Positions 1 to 64,000 of a DNA stretch of 64,000 bases are shown here, one piece after another. The notes beneath the pieces are model-generated. The model was not told the DNA's origin, did not search any database, and saw nothing but the letters and a program-made list of their open reading frames with translations. This DNA comes from Sphyrna mokarran (taxonomy: Eukaryota). The stretch is taken from assembly GCA_024679065.1 (NCBI GenBank), contig JAGIQG010000007.1, forward strand, positions 49,166,001-49,230,000, given 5' to 3'. The stretch's first letter is position 1. Every line of letters starts with the position of its first letter. The position numbers and the translations under genes are program-made.

Positions 1-1305
1 GGTAATTCACTTTGGCAGAAATAACAAATGTGTAGAGTATAGGGCTAATGGTAGGACTCTTAATAATGTTGATGAACAGAGGGATCTTGGTGTATATGTG
101 CATAGATCCCTGAAAGCTGGCAATCAAGTCGATAAGGTTGTTAAGAAGGCATACGGAGTCTTAGCTTTTATTGGTAGAGGGATTGAATTTCGGAGCCGCA
201 ACGTCATGTTGCAACTGTACAAAACTCTGGTGCGGCCGCACTTGGAGTATTGTGTACAGTTCTGGTCCCTACATTATAAGAAAGATGTGGAGGCATTGGA
301 GAGGGTGCAGAGGAGGTTTACCAGGATGTAGAACATAGAACATAGAACATTACAGCGCAGAACAGGCCCTTCGGCCCTCGATGTTGCGCCGACCAATTAG
401 GAACAAGCAGTGACCCTCTAACCTAAACCATTCCCTTTTCCTCCATAAACTTATCTACTAACCTCTTAAACGCCACCAAACTTGGCGCATCTACAACTGA
501 TGCAGGCAAGGCATTCCATACCCTTACCACCCTCTGGGTAAAGAACCTACCTCTGACATCTGTCCTAAACCACCACCCCTTAATTTAAAGCTATGTCCCC
601 TCGTGCTAGCTTTCTCCATCCTAGGAAAAAGGCTATCACTGTCCAACCTATCTAAACCTCTAATCATCTTATATGTTTCAATAAGGTCTCCTCTTAGCCG
701 CCTTCTTTCTAACGAAAACAATCTCAAAGCCCTCAGCCTCTCTTCAGAAGACCTGCCTTCCATACCAGGCAACATCCTGGTAAACCTCCTCTGTACCCTT
801 TCCAATGCCTCCACATCTTTCTTATAGGATGTTGCCTGGTATGGAGGGCAGGTCTTATCAGGAGAGGCTGAGGGATTTGATGTTGTTTTCGTTAGAAAGA
901 AGGCGGCTAAGAGGAGACCTAATTGAAACATATAAGATGATTAGAGGTTTAGATAGGGTGGACAGTGATAGCCTTTTTCCTTGGATGGAGAAAGCTAGCA
1001 CGAGGGGACATAGCTTTAAATTAAGGGGTGGTAGTTATAGAACATTACAGCACAGAACAGGCCCTTCGTCCCTCGATGTTGCGCCAGAGGTAGGTTCTTT
1101 ACCCAGAGGATGGTAAGGGTATGGGATGCCCTGCCTGCTGCAGTTGTAGATGCGCCAAGTTTGGGGATGTTTAAATGGTCAGTGGATAGGTTTATGGATG
1201 AAAAGGGAATGGTTTAGGTTAGAAGGTCATTGCTTTTTCTTAATTGGTCGGCGCAACATCGAGGGACGAAGGGCCTGTTCTGTGCTGTAATGTTCTATGT
1301 TCTAT
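1..1305 (+). mobile_element. CR1-clade LINE (HER1-like), 3' part of ORF2 plus 3' UTR, interrupted by a nested copy
   Basis: Translation LYKTLVRPHLEYCVQFWS...ALERVQRRFTRM / LFSLERRRLRGDLIETYKM...TRGHSFKL is the typical CR1 ORF2 C-terminus; ends in a (TGTTCTA)n tail at about 1291-1305. Confidence 0.95.
330..825 (-). mobile_element. 5'-truncated CR1 copy of the same family, nested in antisense
   Basis: (TAGAACA)n tail at 330-350; minus ORF 524-931 gives YKKDVEALERVQRRFTRMLPG...RGDLIETYKM; flanked by AGGATGT at 323-329 and 826-832 (candidate TSD). Confidence 0.9.
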
Positions 1306-1499
1306 GTCCATCTCTTTTGTAAACAGTTTGTATCACTCTCACAACTTGTCTTTCCATTTAACTTTGTGTTGTCTGCAAATTTGGCAACAGTACATTGGCT
1401 GGCTTCCTTCCTCTAAGTCACTAATATATATTGCAAACAGTTGCAGTCCCAGCACTGATTCCTGTGAAACCCCAATGGTTCGTCAACCAGGAAAATAAC

Positions 1500-1702
1500 C
1501 AAAAGAGAAAATGCTAGAAAATCTCAGCAATCTGGCAGCATCTATAAGGAAAGAAAAGAGCTGACATTTCAAGTCCAGATGACCCTTTCTATCCCTTTTA
1601 GCTTTGAAAAAGATTCATCTGGACTTGAAATGTCAGTTCTTTTCTCTCCTTACAGATGCTGCAAGGCCTTGCATTTTCTCTTTTTGTTTCAGATTCCAGC
1701 AT
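1500..1702. mobile_element. Fold-back mini-element derived from a Penelope-like pLTR (family 2) with a decayed hammerhead motif
   Basis: Arms at about 1501-1589 and 1606-1687 are imperfect inverted repeats (GAGAAAATGC...GCAGCATCT...TTTCAAGTCCAGATGA vs TCATCTGGACTTGAAA...AGATGCTGC...GCATTTTCTC); right arm reads TTTGAAAA-(stem)-GAAATGTC. Confidence 0.6.
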
Positions 1703-1899
1703 GTGGACCCTCTCTATCTCTCACTGATCACAGGCAGAGTGGCAGCAGACCCCTTCTTCCCCCTCCCCCATCTAAGCAGAGAGCCATTGGACCCATGTTC
1801 TCCCCGCTCCCACAACTGATCTCAAGCAGAGAACCGTCTACGCTTGGCATTTGCCTCCTTACTAGCTGGAGCCCAAATTGGATTTATGTTTCCTGCCGA

Positions 1900-2119
1900 A
1901 TCTGAATGGATGAAGCACTGGTCAAGAGAGAAGTGCAGATAAAGTTGGGCGTGCTGCCAATTAAGTCAATTTAAATGCATGCATATGGCTATTTGTGGGC
2001 CTTGGTAAAGTGTGAGCCAGCACGGAGGTGGGCGCAGATTACGGTACTCGCTTCATGCCCGACTCTACCAAGTTTTCAAGCCCAAAAACGGGAGCAAACT
2101 TGATGTTAAAATCAGGCCT
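1900..2119 (-). mobile_element. MITE end fragment, same family as 31998-32975
   Basis: Reverse complement GGCCTGATTTTAACATCAAGTTTGCTCCCG...TGCATTTAAATTGACTTAAT aligns with the left end at 32000-32230. Confidence 0.55.
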
Positions 2120-2129
2120 ACTGTTTCCT

Positions 2130-3940
2130 GTCCATTAACCAATTTCCTATCATTGTCAATTTACTCCCACCAACGCCATGTGCTTTCCTGACTTAATGTT
2201 TTGTGAGGTATCTTGTCAAATAACTTCTGAAAATTCAAATACAACATATCCATTCTGGTTGAGACTTTCTTGAAAAACTGTAATTAACTAATCAGGCATG
2301 ATTTCCCTTTCACGAAGCCATTCTGATGCTGCTTGGTTTGATAATGATTTTCCAAATCTGCTGCTATTACTTCCTAAGTGATTGATTCCAACAGTTTTCC
2401 AACAATAGATGTCAGGCTAATCGTCCTATAGTAAACTGCTTTCTGCCTCCCTCCCTTTTTGTGCATGGGTATCATATTGCAGCTTTCTAATCCTCTGTTA
2501 CTTCTCCAGAATCCAAGGATTTTTGGAAAATTACAATGAATGCATTCACTATCTCTGTAGCTACTTTTTTTAGGATCCTAGAACACAAGCCATCGGGGCT
2601 TATCTGCCTTTAGCTCCATTAGTTTGTTTAATACTATATCGTTAGTGATAGTTCTTATTCCTTCCCCTATATTCTTTAGTATTAAGGGAATGTTCAAAGT
2701 AAAGACTGATGCAAAAGACAGCTGCTTTCATATCATTGTAGTCTTGCCTCAGGGAATAAAGTGAACTAGTGAACAGAAATACAGGTTACTTAGCAGCCTG
2801 GCAAACTGTAACAATCAGAAAAATAAATAAGAATATGAAAGGAAGAGGGCTAGAAATGTAAAAATAGCGAGTAAGGGTTTCTACAGGTATTTAAAAAGGA
2901 AAGGTGTAAGATGGCCTTCTAGAAAATGAGAATGGAGAGTCAATAGTAGATAATACAAAGATGGTGAATAAAATGAACAAATATTTTGCTTCTGTCTTCA
3001 CTATAGAGGATACAAAATACATCCTAGTAATAGCTGTAAGTCAAGGAGAGGAAAGGAGATTGGAACATGGTGAAATTATAATCACTAGGGAAGAGGTATT
3101 GAGCAACTTGATGCAGCTGTGGGTTGACAAGTCTCCAGGTCCACACAGACTTCAACCATTCTCACCAGTGGGATCTTCTGGTCCTACCAATGGCGAACAC
3201 CTGCTACAGGTTTCCTGATGGCAGAGCAACAGTAGAACAGGAAACCCCATTGACAGTGACCGAAACAGAAGGTCCCACCACCAGCTGATGCCATGCTGCC
3301 CCCACCTCCACAAAACACGCTGTGGGGTTTATGGAAAATCCCACTGCACATCTTGAATAGCGTGTACAGTGGCAGTCTCCTTATTTAAGGAAGGATGTGA
3401 ATGCATTAGAGGCAGGTCAGTGGAGGTTGATTAGGTTAGGTACCAGGAATGAATGGGTTATGAAGAAAGATCAGATAGACTGAACTTGTTTCCACTGGAA
3501 TTTAGAAGAGTAAAGAGTGAGCTGATTGAAGTATATAAGATCCTGAATGATCTTGACAAGATGGACATGGGAAGGATGTTTCTTCTTGTGGGGGAATCCA
3601 GAGATAGGAGTTATTGTTTTAAAATTAGGGACTATCCTTTTAGGGCAGAGATGAGGAGAATTTTTCTTTCTCAACAGATTCTGGAAGTCTCTGCCATAGA
3701 AGGTGATGGAGGTTGGGGGGGGTGGGATAATGGGGGGTGGTAAGTGGGTAATTGAAAATGTTTAAAGGTGGAAACAGATAAATTCTTGTTAGGCAAAAAA
3801 ATCAATGTCATTTGGCATAGATAGGAATGTGGAATTTGAAACATAGACAGACCAGCCAAGACCTTATTAAATGGCAGAGCAAAATTGAAAGGCAGAATGA
3901 CCTGCTTCTGCTCCTAATTCATAGATTCATATATTCATAA
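2130..3940. mobile_element. Old CR1 ORF2 fragments (minus about 2130-2700; plus about 2830-3150 and 3350-3940)
   Basis: NKYFASVFT...DKSPGP and LFPLEFRRVKSELIEVYKIL...ESRDRSYCFKIR are decayed CR1 ORF2 motifs. Confidence 0.75.
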
Positions 3941-4978
3941 CATGAAAATTCCTTCCAAGGTTGGGACCAACTTTACCTGCATCTGGAAATTGCTCAAATC
4001 CGTTATTATGGAGGATATAACAGCATACTTTAACACAAAAATTGGATGAAGAGCAACTTAAAAATAAGATAGACTTGGATTTCCAAAAGCCATCGAAGAA
4101 GATGTCACATCAAAGGGTACTACATGAGATTAAGAGCATACAGTGTATTGGGCAACATATAAGCATAATGAAAGATAGATTAGCTAACAGGAAGCACAGT
4201 TGGAATAAATGAGTCTTTTTTGGGGTAGCAAACTCAGTTATAATAAATTCCAATGGGCAGGAATATTTATTTTAGAGAAACATGGGGGGTTAAATTGATA
4301 TGTATTGGATTAGACTTTGACTGATTCAATAGGTTATTTGAGATGAATATTTATGGTAGGAGCAAGGTACATGTACACAAAATTAACTAACAAAATCAAT
4401 ATAAATTAAATATAAACTAACTGGCAAATTGTATTAAATAGAAACCATAAATTATACCTTATATAGTTGATACAATGCAATTAAATAAAAATAAGAATAA
4501 GTCTCATGAATTCATTGGTAGTTCTCTGAGCATAAATGTAGCACCACACAATGTTTCGAAGTCCTTTACAATGCTATCTTCTGCTAGATGTTATTTATTT
4601 ACTTTTTAGCCACAAGTAGGCTTACATTAACACTGTAATGAAGTTACTGTAAAAATTCCCTTCAACTTTCCCTTTGATATTCCCTTTGATAAGCTGGATT
4701 TGACCCTCAAATCACACTGACAACGGCTTATCTCCATCCAGGTTCCACAGATATGGATATCAACAAAACAGTGCACTTCTGCTGAACCCTTGTAGTTTAG
4801 CTCATGAGAATCCTGATGATATGGATTCCTCAGATTTACCTTCATCCAACCATTCAATAACACCCCAACAGACAGTATTGCTGGATCTGGTAAAAACTGA
4901 AGCAGTGGTAGTGACTTTATTCTCTATTGCTACTGTCAACCAAACCTTCAGTTTTTCCATTTCACAGCTGTCTTATAC

Positions 4979-5763
4979 AGAACATAAAACATAGAACATT
5001 ACAGCGCAGAACAGGCCCTTCGGCCCTCGATGTTGCGCCGACCAATTAAGAAAAAGCAATGACCCTCTAACCTAAACCATTCCCTTTTCATCCATAAATC
5101 TATCCACTGACCACTTAAACGCCCCCAAACTTGGCGCATCTACAACTGCAGCAGGCAGGGCATTCCATACCCTTACCACCCTCTGGGTAAAGAACCTACC
5201 TCTGACATCTATCCTATAACTACCACCCCTTAATTTAAAGCTATGTCCCCTGGTGCTAGCTTTCTCCATCCAATGAAAAAGGCTATCACTGTCCACCCTA
5301 TCTAATCCCCTGATCATTTATATGCTTCAATAAGGTCTCCTCTTAGCTGCCTTTTTTCCAATGAAAACAACCTCAAATCCCTCAGCCTCTCCTCATAAGA
5401 CCTGCCCTCCATACCAGGCAACATCCTGGTAAACCTCCTCTGTACCCTCTCCAATGCCTCCACATCTTTCTTATAATTTGGGGACCAGAACTGTACACAA
5501 TACTCCAAGTGCGGCTGCACCAGAGTTTTGTACAGTTGCAACATGACATTGTAGCTCCGAAATTCAATCCCCCTACCAATAACAGCTAAGACTCCGTATG
5601 CCTTCTTAACAACCTTATCAACTTGATTGCCAACTTTCAGGGATTTATGCACATATACACCAACATCCCTCTGTTCATCAACACTATTAAGAGACCTACC
5701 ATTAGCCCTATACTCTATACATTTGTTATTTCTGCCAAAGTGAATTACCTCACACTTTTCCGC
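4979..5763 (-). mobile_element. CR1 LINE 3' fragment, same family as 1-1305
   Basis: ORFs 5314-5652 and 5072-5317 are nearly identical to the copy at 1-1305; (TAGAACA)n-type tail at about 4979-5000. Confidence 0.95.
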
Positions 5764-6284
5764 ACAGCTTCTCAGCTTGTTTCTACTGCTCCTGCTGAAA
5801 CCTGCACACTTGAGAACTCTCTCCCTCTGTTCAATCAGCTTCTATCTTCCCAACAACCTAAGCTGTAGGCTGACCTTCCAATGGTCTAATATCGCAGCCA
5901 AGAATCCCAATCTCCCACCCCAGCTTCCGAGAAACATCAAGTTTCAGTTTCTCTTCTGGTTAGTAACAAAAATACAGGTTTTGAAACCAGAAGTAATGCA
6001 GGCAACAACTCACATACTCCAGATTTCGTCACATTATTCTATCACACTTCTGACCAGCTTCTCCTGTTTTATCCACTGCAAATCTAAGGTCATTCAAAGC
6101 TCTCCTGTTGTATCCTACACCTCTTAATTCTTTTTCCCTTAAATTGCTGAGCACCCAACTTTCCTTCTAGTGCCAGTTGACATTGTTAGTAGTTTCCTTT
6201 TCCCACATACTGTTTCTATTCGATTCCATGATTAAAATCTATAATTATCACCTTCCTCCTCAAAACAAATCTTTGGTCTTGTGC

Positions 6285-6605
6285 AACACAATGGCACAGT
6301 GGTTAGATCTGCTGCTTCACATCACTGGGGGCCCAGGTTCAATTCCAATTCGGGTTAACTATGTTGAGTTTGCAAATTATTCCCATGTCTACATGAGTTT
6401 CTTCTAGGTGCTTTGGTTTCCTCCCACAATCCAAAGATGTGCAGGTCAGGTTGATTGACCATGCTAAATTGTCCAATAGTGACAGGGATACTAGAGGGAT
6501 AAATATGTGGTGTGTATGGAATGGGGCTTGGGTGGGTTTGTGGTCGGTGCAAACTCAACGAGCTGAATGGCCTCCATCTGCACTGTCGGGATTCTGTGAT
6601 TCTAT
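6285..6605 (+). mobile_element. HE1/V-SINE-type tRNA-derived SINE
   Basis: tRNA-like head TGGCACAGTGGTTAG...GGTTCAATTCC, core GGTTTCCTCCCACAATCCAAAGATGTGCAGGT, tail GATTCTGTGATTCTATG. Confidence 0.9.
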
Positions 6606-6629
6606 GGACTCCCAACTGGTTTCATTCTT

Positions 6630-7008
6630 ATAGAAACATATAAGATTATGAAGGGAATAGATAAGATAGAAGCAGGGAAGTTGTTTTCACTGGTGGTGAA
6701 ACTAGAATTACGGGCATAGCCTTAATAAGGGGAAGCAGATTTAGGAATGAGTTGAGGAATTTCTTCACACAAAGGGCTATGAATCTGTAGAATTCCCTGC
6801 CCAGTGAAGCAGGGTTACCTCATTGAATGTTTTTAAGGCAAGGATAGATACATTTTTGAACAGTAGAGGAACTAAGGGTTATGGTGAGCAGGTGGGTAAG
6901 TGGAGCTGAATTCACGAAAAGATCAGCCATGATCTTATTGAATGGTGGAGCAGGCTTGAGGGGCCAGATGATCTATTCCTACCTTAGTTCTTATGTTCTT
7001 ATGTTCTT
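6630..7008 (+). mobile_element. CR1 LINE 3' end (second subfamily)
   Basis: ETYKIMKGIDK...FFTQR...NSLP-like sequence and a (TTCTTATG)n tail. Confidence 0.85.
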
Positions 7009-7412
7009 CTTCACCCATTTTTCCTCTGCTTGCTGATCTATTTTTGTTCCAGGTTAAACTATACCTTGCTATTAAAATTCTTACCATTGTTTTCAAATCC
7101 CTCCATTGACTTATTGTACATTCCTTCCTGTGGTCTCACTCTTACCTTAGAGCGCCCCAGAATTCAACCAATTCTGCCCTCTTAAGTTTCCCAATTTTAT
7201 TGTTCCACCATTGGCAGATGTTTAACTGTCCTGGCCCTAAATGCTACAATTTCCTCTAACTCTCCCTTCTTTTCTAACTCACTGTCTTTTCTTTAAGATA
7301 ATTCTTAAAATTTGCCCCTTCAATAAAATTTTGATCACCTGTCCTAGTACTGCCTTACATAAATTTCTGTCCAATTCTGCTTGATAATTCTTGCTAAATA
7401 TTTTGGAACAAT

Positions 7413-7690
7413 GCATCCTGGATATTCTGCCTTCCAGCTTCTTCCATCAGGAAAAAGATACAAAAGTCTGAGGATATGTACTAACCAACTATTTCCTTCT
7501 GCCAACAGGCTTTTGAACCTGTCTCACATTAAGTTGGTCTTCCTTTATGCCCTAGCTGTGACTTTAACACTACATTCTGCACTCTCTCCTTTCCTTCTCT
7601 ATGAACGGTATGCTTTGTCTGTATAGCATGTAAGAAATAATATTTTTCACTGTACATTAATACATGTCACAATACTAGATCAAGTCAAAT
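7413..7690 (+). mobile_element. Rex1/Babar LINE 3' end
   Basis: HPGYSAFQLLPSGKRYKSL matches the C-terminus of the Rex1 copy at 10203-11920 (HPGHSLFHLLPSGKRYKS). Confidence 0.75.
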
Positions 7691-8324
7691 TATTACATTA
7701 AAGGCATGATGCAAGTTAGTGTGGCTTTCCAGTTTGACTGTGACTTTTAATACTGAATAGATTACTTGCCATAAACCCGGTTAATTTCAAAAGTATCATT
7801 TTAAAATGTTTCTGTCTTTCAATTATTCCATGTGTAACTCTTAGATTCACTAAAAATTAACCTTTAGCTGTATGTTTTTAATGCTCCATGGAATATTCTA
7901 AAGCCCTGGAGATAAAGATAGTATCCAATTCCTAACAAGCTACAACCTTTGTTGTTTGCAATTAGGGGAAGAAGATTGATATTCAGAAAAAAATTGAGCC
8001 AAATTTGTTGAAGATCAGATTTTAATTTAACCTCTGCATCTTATCTGTAATCATTGCATAGCTTTAATGATGAAATTTATTTCTCGTGCTGTGCTGTGAT
8101 TTCTAAGGTGCAAGAAATGGTTGTGATAATTTATCCTTCTTGGTTATATTAGAACAGCTCCTGCCACAAAAGCTCTGGAAAACATATTAGATGCATCACT
8201 TACTGCTGTTAATTTCTTGGAACTGTTTAAAGTGTAAAATTAAACTTGTATCTAGCTTGATTTTCGTTTTTGCAAAGTGACTCTTAAAGTTTGTTGAGAA
8301 TACTGAACTTGTTAAATGTATTTT

Positions 8325-8680
8325 GTCCATAGTATGTGGACGACATAAGCAAGACCAGCACTTGTTGCCTATCCCTAATTGCCCTTGAATTGATTTTCTT
8401 TCTTGGCCATTGTCGAGCAAAATGCAGAGACAACCCCATTACTGTGTCTCTAGAGTCATATATAAACCGGACTGGGTCAGGATGGCAGATTTCCTCCCCT
8501 AAAGGACATTAGTGAACCAGATGGGTTTTTATGGCCATTAATAGTTTCATGTTCACCATCACTTTATACCCAAGATTTAATAATTGAATTTAAATTCCAC
8601 CAGTTACCATGAAGCTATGTCCCCAGAGCATTAATCTATATCTTTGGATTACTAGTCCAGTTACGTAGCCACCACAATAT
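8325..8680 (-). mobile_element. tRNA-type SINE family 2 (tail GGATGGGCAATAAATGCTGG...)
   Basis: Reverse complement of the element at 9656-9990 (CCTAAAGGACATTAGTGAACCAGATGGGTTTT; GCCTATCCCTAATTGCCCTTG). Confidence 0.75.
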
Positions 8681-9300
8681 TGCATCAAAAAGTCATCAAT
8701 AAAAAATGAACTTACAGTCCCCCTTCACTATTTCATAAATAATTCAAGTGATTTTTTTCTTTCTAATTTAGTACATTGATAGCACTGCATGACAAGGAAC
8801 TTTGTGGCATTAGTCCAAAAGTTAATATTTTCCCAGTTTTAAATTCTGGCCCTTTCCTTATGCTTTAGTTTAAATTGAAATTGTCCAGGCACTGGGTTTT
8901 TATGTCTTGTTAATTTTCATTTCATGTTTCAATATTGTTTAACAAGTGAGAGGAATAGTGAGTAACCAATCAGTTTAACATGAGATCAAGCAATTAAGGA
9001 TGGGCAATGAATGATGACCGAGTCCTGTGAAGACTACATCCCATAAATTAGTTTAAAAGCAAGGTTGCCCCTTGTGAAACAGCTACAACATTAGAATTGA
9101 GAGTGAGATAGTAAACTTTATGTGCAAGTTGGTATTTGTTATTGAAAATATTACTGAGTCCCAATCTTTTGGACCATTCTTCCTCTTCTCACCACCTCAG
9201 ATTTCTCTTCCTCCTTATTCTTTTCCTGTTTTTCTGTTCCTCTAAATATCTTCTCATTTTGCAGCTGCATTGTCATCCTGCACTACATACAAAATTTGCA

Positions 9301-10170
9301 ATGGATGGCAATAACCTTGAATATTTTGGCTGGGCTAAAAATTAATGTCTTGTCGAAGCAGGTCAGGCTATAACCTTGCATACTTTGGACTATAGAGGAA
9401 TACTAGAGATGATTTAAACTAGAGCGCACTATAGAAGATGTTCCAAACAGCAACACTGTTCTTTCTCCACTGTGGCTCGTGGTGGGATGGCTTTCATTGT
9501 ACAAATGCTTTCAGAGTGCATTAAGATTCTTGTTTGGTTCCCAGGGGCAAGCTGCAATGGGAAGGCTTTCTTGGCTAAAAGCTATTCTGATATCCTGTTA
9601 CCTTCAAACAATATGGAAAATGTATAATATTGCATTAGCATCATGCATGACAATGGGGAGGCAATGGCCTTGTGCCATTATTGTTAGACTGTTAATCCAG
9701 AAACTCAGCTAATGTTCTAGGGACCTGGTTTTGAATCCCACAATGGCAGATGGTGGAATTTGAATTCAGTAAAAAATACCTGGAAATAAGAATCCACTGA
9801 TGAGCATTATTAACCACTGTCGATTGTCAGAAAAACCCTTTAAGGAAGAAGGTCTGCCATTCTTACCTGATCTGGTCTACATGTGTCTCCAAATCCATAA
9901 CTATCCTCTGAACAAGAGTAACTAGGGATGGGCAATAAATGCTGGCCAGCCAGTGATGCCCATATCTCATGAATGTATAAAAGAAATCAATGTGCTCTGA
10001 AACATCCTACAATTTTTCTGCTTCCAGTAATTATGAAGCTTATTACACAACCTTAAACTACACCAAAGTAGCAATGGAAATATTCTCGACTGCTTCTTGG
10101 GAAGGCATCCTAGTTTGTAAAGCTGCTCTGTTCAGTTGGTCTCTCCTTTGCTTTGGGAGAGTGATTAAAT
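9301..10170 (+). pseudogene. Putative decayed SF3 helicase fragment (parvovirus NS1 / papillomavirus E1-like), split by a SINE
   Basis: Frame from 9301 has only two stops before 9627 and reads KILVWFPGASCNGKAFLAKSY (Walker A-like GxxxxGK at 9544-9564 after a hydrophobic strand); resumes after the SINE as SYNFSAS...MEIFSTASWEG. Confidence 0.35.
9656..9990 (+). mobile_element. tRNA-type SINE family 2
   Basis: GGGAGGCAATGGCC...GGTTTTGAATCCCACAATGGCAG...GGATGGGCAATAAATGCTGGCCAGCC; near copy at 31485-31805. Confidence 0.8.
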
Positions 10171-10202
10171 GATATTCCAGCTCATATATGCTATCAGGGA
10201 TT

Positions 10203-11920
10203 TTTGATTTGATTTATTATTATCCCACGTATTAACATAAAATGAAAAGAATTATTTATTGCATGCTATACAGACAAAGCATACTGTTCATAGAGAAGGA
10301 AATGAGAGAGTGTAAAATGTGGTGTTACAGTCATAGCTAGGATGCAGAGAAAGATCAGCTTAATCTAAGGTAGGTCCATTCAAAAGTCTGACAGCAACAG
10401 GGAAGAAGCTGTTCTTGAATCAGTTGGTACATGACTTTTGTATCTTTTTCCCGATGGAAGAAGGTGGAAGAGAGAATGTCCGGGGTGCGTGGGATCCTTA
10501 ATTATGGTGGCTGCTTTGCCGAGACTGTGGGAAGTACAGACAGAGTCAATGGATGGGAGGCTGGTTTGTGTGATGGATTGGGCTACATTCATGACCTTTT
10601 GTAGTTCTTGCAGTCTTGGGCAGAGCAGAAGCCACACCAAACTGTGATAAAACCAAAAAGAATGCTTTCTGTGGTGCATCTGTAAAAGTTGGTGAGAGTC
10701 GCAGTTGACATGTCAAATTTCCTTAGTCTTCTGAGAATGTAGAAGTGTTGATGGGCTTTCTTTACTATAGTGTTGGTATGGGGGGTGCGGAAGGAGGGGT
10801 GCAGGATGGGTTGTTGGCAATTTAGACACCTAAAAACTTGAAGCTCTTGACCTTTTCTACTTTGTCACAGTTGACGTAGACATAGGTATGTTCTCCTTTA
10901 CTCTTTGCTTTGTTGACAGTGAGGCAAAGATAATTGTTGCTATACCAGTTCACCAGGTTCTCTATCTTATTTCTGTACTCTTGTCTGAGATCCAATCCAT
11001 TTTGCTGCTGTCATCAGTAAACTTGAAAATCAAATTGGAGAGGAATTTGGCCACATTATTAGATGTATAAGAAGTATAGTAGGGGGCCTTGTGGAGCATC
11101 AGTGTTGAGGATTATCGTGAAGGAGGCGTTGTTGCCTATCCTTACTGATTGCAGTTTGTGAGTTAGAAATTTCAAGATCCAGTCACAGAGGGAGGTGCCG
11201 AGGGCCAGGCAACAGAGTTTGGAGATGAACTTCATGGGAATAATGGTGTTGAAGGCTAAGCTGTAGTCAATAAATTGGAGTCTGACATAGGTGTCCTTGT
11301 TATCTAGGCTTGAGTGCAGGACCAGGAAGATGGAGTGTGTTGTGGATCTGTTGCAGCAGTAGGCAAACTGCCGTAGATCCAGGTGGTTTGGGAGTCTGGA
11401 ATTGACTCTTGCCATGACTAGTCTTTCAAAGCACTCATTAAGGCATACAGCTTGGTTTTTCTTAGGTACTGGGATAATGGTCATCTTCTTGACACAAATA
11501 GGAACCTCAGATTGTTGTAAAGGGAGGCTGAAGATGTCTGTGAATACCCCCACCAGCTGGTCCACACAGATCTGCATGCTCGTCCTGGTACCCCATCTGG
11601 TGCAGTTGCTTTTCGTGGGTTGATCTTCGAGAAAGCTGCTCTAACATCTGCAATGCTGACCCCAGATATAGGTTCATACAGGGCATCCAGATTGGAGGGC
11701 ATGCTCTAGCTGACTTCTTGCTCGAAAGGAGTGTAGAATGCAATCAGCTTATAAGAAGGGATACATTGGAGCCGACAATTTTACATGCTTTGATCTTGTA
11801 GTCTGTTATGTCTTGCAGACCTTGCCATAGTCAGCAGGGCCTAGTGTGGCTACCCTGGGACTCTAGCTTGGTATGCTACTGTCTTTTGACATCTTTGATG
11901 GATCTCCTTAGATCATATCT
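10203..11920 (-). mobile_element. Rex1/Babar-clade LINE, decayed RT and 3' end
   Basis: KATAPDGVPGRA, CFERLVMARV...QFAY..NRST...YVRLQFIDYSLAFNTIIP...APQG; AATAAATCAAATC-type tail at about 10203-10220. Confidence 0.9.
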
Positions 11921-12734
11921 ACTGTTTGTTTAATAAAGATGTGGACTACAAATTGGCTGATTTATTTTCAATGACATAGATCCATAACAGGCAACAGGAA
12001 GAATTTTAGTTCTGGAGTTAGGAACCTGATGTTAGGTGCTGACCTCACTCTGTATTAGTGCATACAAAAACAGAAAATGCTGTAAAGTCTCAGTAGGTTT
12101 GACAGCACCTGTGGAGAGAGAATAGAGCCAATATGCATGATGAATGTTGCACGATTGGCAATATAATTTTCATGGCCATGGAGTTAATTGGGCACCCAAT
12201 ATTGGAAGTTGAGATGGGGAAGGGGTGCTTCAGAGCCACTGATCTTTTTGTGTGTGTGGCACAGTAGCATAGCAGTTCGCATTGCTGCCTCAGTGCCAGG
12301 GACCCAGGTTCAATTCTGATCTTGTGGAGTTTGCATGTTTTCTTCCAAGTGCTCTGGTTTCCTCCCACAATCCAAAGATGTATAGGTTAAATTATATTAA
12401 ATATTAAGGTAATTCATTATGAGCAGGGCCCAAACCAGCCAGTTCCAGACAACTTTTCAAAAACGCATGGAAGATAGGGCCACTTTGGTGAGCTAGTGTG
12501 CCGTACATTGTTACTGATTTTACATTTGGTCAGCCCCATCTCCTCTGGAGGTCAAAAATCATGCACAACACCTCTATGACTGAAGTTGCAGTGAAGCTGA
12601 AGAGATAGGAACGGGTCTCAGCTGACATTTTGTTATAGAAATGGCATGGTCTGTATCAGATCTTGAAATAACAGCAGGTTGTGCGATGCCCTTGCACCTG
12701 GAAATATTGTCTACGTCACATTCATAGATGTTAT

Positions 12735-13040
12735 TCATAGAATCCCTATAGTAAAGAAGGAAGCCATTCAGTCCATCGAGTTTGCACCGACCAGGCCTTA
12801 TTCCCGTAGCCCCACATATTTACCCTGCTATTCTCTCTGACACTAAGGCTTAATTTAGCATGGCCAATGAACCTAACCCACACATCTTTGGACTGTGGGA
12901 AGAAACTGGAGCACCCGGAGGAAACCCACACAAACATGGGGAGAATGTGCAAACTCCACACAGACAGTCACCTGAGGCTGGAATTGATCCCAGGTCCCTG
13001 GCGCTGTGAGGCAGCAGTGATAACCACTATGTCATTGCGC
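12735..13040 (-). mobile_element. HE1-type SINE
   Basis: CATAGAATCCCTA tail ... GGAGCACCCGGAGGAAACCCAC ... GCTGTGAGGCAGCAGTG head. Confidence 0.9.
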
Positions 13041-13099
13041 TGCTCAAATACTGCCCATTGATGATAATATTATTGGCAGGGCCTCTCCTAGACTGATGA

Positions 13100-13474
13100 A
13101 ATTCAACATGAAACTTGAAATCTTTTTCAATAGTTGATATGAATATTTTAAAGCGATTGAGCCAGTACCACAGCCTCAATCATCTGCCCCAAATTATGCC
13201 TTACAAATTAGTTTCAGAAAACACTAGAAACATTGGGTCTGATTTTATAACTTTGCTACCATGAGTGAATGACTGAAGCCTCACAAAATTGATATTTAAT
13301 AATGCAATGTTTCCTGTACACATAGCTTGCTGCAAATTGGATGAACCAAATGCCTGTCAGCAGGAGATGCTTAAAATGCAGATGAAATCTGATGATGACC
13401 TAGAACTTATTGATTTGTTTTTCATCCATAACAGCCCTAGAAACTTAGCACGAATGGTGCCTGCCCCCCAGTGA
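13100..13474 (+). pseudogene. Possible viral nucleoprotein-like remnant (5' part of the candidate EVE)
   Basis: About 120 codons in one frame with two internal stops; QIMPYKLVSENTRNIGSDFITL loosely resembles the PY-x-(K)L...F-x-x-L region of mononegaviral N; position upstream of the G- and L-like pieces fits. Confidence 0.25.
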
Positions 13475-14034
13475 AAATAGCACACAACTTATGTACAGTG
13501 CACTCATTAAAACACATTCTTCATGTCTAGACATTTGCTACACTAGCAGTAACACACAAAACAAACCCAGTGCTATAATTGTTTGTGATTTAAAAGCCCA
13601 GTTGGAGTATGTTGGCAGGTTTATTTTCTGACACTAGAATGAGAATGTATTTCCCTGTGTGACATTCCTGGCAGCATATGATTAAAACTTAATAATTACA
13701 TACATTCTGCATCCATTCAGAAAAACAAACATGTAAATAAGTAGAGACAGCAAAAAAAATTGAGGAATATGTTATGTACACATCACTCAAAGCAATGCTT
13801 TTTTCTGATCCTGTGGTTTCAAGCCAAAGCATGCAATATGAATGCATAAAATCATTTTCCACAGTCTTAACTGTGTAGATGCATAAAAAAAATCCATTTT
13901 TCAGACAATGGAATCATTGAACAATGAAGATACACTAATGCAGTTTTTTTTCTTATTTCTGTTCAACATCCTCTAAGATATTTAACAATGTGCCAGCATT
14001 TGACAAACACTTTGTACTTGACCATAGCTGTTCG

Positions 14035-14540
14035 CCTTTATTCATAAGGTGTGGACATTGTAAGAAAGTGCAGCATATATTGGTCATCCGCAGTTGTCTT
14101 TAAAAAGGTGGTGGTGAATCGTCCTCTTGAAACATTGCAGCCCCTGTGGTGAAGGTACTCCCACAGTGTTGATAAATGGTCAATGATACAGTTTCATCTG
14201 GCTTCAAGGAACTTGCTGGTGATGTGTTCTCATCTATTTGCTGCCCTCATTCTTCTGCATGCCAGAGGTCGCAGGTTTGGGACATGATATCAAAGAAACC
14301 TTGACATTTTGTAGTAGTTTATTCTGTAAATGGTGCACACTGCAGCCATAGAGGACAAGTGATGGATGGAGTTCCAATCTGTTAGGCTGCTAAGTCTTGG
14401 ACGGTATCAAGCTTCGAGTGTTTTTGGAGCTGTACTCAATTAAACACGTGGAGAGCATTCTACTGCACTTGTGACTTGTGGCCTTGTAAGTGGTGGAAAA
14501 CTTTGGGTCGTTAGGAGGTGAAATACGTAACATAAAATAC
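14035..14540 (-). mobile_element. Decayed L2/CR1-group LINE 3' fragment
   Basis: AAGGTGGTGGTGAATCGTCCTCTTGAAACATTGCAGCCCCTGTGGTGAAGGTACTCCCA resembles the 3' region of a common shark LINE; its end appears related to the tail of SINE family 2. Confidence 0.55.
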
Positions 14541-17139
14541 CCAAGGCCTAAATTCTCCTTGAGTCAGGCCATTCTGTAGTTTCTGAGAGGTGGAAGTGAG
14601 CTGATTAAAAGTTCTGCTTTTGTTCTTGAGAAGGCAGCTGAGCTACCAACATTGTTCTTATTCTCTATAAAACTCACCCTTCAGTGGCCATCCATCTCCA
14701 TTCCCCTCCACATTCCCCATGTCCTCTACATGCCCTCTAATATTCCCCATGCCATCGATGCTTCCTCATATATGGATTCCCCCTCCATATCCAGCTTCCC
14801 AACACATTCCTCATGCATCCTCTGTAGCCGATCACCTACTATCTTCAGTCCTCAGGACCCATGCAATAGCAGTGGATGCAGTGGAGAAATTAATACAGTA
14901 ACAAACTAATAAAATTCTCACTCAAACCACAGTCCTTTATAATACAAAAGACAGTCATTCCATGGAAAATATGTTCATCTTGAGTGGCCATTTTGTGTAA
15001 AAATAAACAAACATGTATTCAGAAAGGCAGATTATGTTATTATAACCTCTTAAAAGTTTCAATCACTCCACTGACTCCTGATTTTGGACTTTGGTCAAGC
15101 ATTCATAATGGCCACAGCTAATGAAACATTAGCTTTCAACTGTAGACCCAAAAACAGAAAGCCAGATGGTGTTCCATTCCCATTTCAAAGTAGATAGCCT
15201 ACCGATCAGGGGGAATGGAGCAAACTCTTTTTATACTCTCAGCGGCACAGCACCTTTCTTTTCAAAGTTAAGATCCTTCCACATGGTCCAAAACATGAAA
15301 GAAATGTTTCCCAGAATATGCTTCTACCATTTTGAAAGCATAAAGGCATTTTCCCCAAGAGAAAGATACTTTAATGCTTCTCAACAGATTGCTAGTCAAC
15401 ATGATCATAGAATCCCTACAGTATAGAAGGAGGGCAGTTGGCCCATTGAGCTGTACTGACTATCTGACAGGGTGCTTTACCCTGGCTCTCTCCCCTGCCC
15501 TATCCCCAAAATCCTGCACATTCATCATGGCTAATCCATCTAACCTTGGAGTAATTTAACTTGGCCAATCCATCTAACCTGCGCGTCTTTGGTTAGCTTA
15601 CCTTTACAGGTCAGTGCCCGATGATGAGTCACTGCATTAAAATATCTCTACATTAAAATATAGCTTCTAATAGAGACATTTGAAGATGTAAAAACATTTC
15701 ACACTTTCTTGTCAGAACATTCCCAATTCTTCAGCAGTCATGAAATGTTTATGGAGGTGCATTTTTGGAGATTCCAATACCTGTACTGGCTCATGAAAAT
15801 AGCGTGAGGAAAAAAATTAAAATTTTCCTATGGTCTTTACAAGGAAGGAGATACAGATTATAATAGGAAATTTTGCTATAGCTAGCTACCTCTGCCCCAT
15901 CACCTCTCTTTGCCAGAAATGCAGCAAAACCACTGGTTACATGTATAACCAGGGTTTTATTACACATATAGCAATGCACTGGAGAAACTTAGAATAAGTT
16001 GCTACTTGTATTTACTATTGGTTCTTCATATATTGTAACAATGCTGCTGACCAAAGATATACAAAAATGAAGAGTGTTAACAGAACCATATACCCAAATA
16101 TCATTTATCAGTAGCATTCATAACAAATTATTTGCAGCCAAACTCCCTTCACTTATAGGCTGTCTGTTGATCTGTATATCCTGGAAGTTTCCTGATGCAG
16201 GATTTCAACTTCACTACAATTTTTCCAGTGAGAAAAAAAAATCAGCAGAATGCTATTTCAGGGGCAGAGTTCTTAAAGTGCGTGGAATAGAAGTGAAAAG
16301 TCCATTCAGTAACTTCTTAGTATCTGAAACTTAAAACATCTGAAGAGTAGAGTTCTGGGATCAATCTCTGTCTCATGTCTCACAAGATAGCTGGTTGGAA
16401 AATATTGAGATTGGCCTTGAAGAAAGCAGCTGATTTTCTTTCCTTTGTGTGATTTCCAGTGTTTATGATGTTCTGCAATATAATTTCCACACCATTATGA
16501 TATCATTGAAATCTCATTCATCATAGGTTCTGATGGAAAGACTCTGCAAAATTCATAGGTTTTATGTTTTCTACGATGGTCTGTTGTTACTGACCAGTGT
16601 TTATCAGTGACCCTATATCCTCTACAAAGTGGATTTACATTATATTAAATAATGCTGATTATTTGGAGGCCAAAAAGAGATTTGCTGGTTGAGTTTGCCC
16701 AAATTTCAGGTATAAACGAGGTGAGTTTAATTAGAAAGTCAGGCAGAGATCCATTATGCATTATATGTGGGTCTCAGGGTGGGAAAATGTGCACACAACA
16801 TGCTCACTAAAATTGGTGTCAGCTTTATTTAGATATTAATTTGAGGCATGGGAAATGTGAGAATCATTTCTCAATGTTCCTCTGTATAGGACATACATAC
16901 ATAACTCCTATTCATACTAATGTGAATTGTGAATTCTTGTAAGGCCGTGTTAAATAAGGGCCTGTACTGCACTGCACTGTAATGTTCAATGATCCATGTT
17001 CTATATATAAAAATTCTTTGAAAGGTCCCAGTAATGTTAAGGGAACTGTACTGCAGCCAATCCTGACTGCTTTTCTTCCTTTTGTTCTGCTGATAGCTTT
17101 TCCACGTGACTTATGCCAGTTTCTTGTCATTTCTTTTTC

Positions 17140-17690
17140 TCAAAGTATTCTTTATTCATAGAATTTGTGCAATTACTTTACAGTTCAAAGTCGACATGTA
17201 AAATGCATTATAGTTCAACTTCTTTCCACACAGTATGTGGCACTTTGAGGTACCTGATGATACTTAAAATTATAGAATGTATTTACAATTTGCATTTCAT
17301 GCCGAATGTAAAAGTCTGAAGGGCTTTACATAGTTTTGGCCTCACTGGTCTCTGGCAGGAGGACCTTAAAGTGTGGCCTTTCCCAGTCTTTGTGGAAGCT
17401 GCCACAAACTTAAGAATATCCCTCAGCATATAGTCCTGAACCTTGAAATAGATCAGTCTGTAACACTTGGTTATGGATAGTTTCTTGCACTGGAAGACCA
17501 GTAAGTTTCGGGCAGAGCAAAGATGAATGTATTTAATGTGTTGATCATGCTCCAGCAGCATTTTGTCTTTATTTAGCCAATTATCCTGGGAATAGTAGAT
17601 AGAGAGCATTACGGAACTGCTGGGAACAAACCTTAGCAAAAACCAGTGCTTTTATTTCTAGACCTTCTTTGCAGAGGCACATTCCAGAGG
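17140..17690 (-). mobile_element. Tx1/L1-clade LINE 3' fragment
   Basis: SARNLLVFQCKKLSITKCYRLIYFKVQDYMLRDILKF is the typical Tx1 ORF2 C-terminus. Confidence 0.8.
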
Positions 17691-17694
17691 GAAT

Positions 17695-18425
17695 CGTAGA
17701 ATCATACAATGCTGAAGAAGCCCTTCATTCTATCGAGTCTGCATCGACATGAGAAAAACCTAATCCCATATGCCAGCACTTATCCATAGCCCTAAATATT
17801 ATGACGTGCCACATGCTCATCCAGATACTTTTTCAAGAATGTGAGACAACTTGCCTCTATCACCCTCCTATGCAGTGCATTGTAGACGGTCACCATCCTT
17901 TGGGTAAAAAAGGTTTTTCTTCACAGCCCCCCTGAAGCTTCTGCCCCTCACCTTGAACCTATGTCCACTTGTGACTGACCTTCAGCTAAGTGGAACAGCT
18001 GCTCTCTATCCACTCCAACCATTCCCTTCATAATCTTGTATATCCCTGTCAGATCGTCCCTCAATCTTCTTGGCTCCAACGAAAACAAGTCTTCTTAAAT
18101 TAAATATTCCATCCCAGATAGCATGCTGGTGAATCTCCCCTACACCCTCTCCAGTGCAATCACGCCTTTCCTATAATGTGGTGACAAAAACTGCATACAG
18201 TACCTCAAAGTTCTATGCAACTCCAATATGACTTTCCTTCTTTTGTAATCTATGCCTCAATTGATAAAGGCAAATGTCCCATATGCCTTTTTCACACCCT
18301 ACTAACATATTCTTCCATATTCAGAGATCTGTGGACAAACACACCAAGGTCCCTTTGTTCCATAGGACTTCCTCGTGTCATGCCATTCATTGAATACTTC
18401 TTTGTCAAATTACTCCTTCCAAAGT
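17695..18425 (-). mobile_element. CR1 LINE 3' fragment
   Basis: Minus strand KYSMNGMTRGSPMEQRDLGVFVHRSL; tail AATCGTAGAATCATAC at about 17692-17708. Confidence 0.85.
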
Positions 18426-19173
18426 GGCAAAGGGGGTAGGCAACATCTCCTGTTCCTTGCAGTTCTGTTTGCTCCAGAACCATTACTGACAGCAATGGCA
18501 ATTCTCCCTTTGAGGAATTTGAAAGATGAACTGAAGCACAGTAGTCTACTTGGGTACAATCAACACTATGGCACCAAGAGTACTCAAACTTCCAATCTTT
18601 ATTACTCATGCATAAGGAGAACACACCTACAGTGGGATACACTGCTAGGTGTTCATTGATTCATACAGATGATTTGCAGTTGTAGTTCATTAAGCAAGTG
18701 AGAACGAGTAACATTTGATCCTCAATATATATACATAGTCCACCAATTACAGTATAGTTTTTTGTCCTTTCTTATCCAATAGAAAACTGTCTAATCCATT
18801 ATTAGCATAATATATCACCATATTCTTGTATTTGGTGTGAGTTCTTGTACTTATTTTTGGCTCATCCCCTGGCCGTGACAATTGCTGGGAACTGAGTGTT
18901 TAAGAAAGTGACATAAGGTTAGATTAGTCACATCACTGAATAAGCAACCACTAACCTCACCCCCAGGCCTAGTCTGTACATAAACAATTTCCATTCTTGC
19001 TGACAGTTGTCTGCCATAGTTATTTTAATTTAATTTCCACCGCACCAATGGTCGCCAAAGAGGTTCCCTCAGATTCTAGGAATATCTGCATAAAACTGAA
19101 TACAAGAAGATATACCTTGCTACATTAGGAAATTGGTGCATTCCCAAATGCACCATTCCCCAAGGAAGCTGGG

Positions 19174-22100
19174 ATGGCAGACCAGATGCTTCAATTAAAA
19201 TATTTGAATGCCTGTCTAATCATAAAGTTGGATGTTTTGCCAGATGTCTTCTTATTACAGCATATCCTGCATTCAATGGCACAACATGAAAGAATGCATG
19301 GCAAAGTGATTAAAGGCCAGATTAACCTGATTCGCCCAACCCATCAGCATCCAACTAACAATACAATTCAATAGAAAAATTGTAGCTGCTGGAAATCTTA
19401 AATAGGAATAGGAAATTCTCTAAATACATCTAGGGAATAAAATTGATCTATGATAACTGTGCAAAACAGGCTCAGAGTCAGTTGGCAGCCAATTTCTCAG
19501 CCTATTTTTCATTGATGTTTCCATTGACCTGGGTAATATTGCCAAATTTCAAGCCAAGTAAAAGCAACAGTGGAACTCAGAAATGAGTCTTCAAAAAGAG
19601 TTTGAATCAAAGTTCTGTGACTTTCAGTGGAAAAGAGATTGGACAAGATGAAAGAATGGCTGCCAATTGGTTAAAAACCCACTTTTAACTGCTCATGTGG
19701 GCCAATTTTAGTCCCAGAATAAGTAAGGACAGAAAGGTTATGATATTTTGTGTGTGTACCCTTCATCAAAACTGGAAACTAAGAGACAATAAAGGCATTT
19801 TAAGAAGTTCAGAAAAGTGGAGAAAGAAAGAGAAGTTGGAGAGAGAAATAACAGATGCACCAATCACAGGCAGTGAATTAATGTTTCATGAAAGCTGCAA
19901 ACCTTGTGATAGAAAACAGTTAGGTGATATAAAAGATCATAAAAGAGATAATGAATACTATTTATGAGGACAGAAGCAGGGGCAAATTAATACAGTTCCC
20001 TGGACCTTCCAGCTCCAAACATTGCAGCAAAACAAAATCTAGATGAAATTCACTCCAGTACAGAAAAACTGCATGCAACAACTGGATACATTTATTTTAA
20101 GTACCGTATATTGTGATACTATTTGATTTGTTACTTCCACAGTGGATTAATCAGTGTATTAATATTCCACAGTTTTGTTTCTTCAGGCATTTTACTGCAT
20201 GTTTGTGGCTTAATAAGAAAAAGGAAATTAGAAAGTGCATTTAGAAAGTGCCTTTTATGATCAGGACATCTCAAAGCATTTTAAAGTCAACAAAGTATGA
20301 TAGATTAAGGTGTAAAAGTTTCCAGAAGTGCTCTGAATACTCTTGGCCCTTAGAGCCCAAACATTATTGATCAGGTTCTGGATAAAACAAATATGGCTTG
20401 AAAGAGCTAAGAGGTCCATGTAAAAAAAAGATGCAGTAAGGAAACAGTAAAGAAAGGAAAACAGATGAAATTAAATGGAGGCAAACCACATGGACAAAGA
20501 AATTTGTCTCAGCCAGTGGCGCAAATCATGTGGTATTGGATTGGCTGGCCATTTTAAAGTTGACTGCATTGAAATTGAATGCTAGGCATGCCATATGCCA
20601 AGCACCAATTCAATACCATCTGATTTGCACCATAAACTTTTACCCTGATGGTTCTACCAATCGCTAAAAAGGAGAACATAAACTCTAGCCAGCAAAGTGT
20701 TCTGCAAAATAATTCAGCCTCAAGACCAATATCCTACCCGTGGAGAGAATAAGGGTTTGAAGCTCCTAAAGTGAATGTTCAGAACAGAAGGTAGCAGAAT
20801 GCCGAGTAGAATGATAAAATTCTAGGATTAAAACGAGTCAGCATTGGGTTTTGGATATAGAAGCAGCTATGTGGTGTCAATGCCTGTCCGATTTTGGAGA
20901 CTCAAACTAATCCAAAATTAGGTCTGAACTTCATCTAAGTAACATGGGTACACCATCACACTTGATGTGTCTGAGGTGTGAATTGTTTCATTGGTAGCCA
21001 AGTGCTCAATACACTGTGTTACATTGTGATCAAATAGTATCACAGTATATAGTACTTAAATTAAACGTATCCAGTTGTTGCATGCAGCATTTAAGTGAAT
21101 TTCACCTGAGGTTTCATTTTGCTGCTATCTTTGGAGCTGGAAGGCCCAGGGAACTGCATTAATTTGCCCCTGCTTCTGTTCTTATAAATAGTCTTCATTG
21201 TCTCATTTATGATCTTTTATATCACCTAACTGTTTCTATTACAAAGTTTGAAGGTCTCATGAAATATTAGTCCAGTGCCTGTGATTGGTGCGTGTTATTT
21301 CTCTTACAAACTTCTCTTTTTTTCCCACTTTTCCAAACTTTTTAAAATGCCTGATTAGTTCTTCATCTCCAGTTTTGATGAAGAGTACACACACAAAATA
21401 TCATCCAAAGGGGACATCCATCGGAGGTGAAGCTGAATGGAGCAAGTTTGCAGCTAGTTTGCAGCTTTGGAGACCAATTTTGTTCTTAAAAGAAGCTCCT
21501 TATTTGCACACAAAAGAGATCTATTTATGTGGCTGCTAGAGAGTTCTGAAAAATCTTTATTTACATCATCCTCATTTCCAGATTACTCCACGATGTTCTC
21601 CTATTGATCTTCTATAAACATCTTTCATAAACTTATGCCCACCCTTCTCTTTACAGCACAATCTGTGCCAAGACTCATGCATGAAACATCTGCTAATCAT
21701 GAGCTCTCAACCCCACAGTGCATCAGCTTAAAATCTCATCCTTCTGTTCAAATTTCTTTTATGGCTTCATGATTTCCTAACTTCTGCAAGCTGCTCCAAG
21801 CCTATAACCCTCTAAAAATGCAAAATTCCTTCAACTGTTCTGCAACCCCCATTCCATTTACCCTGACATTGGCAACTGTACCTTAAACTATTCAGGTCTT
21901 GGATGCTGAAATAGTTTGTAGGCTAGATTGATAGTCGAGAAATTAAGCCGAAGACAATCTTTCCCAAGAACGCTCAATCCTGTTCCATTTCATACTCAAC
22001 AATTTGTCATTGAGATGAATTAAACCTTTTTCCAAATTACAGCAATTATTTCTCATTTGCTCCTATTTTCTAAGTATTCTGCAAGGTACTCTGTCACTAT

Positions 22101-22600
22101 TATTAGATGTTCTTGTAAGTAAATGAACCTGTATGACATACTGATCTGTCACGATCTTGATACAATTTACACTGTCCTGTTCAGTTCTAATGAAGATGAT
22201 ATCCTGCAGGAAGAAATTCATGTGACAAAGGAAATAGAAAAACAGATAACCTACTAGGTCAGCACTGAATGCTTCAGCCTGTGTTCCTCTCAATTATTAA
22301 ATGCAAGATTTTGGGATATTTTCGGCTATGTTTAGACTATGCTATTGATTACATAACACACAGTTGATTTCCTTGACATTTACATAATTGTTTGTCTTCA
22401 TGCGGTTGGATTCTCCTGCATTTTTATCTTTTTTAGGGTAGGTATGTTAACTTCTTTCAGGCTACAAGCACCACCATTGAGTAGCCAGAAGCTGGGAGCT
22501 GGACATGAATAAAGACATTTATATTTTTACTATCAGGACAACTAACTGGCATGAACAGTCTTACAAAATCTGGGAATACACCTTGGTGCAAAAAATCTAA
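19174..22600 (+). pseudogene. Putative N-terminal part of a mononegaviral-like L protein (islands separated by repeats)
   Basis: MADQMLQLKYLNACLIIKL (cf. the N-terminal [HN]L[ND]SP[IL] motif); a long decayed frame at about 22120-22350 ending FWDIFGYV*; SGYKHHH*V at 22457-22483 (cf. GY-x-x-H-x-x-WP, TGA possibly from TGG). Confidence 0.4.
19740..21404. repeat. Inverted repeat of about 390 bp (arms 19740-20127 and 21029-21404) with PLE-pLTR-like outer ends
   Basis: Arms align throughout, e.g. GAAGCAGGGGCAAATTAATACAGTTCCCTGGACCTTCCAGCTCCAAA vs TTTGGAGCTGGAAGGCCCAGGGAACTGCATTAATTTGCCCCTGCTTC; outer ends carry TTTTGATGAAGRGTACACACACAAAATATC. Confidence 0.85.
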
Positions 22601-23099
22601 GTCAAATCATAACATTAGCAATTTAAATTTATATAGCATCCTTAACATAATAAATGATTCCTGAAAAGGCATTAAGACAGGTGACCAAATTGTTGGTTAA
22701 AGAGTTTTAAGGAGCTTCTCAGAAAGGGAGACCAAGGTAGGAGACCAATGAGGTTAAGGGATAGAATTCTCAAGCTTGGGGCTGTGGCAGCTGAAGGCAC
22801 AGCTCCAAATAAGAGGCCAGAATTCGGATGGCACAGAGATCTCAGAGATTTGCAGAGTAAGTTTTTTTTAAAATCTATATGTGAGATGTGTTTGGTAACT
22901 TTAATTTTAGTTTTATTTCTTACCTTTGGAAGGATGCTCACTGCTGATATGCAAAGTCACATTTCTAAGGCAAAAAATATATACATTTCATCGTGAACAG
23001 CTGTTTTATCCTGAAATCAACTTACCTAAGTAACAAATGTCAAGAAAACAAAGATAGTTTTAATTGGCCTATGTTTGTTTTGTTAAATCTTATAAATAA

Positions 23100-24060
23100 G
23101 AAATAGAATAAGGTATAGATTTAAGGTGTTTTAAATTAGTATCCATTTTTTTGTCTAACATAGATTTATGGAAACAAAGATGTTGGCTTGTATTCGACTT
23201 CAGATCAAACTGTGTTTCAATTGTGCTGAGAGAATTTACAGTGTGAAAAGTAAACAAAAGGAGAAGGAGTGAATGGTTTCTTAGCAATTGAGGGCATCTT
23301 TAGGATAGAAATGTTTTTAGAATTTAGCTTCAGTTGAATTCAAAGCAGTTGGCAACAGGCAGCTGGAGAGAGATATCTGTCTCAGCTTTACTAAAAAAGT
23401 TATATAATAGAGTAATTATAAAGAAAACCAATGCCAGAAATCTAAAGGACAGTTAGTTAAGAAAATTAGTGAAATGAAGAGGAGTTTCCAGGAAATCTGA
23501 ATTAAAGGAGAAAAGGAAAAGGGGATTAGAATAGGATACTGTTCAGTAAGGACAGATGGCTGAAATGGCATTGGCTAGTCAGAAAGAAATCTTGAAATGT
23601 TTTTGAAGTATATGATATCTTACTACAGTTTGTGACTTGGCAATTGATATCATTGTGAACCGATCAATGGCTTGATTTCAGAGCTAGTGTAAAGCATTCG
23701 ATGCAAAGCAATCCTGAAAGGAGAGTAGGAAAACCTGGAACTGGATTCTTTGCTAACAGAGGAAGCTTTGTGTGAATGGATATTTGGAAAATCTAGAGCC
23801 ACATTCTTTTTTAAAAACAGCTGATGGGAAGTATTGTTTGAAAGAAGATTTTAAAGCATGTCCTTTTGAGAGTGGAAATACTCATGTGAGAATTATCTGA
23901 GGGAAATCTGAGGAGAAATCCATGGATGATTGATTGAGTGGCTTTGGCCATTTTGTTGTATAGTGTGGTGTGATCACTATCAGCCTGTGAGTTTAAAGAG
24001 ACTGTGTATTTACTGAAAACTTTATAGCATAAGATATATTTTGCAACCTCATAGTTTTGC
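23100..24060 (+). mobile_element. LTR-like repeat, related to 33061-34169
   Basis: Shared blocks AGAAGATTTTAAAGCATG...GAGTGGA...CTGAGGAGAAA and GACTGTGT at about 23845-24010 and 33750-33910. Confidence 0.45.
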
Positions 24061-24559
24061 CATTATGCGTCAGTTTTGTCATGCATTATTTTTTCCCTTG
24101 GACTGGAAGTGACGTTGGAAAATTTATTGCACAATTTACTTGCAGCTTCCATCTACCTTTAAATTTGTCCTTTCCTCTGCAGTCAGTAATTTCAATTGCA
24201 GTCAGTAATTTCATTTGCTGTCAGTGTATGCTTTTGTCGTTTTCTTGGTACCTAGTAATTTCAATTGCAAGCAGTTTCTTCTTTTGTCCTCACCTTAAAA
24301 TTTTTTCCTTTGCAGATTTGTGCCCTTCTGAGCTGTCTCACTTGCAACCTTTTTTTGATTTACTTCATCTTTTTTGCAGATTTCAAACCTTGCTATGTTT
24401 CTGGGTTTTCAGTGTCATCTCTGTTCCTTTATGAGGGTTCAAAAATCTATTTTTATCTACTTCTGTACACCATGTCTCATGTATAGGACAGCATTTTTCC
24501 GTAGTGTCAGTTTCTGCGAGAGCCTTTGGCTACTCTTAAGAAATCTGACCCAGAGGTAG

Positions 24560-25275
24560 CCTCACATGACTACATGGGATGTGGGCATCAGTGGTTCAAG
24601 ACAGCATTTGTTGCTTGTCTCTGAGGACATTTAACAGTCAACAACATTGCTGTGATCTGGACTCATACGTAGACCAGAGCAGATAAGGATATTACGTTTC
24701 CTTCCCTAAAGGACCAGATAATCAAAAATGGTTTCAGGGTCATTGTTAGACTTTTAATTCCAGATTTTTATTGAATTCAAATTTCACAATATGCCATTGT
24801 GAGATTTGAAATTGAATCCCCAGAACATTATCCTTTGTCTCTGGTCCTGCCTCCCTGACTTTCATCAGCAATTTTCAGTTACTAAATCCAAATCAGCTAC
24901 GGTTCTCAATCTCGAGTTTATGGAATCCCGTTAGTCGTATTGGCCCTTGAAACATATTTGTCTATGATGCGAAAAGTTAGATCATAGAATTCTACAGTGC
25001 AGAAGGAGGCCAGTTGGCCCATCAAGTTTGCACTGACTCTGACAGAGCATCCCATCCAAGCCCTATCTCTGTAACCCCACATATTTATACTGCTAATATC
25101 CCTGACACCTAACTTGCACATCTTTTAAGAATGGGAGGAAACTAGGCACCTGGAGGAAACCCATGCAGACACAGGGAGAATGTGCTAGCTCCACAGAGTC
25201 ACCCAATGCCAGAATTGAGCCTGGGTCCCTGGCACTGTGAAGCAGCAGTGCTAACCTCTGTGCTATCGTGCCACT
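24560..25275 (-). mobile_element. SINE family 2 (about 24560-24845) followed by an HE1-type SINE (about 24980-25275)
   Basis: GGGATGTGGGCATC...TTTCCTTCCCTAAAGGAC; CATAGAATTCTACAGTGCAGAAGGAGGCC...GCAGCAGTGCTAACC. Confidence 0.8.
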
Positions 25276-25799
25276 CTGGGGGATAAGATGGAAAAGTTGA
25301 GATGAAGTTTATCACATCAGATTCATCATGATCTAATTGAATGGTGCCACAGACACGGTGGTGATCTTGGACACACAAATGTTCTGGGGATAAATAATGA
25401 TGCTATGTTAATATGTAATTTTATATAATAATATATATTGTATTAGCAAACATGTAATTCCACAGTAAATAGTTTTAGATCTTAATAGATTTCTTTTAAA
25501 AAGCAGAAAAATTAAATCTTTTTCAACATTCATTAGTTGTTCTTTATATGCAGCAGCAATTGAAACTATTTGTAAAGTTAATTCTTGTACTTAAGGTGTG
25601 TGAATATGGTTGTAAAATGTTACATTTATTCTTTACTATTTTATCAGAAGTATTAAATAGCTTAAAATGTACATACTGATGGTTTTGTTAGGTTAGAAAA
25701 CAAAGAAACTCAGTAGATAAATGTTAAATACTTGTTATACTGTACATAAGACAACGTAACAACAACTTGAATTTATATAATTCATTTAGTGTCAGACTG

Positions 25800-27870
25800 C
25801 ACCCCACGGTGATTCAGAGGTATTATGTGATATCAAAGCCAAAGTCTTCATACAAGTTTGATGTTTTAATCCAATTTGTAGGATATTATCCCTTAATAAA
25901 TCAGAAGATTTGAAACTATTAACAACCTGACTTGCAATGCAGAAATTCCTTCAAAATTAATCCCCCACTTTAGCTGCTGCAGAAGCATTGCACTGATTGG
26001 AATGGACATATCAGTTCTATCTCGGTTAAATTAAATCTTAAATATGTCAGAATTGTTCTCATAGATTAATGAATGCAAGTTCTTTCAGGGATTTAATATT
26101 TCAGTATGAAACTCCAAAATATTGGTGCCTTATAAAAAGCATTTGATATGGTTCAATGTTAAGACTGTATGTACCAGCTTTCCACAAAGTAGCTGCAACT
26201 GTTTCCGATCTGTCATTGGGAAAGAAGATATTCCTTGCATTCCTCCTTAGGAGTTCTGTATCAAATTCATTGACCCCAAACACTAAGATTATACGGCCTT
26301 GATATCGGGCAATTATTTGGTCCCGAAATCAATGCTATTTGATGCAATAATATTGATGAAAGAACACAAATAAGGGAGGATAGAATAAATCTGTCCAAGT
26401 TATAATTTTAAAATCTGAATCCATGCAGTGTACAGAGGATAGAAACAGACTGAAGGTAACTGCACCATTTCAGTGAATAATTATGTAATAATCCACATGA
26501 CCCACTTCTTGATTATATTAGAAATCTGCAAAGAAATCACTAAAGACATAACTTGAGGAATCAAACAATGGCCCAGTCATGGACCCATGATTATATGTGG
26601 ATCATTCTCTGATATGAGAACAAATATGCGAACCAGGACATACTTGAGGTTATGGATGTGTAAAGAGGACTGACATTGTAACAAGTAGAATAATCATTTT
26701 ATCTCACGACTTCTCTGTTTTATCTGCACCATATATTTGCAGCTTCCATCTCAACTGAAGAGCTTTATAATTTTCTTGCATCACACTTCAGAAATTTCAA
26801 TTTAAGTGCTCAGGTTAAAACCAGTATATCCCTGGAGTACAATATCTCTTTCCAATTTGTTAATACTCCATGCATTTAGAAATTACAGAATTAAATTCCC
26901 CTAATTCCCAGGGGTTAATTTGGTCTCGTTGCCACCCTGTTTCCAGCTAAGAACGGGAAAGCAACAGTACCAAAATAATGTGAGCTGCAGAACTGCTGAT
27001 GCAGTTTTGATTATCTGCCTTTGTGATGCTGGAACTTGATTTAGCCCATCAGGCTTCAGACAAGAACAGGCAGCGACATTCATATACATTTGAAAGGAAC
27101 AGGAGTTACTCAGCTCAATATAAATTACTTTTTTATGGAACCTATTTCAAATTGGTCATTGTTAAGTTTATAATGAAGTCCTTCCGGGCGTCCAAGCTCT
27201 TTCAGTTTAACTATGGTGTGAATTGCTGACTGAATTGCAAATGAATGGTCTGTAACCTGTAGGGATTTCCTGACCATGTCTTCATCAGCCACACATGCTT
27301 CAAACTTAAATGAAGTATGTCTGTATCCAATGTAGTGAGCCCTTCATTACCACTCCCACAGAGCCAGTAAAAATTCCAGTTTGCCAATATAATCATGTCA
27401 TACGATCTTACATTTTTGAAGAAGTTACTACTTCATTTTTGGGTCATTAATTTGTCATTAAAGTACTTTTCTTACAGATGGACTGAAAAGGTACTGGGTT
27501 GTAAAATGATTAAATGACTTTCTTTATATTCTTGAATGATGTACTTGAATCCAGCCTAAATGAATAGGAAAGAAAATGTGGATTCATTGATCTCGATGCT
27601 CCTTGATTAGCGTTGTGTTCAAAAGGTGATATGATTGGAAAAGGGATTACACTCAAGTCTCAATTTTCAGAACTACAGCCCTTTAACTATTGATCTTCAC
27701 AGGAGCCATGGAGATGTGTGAGATTACAAATAGGAATCTTCAGACTTGTGTACCTGAAAATTTCTACACAGTTTCTTGAGAGCACAAGTTCACAGTATAA
27801 AATTACACATAACTTTATCAAGTTTCGTGAGTATTTCTGTCTGTACTTGCCATGCTAGTTCACAAATAAG
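25800..27870 (-). pseudogene. Decayed mononegaviral-like L protein RdRp core (conserved regions II-V), endogenous viral element
   Basis: Motifs in the correct order on the minus strand across frameshifts: LDKVMC (27805-27822); KE-IEIN (27586-27604, pre-motif A); DY-x-GK/WNFYW...LD (27364-27394, motif A); GRPEGLHYKL (27164-27193, motif B); ADNQ (27007-27018, motif C-like); GKRYCTPG (26830-26853, same frame as ADNQ); LIPQV...GHVD (26491-26564); RPYNL (26285-26298); ETVAATLW; CPFQS/AMLLQQLKWGINFEGIS (25941-26008; cf. C-x4-A-x2-LR-x3-WG-x4-G-x-T). Confidence 0.65.
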
Positions 27871-27969
27871 TTTGAAGAAATTGCCAATTTAATTTGTACT
27901 TTCATTAGCTGATAATCATGTTTTCTGATCGGTTTTACTCAAATGCATATTATATTATTTTACATTTTA

Positions 27970-29500
27970 CAACTGGCCAATGTCACAAGGGTAAATCTAT
28001 CCCCACATGCCGACCAGATAGGTAGTTACTCATCTAGAGTTGCCAAACACTTAGCCAATTTTAACTTGCTGCCCTGGGGAATAAGTATTTGCTTAAAAGT
28101 GGAGAATTCTTTTACGTGAACATATTATATTTTGTTAGGTCAACCTGAAAGAGAAGGTTCAGGTTCCCTATCATACTGTCATTGTCTTAACCAGACTCTG
28201 CATCCCTTTAAGACCAGGATAGTTTTTAAATGTTGGATATCTATATACATACCACACAAATTGCTCCAACAAACATTAATTGGCTGGACCCTAGACTTAC
28301 AGCCCTCACTTCGGAAGAACTCATGTTTCAAAGAGTTACCAACCAATCTAATTGATGAGCAATACCTGAAGCTGCAAAGTCTAGCTGACAAGCAGGCATT
28401 GGAGTCCAGGACCAGCCAGGTTTTGGAGGTCTCATGGCAGGGGGGAGAAGCGGGCTGAAGGAGTGGAGCAGAGAAGGAGTGGATGTGTTAGTAAAGGCCA
28501 GGAGATGCGATGGAAGACCTACATGGGTCAGATCTTGTATGGGGTCCACAATGTTAAAATAAGGCTGCTAATGGAGGCAGCCTCCCCTCCCCATCCCCCC
28601 CCCCCCCCCCCCCCCACCCCCCACCCCCCTCACCCCACCCCCACTTCCCTTCCAACATGAAGCCTGGACTTTTTCCAGCTTGCCTCCTGCCCATGATCTC
28701 CTCCCATCAGCCTAAAAATTGAGGTTGGGCAAGAAACAGACATTGATTGGCTACTAGAGGACTTCAATTTTGGCATGAACTGGCAAGCTGATCTAGGCCT
28801 TGCCTGTCCCAGTATAAAGCTATGGAGGGTTCAGGGCAGATAGGAGCCAAGTTGAAAGGCAATCTGGAAACCTTATAGCCAAGGCTAATTGCAAATTTTA
28901 ACTGCAAAAGGACAAATGGACAGAGCCTGCATTGCGTCAGATCCACCATTTTCTACCTATTGTTTAGCAGTCTCTCCAGAATGCATTTAAATAACCACTT
29001 TTAAAAAAAAACTCTTAAGAGTTAGACTATTACAGGAGTTGAAGCTCCTCCTGGCTTTACAAAAGTCCTGTGAACCATCGTCAGCCTGGATTCACCACCA
29101 CCTTCTGAGACCTGACCATTAAGTACCTTCTGAACAGCACAGTATATAATATCCTACACCTCACCCTCACCCACCAGTTATCTTACTTCCCTGGGGTCTC
29201 CAATAAATTAGGCGAAGCTTGTCTTTAGTAAACCAAAATTGACCTTTAATTAATACCTTCAATCCCATTAAACACAAATATTTCATTCTTTACAATACAT
29301 TACATCATTTTTCAGTTATAAATGTCAAACCCAATGGATTTACAATTCTGAAGATCATGAACCTGACTCTTTTTACAAGTGGAACCACATGACTTATTTC
29401 CTAATGTTCAGCTCCCATTGCTGCTTTCAGTCCATTGCAAAATATTTCAGCTAGCATTATGGTAATATAACTTCTGTGGTTGAAAATTTAAATTGGAATC
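27970..29500 (+). pseudogene. Decayed L protein methyltransferase domain (conserved region VI), split by a MITE-like/C-rich insertion
   Basis: IGSYSSRVAK (28018-28047; cf. IG-x-x-SS-x-x-K), EGSGS (28153-28167; SAM-binding motif), IDL* near 29238, KPNGFTILKIM (29327-29359; G-x-x-ILK, second K of K-D-K-E). Confidence 0.6.
28583..28650. repeat. Poly-C / C-rich low-complexity tract
   Basis: Run of about 20 C plus CCCCA repeats. Confidence 0.9.
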
Positions 29501-29986
29501 TTTGGATTATAAATGCTCTTATTGTTTAACTTAGCTATTCTTCATATTTCACTGTTCAATAAAAAAAGTTTGTGTTTCAGCTGATCGCCAGGATACAGGG
29601 CCCTTTTAGAGTGTAATATACTATTTCTAACTCTTTGTGAAAACAATGCACTCAGTTGAACAATCCAGAGTTGAATAGAGAGATTTGGGCTACTGTCTGC
29701 GAGGACAAAGAGCTGAATTTTATAGAGTGCAGAGGAGTCAGTAGCAGAAGCAGAAAGCCTGGGAAACGCATAGTCTTGCCCTATCTCTTGCTCCTGCCAT
29801 CAGCCAGCCAATTAGCAGCCAACCAGTGGGAGTGCCAGCAAGTTGATGGTCTAGGCTGGGATGTCCTTGAGCATTCCATGCTCGTTGGGCCCTGCAGGGA
29901 CTGAGACATATTATTGACTTCTTTAATCACATTTGGTTTGATATTTGAAGGTTTCTTCACACTTTGTTCTCTCTTTTGGGCAGGGC

Positions 29987-30214
29987 CTCCCCCCCTCCCT
30001 GCCCCTGCCACGCCCCCACCCCGCCTGCTCCCGCCCCACCCTGCCCGCTCCCGCCCCACTCACCCGCACCCTGCTCCCCCTCACCCTCCCCTCCTTCCTC
30101 CCCCTTCCCCCCCTCCCTCCCTCTCTCCTCCCCCCTTCCCCCCTCTCCTCCCCCCCTTCCCCCCTCTCCTCCCCCCCTTCCCCCTCTCCTCCCCACCCAC
30201 CCCCCCCCACCCCC
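29987..30214. repeat. C/T-rich low-complexity tract (G-rich, potentially G4-forming, on the minus strand)
   Basis: Near-tandem CTCTCCTCCCCCCCTTCCCCC units at about 30120-30190; produces spurious Pro- and Gly-rich ORFs. Confidence 0.9.
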
Positions 30215-30439
30215 ATGAAATGTTGACAGTAGCGATTTAGCAATGGTAATGTTGAATGTCAAGAGTTGATGGTTGGATTTCTTTTTTTAGAGACAGTCCT
30301 TAATTGGCCATTTCTGTGTCATGTATGTAACTTGCCACTTATGGGCCCAAATTTCAATATCATCCATAAGAAAGGAAAGATATCTGAAACTATGTAAATT
30401 CTGAGCTTGAATTTCTGATCTATTGGAGAAAGTTGGACT

Positions 30440-30625
30440 GGAGAATTTAGCTTGGCCAATGCACCTAACCAGCATGTCTTTCAGATTGTGGGAGGAAACT
30501 GGAGCACCTGAAGGAAAGCCACACAGACACAAGGAGAATGCACAGACAGTGACTCAAGCTGGGAATTGAATCCATTTCTGTGGCGTGAGGCAGCAGTGCT
30601 AACCATTTTACCACCATGTCACCAA
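30440..30625 (-). mobile_element. HE1-type SINE (5' part)
   Basis: GTGGGAGGAAACTGGAGCACC...GAGGCAGCAGTGCTAACCA. Confidence 0.85.
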
Positions 30626-31484
30626 CTGCTGTGCTTGTATGCTAACTTTATGATTCATGTGCAAGGGCCAAGGTCCCCTTGTACTGGGGAATTCTTCAAT
30701 CTCTCTCCATTTAAACAATATTCTACTTTTCTATTCTTCCCAACAAAGTGGACAAACTTTCATTTTCCCAGAGATGCTCTCTACAGGTGCTGTTGGACCT
30801 ACTGAGTATTTCCATCATTTTCTGCTTTTATTACCCATGAGAGAGGTGTCTTATATCATTCTAATTAGAAACAGTAATTTTCAAAGCAGAGACGTAATAT
30901 AATGAAAATAAATGCAGTGAATTATAAAATCTATGCTATCTGTGGTATCCTTCATTAAATCATTCTTAGTGCCAGATCGATGTTTCTTGTTATGGATTTC
31001 ATGTAGCTTGTCAATTATTTTTCCACATTGCTAGATAACATATCTTATGAAAGCTCCTTTACAACATGTGCACATTTATTAGCTATTAACTTAATAACAA
31101 TTCGCTGACTGTCTTGTCTGCGTGTGAATTCAATTTATGTTATTTGTAAAGACTGCCAATGAGTGAAACTCTCAAGTTAAGTACTTCAATCTGATGGCAT
31201 TACTGTGGCAAAGTGATTGGTTGAAGCTATGCTTTTGAACAGACAGGAGCTAATGAATCTGCAACTTTCGTCAAATTGTGGCACGTTGCTTACTGTGAGC
31301 ACTATTGTTCCATCAAGATGATTTTAGAGATTTTTATCCATGGCATTCTGAGTTTGCAAGTTATTTCCTCCCTCTTCAAGCAAACACAAAAAGTGATGTA
31401 GAAATAGTATTTCACACCAGTATGATGAAACATCAAAATTAATGTTTTGGCAAATGAGCCACTACCAAATGATGCAGCTGAGGT

Positions 31485-31805
31485 GAGGCAATGGCCTAGT
31501 GATATTATAGCTAGACTATTAATCCAGAGACTCAGCTCATGTTCTGGGGACCCAGGTTCAAATCCTGCAGATTGTGGAATCTGAATTAAAAATCAGACGA
31601 CCATGAAATCATTGTTAGAAAAATCCATCTAGTTCACTCATATCCCTTAGGGAAAGAAATCTATAGACCTTAACTGTTCTGGCCTACATGTAATTCCAGA
31701 ACCATAGCAATGTGGTTGACTCTCAACTGCTCTCGGGCAACTAGGGATGGGCAATAAATGCTGGCCAGCCAGTAACACCTATGTCTTACGAATGAATAAA
31801 AAAAT
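31485..31805 (+). mobile_element. tRNA-type SINE family 2
   Basis: GAGGCAATGGCCTAGTG...GGTTCAAATCC...GGATGGGCAATAAATGCTGGCCAGCC...GAATGAATAAAAAAA. Confidence 0.85.
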
Positions 31806-31997
31806 TCACCATCTATCAGCTGAGACTGGCATAGCCATAACAGTGTTGTAATTCTGTTGCTAATTGAAAGAAAGCTGTGAGAAATTGTCCTTGACTGGTA
31901 TGGAGATCAAAATAATACAAGCTGTATGTATGCACTAATTTTTTATACTTTTACATAAAGATAAAAATGATGTTATCCAATTAAAAAACAGGAATAT

Positions 31998-32975
31998 AGA
32001 GCTCAATTTTACCATCAAATTTCACCCGTTTTCAGCATGAAAGCCTGAGATAATTGGGCATGAGGTGATGCCCGATTCGTGACCGCTTCCCTGACTGTTG
32101 CTCCTTTACCAATGGCTGAAAATGGCAGCCACCAGAACCACACTTGAAACAATTTAAATGCATTTCAGTGCATTTAAATTGAATTAATGAGCTGGGCGCC
32201 TAACCTTATCAGCACTTTCCCCTTTACCACCGCATTCTCCTGTCCAGATTCAGCATGGAACAAACATGATTCACTAAGGCCCGATTAAGGCACTCTGCCT
32301 TCTGAGGAGGTAAGTTCCTAGCTTCCGGCAGCTCTGACTCAGATCGGTGGTAGTGGGGAGGAGGGAGGTAGATCAGATGGCTCTTTGCTGGGGAGGAGGG
32401 AGGCAGGTCAAACAGCTCTCTGCTGGTAGGAAGGGAGAGGAATCAGATTGCTTTTTGATGGAGGAAAGGGAGCTAAGTCAGATTGCTTCTTGATGAGGGG
32501 GATGGGAGGCAGGTCACATCACTCTCCAGTGGGGGGCCAGAGGGGATCCATTGCCACTGTGTGGGTGATCAGTGGGGGTGAAGGGGGTGTCTACTGCCAC
32601 TTTGTGTATGATCAGAGAAGATAAGGGAGGATGTGATTAATCTGGATTGTGGGGAGATAAGGGGCACAGTAATATTGTGGGAATAGGACAATATCCTTGA
32701 TGGCCAGGAGCAGGCATTATCCAGCTCAGGAGTGATGTGGCAGGGGAGTGATTTTCTAGTTTTGTTTTACTGCGCATGCGCAGTTGGAGGTGCCAATCAG
32801 AGCTGTAGGGTTCTGGGCATTCTAAATCCTGCCCACAAGTTTTGCATCGTGATTTGGAATCACTGATTTTTTTTCAGGCATGCAGGTGTCTGAGAATGGG
32901 GTTAGAAGTCGGATTTGAAATACTCCCAGGTTCAAGTCCACCCAGCACTTAGAATTAAATGGTAAAATAAGATCT
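31998..32975. mobile_element. Non-autonomous DNA transposon (MITE, possibly Harbinger-derived) with terminal inverted repeats of about 17 bp
   Basis: AGAGCTCAATTTTACCAT (31998-32015) vs ATGGTAAAATAAGATCT (32959-32975); internal purine-rich ~38-bp quasi-repeats (AGATCAGATGGCTCT/AGGTCAAACAGCTCT). Confidence 0.6.
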
Positions 32976-33060
32976 ATAGTGATAGAAAAACAAAGGTAGT
33001 TTTAAGGGATTTATATTTATATTGGTAAACATTAGAAATAAGGTAATTAAGAGTGTTTAA

Positions 33061-34169
33061 TGTAATGTTTCTATGTCTGGAAAGATAAAACCTATAGTTA
33101 GATTCATGCTGGACAAAGGTGTTGGCATGTGTGGGAGTTAGTTAAGTTCCAACTGTGATTCTATTGTTCTCAAAAGGGCTATAGTGTGAAGAATAAATAG
33201 ATCAGCAGAATTGTGCAGACATTGCTTAGCAACTGAAGGACCTTTTAAGGGAGAAATCTTTTTTTAAGTTTTAGTTTTAGCTGGATATATTGCATTTGGA
33301 GACAGGACATCAAGGAATGAACATTTCTTAACTCTGCCAGAAGAAAGCTTGGAAAGGATGGGAGCTGCAACAGCAGCAGGTTTCCTTAAGTACCAGTTAC
33401 CATCTAGATAACCAGGAAATTAGGACAATAGCATTGTTTAAAATAATTCAAAGGAAAAGTAAATAAAGGATTCTGACTTAGAGATAATTGCAGTTCTCAG
33501 ACTTAAAATGAAACAACAGACTTCAGAGGTAACTCAAATGTCAGATGCCATTTTAATCAGAGTCTAGGAATTAAAAGTTAAAGCAATTGTGAGCAGTTTG
33601 TACAGCAGTCAAGACCAAGGAATCCTAAAGGGCATGATGCAAAATCCTGGCTTAGGTTTATTGTTAACAGTAGAACAGAACCTCTGTTTAAGAGTGTAAT
33701 TTGTAAAATTACATAATGCAAAGCACTAAGGGGAAGCAGTGTTACAAAAGAAGATTTTAAAGCATGTTTTTGGGAGTGGAGTTTGGAAACTCTCACGTGA
33801 TAGTCATTTGGGAGCATTCTGAGGAGAAAGCCACAGACACAAGCTTGGGTTTCGAGCAAAGTGCGTGCATTTGACCTCAGTCATCTTGTGTACATAAAAG
33901 GGACTGTGTGTTAATGAGACTATTGTACCTTACGATGCACTTTGTAGGTCAACAAGTAGACACAGATTTTAAGATCAACATGGATTACAAAGGGGATAAA
34001 GGAATATTATAGAAAAACTGTATTATTATATTTTTAATTTTTTTTCTTGTTATAATTAATTAGTAATCCAATGACTCTTTCCTCCATGTTTTATAAAGAG
34101 GAGTAAAAGTTGCAGTCTTTTGGTCCAGAGTTCCAGTCTGGAATTTTCCTGTCCAACTGGACCGTAACA
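33061..34169 (+). mobile_element. Solo-LTR-like element
   Basis: Starts TGTAATG and ends CGTAACA; homologous to 23100-24060; no clear TSD. Confidence 0.4.
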
Positions 34170-35249
34170 TGGTCTTATCAATTTTTTCTTTTGTTTATAT
34201 ATTTTAATGGATTATTTTGTGTAAGTAACTGTAAGTACTCGGTTCCAATATTGGGATTTGTCATCAAACTGTGATTTCAATATGAGAGTATGACTGTAAA
34301 TTAATTTGGGTGTAATGTTTAAATATACTGGGTATTGGTCTTCCTTGGAAGATTTGATGGAATCTTGTAAGGGATGGAACCACAGTCCTCCCTAAACAAG
34401 TTGGCACTATGGGAGGGATGGTGGCAGGTCAGAATCGACAGACTTGGAATAGATTAATAGGCAACATTCTGTAACATTGATCTTGGGTTATATATTATCT
34501 TGTCAGGTTTCCTAAAGCTTTGTCTTATTTTGCATCTTCATTAGTTCCTGGAAGTTGACTCTGGTCATGACCTGCTGACAACATAATACATTATTATCCT
34601 CTGAGAAGAGTATCTTGAAATAACAGAGGAAAACTCTTTCAATACCCAACTGATGCATCAGCCTTGAAACGGATGGCATGCTATATTATTTATCGTTAGT
34701 GTGTAGAATTGATTTTGCATTCCCTTATTAAATTTCCTTTCATTATCTTTTTTTCCCCCCTTCCGTCACTGAGTGCCAAGGGAGGAGCTGAACGGCAAAA
34801 CTCCCCACAGGATTTTTGGAATTTTAATAATGACACAAAAAAAAACAAATTACTTGATGTTAAAGAAAAAAAACACAATCTTCAGTTGGAGGACCCAGAT
34901 GCAAGGCAGCATGAGGTGATTTGGTGAGTAGCTGTTGAACATTTTTTTGTGCCCAGATAAGACATACACCTTTTTTTGTATCTCTGAGAAGTTTGTCTAG
35001 TTGTTCACCAAATAGAAACATGGCAGGACACCTCAATCCCATCAAACATACACTCTCTGTGCCATTTTCAAAAGCTTCTTGTGATCTAGACAACCATATA
35101 TATTATCCACTGGAGATGTTTGAGCTCCAGTTTAAAGGTCTAAAGCAGCAACTGGTGTCACTGTAGTGTAGCCGCGGGGTTTAAAATGATGTTTCTGGAG
35201 ATGGTCAAGCCCACAATGTAAGAATATGCAGCGATGGAATGGATGACTG

Positions 35250-35815
35250 TTAGGTAACCAAAATGGATGACTGCATCTTGTCCTCTAACCAGTGTCCATG
35301 GATATCCTATGAATACAATATCTTGCCAAAGCCAAGGCTACAGTGCAGTGAGTGGCATAACAATACATGGAGGGAGGAGGATTCAAGAAAGCACTAGTCA
35401 TGGGATTCAAGAGTTGAAGGAAGAGACAGATGTTTCTGTGGCAGCTGATGTGACTCCAGAATGGCAACTTCCTCCCTGGTACCAGATCCGAAGTTGTCAC
35501 TGAGCAGTTGTAGAATATTCAGTTTGGGGAGGGTGAACATCGAGAGCCTGTGCTCCTCATCAGTACTAATACCATAGATGACATCCAGGAATTTTAGGAA
35601 GCTATGTAAAACATTAAAAAGCAGCACTTCAAATTCAGTAATCTCTGGATTACTCTTGGTGTCACAAACTTGTGGATGTAGAAATTGAAATATATTAAAG
35701 ATAAATCCATGGCTACAGAGATAGTGCAGGAGGTCCCCGCTCCTGGGGTATTGGAACTGAGGTTTGTACAAATCAGACGAGTTGCACTTAAAACAGGACT
35801 GGGACGAATGTTATG
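35250..35815 (+). mobile_element. CR1 ORF1 (SGNH esterase-like) remnant
   Basis: GEGEHREPVLLISTN..., EF-x-KL...LKSSTSNSVISGLL...NPWL...LYKSDELHL match CR1 ORF1 esterase motifs (HIGTND, DGLHL). Confidence 0.7.
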
Positions 35816-35821
35816 ATGGCA

Positions 35822-35980
35822 AGAAATAAAAATGGAAAATGTTGGGAAAACCAGCAGTTCTGGCAGCATTGATGGAGAGCAAAACATTTTGAGTCCAAGA
35901 TAACTCTCCAGAGCCAGAGCCATATTGGACTCAAAACATTATCTTTGATTCTTTCTCCACTTGCTTTCTCAGTCATTTTA
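35822..35980. mobile_element. Decayed fold-back mini-element (PLE pLTR family 2)
   Basis: GAAAATGTTGG...TCTGGCAGCAT..TGGAGAG...TTTTGAGTCCAA..TAACTCT / AGAGCCATATTGGACTCAAAA...TTCTCCA; same family as 1500-1702. Confidence 0.5.
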
Positions 35981-35999
35981 GAGAACAGCTAAGTTCTAT

Positions 36000-36260
36000 T
36001 GCTGTGGACCTGGAGTTGTATGTAGGCCAGATCAGGCAAGAATAATAGATTTCCTTCTCTAAAGAATTTTCATGAACCAGTTAGGTTTTTACAATAATCA
36101 AATATATCTTCATGGTCACCAATACTGAGATTCATCTTCCACTCTTACTAATTGACTTTAAATTCCACCTGAATCCACAGTACAATTCAAATCTATGCCT
36201 TCAGAGCATTATTCTGGATCTCTGGATTACTAGCCCAGTGACATTAACATTATACCACCA
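36000..36260 (-). mobile_element. SINE family 2
   Basis: GCTGTGGACCTGGAGTTGTATGTAGGCCAGA...TCTGGATTACTAGCCCAGTGACATT. Confidence 0.7.
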
Positions 36261-38864
36261 TCTCCTCCAAATATGATATATTTAGAAGTAGCATCAAATG
36301 TGGTAAAATGGGATGAACTGAGAAACAACTGAGGCAACCTACACTGCAGGGACTGTGCAATAGACTCTTAAAAGGACATAGAAGAATTTGTTAGCAGATT
36401 GTTGAGATATTGGGGAGATTCTCTGGTTCTGCTCGTGCAGACACAAATTGTGTTATGGCTAGAGACTCTCGCAAGAGAGCCATAACTCGAGAACTCATTA
36501 GCGAGGGCATGAACCAGATTAGCCTAGTTAAATTCTCATTTAACTACACAGGATCTGTTTTAAGCTGGATTTTGCCCAATTCCTGAAATTCACTCACCTG
36601 CCTGCGCAACATGATGCTGTTTGGAATTATTACTAATTTCTGACACCAAATAGGGTGACTGCATAAGGTGGCTATGACGCCTTCTGGTAGTCAGGGACAA
36701 GCAGGACTGTGGGGATGGGCCTGATGCCGGCAATTAGGAAGAAGGGCCCAATGCCCGTAAGGACGGATTGGTGCGGGGAGGGGGGGGTGGGGGCAAGGGG
36801 GCACAGAGTGATGGGGTGATGGGTTATTTTCTCTCCCTGCCATGGTCAAGGATTTAAAGTATTTCCTATGTTGGGGGGTGGGGGCCTTCAACTTTACTTA
36901 AAGATCAGAGTGCCCTGATCTCTGGGAAGCCATTCTTACTGTGTCTTTTGGTCCTGCACATCTTTCGTGGCACAATTCACCCCAATCTTCAAAAGAAATG
37001 TCTAAGTGTGGATGGATTGCAGTCAGAATCCCACCAACTCAACTGCAGAAACGGCACTGCATTTCGGGCCAGAGACCACACTTGGAACTTTTTTGTGAGA
37101 ATTGCATACATTGGCTGTGATTCTCCCATTCTGACCCATTAATTTTTAGGCGGGTCAGGCCAGTAGAATCGTACATATGCTGATTCATGGGATTTGTGCA
37201 TGCATTTCCTGACATGCACATCTCTGATGGACATCCAGCGCGGTTGGGACCACACTGGTAACCGGCAGGAACAGCAGTAAGTCATTATAGTCTTATTTGG
37301 ATGTCATTATCAGGCCGAGGACTGAAGTCTCCAGGCCCAATAGCACCTCTGACCCTGCCGCTCCAATTTCACTCCGGCAGGGTTTAGAGTAGCCCCTCAC
37401 TTTTGGGAACTAGTGGGAAACCCTGCTGGAGTGAAGGGAGGGCAAGCGGGGCCCTTCAGCAGGAGATGGTGTCCCCAGAGCATGGGCATCCTGGCAGTGC
37501 CAACCTGTGCTCCCTGGCATGGCCCTAGAGGCAAATTACCCATGTCCAGGTGGCACCTTGGCACCACCCACCAGGCATCAGGTACTGCCAAGGGGCAGGA
37601 CTTAGGGGGCAGTGCCAACTGGGGTGGGGCCTGGGGATGACTGGTGGGGATGAGACTTCAGTCTGAAGTTTGAGACTTCCCAGAAGGTAGCTTGGAAAGA
37701 TGTCACATGGAAAAGCAAGCCACAGGAGCATTGGGTATATTGAAGAACTATACTTCAGTCCTTGAGTGGCTGCTGGAGCAGTTTCTCAGACAGATCCCGC
37801 ACCTCCCCAACCCTTCGGCCTGGTTAACCTTACCCATCCTCTTAAAGGGGCTATGCCTTGCATACGTAATATCAAGGGTTTAGCATCTTTGAAAGTAAAC
37901 ACATCACCAGTCTTAGTTGAAATGTATCTCAGGCTCCCACTCTTCTAACACTGATTCACCTCCAGGTAAACCACATTTCAACATTATACAACTGGCAAAA
38001 CTCTTGGCCTGTCCTTGTCTTTCTCCATACCCAAGAGACACTAGGGAGAGAATAATGGTTCTGAGTGACCATCATTTTTCAATCTTCTCTGATGAAGAGT
38101 GTGATGCCAGAAGACTATTAATATTGTATGATTGTTTAAATAGAAAGGGGCAAACTGAATAATTATAGGACAGTCAGCTTAACCTTGGTGGTGGGCATAT
38201 TATCTTTTAAAGTTTTGAAGGACAGTCTAAATCATCATTTAGAAGGCACAAATTAATCAAAGTTGTTCATTAAGGAGTTGTTAAGGGAAGGTCATGTCTG
38301 GCCAATTTGTTTGAGATGGATCTTAGCAAGACTTTTGACAAGGTTCCTCATGGCAGAAGGGTCAGTAAAGTGAATGGCTTGTTGCTGGCACAATCCCAAA
38401 TTGCACAGGCATCTCTGGAGATTTATTCAAATCTCACTAACTGCTGTGCAATTGGGATACTGCATCTTGGCTAAATCTTCACAAGCAGCAAGGTATTAAG
38501 GTGTAGCCTCAAGTTTGGCCCTAGAATTCCGATTTATTTTTCCAACAAGTTACTCCTCATCAGTTTCAAACAAAATTGGTCAAAGTGGAAATAAAAATAA
38601 GCAACAATAAATTCTGTAAATCTGAAGTAAGGAACAAGGGTACCTCAAAAGGAAACGTTAGACTAATGTTTCCTATCAATATCCTTTGCCACGCTAGTCA
38701 GTGTTCATGTGAGAGAATTTTCTTTCATTTCGTCAAAGCCTGTTAAACAGTTCACTACTTATCCAGTATTCATTTGTAGATTTTTTAAAAATACAAATTA
38801 ATACCATTTCTGTTAAACCAATTCCTTATTTATACATCTCCTTTCAAGTGTAAAAGTATTTCTC

Positions 38865-39198
38865 GGCATGATTGCACAGTGGTTAACACTGCTGCCTCAA
38901 CGCTGTGGACCCAGGTTCAATTCTCGGCTTGGGTGACTGACTGAGAAGTTTGCACATTCTTCCCTAATCTGCATAGGTTCTGGTTTCTTCCCACAGTCAA
39001 ACGTGTTCAGATTCGGCAGATTGGCCATATAAATTGCCCATTAATGTCCCATGATGTGTAGTTTAGGGGGATTAGTGTGGTAAAATACATGAAATTATAG
39101 GGTTAGGGCTGGGGCCGGGGGGGGGATCCTCTGTTGGAGAGTTGGTGCAGATTCAGTGGGCCAAATGGCCTCCTTCTGCGCTATAGGGATTCTATGAT
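38865..39198 (+). mobile_element. HE1-type SINE
   Basis: GCACAGTGGTTAACACTGCTGCCTC...GGTTCAATTC...GGCCTCCTTCTGCGCTATAGGGATTCTATG. Confidence 0.9.
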
Positions 39199-40162
39199 TA
39201 GTCAAGGCTGGAAATTTATTGCTTTTAAGTGAATGAGTGCTGTTGAATGGGTATCATTGCAGCCATTCTTCACACAGCAACAACAGTCAAAATAATGACT
39301 AGATTAGGCAAGAGTGTCTCATTCAAAGGATTATACCTTTTTCATGCTTCAAAGGCCTAGTTTTATTTTATGAACTTAGGCTCTCAGTGAAAGCTCCAAT
39401 CCACAGTTTATTTGTTGCATGCTGTAGCTGGAGGACAGTCACTCTCGTCTCTGGCCAAGATTCTCCAATCTCGTTCACACCGACACCACTGGCAGTGAGA
39501 ATAGAAAATTTAATGCTCAGCCAAATCTCTCCATTACAGCAGAACACCAGCCGCAGGCAAAGTCAAAGAATCCCAGCATTGATGTCAGATCTTTGTCTAG
39601 CAATGTCACAAAAATATATATTTTTGTCAACCATGTAACTGTAATCATTAAATCATGTATCTATTTTTATATAAGTACTTCTCATATTTATGACTTCCCA
39701 ATGTTGAATTAATATTAGTGTATCATACTGCACTTCCTTTCTCATTCAGCCTGGTTGAAGGCTCTTTGTTGAATAATGTTCAATAATTTAATGAAGAAAA
39801 CCAGCATAATTAATTAATATTCTGCATTTGTCTAAACCAGTGCTATGCAATTAAAGAGCTAATTCAATAACTAAAAGTTAATTCAAATTAGCTTCGGTGC
39901 AATATTGCTTATTAATTCTGATTACCAGTTTGCAAGTCCCTAAATTAAATACATCTTTTTTGCATCTATTGTCTAAATTGCTTTTTATTAAAGTTTAATA
40001 TGTGAATGCTGGACTTATTGATTATAAACAAAATTGTCTAAGTTAATGGATATAATTTAACATAACCTTGACCCTTTGGAAACTAAGGAGACCAAATCAG
40101 CCCTAATGTTTTATATACTACCTGATCTTACTTTCTACAAAGTTAATGCAAAATATAATTTA

Positions 40163-40700
40163 AAGTTTATTTATTTGTCCCACAAGTAGGCTTACATTGA
40201 AGCAATGAAGTTATTGTGAAAATCCTGTAGTTTCCACACTTTGGTGCGTATTCAGGTGGAAGTCTCACAGCACCAGGTTAAAGTCTAATAGGTTTATTTG
40301 ATAGTAGACACCACAAGCTTTCAGAATACTGTTCCTTCGTTGGGTGAGTGGAGAGTTCTCTCACGAAGGACGAAGAAACAGCATTCTGAAAGCTTGTGGT
40401 GTTTACTATCAAATAAAGCTGTTGAATTTTAACCTGGTATTGAGAGATTTCTTACTGCATTTACCCCAGTTGAACACTGGCATCTCCACGTCATGCCTGT
40501 GCACAGAGGGGGAATTTAGCTTGGCCAATGAACCTAAGCAACTTATCTTCAGAATGTGGGAGAAAACCAGACCACCTGGAGGAAACCCATGCAGACAGAG
40601 GGAGAATATGTAGATTCTGCACTGACAGACTCAAGCCAGAAATCTAACCCTGGTCCCTGTTGCTGTGAGATAGCAGTGCTCACCACTGTGCTATCATGCA
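40163..40700 (-). mobile_element. HE1-related SINE (CACAAGTAGGCTTACATT tail variant) interrupted by a mini-PLE
   Basis: Tail matches 62325-62385 and 4610-4660; head GCTGTGAGATAGCAGTGCTCACCACTGTGC. Confidence 0.8.
40259..40495. mobile_element. Fold-back mini-element made of a Penelope pLTR (family 1) with decayed hammerhead motifs
   Basis: Arms of about 95 bp fold at about 40355; the right arm continues with TTACTG...ACCCCAGTTGAACACTGGCATCTCCACGTCATG, matching the PLE 3' end at 55457-55506; GAAAGCTT core on both arms. Confidence 0.85.
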
Positions 40701-42019
40701 GGAAGAATGTAAAAGAGCTCAGCAACATGATCCTGCCAGTTTCCCCAGAGTTGGTCCAAATTATTTGTAATGTTTTGTAGCCAGAAGCAATAAATGAACA
40801 TCAAAATAAATCTATCTAGAACTTAAATTAAGTGTATTACCTGTTTCCTTAAGAACTCAATGTCTGCAGCACCTATTACTACCGTAGATGGCACTATGTG
40901 GGATATGTTAACAGGTAACATTATGCATCACATTTTAGCTGCTGTTTTATAGTTAAGAGTAGATCACCCTGAAATTACACAAACTGGCCATCACTTGCCT
41001 AAAAATTGCTCAAACCTGTTTACTGAAAAATATTTCAGTCAGGATTTTTCCTTTCAGTAACTGAAATTCATAAAGTCTGAAATAGAGTTTAAATAAAATG
41101 AAGCAATCCAAAAATTCTATATTTGACAACAACATGATCAAATTTACTTGATGAATTTTTTTTGATCTTTAAGTGCCTTTGTGAAAGTTGTTACTTGAAG
41201 GCCTCAATCTCTCCCAAAGCCTGAATGTGGATTTGAGTGAATAGAAATTGAAATTCACCCAATTGCTCTGTTTTCTTTTTGAGAACCAGCCCCCACCACG
41301 CCAAAGCTCTACTGTCCTGTTTGTGCATCAGTGCGGTGGTGGGTCAGCAGCATTGCAGGAAACATGTTGGTATTCGGATGATATGCAGTATCAGTCTGCT
41401 GACACAGATACAATAGTCTAAGTGCCTTCTGCTTCTGTACTGTAAATTTTCATGATTCTCTGAAACATATATGAGATCATTCTGATGAATTGTTTTGCAG
41501 AGAATATGCATAATTTGGAAGGTACAAGTTATTCAGCAGGTCAACATGTAAAATCTGAACATGTCTTACCAAGGGAGAAGAAAATTGAGTGAAGTGATCC
41601 ATGTAGAACTAGTGTGAAGTTAGGTGATTTATACATAACCATACAGTGACTGGTAAATGGTATATCTGTCTTCATCTGAATTCAGATGGTCTGCTTTGTA
41701 TTTTGCTCAGTGTAATTTTAATAACATGCCCTCCTGTGACAGGCAAATAGCATTATAGATTTGTTTAAATAGTCTGGGCATAATTTCAAGCTCGGGGCAA
41801 ATATTTGAAGGAAAGCAATATTCTTTCGCACTTTGATGTGAAATATTGAAGCTCTTTTTGCACATTTGTATTATGTTGGATATTCTATCCCAGACTTACA
41901 AGAGCAATTTTCCACTTGAATATATCAGTGAGCAAGGGGTATGCGAATGCACCCATTCCACCAGATGCTGTTTCTGTTCACTTCTCTAATGCAGCTGACC
42001 CAATTGATATGAAGTGTTT

Positions 42020-42195
42020 CAGCAGGGACAAAATACCTGAAAGGAAAAATATGCCTAGCCTGTTCCTGGGATATTTTAAACCTTAAACAAGGATGACTGG
42101 GGGAAGAATGGAGGAACCTAGGAGTTTTACAGCACACAGGAAGCCATTTGCCCCATTATATCGGTGTGTTGTTTTGCCCAAAAAATCCTAAACTA
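42020..42195 (+). pseudogene. Possible decayed CKS1/CKS2-like retrocopy
   Basis: MTGEEWRNLGVLQ resembles CKS MSE[SE]EWR[NR]LGVQQ; flanked by KY...DI and PKNPK-like residues in shifted frames. Confidence 0.35.
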
Positions 42196-43842
42196 ATCAT
42201 CGCATTATTCAATATCTCCCACTCATTAATCTGTCTATACCACTTTGCACTCTGTGTCTTCCTTACATTCGCCCTTTGCTTTGTATCAGCTGCAAATATT
42301 ATTCTTGGCCTCTGTCTAAATCATTATATAGATAGTAAGTAGCTGAAGCCTCAGAACTGCTCCTTGCCACAACTCTCCTAGTTACAGCTTATCAACTTGA
42401 AATGTATCATTCATCCCTACTCTCTGTCTGCTAACCAACATCTTATCCATGCTAATAGATCACCCGCAAATCCATGATCCCTTATCTGACATATTTGGCA
42501 GAATTTTATGAAAATGATTCAAAATGTCTAGCTAGTGTGAAAATGGAAGAGTTCCTGATCCATTTCTGGGGGGAGTTTTCATACCCAATTTTATATGCTT
42601 AGACATTAACAATATGGGCTAGATGGTTTATAGCTGCTGCATGCAGTGAGTTGGGATAATTCACCAGCTAGCCTGGGGATGTCTGTGTCAGCACATGTGC
42701 AGTGTGCAGATCCCACATGTTGCACATGTGCAATTTCAACAGCAGGAGCCTGACAGACAGAGCTGTCAGGCCAGTGCTGTTGCAGGCACCCTCAAAAATT
42801 CTCTCCCCCCCACACCACAATCAGGGAGGGGGGTGCTGCTGCCGATCATGAGCATGGTCATCTAGTCCACCACCCAGACTGATCACACCCTCCCCCAACC
42901 ATATCGTGATGCAGAGCCGCAGTGGGTCCCTCCATCCATCTCTGATCATGATGAACAGTGGCATTGGGCCACTCCTTCAGGCCCCACCCTGGAAGTACCC
43001 AGTGGGTCTGGTAGGCATTACCAAGGTGCCAGGCTGACACTGCTTAAGGGGCATCCCCCTTTGTGCTCAGTCTATCTGGGAGGCCTAATGGCCTCAGGTT
43101 CCACTGGCAAGGCCAATACGACTGTTTCCATTCCTGGGAAGCAGGTGTTTTACTCACTGGAGAGAACCTCTCTCAGCGAGGCCAAAAAAGGTAAATGAAC
43201 CCGGATGATCTGGCACCAGGCTCACTTAACAGATGTAAATTATTCAGCCTCTCACCCATTTCCACTGAGAGGCTGGCCTAACTGGAAATCGGGCTCTCGT
43301 GCAATCGCAAGAGCCAAAGAATCTGGCATGATCCTGATTTCAGTTCTTGCACGACTTTACCGGCTCACTCCACCCATCGATGGGCAGGACAAGCCACTAA
43401 AACACCGGCCATTAACACTTCATATGGCACCTTATTGAATGGCTTTTGGAAATTCCAAGTTCATGACATCTGGTACCTTTATTTGTCCTACTAATTACAT
43501 ACTCAAAAATGCTCATAGATTTGTCAGTTGTGATTTCCCTTTTGTTGAACCACATTGACATTGTCCAATCACACTAAGTTTTTTAACTGCACTTGTGAAG
43601 GTCATGAAATACCTTCTGAAGATTTATGTGACCATGTCTACTGCATTCCCTTTATCTAGCTTGTGGTAGAATTTTGGGGAAAAAAGATCTACATTTGTCA
43701 AACACAAACTTTTCTTGAGCAATTAATTGCTTTATGCAGAGCATGAGATAAATTTTCAGCTTCAATACTCCCCAGAATGGCAAATTTGGATTCCCATTTC
43801 CCATCCATTAATTTTGTTCCATGGCAGTGACACCACTGTAAA

Positions 43843-44180
43843 CTTAGAAGATAGAAGCAGGAGTAGATCGAGCCTGCTCCAGCATTCATTTTGTTCATGC
43901 AGATCATTAAATTTAATATCTGATTCCCCCCCCCTTCTTCCCATAACCCTTGATCCCTTTAACCCCAAAGGCTACACCAAATTTCTTCTTGAAATCAGAC
44001 AACATTTTGTCCTGAACTACATTCTGTAGTACTGAATTCCACACATTCATCACCCTCTGGGTGAAGGACTTTTTCATTCCCTCAGTTCTAAAAGGTTTAC
44101 CCTTTACCTCAAACTATGACCCCCCCAGTTCTGAATTCTCCCCGCCATTGGGAACATTCTTCCTGAATCTACCCTGTCTA
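43843..44180 (-). mobile_element. CR1 LINE 3' end
   Basis: AGAAGCAGGAGTAG...CCTGCTCCAGCATTC...GAATTCCACACATTCATCACCCTCTGGGTGAAG. Confidence 0.8.
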
Positions 44181-45000
44181 ATCTTTTGCATGTCCAGCAA
44201 GCTGATTATGTTGTAACCAGACTGTACCTCAGTTGATGAGGTTATGCCATTAAAATAAAAATACAATCCAATACATGCTGATCCAGATGCCTAAAGGCTG
44301 CTAAGACAATATAAGAAATGTAAGCATTTCAAGATAAACAACCAAGTGGTTATTCATCTATCCACTGTGATTTCATCTCCCTTAATACTTTAACGAATAG
44401 AAGTCTTACCATTCTTGCTTTGACATTTTTAATTGACCTAACTGCCACTTTTTTTAAAAAAACAGAAAGAAACCCAAATTTCCACTATTATAAGAAGTGC
44501 ACCATGATATTATTCCTGAAAACCCTAGTTCTAATTTTAAGATAATATCCCCTTCTCCTGAACTTTGTCAGAGGGCATAATTTCTATTTATCAACCTCAT
44601 CAAATCCTTTAAGTCTTCTGAAATACCTCAATGATACTGTCTCAAATGTCTAAACACAATGGAATACAAGCCAAGTCTAATCAACCTGTCCTTATAATTG
44701 AACCCTTTTAATCTTGGTATCATTGTGGTAAAAATATGCAATGCCTTCCCCAGTGATATGATACTCTTCCTGTGGCGTTGTGCCAAGAATTGAACACAGC
44801 ACCAGAAATGGTGTTTAATCAATGCTTTATAACACTAAGATAATGTTCACCTTTCCTGTTTCCCAGCTTGAAACAACAGCTAGAATTCCCTGCCACCGTT
44901 GGCAACAAGGACTGAGAATTTGGTGCTCAGCCAAATCTCCATTTACTGTTGTGGGACAGGAGAACCCTAGTTTGGAGCGAAGTCAGAGGATGGGTTTTAC

Positions 45001-45470
45001 AGCCTCACTCGGGCAAGACAAGAAATTCTACCAAGATCAACAAAGATTTCTGTTGTTGAATCCTTGCATACATCGACTCCATGGTGGGCGAGGTGGTAGA
45101 TTTCTGGCCCAAAAGAACAGGGTGGTAACTTCACCCTTTTCAATGTATCACAGAAGAGAACCTGAAAGTACTCATCTTGCAATTTGAAATGTAATGTTGA
45201 CACTATTAATTATAGAGAAGTCTCCTGCTTTAAAGTGGGAGAAGAAAATTACCTGGGACAAATTATAGATGTTAAGATTATAAAAGATGTAGACTTAGAA
45301 CTGGCTGATGATAACAGGCCTGTGTACACTGCCTTCAGGGAATGATCACAGTAATGGAATGGATTGGACCAACACCTGAAATTGGATCTTGTGCATCATT
45401 TGCACCAGACCAACAATTGATTAAAATTGCTGGGGGACTCCCTAGCGGCTTACCAATTCAGAATATTTTG
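45001..45470 (+). pseudogene. Putative permuted (C-A-B) RNA-virus RdRp fragment, birnavirus/permutotetravirus-like
   Basis: VGEEN (45235) - DVDLELADDN (45286-45315; cf. birnavirus motif A DLEKGEAN) - GGLPSGLPIQ (45432-45461; motif B-like), one frameshift; truncated by a CR1 tail at about 45471. Confidence 0.35.
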
Positions 45471-48043
45471 TGGAATCATAGAACAATTACAACACCGAAG
45501 GAGGCTACTCAATTCTTTGTGTCTATGCTGGCTCTCTGCAAGAACAATTCAGTTAGTCCCACTCTTCTGCCCTTTCCCAAAGCTGGCAAACATTTTCCCT
45601 TCAGATAATTATTCAGCCGCCATTGAATATTAGCAGCAATTTCTTTTGCCATTCATTTTAAAAACCTCTGGTTCTCGATCCTTTGCTAATTGGAAGAGTT
45701 TCACCTCATCTCCTCTATCCAGACCCCACATGACTTTGAACGCCTCTATCAAATCTCCTCACAACCTTCCCTTCTTTAGACAGAACAGCAGCAATTTCGC
45801 CAATCTATTCGCACAACTGAAATCCCTCATTGTGGAAACCGTTTGCAGAAATCTTTTCCATATCCTCTCTCAAATCCTTTCTAAAAGCGCTGAAAATTGA
45901 TATAATGTGGAAAATTTCCTCATTCTGCCTGCTATGAGGCAGATCATGGAAAAGTCCATTGATCTCACCTGGGATTTTCCTGTTTTGGGGTGAGCTTGGC
46001 TGGAAAATCCCCCTCATCATTCCAATTGATGGTCAACAAGTGTTTTATAAAGGTTCATCATAACCTCTTTGCCTACTTATGAAGCTCAGGAAGTGTATGC
46101 CTCATTAATTAATGACTTTGTCACCAAGTCATGCTATTGTGCTTATACATCCTCAGGTTCCCCTGCCTTTGCTTTGAAATGTGCATCTTTGTTTATATTG
46201 TCTCAATATTGTATTTGGAGCCTCAGTCCGTCTACTGGGTTATGTATTATTGAAAGAAGAGGCAATAGAATAATTGTCAGTCATGAGAAATTGGCAAAGG
46301 ACTAAAGTGGTAATTGGGAAAGGATTTGATGTGCAGTGATGAGAAGTAAGGAGGAAAGCAGTGGCCATCACTCCTGGATATGCCAATGCCACAGGAAGAT
46401 ATAGTTTTGTAAAACACAAAACTATTATTAGTTGCAGTTTTCAGTAGTCCCTTTCAGGACTACAGATCAGGCTATATGAGGAAGCTAATTTTCCTGAACC
46501 GATCTGGCATTGCAAATCAACCCATTTAGTAAAGGGGATAGTAAGCATTTATTAGGCCTACTATCTGCACAAACAACTGAGAGGTCTAATGCCGATATCA
46601 AGAGCAAGCGCTGGGTACCTTTGCCAACCTAAGTGCCATACTTCTGGCAAACAATGTCTGCCTGCACAGACGTTGGAACACTTTGGCACCTGTTTTAAGC
46701 CTAGATCATGCCAGCAGAATCATTACATTTCTGAATCATAATACTTTAAATTGTGACAGATTATAAAGGATTAAGGATTAAGCATTCAAGAGTTATCTCA
46801 AGCAATGAGGTATTAAATCGACTAACTATGGTCACAATATATGTCTGCATATTGACTGCACAAAGTTAGGAGAACTCCCAGACTGACAAGCAGAACTTCT
46901 AAAAATGCTGGAGCAAATTCTTGTTTTGGAGTGGTGGGGTCCCATGGGAATCAGGCCAGATAACCTCAGAACAAGTACAGAGGATGTTGGGTATGGAGAA
47001 AGATTTGGTTCAGTGCTCCCACTGTTTTGAAGTTTAATTTTTAAAAAAAGAAACAAAGAACAGCCCTCACTATTCCACACTCATTCCCCATCCCTGCCAA
47101 CTCATGTTCACTGCCCACCCCTTGGCTCTTTAAAACCCCCATTGCCAACCTCCGCCCCATCATCTCCATTCAATCTCACCCAGTATTTATCATGGGCAGA
47201 CCTCAGTATCCATGTTGACTTTTAACCTTTTAAAAAAATTCCAAGTGTCTATTGCATTTACTACTTCAACTAGATTAACCCATCCAACAAACATTTCATT
47301 CAATTGCATCATATTTATAAAAACTAGCATTGGAATCCGTGGGCCCACTTCAATAGACTGAGTGGATCTTTGACCTATCCATCAAACTGTGAAATAGCAG
47401 GTACCCTTTTGTGACAATGGACTGTCATGAAATCAATAATGCAGCATTAATCCAGTAATGAAAAACCAATGGCTCATGTCAACAAATAGAATGAAATAGC
47501 AAGCAATCATTTTTTAACATGTCATGCGGTATGTTTAAATGTTTTGCTAACTTCACAACTCCCTTTGACAATTCATCTAGAGACTCTGAACAGTTCCAAA
47601 GGGTTTATATATTTTTTAAACATACATGCATAAAGCAATGCTAAAGGGCACCTTACCTTTCCCAAATTCACCTGACTTCTTCCAAAGATGTTCCAGGACA
47701 AAATCAAAACAAAACCCTGGCTATCTAATTCAATCTGCACATCAGGCTTCAAACATGTATTACACAAACATCACAATAGCAGAGGCAGCTGCTGATTTCT
47801 ATGGGCAGTTGCCAGCATGAAATGCACATATCACATCCTGATCTGGACCTATTCTCACCCCAGCCAAATGCTGGTACCATGTTCTGAGGTGCAACTCCCA
47901 GATTTAGGCTACTTCCATTATTTTTGTCATGACGAAGAGGCTCTTCACGTTGCTGGTGGTGGATGGAATATCATGTGTCATTGCTTTGGCCATGCATCAT
48001 TTATAGCGCAACAATATTGTTTCTGTAACTTATAATTTCCTTT

Positions 48044-48596
48044 ATAGAATCCCTACAGTGCAGAAGGAGACCATTTGGACCATTGAGCTTGCACTGACAA
48101 CAATGCCACCCAGGCGCTCCCCCGGCCCCCCACCCCCTGACAGTAAGGGGCAATTTAGCATGGCCAATCAACCTCGTCTGCACATCTTTGAAACACAGTA
48201 AAAAGTCTGACAACACCAGGTTTAAATCCAACCAATTTATTTGATAGTAAATTCGCAAGCTTTTGACTCTATGGCCTTTGTCAGGCGAATGAGGTGTTCT
48301 GGTCTCCAACAGCATGTTGTTGGAGACCAGAACACCTCATTCACCTGACGGAGGCCATAGAGTCGAAAACTTGAGTTTACTATCAAATAAAATCTGTTGG
48401 ATTTAAACCTGGTATTGTCAGACATTTTACTGTGTTTACCCCAGTCCAATGCCAGCATTTCTACATCAACTTTGAAACACCCAGAGGAAGTTCACGCAGA
48501 TATAGTGAGAACGTGCAAGCTCCAAACAGACAGCTAGCTGAGGCCAGAATTGAACCCAGGTACTGCAAGGCAACAGTGCTAATCACTGTGCCACTG
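48044..48596 (-). mobile_element. HE1-type SINE interrupted by a mini-PLE
   Basis: ATAGAATCCCTACAGTGCAGAAGGAG tail; head CAGTGCTAATCACTGTGCCAC. Confidence 0.85.
48197..48469. mobile_element. Near-perfect palindromic mini-Penelope (pLTR only) with hammerhead motifs and an 11-bp TSD
   Basis: Arms of about 120 bp fold at CA|TG (48314/48315) with no spacer; TSD CTTTGAAACAC at 48186-48196 and 48470-48480; 3' extension ACCCCAGTCCAATGCCAGCATTTCTACATC. Confidence 0.9.
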
Positions 48597-50552
48597 TATA
48601 AATGTGGGATTCATTCTAGTTATGTTATCAAAGAATATCCTCAGTACTGCAACAATGGGATAATGATGAAAGGGAAGATCCATATATGTCAATGAGCAAA
48701 GAAATGCAACAATTTCTTGTCCAGCCAACTAGAATGTCTATTTACAAAATATATGGGCACAAATTCATTGACATAGTAACTGAAGCCAGCACCAAGGAGG
48801 CTGAGTGCCATGTTACTTATGTGTTCTGCACCACCAGCTACTTTAGTGCCTGTGCAGGCATCCCCAGATTGTGCGTTCATTGATTTTTTTTATTCATTTT
48901 ATCTGTATTTATCCCCGCACTGTGAAGAGCTTTGAATTTTTTAAAGTTAAATGTGCTATATAAATACAAGTTGTCTTTTCAAGACACCAATATCTTGGAA
49001 GCATAGTTAGTAAATTATATTGTGCCACACATGATATCAAAGGGCAATGCTGCAGTCTTAAATTGTCAAGGTAACTCTTAATTAGTGCAACTGGTTCTGT
49101 CACTAATTCAACAGCGTGATGACACTAAATGGTTCCAGACTGAAAAAGATTTCCTACAGAGCCCAGATATATTGAATGAGAAGAATTTTCCTTCAACCTT
49201 TCTGTGGAAGCTGTAAGCATTAGGCTGCTTATTACACTGGGAGGAGGGGTGTGAATGGATTATCCTGCTGGAAGCAAAGTCAGTGAGAAGTCTAATTGCT
49301 CTTCAACAGCCTACCCCCGAGCATTATGCACTGTGGGCAGACTACATTGCTTATTAATAGTCTTACCACCCTTCAGTGGGAGAACTTCCCACCCTTGGGA
49401 ATTGCCAATGAGTTGGATTTGCCAGTAACTCCCAAGAACATATAGTAGGCACTGCAACAAGGGAGTAGTAGGTCAGTGGATCCTGGATCCAGAAATGAGT
49501 CCAGTTGACCTGTTTCCGGGACCTTGGACAGGCATGGTTTGGAGTTTAGAGGGGAGGTAGCGGTGTAGAATTGATGGGTTTTATCATCAGGACAGTGAGA
49601 AGAAGGGAATGGTATCTTGGGGTGGTGGCTCTGAGAGGTGTAAAGGGCAGCCCCCTCGCACCCCCAAAGACACTACCCATTTCCTTCCCAACCTTTTAAA
49701 ATAGATTATAAAATGGCGTGCCTAACTGCCAATACCACAGCATTGTGGCACGGGCAGCAAATTTATTGGAGTTGATTGGCTTACTAGTAAGCTCAATTCA
49801 TGATTGATTTTTAAAATACGGTGGGTGGACTCCACATTTTGACACCATGTGGGTGAGCATGGGGTACGCGGGAAGGCGGGTTTGGACCTGCCTTAATTTA
49901 TACAAGCTCTGATGAAAATGTGCTTGGCAGGGGTACACATCATCCATCCCATTGTTTCAATCCCTATCATAAAATCCAATCCCAGCCACTAAATCTCTCT
50001 CTCCCCAACAGCCATTGACTGTGGCTCAATTAGACCTTTCACAATCTTGGCTTGCTATTTGACTCTGAAATGAGCTTACAACATTACCAAAATTGCCTAC
50101 TTCCATTTCCATTCACCTGTCTTTAGTTCATCTGTAGCTAAAACTCTCATCTATGGCTCTTTTACCCCTCTAGATTTGACTGTTCTAATGGCCTCCTGAC
50201 CTTTGACCCTCCAAAAATGAACTCCTCTAAAATCCATACAGAATTCTGTTCACCCATCACCCATGCTTGCTGATCTGCATCAGTTTCCACTCTGGCAATG
50301 CTAAATTAGAATAAACATTGTTTTCAAATCCCTCTTCTTATTTTTATAACCTCCTTGAAACGTACAAACATAATAGATCTTTGGGCTCCTCCAATTCCAG
50401 CATATCCTACGTATTATTTGCTCCATTAGTTGCCTGGACCTTTAGCTTTGGAAGCCTTTACCCGGCCTGCCTGCCCTTCTACATCTTTCTATAAAGTGTT
50501 CCTTAAAACTTTTCTTTAGTCAATCTAATATCTACTCATATATGGCTTTTTT

Positions 50553-50943
50553 CATAAGGACATAAGAAATAGGAGCAGGAGTAGGCTACACAGCCCCTCG
50601 AGCCTGCCCCACCATTCAATGAGATCATGGCTAATCTGTAGTGGTTCAGTACCAATTTCCCATTTTCTCCCCGTAACCTAATTCCCTTGTCAATTAAAAA
50701 CCTATCCACTCTTGACTTGAACATATTCAGTGAGGAAGCCTCCACCACCTCATCAGGCAGAGAATTCCAAAGATTCACCACCCTTTGCGTGAAGAAACCC
50801 CTCCGCAACTCTGATCTGAACCACACCCCCTCTGCCCTCCTAATCTTGAGGCTGTGCCCTCTAGTCCTGCTATCTTTGCTAAGCGAGAAGAGTCTCTCAA
50901 CCTCTACCCTATCCATCCCCTTCATTATTTTATATGTTTCTCT
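50553..50943 (-). mobile_element. CR1 LINE 3' end
   Basis: ETYKIMKGMDRV...TRGHSLKI...FFTQRVVNLWNSLP. Confidence 0.92.
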
Positions 50944-50989
50944 AGTCACTGCTAAAATATTCCAAGATGTTAACAAGAGGACCTCACAT

Positions 50990-51250
50990 GTCAACTCTTT
51001 TCCTGTTCACTTAAGTTGTCAAATTCCATGCTAAAGCATCTTTTCATTATAAAATACACAGTGTGCAGCACATATGCCAATAATTTTGAAAATCTCCTCT
51101 GAACCATGCTATATGGGCCATTGAGCAGTAAAAACATTTGAAATATTGCCTTGAGCACCCCGAAAGCCTGTTCCATGATTCATTTAGTTTGTCCATATGC
51201 CTTCTTGTAACTTTGTTCTACTTGAGACAGGGGTCATATCACACTGAGAA
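50990..51250 (-). mobile_element. Harbinger/PIF transposase remnant (C-terminal E motif)
   Basis: EQSYKKAYGQTK*IMEQAFGVLKAIF matches E-x-x-YN-x-AH-x-x-TR-x-x-IE-x-AFG-x-LK-x-RF. Confidence 0.7.
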
Positions 51251-51529
51251 AAATAATGTCTGCCCTATTTTAATCGTAAAAAGATGAACATTAATGGGCA
51301 CGTTGCACATGTTAAATTGGCTGAAACTCATGCAAGTGCACTGACCCTCCTATCCAAATTCTCCAGGTGACCTGCTGTGCAAAGCGCTATGCCAATGCTT
51401 AAATCAATTCATTAAAGACTGCCCTTAAGTCATTTTAGAAGAGGTTTTACTGGGCCAAAATTGAGGATTGCAAATAGTCTTCTGTTAATTGCTTTTGTTA
51501 TTTCCTAATAAGGGCAATACTTATACAAT

Positions 51530-52230
51530 TAAAACAAAATGTGGGAAATAATTAACAGGTCTGAACATCCAAGAAGAGAAACACAGTTAACATTTCAGGT
51601 CAATGACTCTTCACCAGAACTAGGCAAAGCTAGAAATATATGGATTTTAAGCAAGTGAAGGGGCAGGGGAAGATGGTAAAAGAGCAAAGGAGAAGTTCTG
51701 TAATAGGTGAAAGACAGGAGAAAATAAATAACAAAAGAGTCGGTGGTGCATGGCCAATAGGAGTGGGCATGGGGTAAATAAACAAAAGATGCATCTAGAG
51801 AAAGTGTGCCTAGCAGAAAGATGCTATCCAACAGCAAAAACAAGGTAAAGCAAGATTAAATATGCAAAACAAAGGAAACAAAGTGGAAAACAGAGATTAT
51901 GGTCTAAAATGATTGAAGTCAGTACTGAGTGCAGAAACATGCAAAAATTGAAAGTAGCATTCTGTCCACAAGCTTATGTTGAACTTCATTGGAACATTGC
52001 AAGAAGCAAAGGATGGAGAGACCTTCCTGAGAGCAAGATGGAGAAGTAAGATCACCTGAAGCTTGGGTCATACTTGTGACTGAAGGATGATATTCTGCAG
52101 TCTGATCACTCATTCTGCATTTTGTCCCTCCAGTATAGAGCAAATTACAATGTTAGCAGCAAATAGGATGTAAAATCACTAAAAGAAGTGCAAGTCAGTT
52201 GCTGTTGCAGCCAGTAAGAATGTTCTGGAG
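51530..52230 (-). mobile_element. Decayed Penelope-like element 3' part (GIY-YIG plus family 2 pLTR)
   Basis: LYTGGTKCRMSDQTAEY...LQCSNEVQHKL (cf. YIGETKRRLGDRFAEH...); pLTR TTCTGGTGAAGAGTCATTGACCTGAAATGTTAAC at about 51586-51620. Confidence 0.75.
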
Positions 52231-52239
52231 CTTGGAATA

Positions 52240-52685
52240 TCTCTGTAACCTCACAGATTTTACCACGGCTAATCCATCTAATTTATAGATTTGAAGGCAT
52301 TAAAGGACAATTTAGCACAGCCAATCTATCTAACATCTTTGTCTGTTGGAGGAAACACACACATAGGAAGACGTGAAAACTCCAAATAGATAGAAACCCA
52401 AGGCCAGAATTGAATGCGGGTCTCTGGTGCTGAGAGACAGCAATGCTAACCATTGTGCCACCAGACCAGGTAAGGACGGTAGACTTCTTTCTCTAAAGGA
52501 CAATAGTGAACAAAATGGATTTTTACAAAAATGGAAAATCATTGCATGGTCATTATTTAATTCCAGATTTTTTTATTGAATTCAATACCTGTCATGGTGG
52601 AATTTGAACTGGGTGCCCAGAGGATTATCCTGAGTCTCTGAATTACTGGTCCAGTAACATTAGCACTATGCCATTGCCTTCCTCA
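52240..52685 (-). mobile_element. HE1-type SINE (about 52240-52462) adjoining SINE family 2 (about 52463-52685)
   Basis: GGAGGAAAC...CAGCAATGCTAACCATTGTGCCAC, then CAGACCAGGTAAGGACGGTAGA...TAAAGGAC. Confidence 0.75.
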
Positions 52686-53746
52686 TGGCAAGGGTTTTTT
52701 TTTAAAACCAGATAAACAGGAAGCCTGGGGATCATTTGTTTCTGAAATTGGAATCAATAAGAAAAAATATGAATTGCTATTCACAGCATTCAAAAGAGAG
52801 AAATGCTTCCTAAAATGTGAGGGAATAATCAAAATTTAAATCAGAAGAAAAGAGCAGTGCGCAGACTAGGGATTCCAGTGTATTAAAAGATAAGGATTTT
52901 GAGAAATAAAATTGATATAAAGTCACCAACACATTCTCAATTCCAACACAGCTTTCAGGAAATTCACTTTCTAAAGGCTTGACAAATATTTTGTACATTA
53001 TAAAGTAGAAACTCCAAATTCTGACCTCTGTCCAATATATCACTCTGGATTTGTTATCATTTTGAGCTAATAATATGGGTTCAAGCACAAAATAACAGGC
53101 TATTTTGTAAAAAAGACTAAGATTGAAATTCAGTTAGTAAAATTAAAACAGCAGTTGGAAACTTGAGAACTGAGTCATTCTCTGAATGGTGGGATTATTT
53201 TCGGGTCAGAAATTTGATGCAGTCATTCACAAACCAACACAATTATCACCCCACATTCCAGGTTCCCCAAATAGAGAAGATGGATGGCATGATATTCTAA
53301 TCCAGCAACAAAGATTCTCTACTGAAAGAGACCCCAACAGTACGTACAGTAACAGCAGTAATTGAAGCATGAACAATACCAGTTGAAAGAAACAAAGAAT
53401 TGCAGGTTGGAGGGAATGTGGAAAAGTCTGATTCCAGTTCACAGATTCCTTCTTGGAGCTGATAATTGATGCACTGAAGACAAGAGGTCCTGTACCCTGA
53501 GGTGAGTGTAAGGAGGCCATTCAGTCTCAGAAAGAAAGTGCACCTACACTTCACGGAAATTGTCAGCAACAAGTGTGATGCTGAGGAACTGGGTACTGTG
53601 TCAGAAATGGTTTAATGACCATTTGAGATCTGGCAAGGTGTGTCTGGCAACTTGCAATGGATAACCATCGCCATCTGTCCTCCCTAGCATTTTCCTGAAT
53701 ACCTAATCGACACACCTTGCAATCTTCTGGCCTATCATTAATCATT

Positions 53747-55506
53747 AAGAATTTAGCAACACCAATTATTAATCCAACCGATTTATTTGATAGTAAAAAA
53801 GCGAGCTTTCAACACTCCCGTGTCTTCATCAGGCAAGTGCAGTGTTCTGGTCTGCAATAGCACACATCAGCACAGACAGTCAGAGATTGCTGATTAGATC
53901 GCTTCATCTTGGACCACAATGTCTTCACTTTCAACAATCAGCTTTTCATCCAGACACACGGAACAGCCATGGGGACCAAATTCGCACCTCAGTATGCCAA
54001 CATCTTCATGCACAGGTTCGAACAAGACTTCTTCACCACACGAGATCTCCAACCAAGGTTATATACTAGATACATTGATGGCATCTTTTTCCTTTGGACT
54101 CATGATGAACAATCATTGAAACAACTGTATGATGATATCAACAAGTTCCATCCCACCATCAGACTCACCATGGACTATTCTCCAGAATCAGTTGCATTCT
54201 GTTGGACACACGCATCTCCATCAAGGACGGTCACCTCAGCACCTCACTGTACCGCAAACCGACAGACAACCTCACCATGCTCCACTTCTCCAGCTTCCAC
54301 CCTAGACACATTAAAGAAGCCATTCCCTATGGACAAGCCCTCCGTATACACAGAATTTGCTCAGATGAGGAGGATCGTGACAGACACCTCCAGACACTGA
54401 AGGATGCATTCGTGAGAACAGGATATGGCGCTCGACTCATCGATCGACAGTTCCAACGTGCCACAACGATAAACCGCACTGATCTCCTCAGAAGACGAAC
54501 ACGGGACACGGTGGACAGAGTAGCCTTTGTTGTCCAGTACTTCCCCGGAGCGGAGAAGCTACGACATCTTCTCCGGAGTCTTCAACATATCATTGATGAC
54601 GATGAACATCTCGCTAGGGCCATCCCCACCGCCCCACTTCTTGCTTTCAGACAACCGCACAACCTCAAACAGATCATTGTTCGCAGCAAACTACCCAACC
54701 TTCAGGAGAACAGTGACCACAATACCACACAACCCTGCCACAGCAACCTCTGCAAGACATGCCGGATCATAGACATGGACGACATCATCACACGTGAGGA
54801 TACCATTCACCAGATGCACGGTACATACTCTTGCAACTCGGCCAACGTTGTCTACCTAATACGTTGCAAGAAAGGATGTCCCGAAGCATGGTATATTGGG
54901 GAGACCATGCAAACACTATGACAGCGGATGAATGAGCATCGCTCAACAATCACCAGGCAAAACAGTTCCCTTCCTGTGGGTGAACACTTCCGCAGTCATG
55001 GGCATTCGGCCTCCGACCTGCGGGTAAATGTTCTTCAAGGGGGCTTTCGTGATACACGACAGCGCAGAGTCGCTGAACAGAGACTGATAGCCAAGCTCCG
55101 CACACATGAGGACGGTCTTAACAGGGATCTTGGCTTCATGACACACTATCTGTAACCCCCGTAACTTGCCTGGGTTAGCAACAAACCTCACTTACTGTGC
55201 TGTCTGGAGAAAATACACAATTCTCTAACAATGCTCAGGATCCCCTTCACACACATTGTTAGCCACTTTAACACTTGAATAGCAGGTTAGATGTAAGGAT
55301 TCGCATTCTAATCAGCAATCTCTGACTGTCTGTGCTGATGTGGGCTATTGCAGACCAGAACACTGCACTTGCCTGATGAAGACACGGGAGTGTTGAAAGC
55401 TCGCTTTTTTACTATCAAATAAATCGGTTGGATTAATAATTGGTGTTGCTAAATTCTTACTGAGTTCTTACCACTCCAATCCAACGCCGGCATCTTTACA
55501 TCATGA
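53747..55506 (+). mobile_element. 5'-truncated Penelope-like retroelement (RT plus GIY-YIG) with inverted pLTRs and a 15-bp TSD
   Basis: RT motifs GTAMGTKFAPQYANIFM, RYIDG(D), LYRKPTD, IPYGQALR; GIY-YIG NVVYLIRC...YIGET...EH...GLN; frameshift at about 54200 and TGA at 54919; 153-bp inverted repeat 53746-53898 / 55307-55459 with one mismatch seen; TSD CTATCATTAATCATT at 53732-53746 and 55507-55521. Confidence 0.97.
55371..55404 (+). ncRNA. Minimal type I hammerhead ribozyme motif in the pLTR (mirror copy at 53801-53834, minus strand)
   Basis: GC-CTGATGA-A-GACAC-GGGA-GTGTT-GAA-AGCT-C^GC: intact core, 5-bp helix II, palindromic AGCT typical of dimer-dependent PLE hammerheads; helix I is only 2 bp. 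Confidence 0.7.
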
Positions 55507-57959
55507 CTATCATTAATCATTGCAGGATTTTATATGACTTTTCTTTCAATTTGATTCTATCCTTAACTCACTTCATTAACCAATAATGATACACCCTTCT
55601 TGCTCAATGGAATACATCTTTGTTGAGAGTTACGGAATATCTCTATAAATGTCTACCACCACCTATCTACTATCTTAGCTTTTAATCTATTTTTCAGCCC
55701 ACTATAAATCAAGTCTGTCTTCAGTTTTGTGATTGCCGTTATTTAAATTTAAGACATTATTTTCCAATCCAGAATTCTCAACCACAAACTGAATGTTTTG
55801 ATCACAAATTCAACACTTAGAATTTTTGGGGAGAATCATCCCTATCCCCACATTAGTGCCTAAAATAGCAAATAGTTGGGGCATAGTCTAATTTCATAAT
55901 GTACCTTGGGGTTTCTGATCACGTCCCTCAACGAAACCATGAAACTAGAAAGAGGATGTAGCCAGTTATGTGGAATTCCACCAAACAGATTATTTTAGAT
56001 AGAATTGGTGATAACACGGATAGTTCTAATCCAGTGTTAAACTATTACTAGGAGAATAAAAAAAAGCTTGAGAATTGGAGTTAGATATTGACGGAAACTG
56101 CAGAGAGGCAGAAAACACTTAAAAAGAGTCTAAATTAGATAATGGAATGGGAAGGCCTACAGAAACAAGAGCAATCAAGAGAATGAACTATCAACCTAAA
56201 TAATGATGTTAGTCACTGGATTCAAGATTGACCTATTTATTAAACAAGAGTTTGGGGCTGAAATTTGAAATCTCGTTAATAAAATGCTTTTGTACAATTT
56301 CAACAGCAACTGCAGCTGTGATCATGTGTTGTTGAAGGTTTTGATGCATGCAAGATAGACAGGAATAGGCTAGAAATCATCATGAAAAACCAATGTAATG
56401 TAAAAGTCCCAATCAGGAGAGAAGGAATAAAATTCTAGCTTGCTTGGAATAAATAATGTATCAGAAACAGTTTCTTGTTATGATGAGTAAAATAAGAAGA
56501 AAACATACCTTTGTTTAATTGTGCTCTGTTCCCTAATGAGCTGAAAAGCTGTAGAGATCTCAAGAGGGCAAAGTGCAGGGTAGCAGAAAGAATCAACCTC
56601 TAGGGTAGACCTAGGCATAGTTGAATGACCAACATCAAAGCAGTTGCAGGCGAGCTACAGTGGATGTGTCAGGATAGCACATAACAGCTGAGTGTAATGG
56701 ATCATGACAGCAGACCTACTGGTAGGAGTAGGAGTAACAGCAGCAGCAGCAGCAGCCTACTAATGATACTCCCCTTGTTAACAATTTTTTGTATGCTGAA
56801 GTAATGAATAAAGTCATTAGAATCATAATCACTGACTGATTTTGTTACTACTCAAGTGACCAATGAAAATTTTAAATAATGGAGCTCTAATTGTGATCAG
56901 GAAAGGCTCCAGAGATGGGTTATCTGCCACAATTAAGGACTGGGGCAAAGGAGACCCAATGTATCCTTGTGAGGTCTGCAGGTGTACTGTTGCTCCCCCT
57001 GGGCAACAAGGCAACCTAAAGTCATATTTTTCATACTTTGTTGAGTCTTGTCTGGCCGACATTCCAATTCCAGGCAGGTATGGCCTGATGAACTTGATAA
57101 TCTGCCAATAACATCGTTGGACCAAATCTGTATATTGAAAGCACTCTGCACTCCTATGAGTGTCCAGTTCTTTTGTTGAACAGCAGGAAGTCAGCAAGAT
57201 TAGAGGAGTTAAGTGACTGGACCTCTCAGGTGATAGCAGCTAAAAAAAATCAAGACTCTTAAGCAACAACATGGAAAAAAGATTTAGCTTTAACTCAAAG
57301 AAGTTATAAAGGACATGGCTGAATTCTTAAGTAGTTCAGAGTGTAGTGTATTTGGAAGGTCAGTAGAGGGAATTATATTTGGTTGGTATCAACGCGATAG
57401 GAAGCCAAAATGCTTTTGGCCATTTCCAATGCAACCTGACTCTGGGAACTACTGCAACTGCATTGTGTGTGGCCCAAATGCATGTAAAGTGGGTAGATAG
57501 TGTTGGCCACCATCTCTTGCTGATTTGACAATCTGGAATTTTTGACCATATGAATCCAGTCTCTTAATCACTCCCAACTGGACATACATTCAAATGCACG
57601 AGGAATACCTGCATCACCACCAACTTCCCCCACCTCCCACCAATAGTGCTATTTAAAAGGCAAATAATACAACCTCCAGGTGATTTGCTTCTGACTTTCT
57701 TTTGTGGTACAGAATCAGTGGAATTACACAGATTGTTACTGAAGGAGTTTTGAAAACAATTTGAATTTACAATTGAGTTGAAATGGATTTTGACAAGGTG
57801 GTCGGAGGAATTGAAATGAATATTTCAATGATGGGAATTATTGGTGTGATCCCCTTCAGCTGCAGCACGACTTGGAAATGGACCATAAGCAGCGGATGTA
57901 GAAAACTTCACATACAGGTTAGAGAAGTAAACCATTAATCAGAAGCTCCTGCCCACATA

Positions 57960-58510
57960 GGGCTTTGTGCAAGTATTTTTCTCACCTCAGTCAGGAACAG
58001 TGTATGAAGTGCTTGAGTTTCACTAAGAAGGTGGTCACTGAACGATGTCTGTATCCTCTACAACCCAACCTACAGCCACACAGCAAGATGTGAATAGTGT
58101 TCATAATGACCATCAAAGTTATTGTGATTCTACATTTCCAATATCAGAGGTTCCTTCCTGGTGGAATCAGGTGACATTGTCAACCGTTCATATTGGTGTG
58201 CCTTGGAGGTGACTGAGCCCCTGAACAGAAGGAGAGAGAACTTTATTTTCATTTTACTGATGGGAGACAAATAAAAGAGAACTGATGGTTTTTCAAGTCT
58301 AATAGGATTGTGCAGGTACAATCAGCTGTGGGGTAGGTGGTTTTGTAAGCCCCACATGTTAATAGGGAGTCCATGCCGAAACTCAAGGATGACCAATTAG
58401 TTAGTACACTCTTGTATGATCTTGCACAGCAGGTTCTGTTGCTGAACACCCACCAACCTGGCAATAGCCACGACGCATTCATCCTGCACCAACTATATCC
58501 ACCATCTATG
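57960..58510 (+). mobile_element. Harbinger/HARBI1-like transposase remnant
   Basis: NTHQPGNSHDAFILHQ (cf. PGS-x-HDAFILR), with upstream GSF...GDI, EVTEPL and VQSA motifs. Confidence 0.75.
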
Positions 58511-58559
58511 GTTCATCACAAAAAACCAAAAGCTGGCGGCAAGGCAGTAAAGGACACTT

Positions 58560-59160
58560 GAGGGAATCATGGATACATAGATCTTTGAAGGTGATAGGAC
58601 ATATTAAGAAAGTTGTTCAGAAAGCAAATGGGATCTCAGACTTCATAAATAGAAGCCTTCATTAAAGAAGTTGGATAGCTATCTTGAACCTTGTTAAAGA
58701 TGTGGTTTGGCCACAGCTAAGGTATAGTTCTGGTTACCAAACTTGAAGATGGTTCTGGCTAGGGTCCAGAGGAAATTTACCAGAGTGAGGGATTTTAGCT
58801 ACAAGGTTAGCTTGGAGGGGCTAGACTTGTTCTTGAAATCAAGAAGTTTAAGAGGAGATTTGATAAGTGGATAAATAAAGGCTGTTGATGTTGGAAGAAC
58901 TGGCAGACACAAATTTAAGGTTTTGGTAAGAGATACAGGTGGATGTGAGGAAGAACATTTTTACACAGTAAGTAATAATGATCTGGAACTCACTGTCTAC
59001 AAGGGTGTTGGAAGCAGAATTCATGAAGGAACTGGACAGATACTCGAGGGCTACGGGTAGAGAATAAGGGAATGCAATTGACTGGATTTTTCAACAGAGA
59101 ACCAGCATGGATGTAATGAGCTGAATGGCTCTCTTCTATGCCGTTATAACTCTAAAGCTC
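58560..59160 (+). mobile_element. Old CR1 3' fragment
   Basis: KVVQKANGI..FINR, RGDLI, FTQ*VIMIWNSL-like sequence. Confidence 0.75.
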
Positions 59161-61169
59161 CATGATTCTTATGGCTGGGGTTTTCCTGTTGTGGCAAAAC
59201 CGATCATGCCGTATTCAGTGGCCCTGCCAAAACTTCATTTACTTTTGGTGGGATCACGTGTTCCCTGCAGTGGGTAGAGATGGAATACCCTGCCCTAAGT
59301 CTGGTAAATAGTTTTTGCTTGAACATTTTTGTCTGTCAGTGATATTTCCCCTTCGCAAAAAAAGTAAACTTTCACTCCAGTGAACACTATTCTGTAAACT
59401 GGAGTTAACTATTAAATCAGGGCATGCATTCCATACCACCCACCAATAAGAATGCTAATTTTAGAAAGTAGAAGACATAAAGAGAAAAGTTGTATTTGGC
59501 CTAATAATCACACACATTTCCTTTGAGATAGTGAGATTGGCAAGATGCTAAATTCATGCCCATGTTGATCTATACATTTCCAAAGTGTAGCTTAGTGCAC
59601 CTCCCCTTCTACCTTGTTATACTACCCAATCACTAGAGACACCCTGATCCTTGATTGTTATCTGGAAAGCAGTGATTTATGGACACATAGCATCCCTGTG
59701 ACATCAGAGTCCCCCTCTGTCATTGCTTTCACAGCTGTAATTTGCAATTCTAATACAAGCCATCCCAGATTTGGAGCACTCCCCATATAATCACCTTCAC
59801 CTGAACCTAAAATAATCATGATATTTGTTTGGGGTCTAAGCATGTAAACAATTCCTCCTTCAAGAAAGATGACAGGCTAGGAGATATTCTTCCAGACAGT
59901 TGTCTTAAATAATTACCAGTTCAGTTATAACTACCTGCATATTATACAGGTCCAAGTCATTGTATCTCCCCATTTTAGGAGGATATAAGGGACAGCATCC
60001 CCTTAAAATTATAAACAGAATACTATGTGAGATGTTTTACTGAATTATTTATGAGTTTATTAAAGAACCATAATATGCAATACACATTAAAATAGATACA
60101 TACATTGCAATATTAAAAATTATAGAAGATGGAAAACATAAACCTTAGTCAGAATCCACTAAAAGGAAGCTCATAAAATGCTACAAACTAAAATCCTTTA
60201 GGATGACTGCCAAATATTAAAAGCAAACTGTTACCTTAAATTCCCAAATAGTTCAGCTACCTGAATATCAGGAGACAAAAATTGCTTGGTTGAAGTGTCC
60301 AGCTCTTCCACGGCTTAAGAAGCATGGTATAAGATTTCTCCTCAACGCTTCTGAATTTCAGGGAAGAATAACTTCTTTCTTATACACTGTTGAACTAAAT
60401 TAGATTGACCTTAGCAATTATGTGTGTTGCTTCTTTGCTTAAGTTCTTCCCTTTGATTATCAATTATCTTTCACTAGTATTGATAATTATTTCATTGTTG
60501 AATATTGCCTTATTGTGTGAACATTGTGAGCATTTATCTGGTTGATAAATGTTTGTAATGTGTTGCAATATCAAACCTAAATAATTTCACTTGTTTCTAT
60601 ATTTTTGTAAAGTAATTTTTAAACTGCTATGTAGAAATTCCATTTTGTAAAGTTTTTTTTTACTTTTATGTCATTTCAAGATTCTCATAGTATCTATCCT
60701 TTATAAAAGGTGTTTCATAGTGCACAATAATGGGTATGGGAGGAGATTCCGACAGGAGGCACAAAAATCAGCTTCTGTCAGCCTGAGATTACAGCGGGAT
60801 CTTCCCCTGGTGCCCACCATGATGGATCAGGAATCCCGGTGGAATTTAACATGAAACTGATTCGCACCCTGCTTCATGGGACACAGATGAAGACCCAGAC
60901 AGAATCTTCCCTGCATGCCTGATTGTCCACAAAGGCAGTGGGAAAACATGTCACAACACATCTGGAACAAAGTGATTTGTATAACTCAGGACTTAGCTGA
61001 AGAATGCCTGAGGCTGCCCCCTGCAGTTCCTCATGGATTCCCCCCCACCCATACCCTCAGCAACCCTGAACTACAGCAATGGATGTGGGGAGCATCTCTC
61101 AGGTGAATCTTCCAGCTTCAATGTCATTGAGGAAGTCCATCTTTCATTCTCAGAGTGTTCCTGAAGATC

Positions 61170-61445
61170 TTAACCTTGGGTCACTATCTGTATGGAGTTT
61201 GCACATTTTTCATTGTGTCTGCATGGGTTTCCTCCGAGTGATTCAGTTTCCTCCCACACTTCAAAGATGTGCAGGTTAGGTGGATTGGACATTCTAAATT
61301 GCCCCTCATGTGTAGGTTAGGTAGATTAGTTATGATGGATATGCTGGGTTGCAGGCAGGTGGGCCTGGGTGCCATGCTCTTCAATTGATTGATGCAGACT
61401 CAATGGGCCAATTGGCCTCCTTCTGCACTGTAGGGATTCTATGAT
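61170..61445 (+). mobile_element. HE1-type SINE (5'-truncated)
   Basis: TTGGGTCACTATCTGTATGGAGTTTGCAC...GGCCTCCTTCTGCACTGTAGGGATTCTATG. Confidence 0.88.
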
Positions 61446-61585
61446 CCTTCTTCTTTTTCGGCACATCTATCTTCTTTCTTCTAATGTGGGTCAGTGAAGT
61501 TGGGAACCTTTTAAATTTAGCACCGAGATATCACAGTAGGACATGCATCATCAAGCCCACCCCACCATAGAATAAGGGGTGGGCT

Positions 61586-61645
61586 TATATTCTACTTATA
61601 TTCCCATATTCCCATATTACCCATATTACCCATATTCTACTTATA
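61586..61645. repeat. Short tandem repeat (CCCATATT[A])n bounded by ATATTCTACTTATA direct repeats
   Basis: TATATTCTACTTATATTCCCATATTCCCATATTACCCATATTACCCATATTCTACTTATA. Confidence 0.85.
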
Positions 61646-62094
61646 GCCCCAAGTGTATAATTAATGGGGTTGGGGCTGGAAGATATGGTATGACTTCCAA
61701 TCAGCTTCCACTCCCCATCTTTGATCGATACCTGTGTCCAAAGGTTTTCTAAAATTCTACTGAATTCTACAAACATGAAGTAATATTCATCTGTCTTTAA
61801 TTAAATTCAGAACTGTTCCTATGTCAGTGGGTGTGTGAAAGGCTTCTGGGTAAAAATGTTTCTTTATTGCTAGTAATCAATTATTCAATTTTAAAGTATA
61901 ATATCCTAATTACACATGAATTTTGCTTCATATCTATATTCTACTTAATTATCTCTTTCACCCATAACAGGAAAATTTGGGTTTCAACTTGACACAGGTC
62001 TTCACAGGGCTTGAAGCCCATCTTTTCTAGTGAGAAAGCAACAGTCAATTCCAGCACATTTGTAGATTCAACTGTGATGCCACAACCATGATGT

Positions 62095-62385
62095 AGTGAC
62101 ACAATGGTTAGCGCTGCTGCCTCACTGCCAGGGACAGTTCCCAGCTTGGGAGCCATATCTGCGTGGAGTCTGCTCATTTTCCCTGTACCTGTGTGAGTTT
62201 CCACCGCGTGTTCCAGTTTCCTCCCACAGTCTGAAAGATGTGCTAGTTAGGTACATTGGCTATGCTAAATTCTCTCCCAGTGTACCCGAACTGGAGCAGG
62301 AGTGTGGCGACCCAAAGATTTTCACAGTAACTTCATTGCAGTGTTAATGTAAACTTACGTGTGACATTAATAAATAAATTTAAAC
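62095..62385 (+). mobile_element. HE1-related SINE (CACAGTAACTTCATTGCAGTGTTAATGT tail variant)
   Basis: Head ACAATGGTTAGCGCTGCTGCCTCAC; core TTTCCTCCCACAGTCTGAAAGATGTG; tail TAATAAATAAA. Confidence 0.88.
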
Positions 62386-63066
62386 TTGGCATCTGAGGCT
62401 GCTGTCATAGCTTCGACTGCAGCAGTCAGAAGCCATCCATAATTTGCATGCGGCACTGAAAGCTCAGGCTGAGTTAATGAAATCCATGCTTGTTGCTATG
62501 CCAGCCCAGCTTGATGCCATACAGATTCAGACAATTGCCATAACGGTTGGGGATAACAGTGCTCAAAGGAGCTGGCAGCCTTTAATAGCAGTCCAGCTAT
62601 CCACCCTCCAACAGGACTGCTGAAGCGTCACTTGGGAATGTGGGAATGCTCTGTAGAGCAAGGATCTGCTGTTCTCTTTCTGATTGACAGTGTTTGATCT
62701 CACATATTGCCAATCTGCCTATGCCACATCAGCCAGGCATCACAGAATGTTGCTGCCCTTGTTGAGGTGGTGCAATTTGAAATCAAGCCCTGGGAGAGAT
62801 TTAAAACAACACAAGACATGAAAGGAATGGGAGGTTCAAAATAGCACAATAGCTGAGAGCAGCAGGAAATTTACAATAGCTCAAGAAACAAGAAAAACAA
62901 GAGATCTGTGGGGTCAGGGTGCAGGGACTGCCGAGTTCAAAAAAACAATTGGTCTTTGAGGTCATTGACCTTTCAAAACTCAGGTGATTTATTCATAATT
63001 GTGTGGTAAGGAAGATGACGACTGCAAAATATGGGAGCTCTTGGATGCAAATGTAATACAGAGCAA

Positions 63067-63420
63067 ACATAGAAACACAGAATTCCCTCAGTGCAGAAGG
63101 AAGCCATTTGGCTCATTGAGTTTGCATTAACTCTCTGAAAGAGCACCTTAGCCAGTACCCTCACTCTATCCCTGTAACTCCATACAATTATCATGGCTAA
63201 TTCACTTAACTACACACCTTTGGACATTAGGGCAATTTAGCAAGGCCAATCCTCTGAATGTGACATCTTTGAACTGTGGGAGGGAACCGGAGCACCTGGA
63301 GGAAACCTACACAAACGTGGAGAGAGCATGCAAACTCCACACAATCACCTAAGACCAGGATCAAACTCAGGTTCCTGGCACTGTGAGGCAGCAGTGCTAA
63401 CCACTGTGTCGCTATGCCAC
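63067..63420 (-). mobile_element. HE1-type SINE
   Basis: CAGTGCAGAAGGAAGCCATT...GGAGCACCTGGAGGAAACC...GAGGCAGCAGTGCTAACCACTGTG. Confidence 0.9.
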
Positions 63421-63429
63421 ACTACATGT

Positions 63430-64000
63430 CTGTGGTAAATTTCTGTGGCTTGAGGAGCTTTGGTCAAGAGTAATTGAGCTGGAAGTTGAGCTGTAGACTC
63501 TGTGATGCATTGGGAAGGAGGGAATTTATCTGGATACTTTATCCCAAAAGGTGGTCACACCCTTTGGATCAGGACTTCTGGTTTGGTTAGTGGTCAGGGA
63601 CAGCAGGCATGGGGATCGAGGAGACGGAAGTGAGGGAACCTCAGATCTTGTAATTGTACAACAGATTTGAGTTTCTAGCAGCTTGTATGGATAAAAGTAT
63701 TAGTTGCAGGGTGGATGAACAAACTGATCATGTTACCATGGTTCAGGAAGCCATTCAAGTGAATAGAGTTAATAGGAATGTAGGAGGAGTAGGGGCAGCA
63801 TAATCAGAGGGGTAGACATAGTTCTCTGCAGCCAAGAACATGAATCTAGTTGGTTATGTTGCTTGCGCAGTACCAGGGTTCAGGACATATCCTCAAAGTT
63901 GGAGAAGATTTTATAATGGGAGTTGGAGGAATGAGTTGCTGAGATCCACAGGGGTACCAATGACATTGATGGGATGAGAAAAAACTCTGACTAGGGGTTA
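63430..64000 (+). mobile_element. CR1 ORF1 (esterase-like) remnant, running off the window end
   Basis: NRFEFL, SIIRGVD..LC, CCLRSTRVQDISSKLEKIL, IHRGTNDI match CR1 ORF1 GDS / CCLPGARV / HVGTND motifs. Confidence 0.75.

Follow-up and report, generated by a model that had tools for sequence, protein, structure and literature searches.

In D. virilis the insertions of Penelope, an EN+ Penelope-like element (PLE), carry an inverted pLTR, a tail of 30-40 bp at one side only and a TSD (PMC2377424), and Pen2a_Av of Adineta has an inverted pLTR together with a 31-bp tail and a 9-bp TSD (PMC3846280). The inverted-pLTR layout is given as the typical PLE arrangement by Craig et al. 2021, who in the part of their paper cited here leave the steps that produce the tandem and inverted PLE ends undefined (PMC8557442). 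The palindromic layout as such is already published (Arkhipova et al. 2013; Craig et al. 2021). For the minimal type I hammerheads of metazoan PLEs, the occurrence of motif pairs lying 100-700 bp apart on opposite strands has been noted (PMC4209133), and the PLE protein studied by Frangieh 2024 cuts and extends both strands, the hammerhead being dispensable in vitro (PMC11167929), as far as the cited parts of these papers go.

Here we describe a palindromic insert in a 64-kb window, by which we mean the whole stretch of shark DNA that was analysed. The insert is with high probability a single decayed EN+ PLE insertion, in which the last 155 bases of the element are present twice, once inverted and without the tail and once with it. 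The identity of the element and its status as a dead end, taken by themselves, are close to certain.

Architecture of the locus

The features of the locus are listed below, with element positions counted backward from the tail end.

48044 to 48196, forward strand: 5' part of the host SINE, which has many partial copies in the window and in the fetched loci
48186 to 48196, forward strand: left copy of the 11-bp target duplication, CTTTGAAACAC; its last 6 bases also match the inverted arm
48191 to 48314, reverse strand: arm in inverted orientation and lacking the tail, spanning element positions -154 to -31 (to -37 if the 6-nt overlap is left out), 96.8% identical to the family majority sequence
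48251 to 48290, reverse strand: minimal type I hammerhead of the left arm; helices preserved, with A in place of G8 (48279) and G12 (48264)
48314 to 48315, no strand: fold junction with zero spacer, both arms ending at -154
48315 to 48468, forward strand: tailed sense arm, the last 155 nt of the element (pLTR end), 90.4% identical to the family majority sequence
48339 to 48376, forward strand: minimal type I hammerhead of the right arm; A9 changed to G (48351), AGCT to AACT (48369), 2-nt loss in helix I
48438 to 48468, forward strand: one-sided PLE tail of 31 nt (37 nt if the overlap is assigned to the target)
48470 to 48480, forward strand: right copy of the 11-bp target duplication, CTTTGAAACAC
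48481 to 48597, forward strand: 3' part of the host SINE

The two arms (48191-48314 and 48315-48437) pair at 88.8% identity over 125 columns, 14 of which differ, with no spacer between them, and the hairpin RNA has a predicted folding energy of -183.1 kcal/mol (z = -21 against 100 shuffles). The first-pass annotation of this DNA had reported a spacerless palindrome with arms of about 120 bp, an 11-bp duplication and a position inside a SINE, and all three are borne out by the arm pairing, by the two copies of CTTTGAAACAC and by flanks that match a repeat with many copies inside the window. Its description of a 273-bp palindrome was too wide. The palindrome is real, and 273 bp is the distance between the two duplication copies, of which 48438-48468 form the tail on one side, which had been overlooked and is not palindromic, while 48469 is a single base outside both the tail and the right duplication copy. 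The CpG-type decay that it had seen between the arms applies to 4 of the 14 differences, which are CpG transitions. The insert contains no coding sequence, no ORF and no second direct pLTR, only the two arms of about 120-155 nt.

Of the 11 duplicated bases, six (AAACAC) also match the beginning of the inverted arm. The host SINE, which presumably resembles the shark HE1/V-SINE, is at the insertion point (48180-48200) shorter than the 10 other copies shown, with alignment gaps of 8-18 nt. Since the shortening coincides exactly with the duplication, the 11-bp repeat may have been produced by repair at a small deletion in the target and would then not be a true target duplication; gaps at the same place are also present in other SINE copies. 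An empty target site was not seen, and no tandem array was found at the locus.

Identity of the element

A 25-mer from the arm has at least 3,637 exact matches in the genome, and one arm used as query returned 2,964 genome candidates. At one of the loci (L010) the arm sequence stands after the end of an ORF, and a fragment of this ORF as query gave 19,986 candidates, of which 150 were scored. In the fetched copies the ORFs are 641-945 aa long and encode GxKF-like, DKG and YIDD motifs together with a CX4CxxC linker, which reads CHSNLCKTC or CHNNLCKTC in the ORFs reaching it, and a two-Cys GIY-YIG motif. In loci L126-L144 the ORF end and the 3' region are directly covered by the 672-nt family end, at 86-94% identity. 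A Pfam search with a family ORF detected RVT_1 (E = 6e-10), and the same search with two ORF fragments of L010 returned no families; the GIY-YIG motif was read by eye and is absent from the Pfam output. At L139 and L140 the last base of the tail is the A of an ATG that reads into the N-terminus of an ORF, and this ATG is likely to start the next ORF.

The Neptune and Nematis clades have a CX2-5CxxC linker between RT and EN (PMC8557442, in the part cited), and the linker of the family ORFs falls within this pattern. The protein of these clades and the family ORFs thus have the linker in common, whereas the window element encodes nothing. A pLTR 3' end, an inverted 5'-truncated copy, a one-sided tail of 30-40 bp and a TSD of variable length, which are the marks of EN+ PLE insertions, are all present in the family. 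Judged from these sequence features the source is an EN+ Penelope-like element of Neptune or Nematis type.

Layout of related insertions

The layout was counted in two samples. Sample A consists of the first 100 listed matches to the 25-mer, which represent 89 insertions, and sample B of 87 of the 100 listed matches of a second search, 13 being dropped as already in the set or as second arms. Both samples need an exact motif and are biased to well-kept copies of one subfamily, and the arm-end positions, taken from BLAST, are accurate to about 3 nt. An inverted 5'-truncated copy adjoining a direct copy is found in 99 of the 176 sampled insertions and in the window copy; the remaining insertions are 67 single arms (27 tailed and 40 tail-less) and 10 other inverted pieces. 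One tail was counted in 97 of the palindromes, none in 2 and both in 0. The tail-less arms end between -23 and -44, with a mode at -37, and the fold points are scattered from -27 to -636. Duplications of at least 7 nt accompany 63 of 97 palindromes (range 7-19 nt, median 11), compared with 2 of 142 mismatched junction pairs used as control. The suggestion that the window insert arose by an extreme 5' truncation and inversion of a PLE is correct in that a hammerhead-bearing pLTR has been truncated and inverted, though it is not extreme, as most of the sampled arms are shorter or of similar length.

Larger insertions have the same layout. Four loci (L139, L140, L141 and L143) are palindromes of 3.5-6 kb with two near-complete ORF copies back to back and one tail each, and these are possible sources of long double-stranded RNA. 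The window itself holds three palindromic PLE insertions. One, at 53728-55520, is younger and belongs to a sister subfamily. Its inverted arm has 156 bp and no tail and is 98.7% identical to its partner; the other arm, of 1.6 kb, contains coding sequence for the RT end and GIY-YIG that is frameshifted. The insertion also has a tail and a 15-bp duplication, and the core of its hammerhead seems intact. Another, at 40259-40493, is an older palindromic stub of a related PLE family with a tail at the right and arms that are about 80% alike. Since the same layout occurs at the scale of several kilobases and twice more in the window, the palindrome described here is the short end of a size continuum of PLE palindromes. 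Two further self-inverted stretches, at 333-1307 (84%) and 1497-1688 (74%), do not belong to this family by BLAST; the former is tied to inverted matches at 4982-5749, and the latter has weak miRNA-like Rfam matches.

The hammerhead motifs

The family motif has the core boxes, an extra A before helix II, helices I and II, a palindromic AGCT in helix III and H at position 17. Its helices covary, which makes a hammerhead at the level of the family credible. The pair -126/-95 is A-U in 42, G-C in 26, A-C in 14 and G-U in 9 of 95 copies, and the pair -115/-106 is A-U in 53, G-C in 25, G-U in 24 and A-C in 3 of 109, these being counts of copies with shared ancestry and not of events. Position 17 is G in 1 of 247 cases. 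In the sister subfamily (L235-L264) helix II, loop II and position 17 (A, U and C in 13, 9 and 9) vary widely, with the core boxes and AGCT fixed. The core is intact in 48 of 89 arms and the whole motif in 21 of 89; an intact copy is present, for example, at L057. G8 and G12 are the core bases most frequently lost (22 and 16 of 89 arms), and both stand in CpG (positions -119 and -104), which suggests that host methylation is likely to silence inserted hammerheads quickly. An apparent majority of A at G8 in the first 30 matches was an effect of the query and was discarded; in the position-sampled set G is present in 77 of 105.

The type I hammerhead that had been reconstructed by combining the two arms of the window copy is in line with this family motif, but neither arm is intact. 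No intact hammerhead core was found on either strand of the window copy, and an Rfam scan gave no match to a hammerhead family. The helix I 3' strand GCGAAT of the reconstruction contains a private change of the left arm, where the family has GCGAGT or GTGAGT. Nor does the proposal hold that either strand would give a hairpin with one hammerhead, because both motifs are mutated and pairing of the core within the hairpin is predicted. In the predicted fold of the full hairpin this pairing is found on the plus strand, and on the minus strand the core is paired except for a 2-nt mismatch; taken alone, the right-arm motif is not predicted to form the helices of a hammerhead. The window copy is on these predictions unlikely to cleave itself. 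The Rfam matches to mir-5882 and MIR841 lie far below the gathering scores and were rejected as reflecting any perfect hairpin.

Arm ends accumulate between -136 and -124, the 5' edge of helix I, where the flanking density predicts 19 ends and 46 of 275 are found; in sample B alone, on which the choice of the interval was not based, 8.9 are predicted and 22 found. This cluster may mark an RNA start or a stall, and the window fold at -154 lies outside it. At the cleavage site (-100 to -92) no such pile-up is found, 17 ends being observed with 20.8 expected locally, so there is no genomic sign of cleavage in the family.

Recurrence of the junction

Movement of the palindrome as a unit, as a retrozyme-like family, had been raised as the other possible origin, with a genome-wide search for identical fold junctions as the proposed check. 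A 28-nt junction pattern with up to 2 mismatches has the window locus as its only match in the genome, and looser patterns find two loci of the family, the window and L147; a further match, L146, has no similarity to the family and was dropped. The search thus revealed the same fold at one additional locus only. L147 (L147:1359-1630, G000:C224 near 284,370) is a zero-spacer palindrome with the same fold base and its own 13-bp duplication, as would be expected if a non-autonomous palindromic unit were transcribed, self-cleaved and re-inserted whole, and the covariation in the family hammerhead also speaks for such a unit. However, each arm of L147 departs from each arm of the window copy at about nine positions, and their letters are those of the sister subfamily (at least 3,225 exact 25-mer matches), in which 25 sampled insertions have many other fold points. 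The fold of the window copy is unshared within its own subfamily. Given this separate subfamily of L147, the junction at -154 most likely arose twice, independently. A second zero-spacer case is by rough estimate within reach of chance, since there are thousands of palindromes and about 5% of them are within 1 nt of symmetry. The sequence at -160 to -153 is rich in TG, which might promote clean joins there.

Identical end positions are shared by one pair of loci only among 97 palindromes, with the tails on opposite arms, and no short head-to-tail hammerhead neighbours were found in 177 loci. Neither a head-to-tail tandem with complete hammerheads nor the same unit at many loci, as retrozymes have, was found, and both hammerheads of the window copy are damaged and predicted to be locked in the hairpin. 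On this genomic evidence the window palindrome does not move as a unit, and we regard a retrozyme-like unit as very improbable.

Origin of the palindrome

Within the sampled palindromes the two arm ends are correlated (rho 0.58, n = 97; 0.56 in sample A and 0.58 in sample B), the more so without the ends in -140 to -120 (0.70), and they lie at most 20 nt apart in 47 of 97 cases compared with 22 by permutation. Subfamily letters are shared within a palindrome in 89% and 88% of comparisons, compared with 51% and 68% between loci, while the arms of one palindrome conflict in 11-12% of the diagnostic comparisons, and of 256 rare variants only 18 occur in both arms. The shared letters could mean that one subfamily was active at a time, or that gene conversion took place between the arms. 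Fillers of at least 6 nt at the junctions copy neighbouring arm sequence in 19 of 39 cases, compared with 9% for shuffled fillers. Copying of neighbouring sequence is a property of end-joining fillers.

Correlated ends and shared letters would also result from self-priming, in which the antisense RNA or the first cDNA folds back on itself and the tail is trimmed from one arm in resolution; self-priming on the antisense template was proposed by Arkhipova et al. 2013 (PMC3846280, in the part cited). The tail-less arm is the longer one in 63 of 96 unequal cases, with a median of 7 nt, as expected from a small loop on the antisense template, an overlap of a few bases is present at 25 of 97 junctions, and zero-spacer junctions resemble opened hairpins. 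Yet the tailed arm is longer in the other 33 of 96, with a maximum excess of 509 nt in the first-hit set and of 260 nt in sample A, and 52 of 97 junctions have at least 3 unaligned bases, which are often templated. Moreover, single copies end at each of the two tail sites (the 27 and 40 noted above), so both sites are used without a fold. Fold-back of a tailed cDNA would need the tailed arm to be longer every time, and as sole route it is ruled out by the 63 of 96 cases with a longer tail-less arm. Taken together, self-priming appears rather doubtful as the origin of the palindrome.

A different route to the zero spacer would be an ordinary asymmetric palindrome with a spacer, which lost its centre by a later deletion. 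Exact symmetry is indeed rare (equal ends in 1 of 97 palindromes, within 1 nt in 5 of 97), and long palindromes are known to undergo rearrangement at the centre. Centre deletions in palindromes usually create asymmetry, however, and do not remove it, and the second independent locus has the same clean junction. This route is improbable, and the identity of the element would be unaffected by it.

The one-tail rule, the correlated ends, the shared letters and the templated fillers rather suggest that both sides of the cut were primed, with one start site each, and then joined by end-joining; the RNA may have been shared. We infer this two-primer mechanism, in which both sides of a staggered cut are primed from element RNA, from genomic end-products, no intermediate having been observed, and we would put it at even odds; its version with one RNA is tentative. 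The GIY-YIG domain would nick both strands about 11 nt apart. Of the two 3' ends, one would then start reverse transcription from the end of the tail, while the second would do so from its base, some 37 nt upstream, aided in this case by a 6-nt microhomology. Either a single RNA or two RNAs with a common source would serve as template for both cDNAs, which would terminate at -154, after which host end-joining would fuse the cDNA ends head to head and the gaps would be filled. The inserted copy would later decay, including CpG loss at G8 and G12, and the decayed copy would neither cleave itself nor spread.

The PLE protein of Frangieh 2024 starts at two sites bounding the tail, with no difference in start site seen between top and bottom strand, and is predicted to be a dimer (PMC11167929, in the part cited). 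Equal use of the start sites alone does not give the one-tail rule; free choice of start site at each side predicts two tails or none in about half of the palindromes, compared with 2 of 99 observed. It is conceivable, and we suggest it only tentatively, that a dimeric RT-endonuclease primes both cut sides on one RNA, with one subunit per tail-bounding start site, and that the arms run to the common RNA 5' end, often the 5' edge of the hammerhead. A dimer acting on one RNA would account for the single tail per palindrome, the coupling between arm ends and spacers close to zero.

Comparison with known systems

The locus itself is of little weight, being one dead copy among thousands. The large number of such stubs in the genome makes their end positions countable, and the options for PLE end inversion are narrowed by the 97:2:0 tail rule, by the coupling of the arm ends and by their accumulation at the 5' edge of the hammerhead. 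Such hairpins can moreover be mistaken for miRNA precursors, MITEs or retrozymes, as the sub-threshold Rfam miRNA matches illustrate here.

In L1 twin priming two target ends prime cDNA, which leads to a 5' inversion within the TSD. There the inverted segment comes from another part of the RNA, further upstream, whereas both arms of the PLE stubs cover the same 3' stretch, and this is why a palindrome results. L1 twin priming is mentioned in bioRxiv 10.1101/2024.12.14.628481, and among the papers listed by a literature search on twin priming none is, by its title or the start of its abstract, on PLE inversion; a search combining twin priming with PLEs found no paper.

The motifs of Cervera and de la Pena 2014 (PMC4209133, in the part cited) agree with those described here in the extra base between 9 and 10.1, in G10.1-C11.1, in the palindromic 15.2-16.2 and in the variable helix II, which has 3-4 bp in the shark family compared with 7-8 in Schistosoma; they differ from the window insert, where both copies are mutated. 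Non-LTR retrozymes, as far as described in the cited parts (PMC7229834; bioRxiv 10.64898/2026.07.22.740005), are like the window insert non-coding, derived from a pLTR, a few hundred bases long and provided with a type I hammerhead, but they form head-to-tail tandems with intact hammerheads and circular RNA, whereas the insert is head to head, single and damaged.

There is close similarity with the EN+ PLE insertions (PMC3846280, PMC8557442 and PMC2377424, in the parts cited). These too have an inverted 5'-truncated copy head to head with a direct copy, a palindrome at the junction, a tail at one end only and a short duplication (8-10 bp in Adineta, median 11 here), while the window insert differs in having no ORF, no second direct pLTR and arms of only about 120-155 nt. 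The locus is most likely an ordinary fold-back stub of a PLE, genuine but decayed, rather than a mobile RNA of a new kind.
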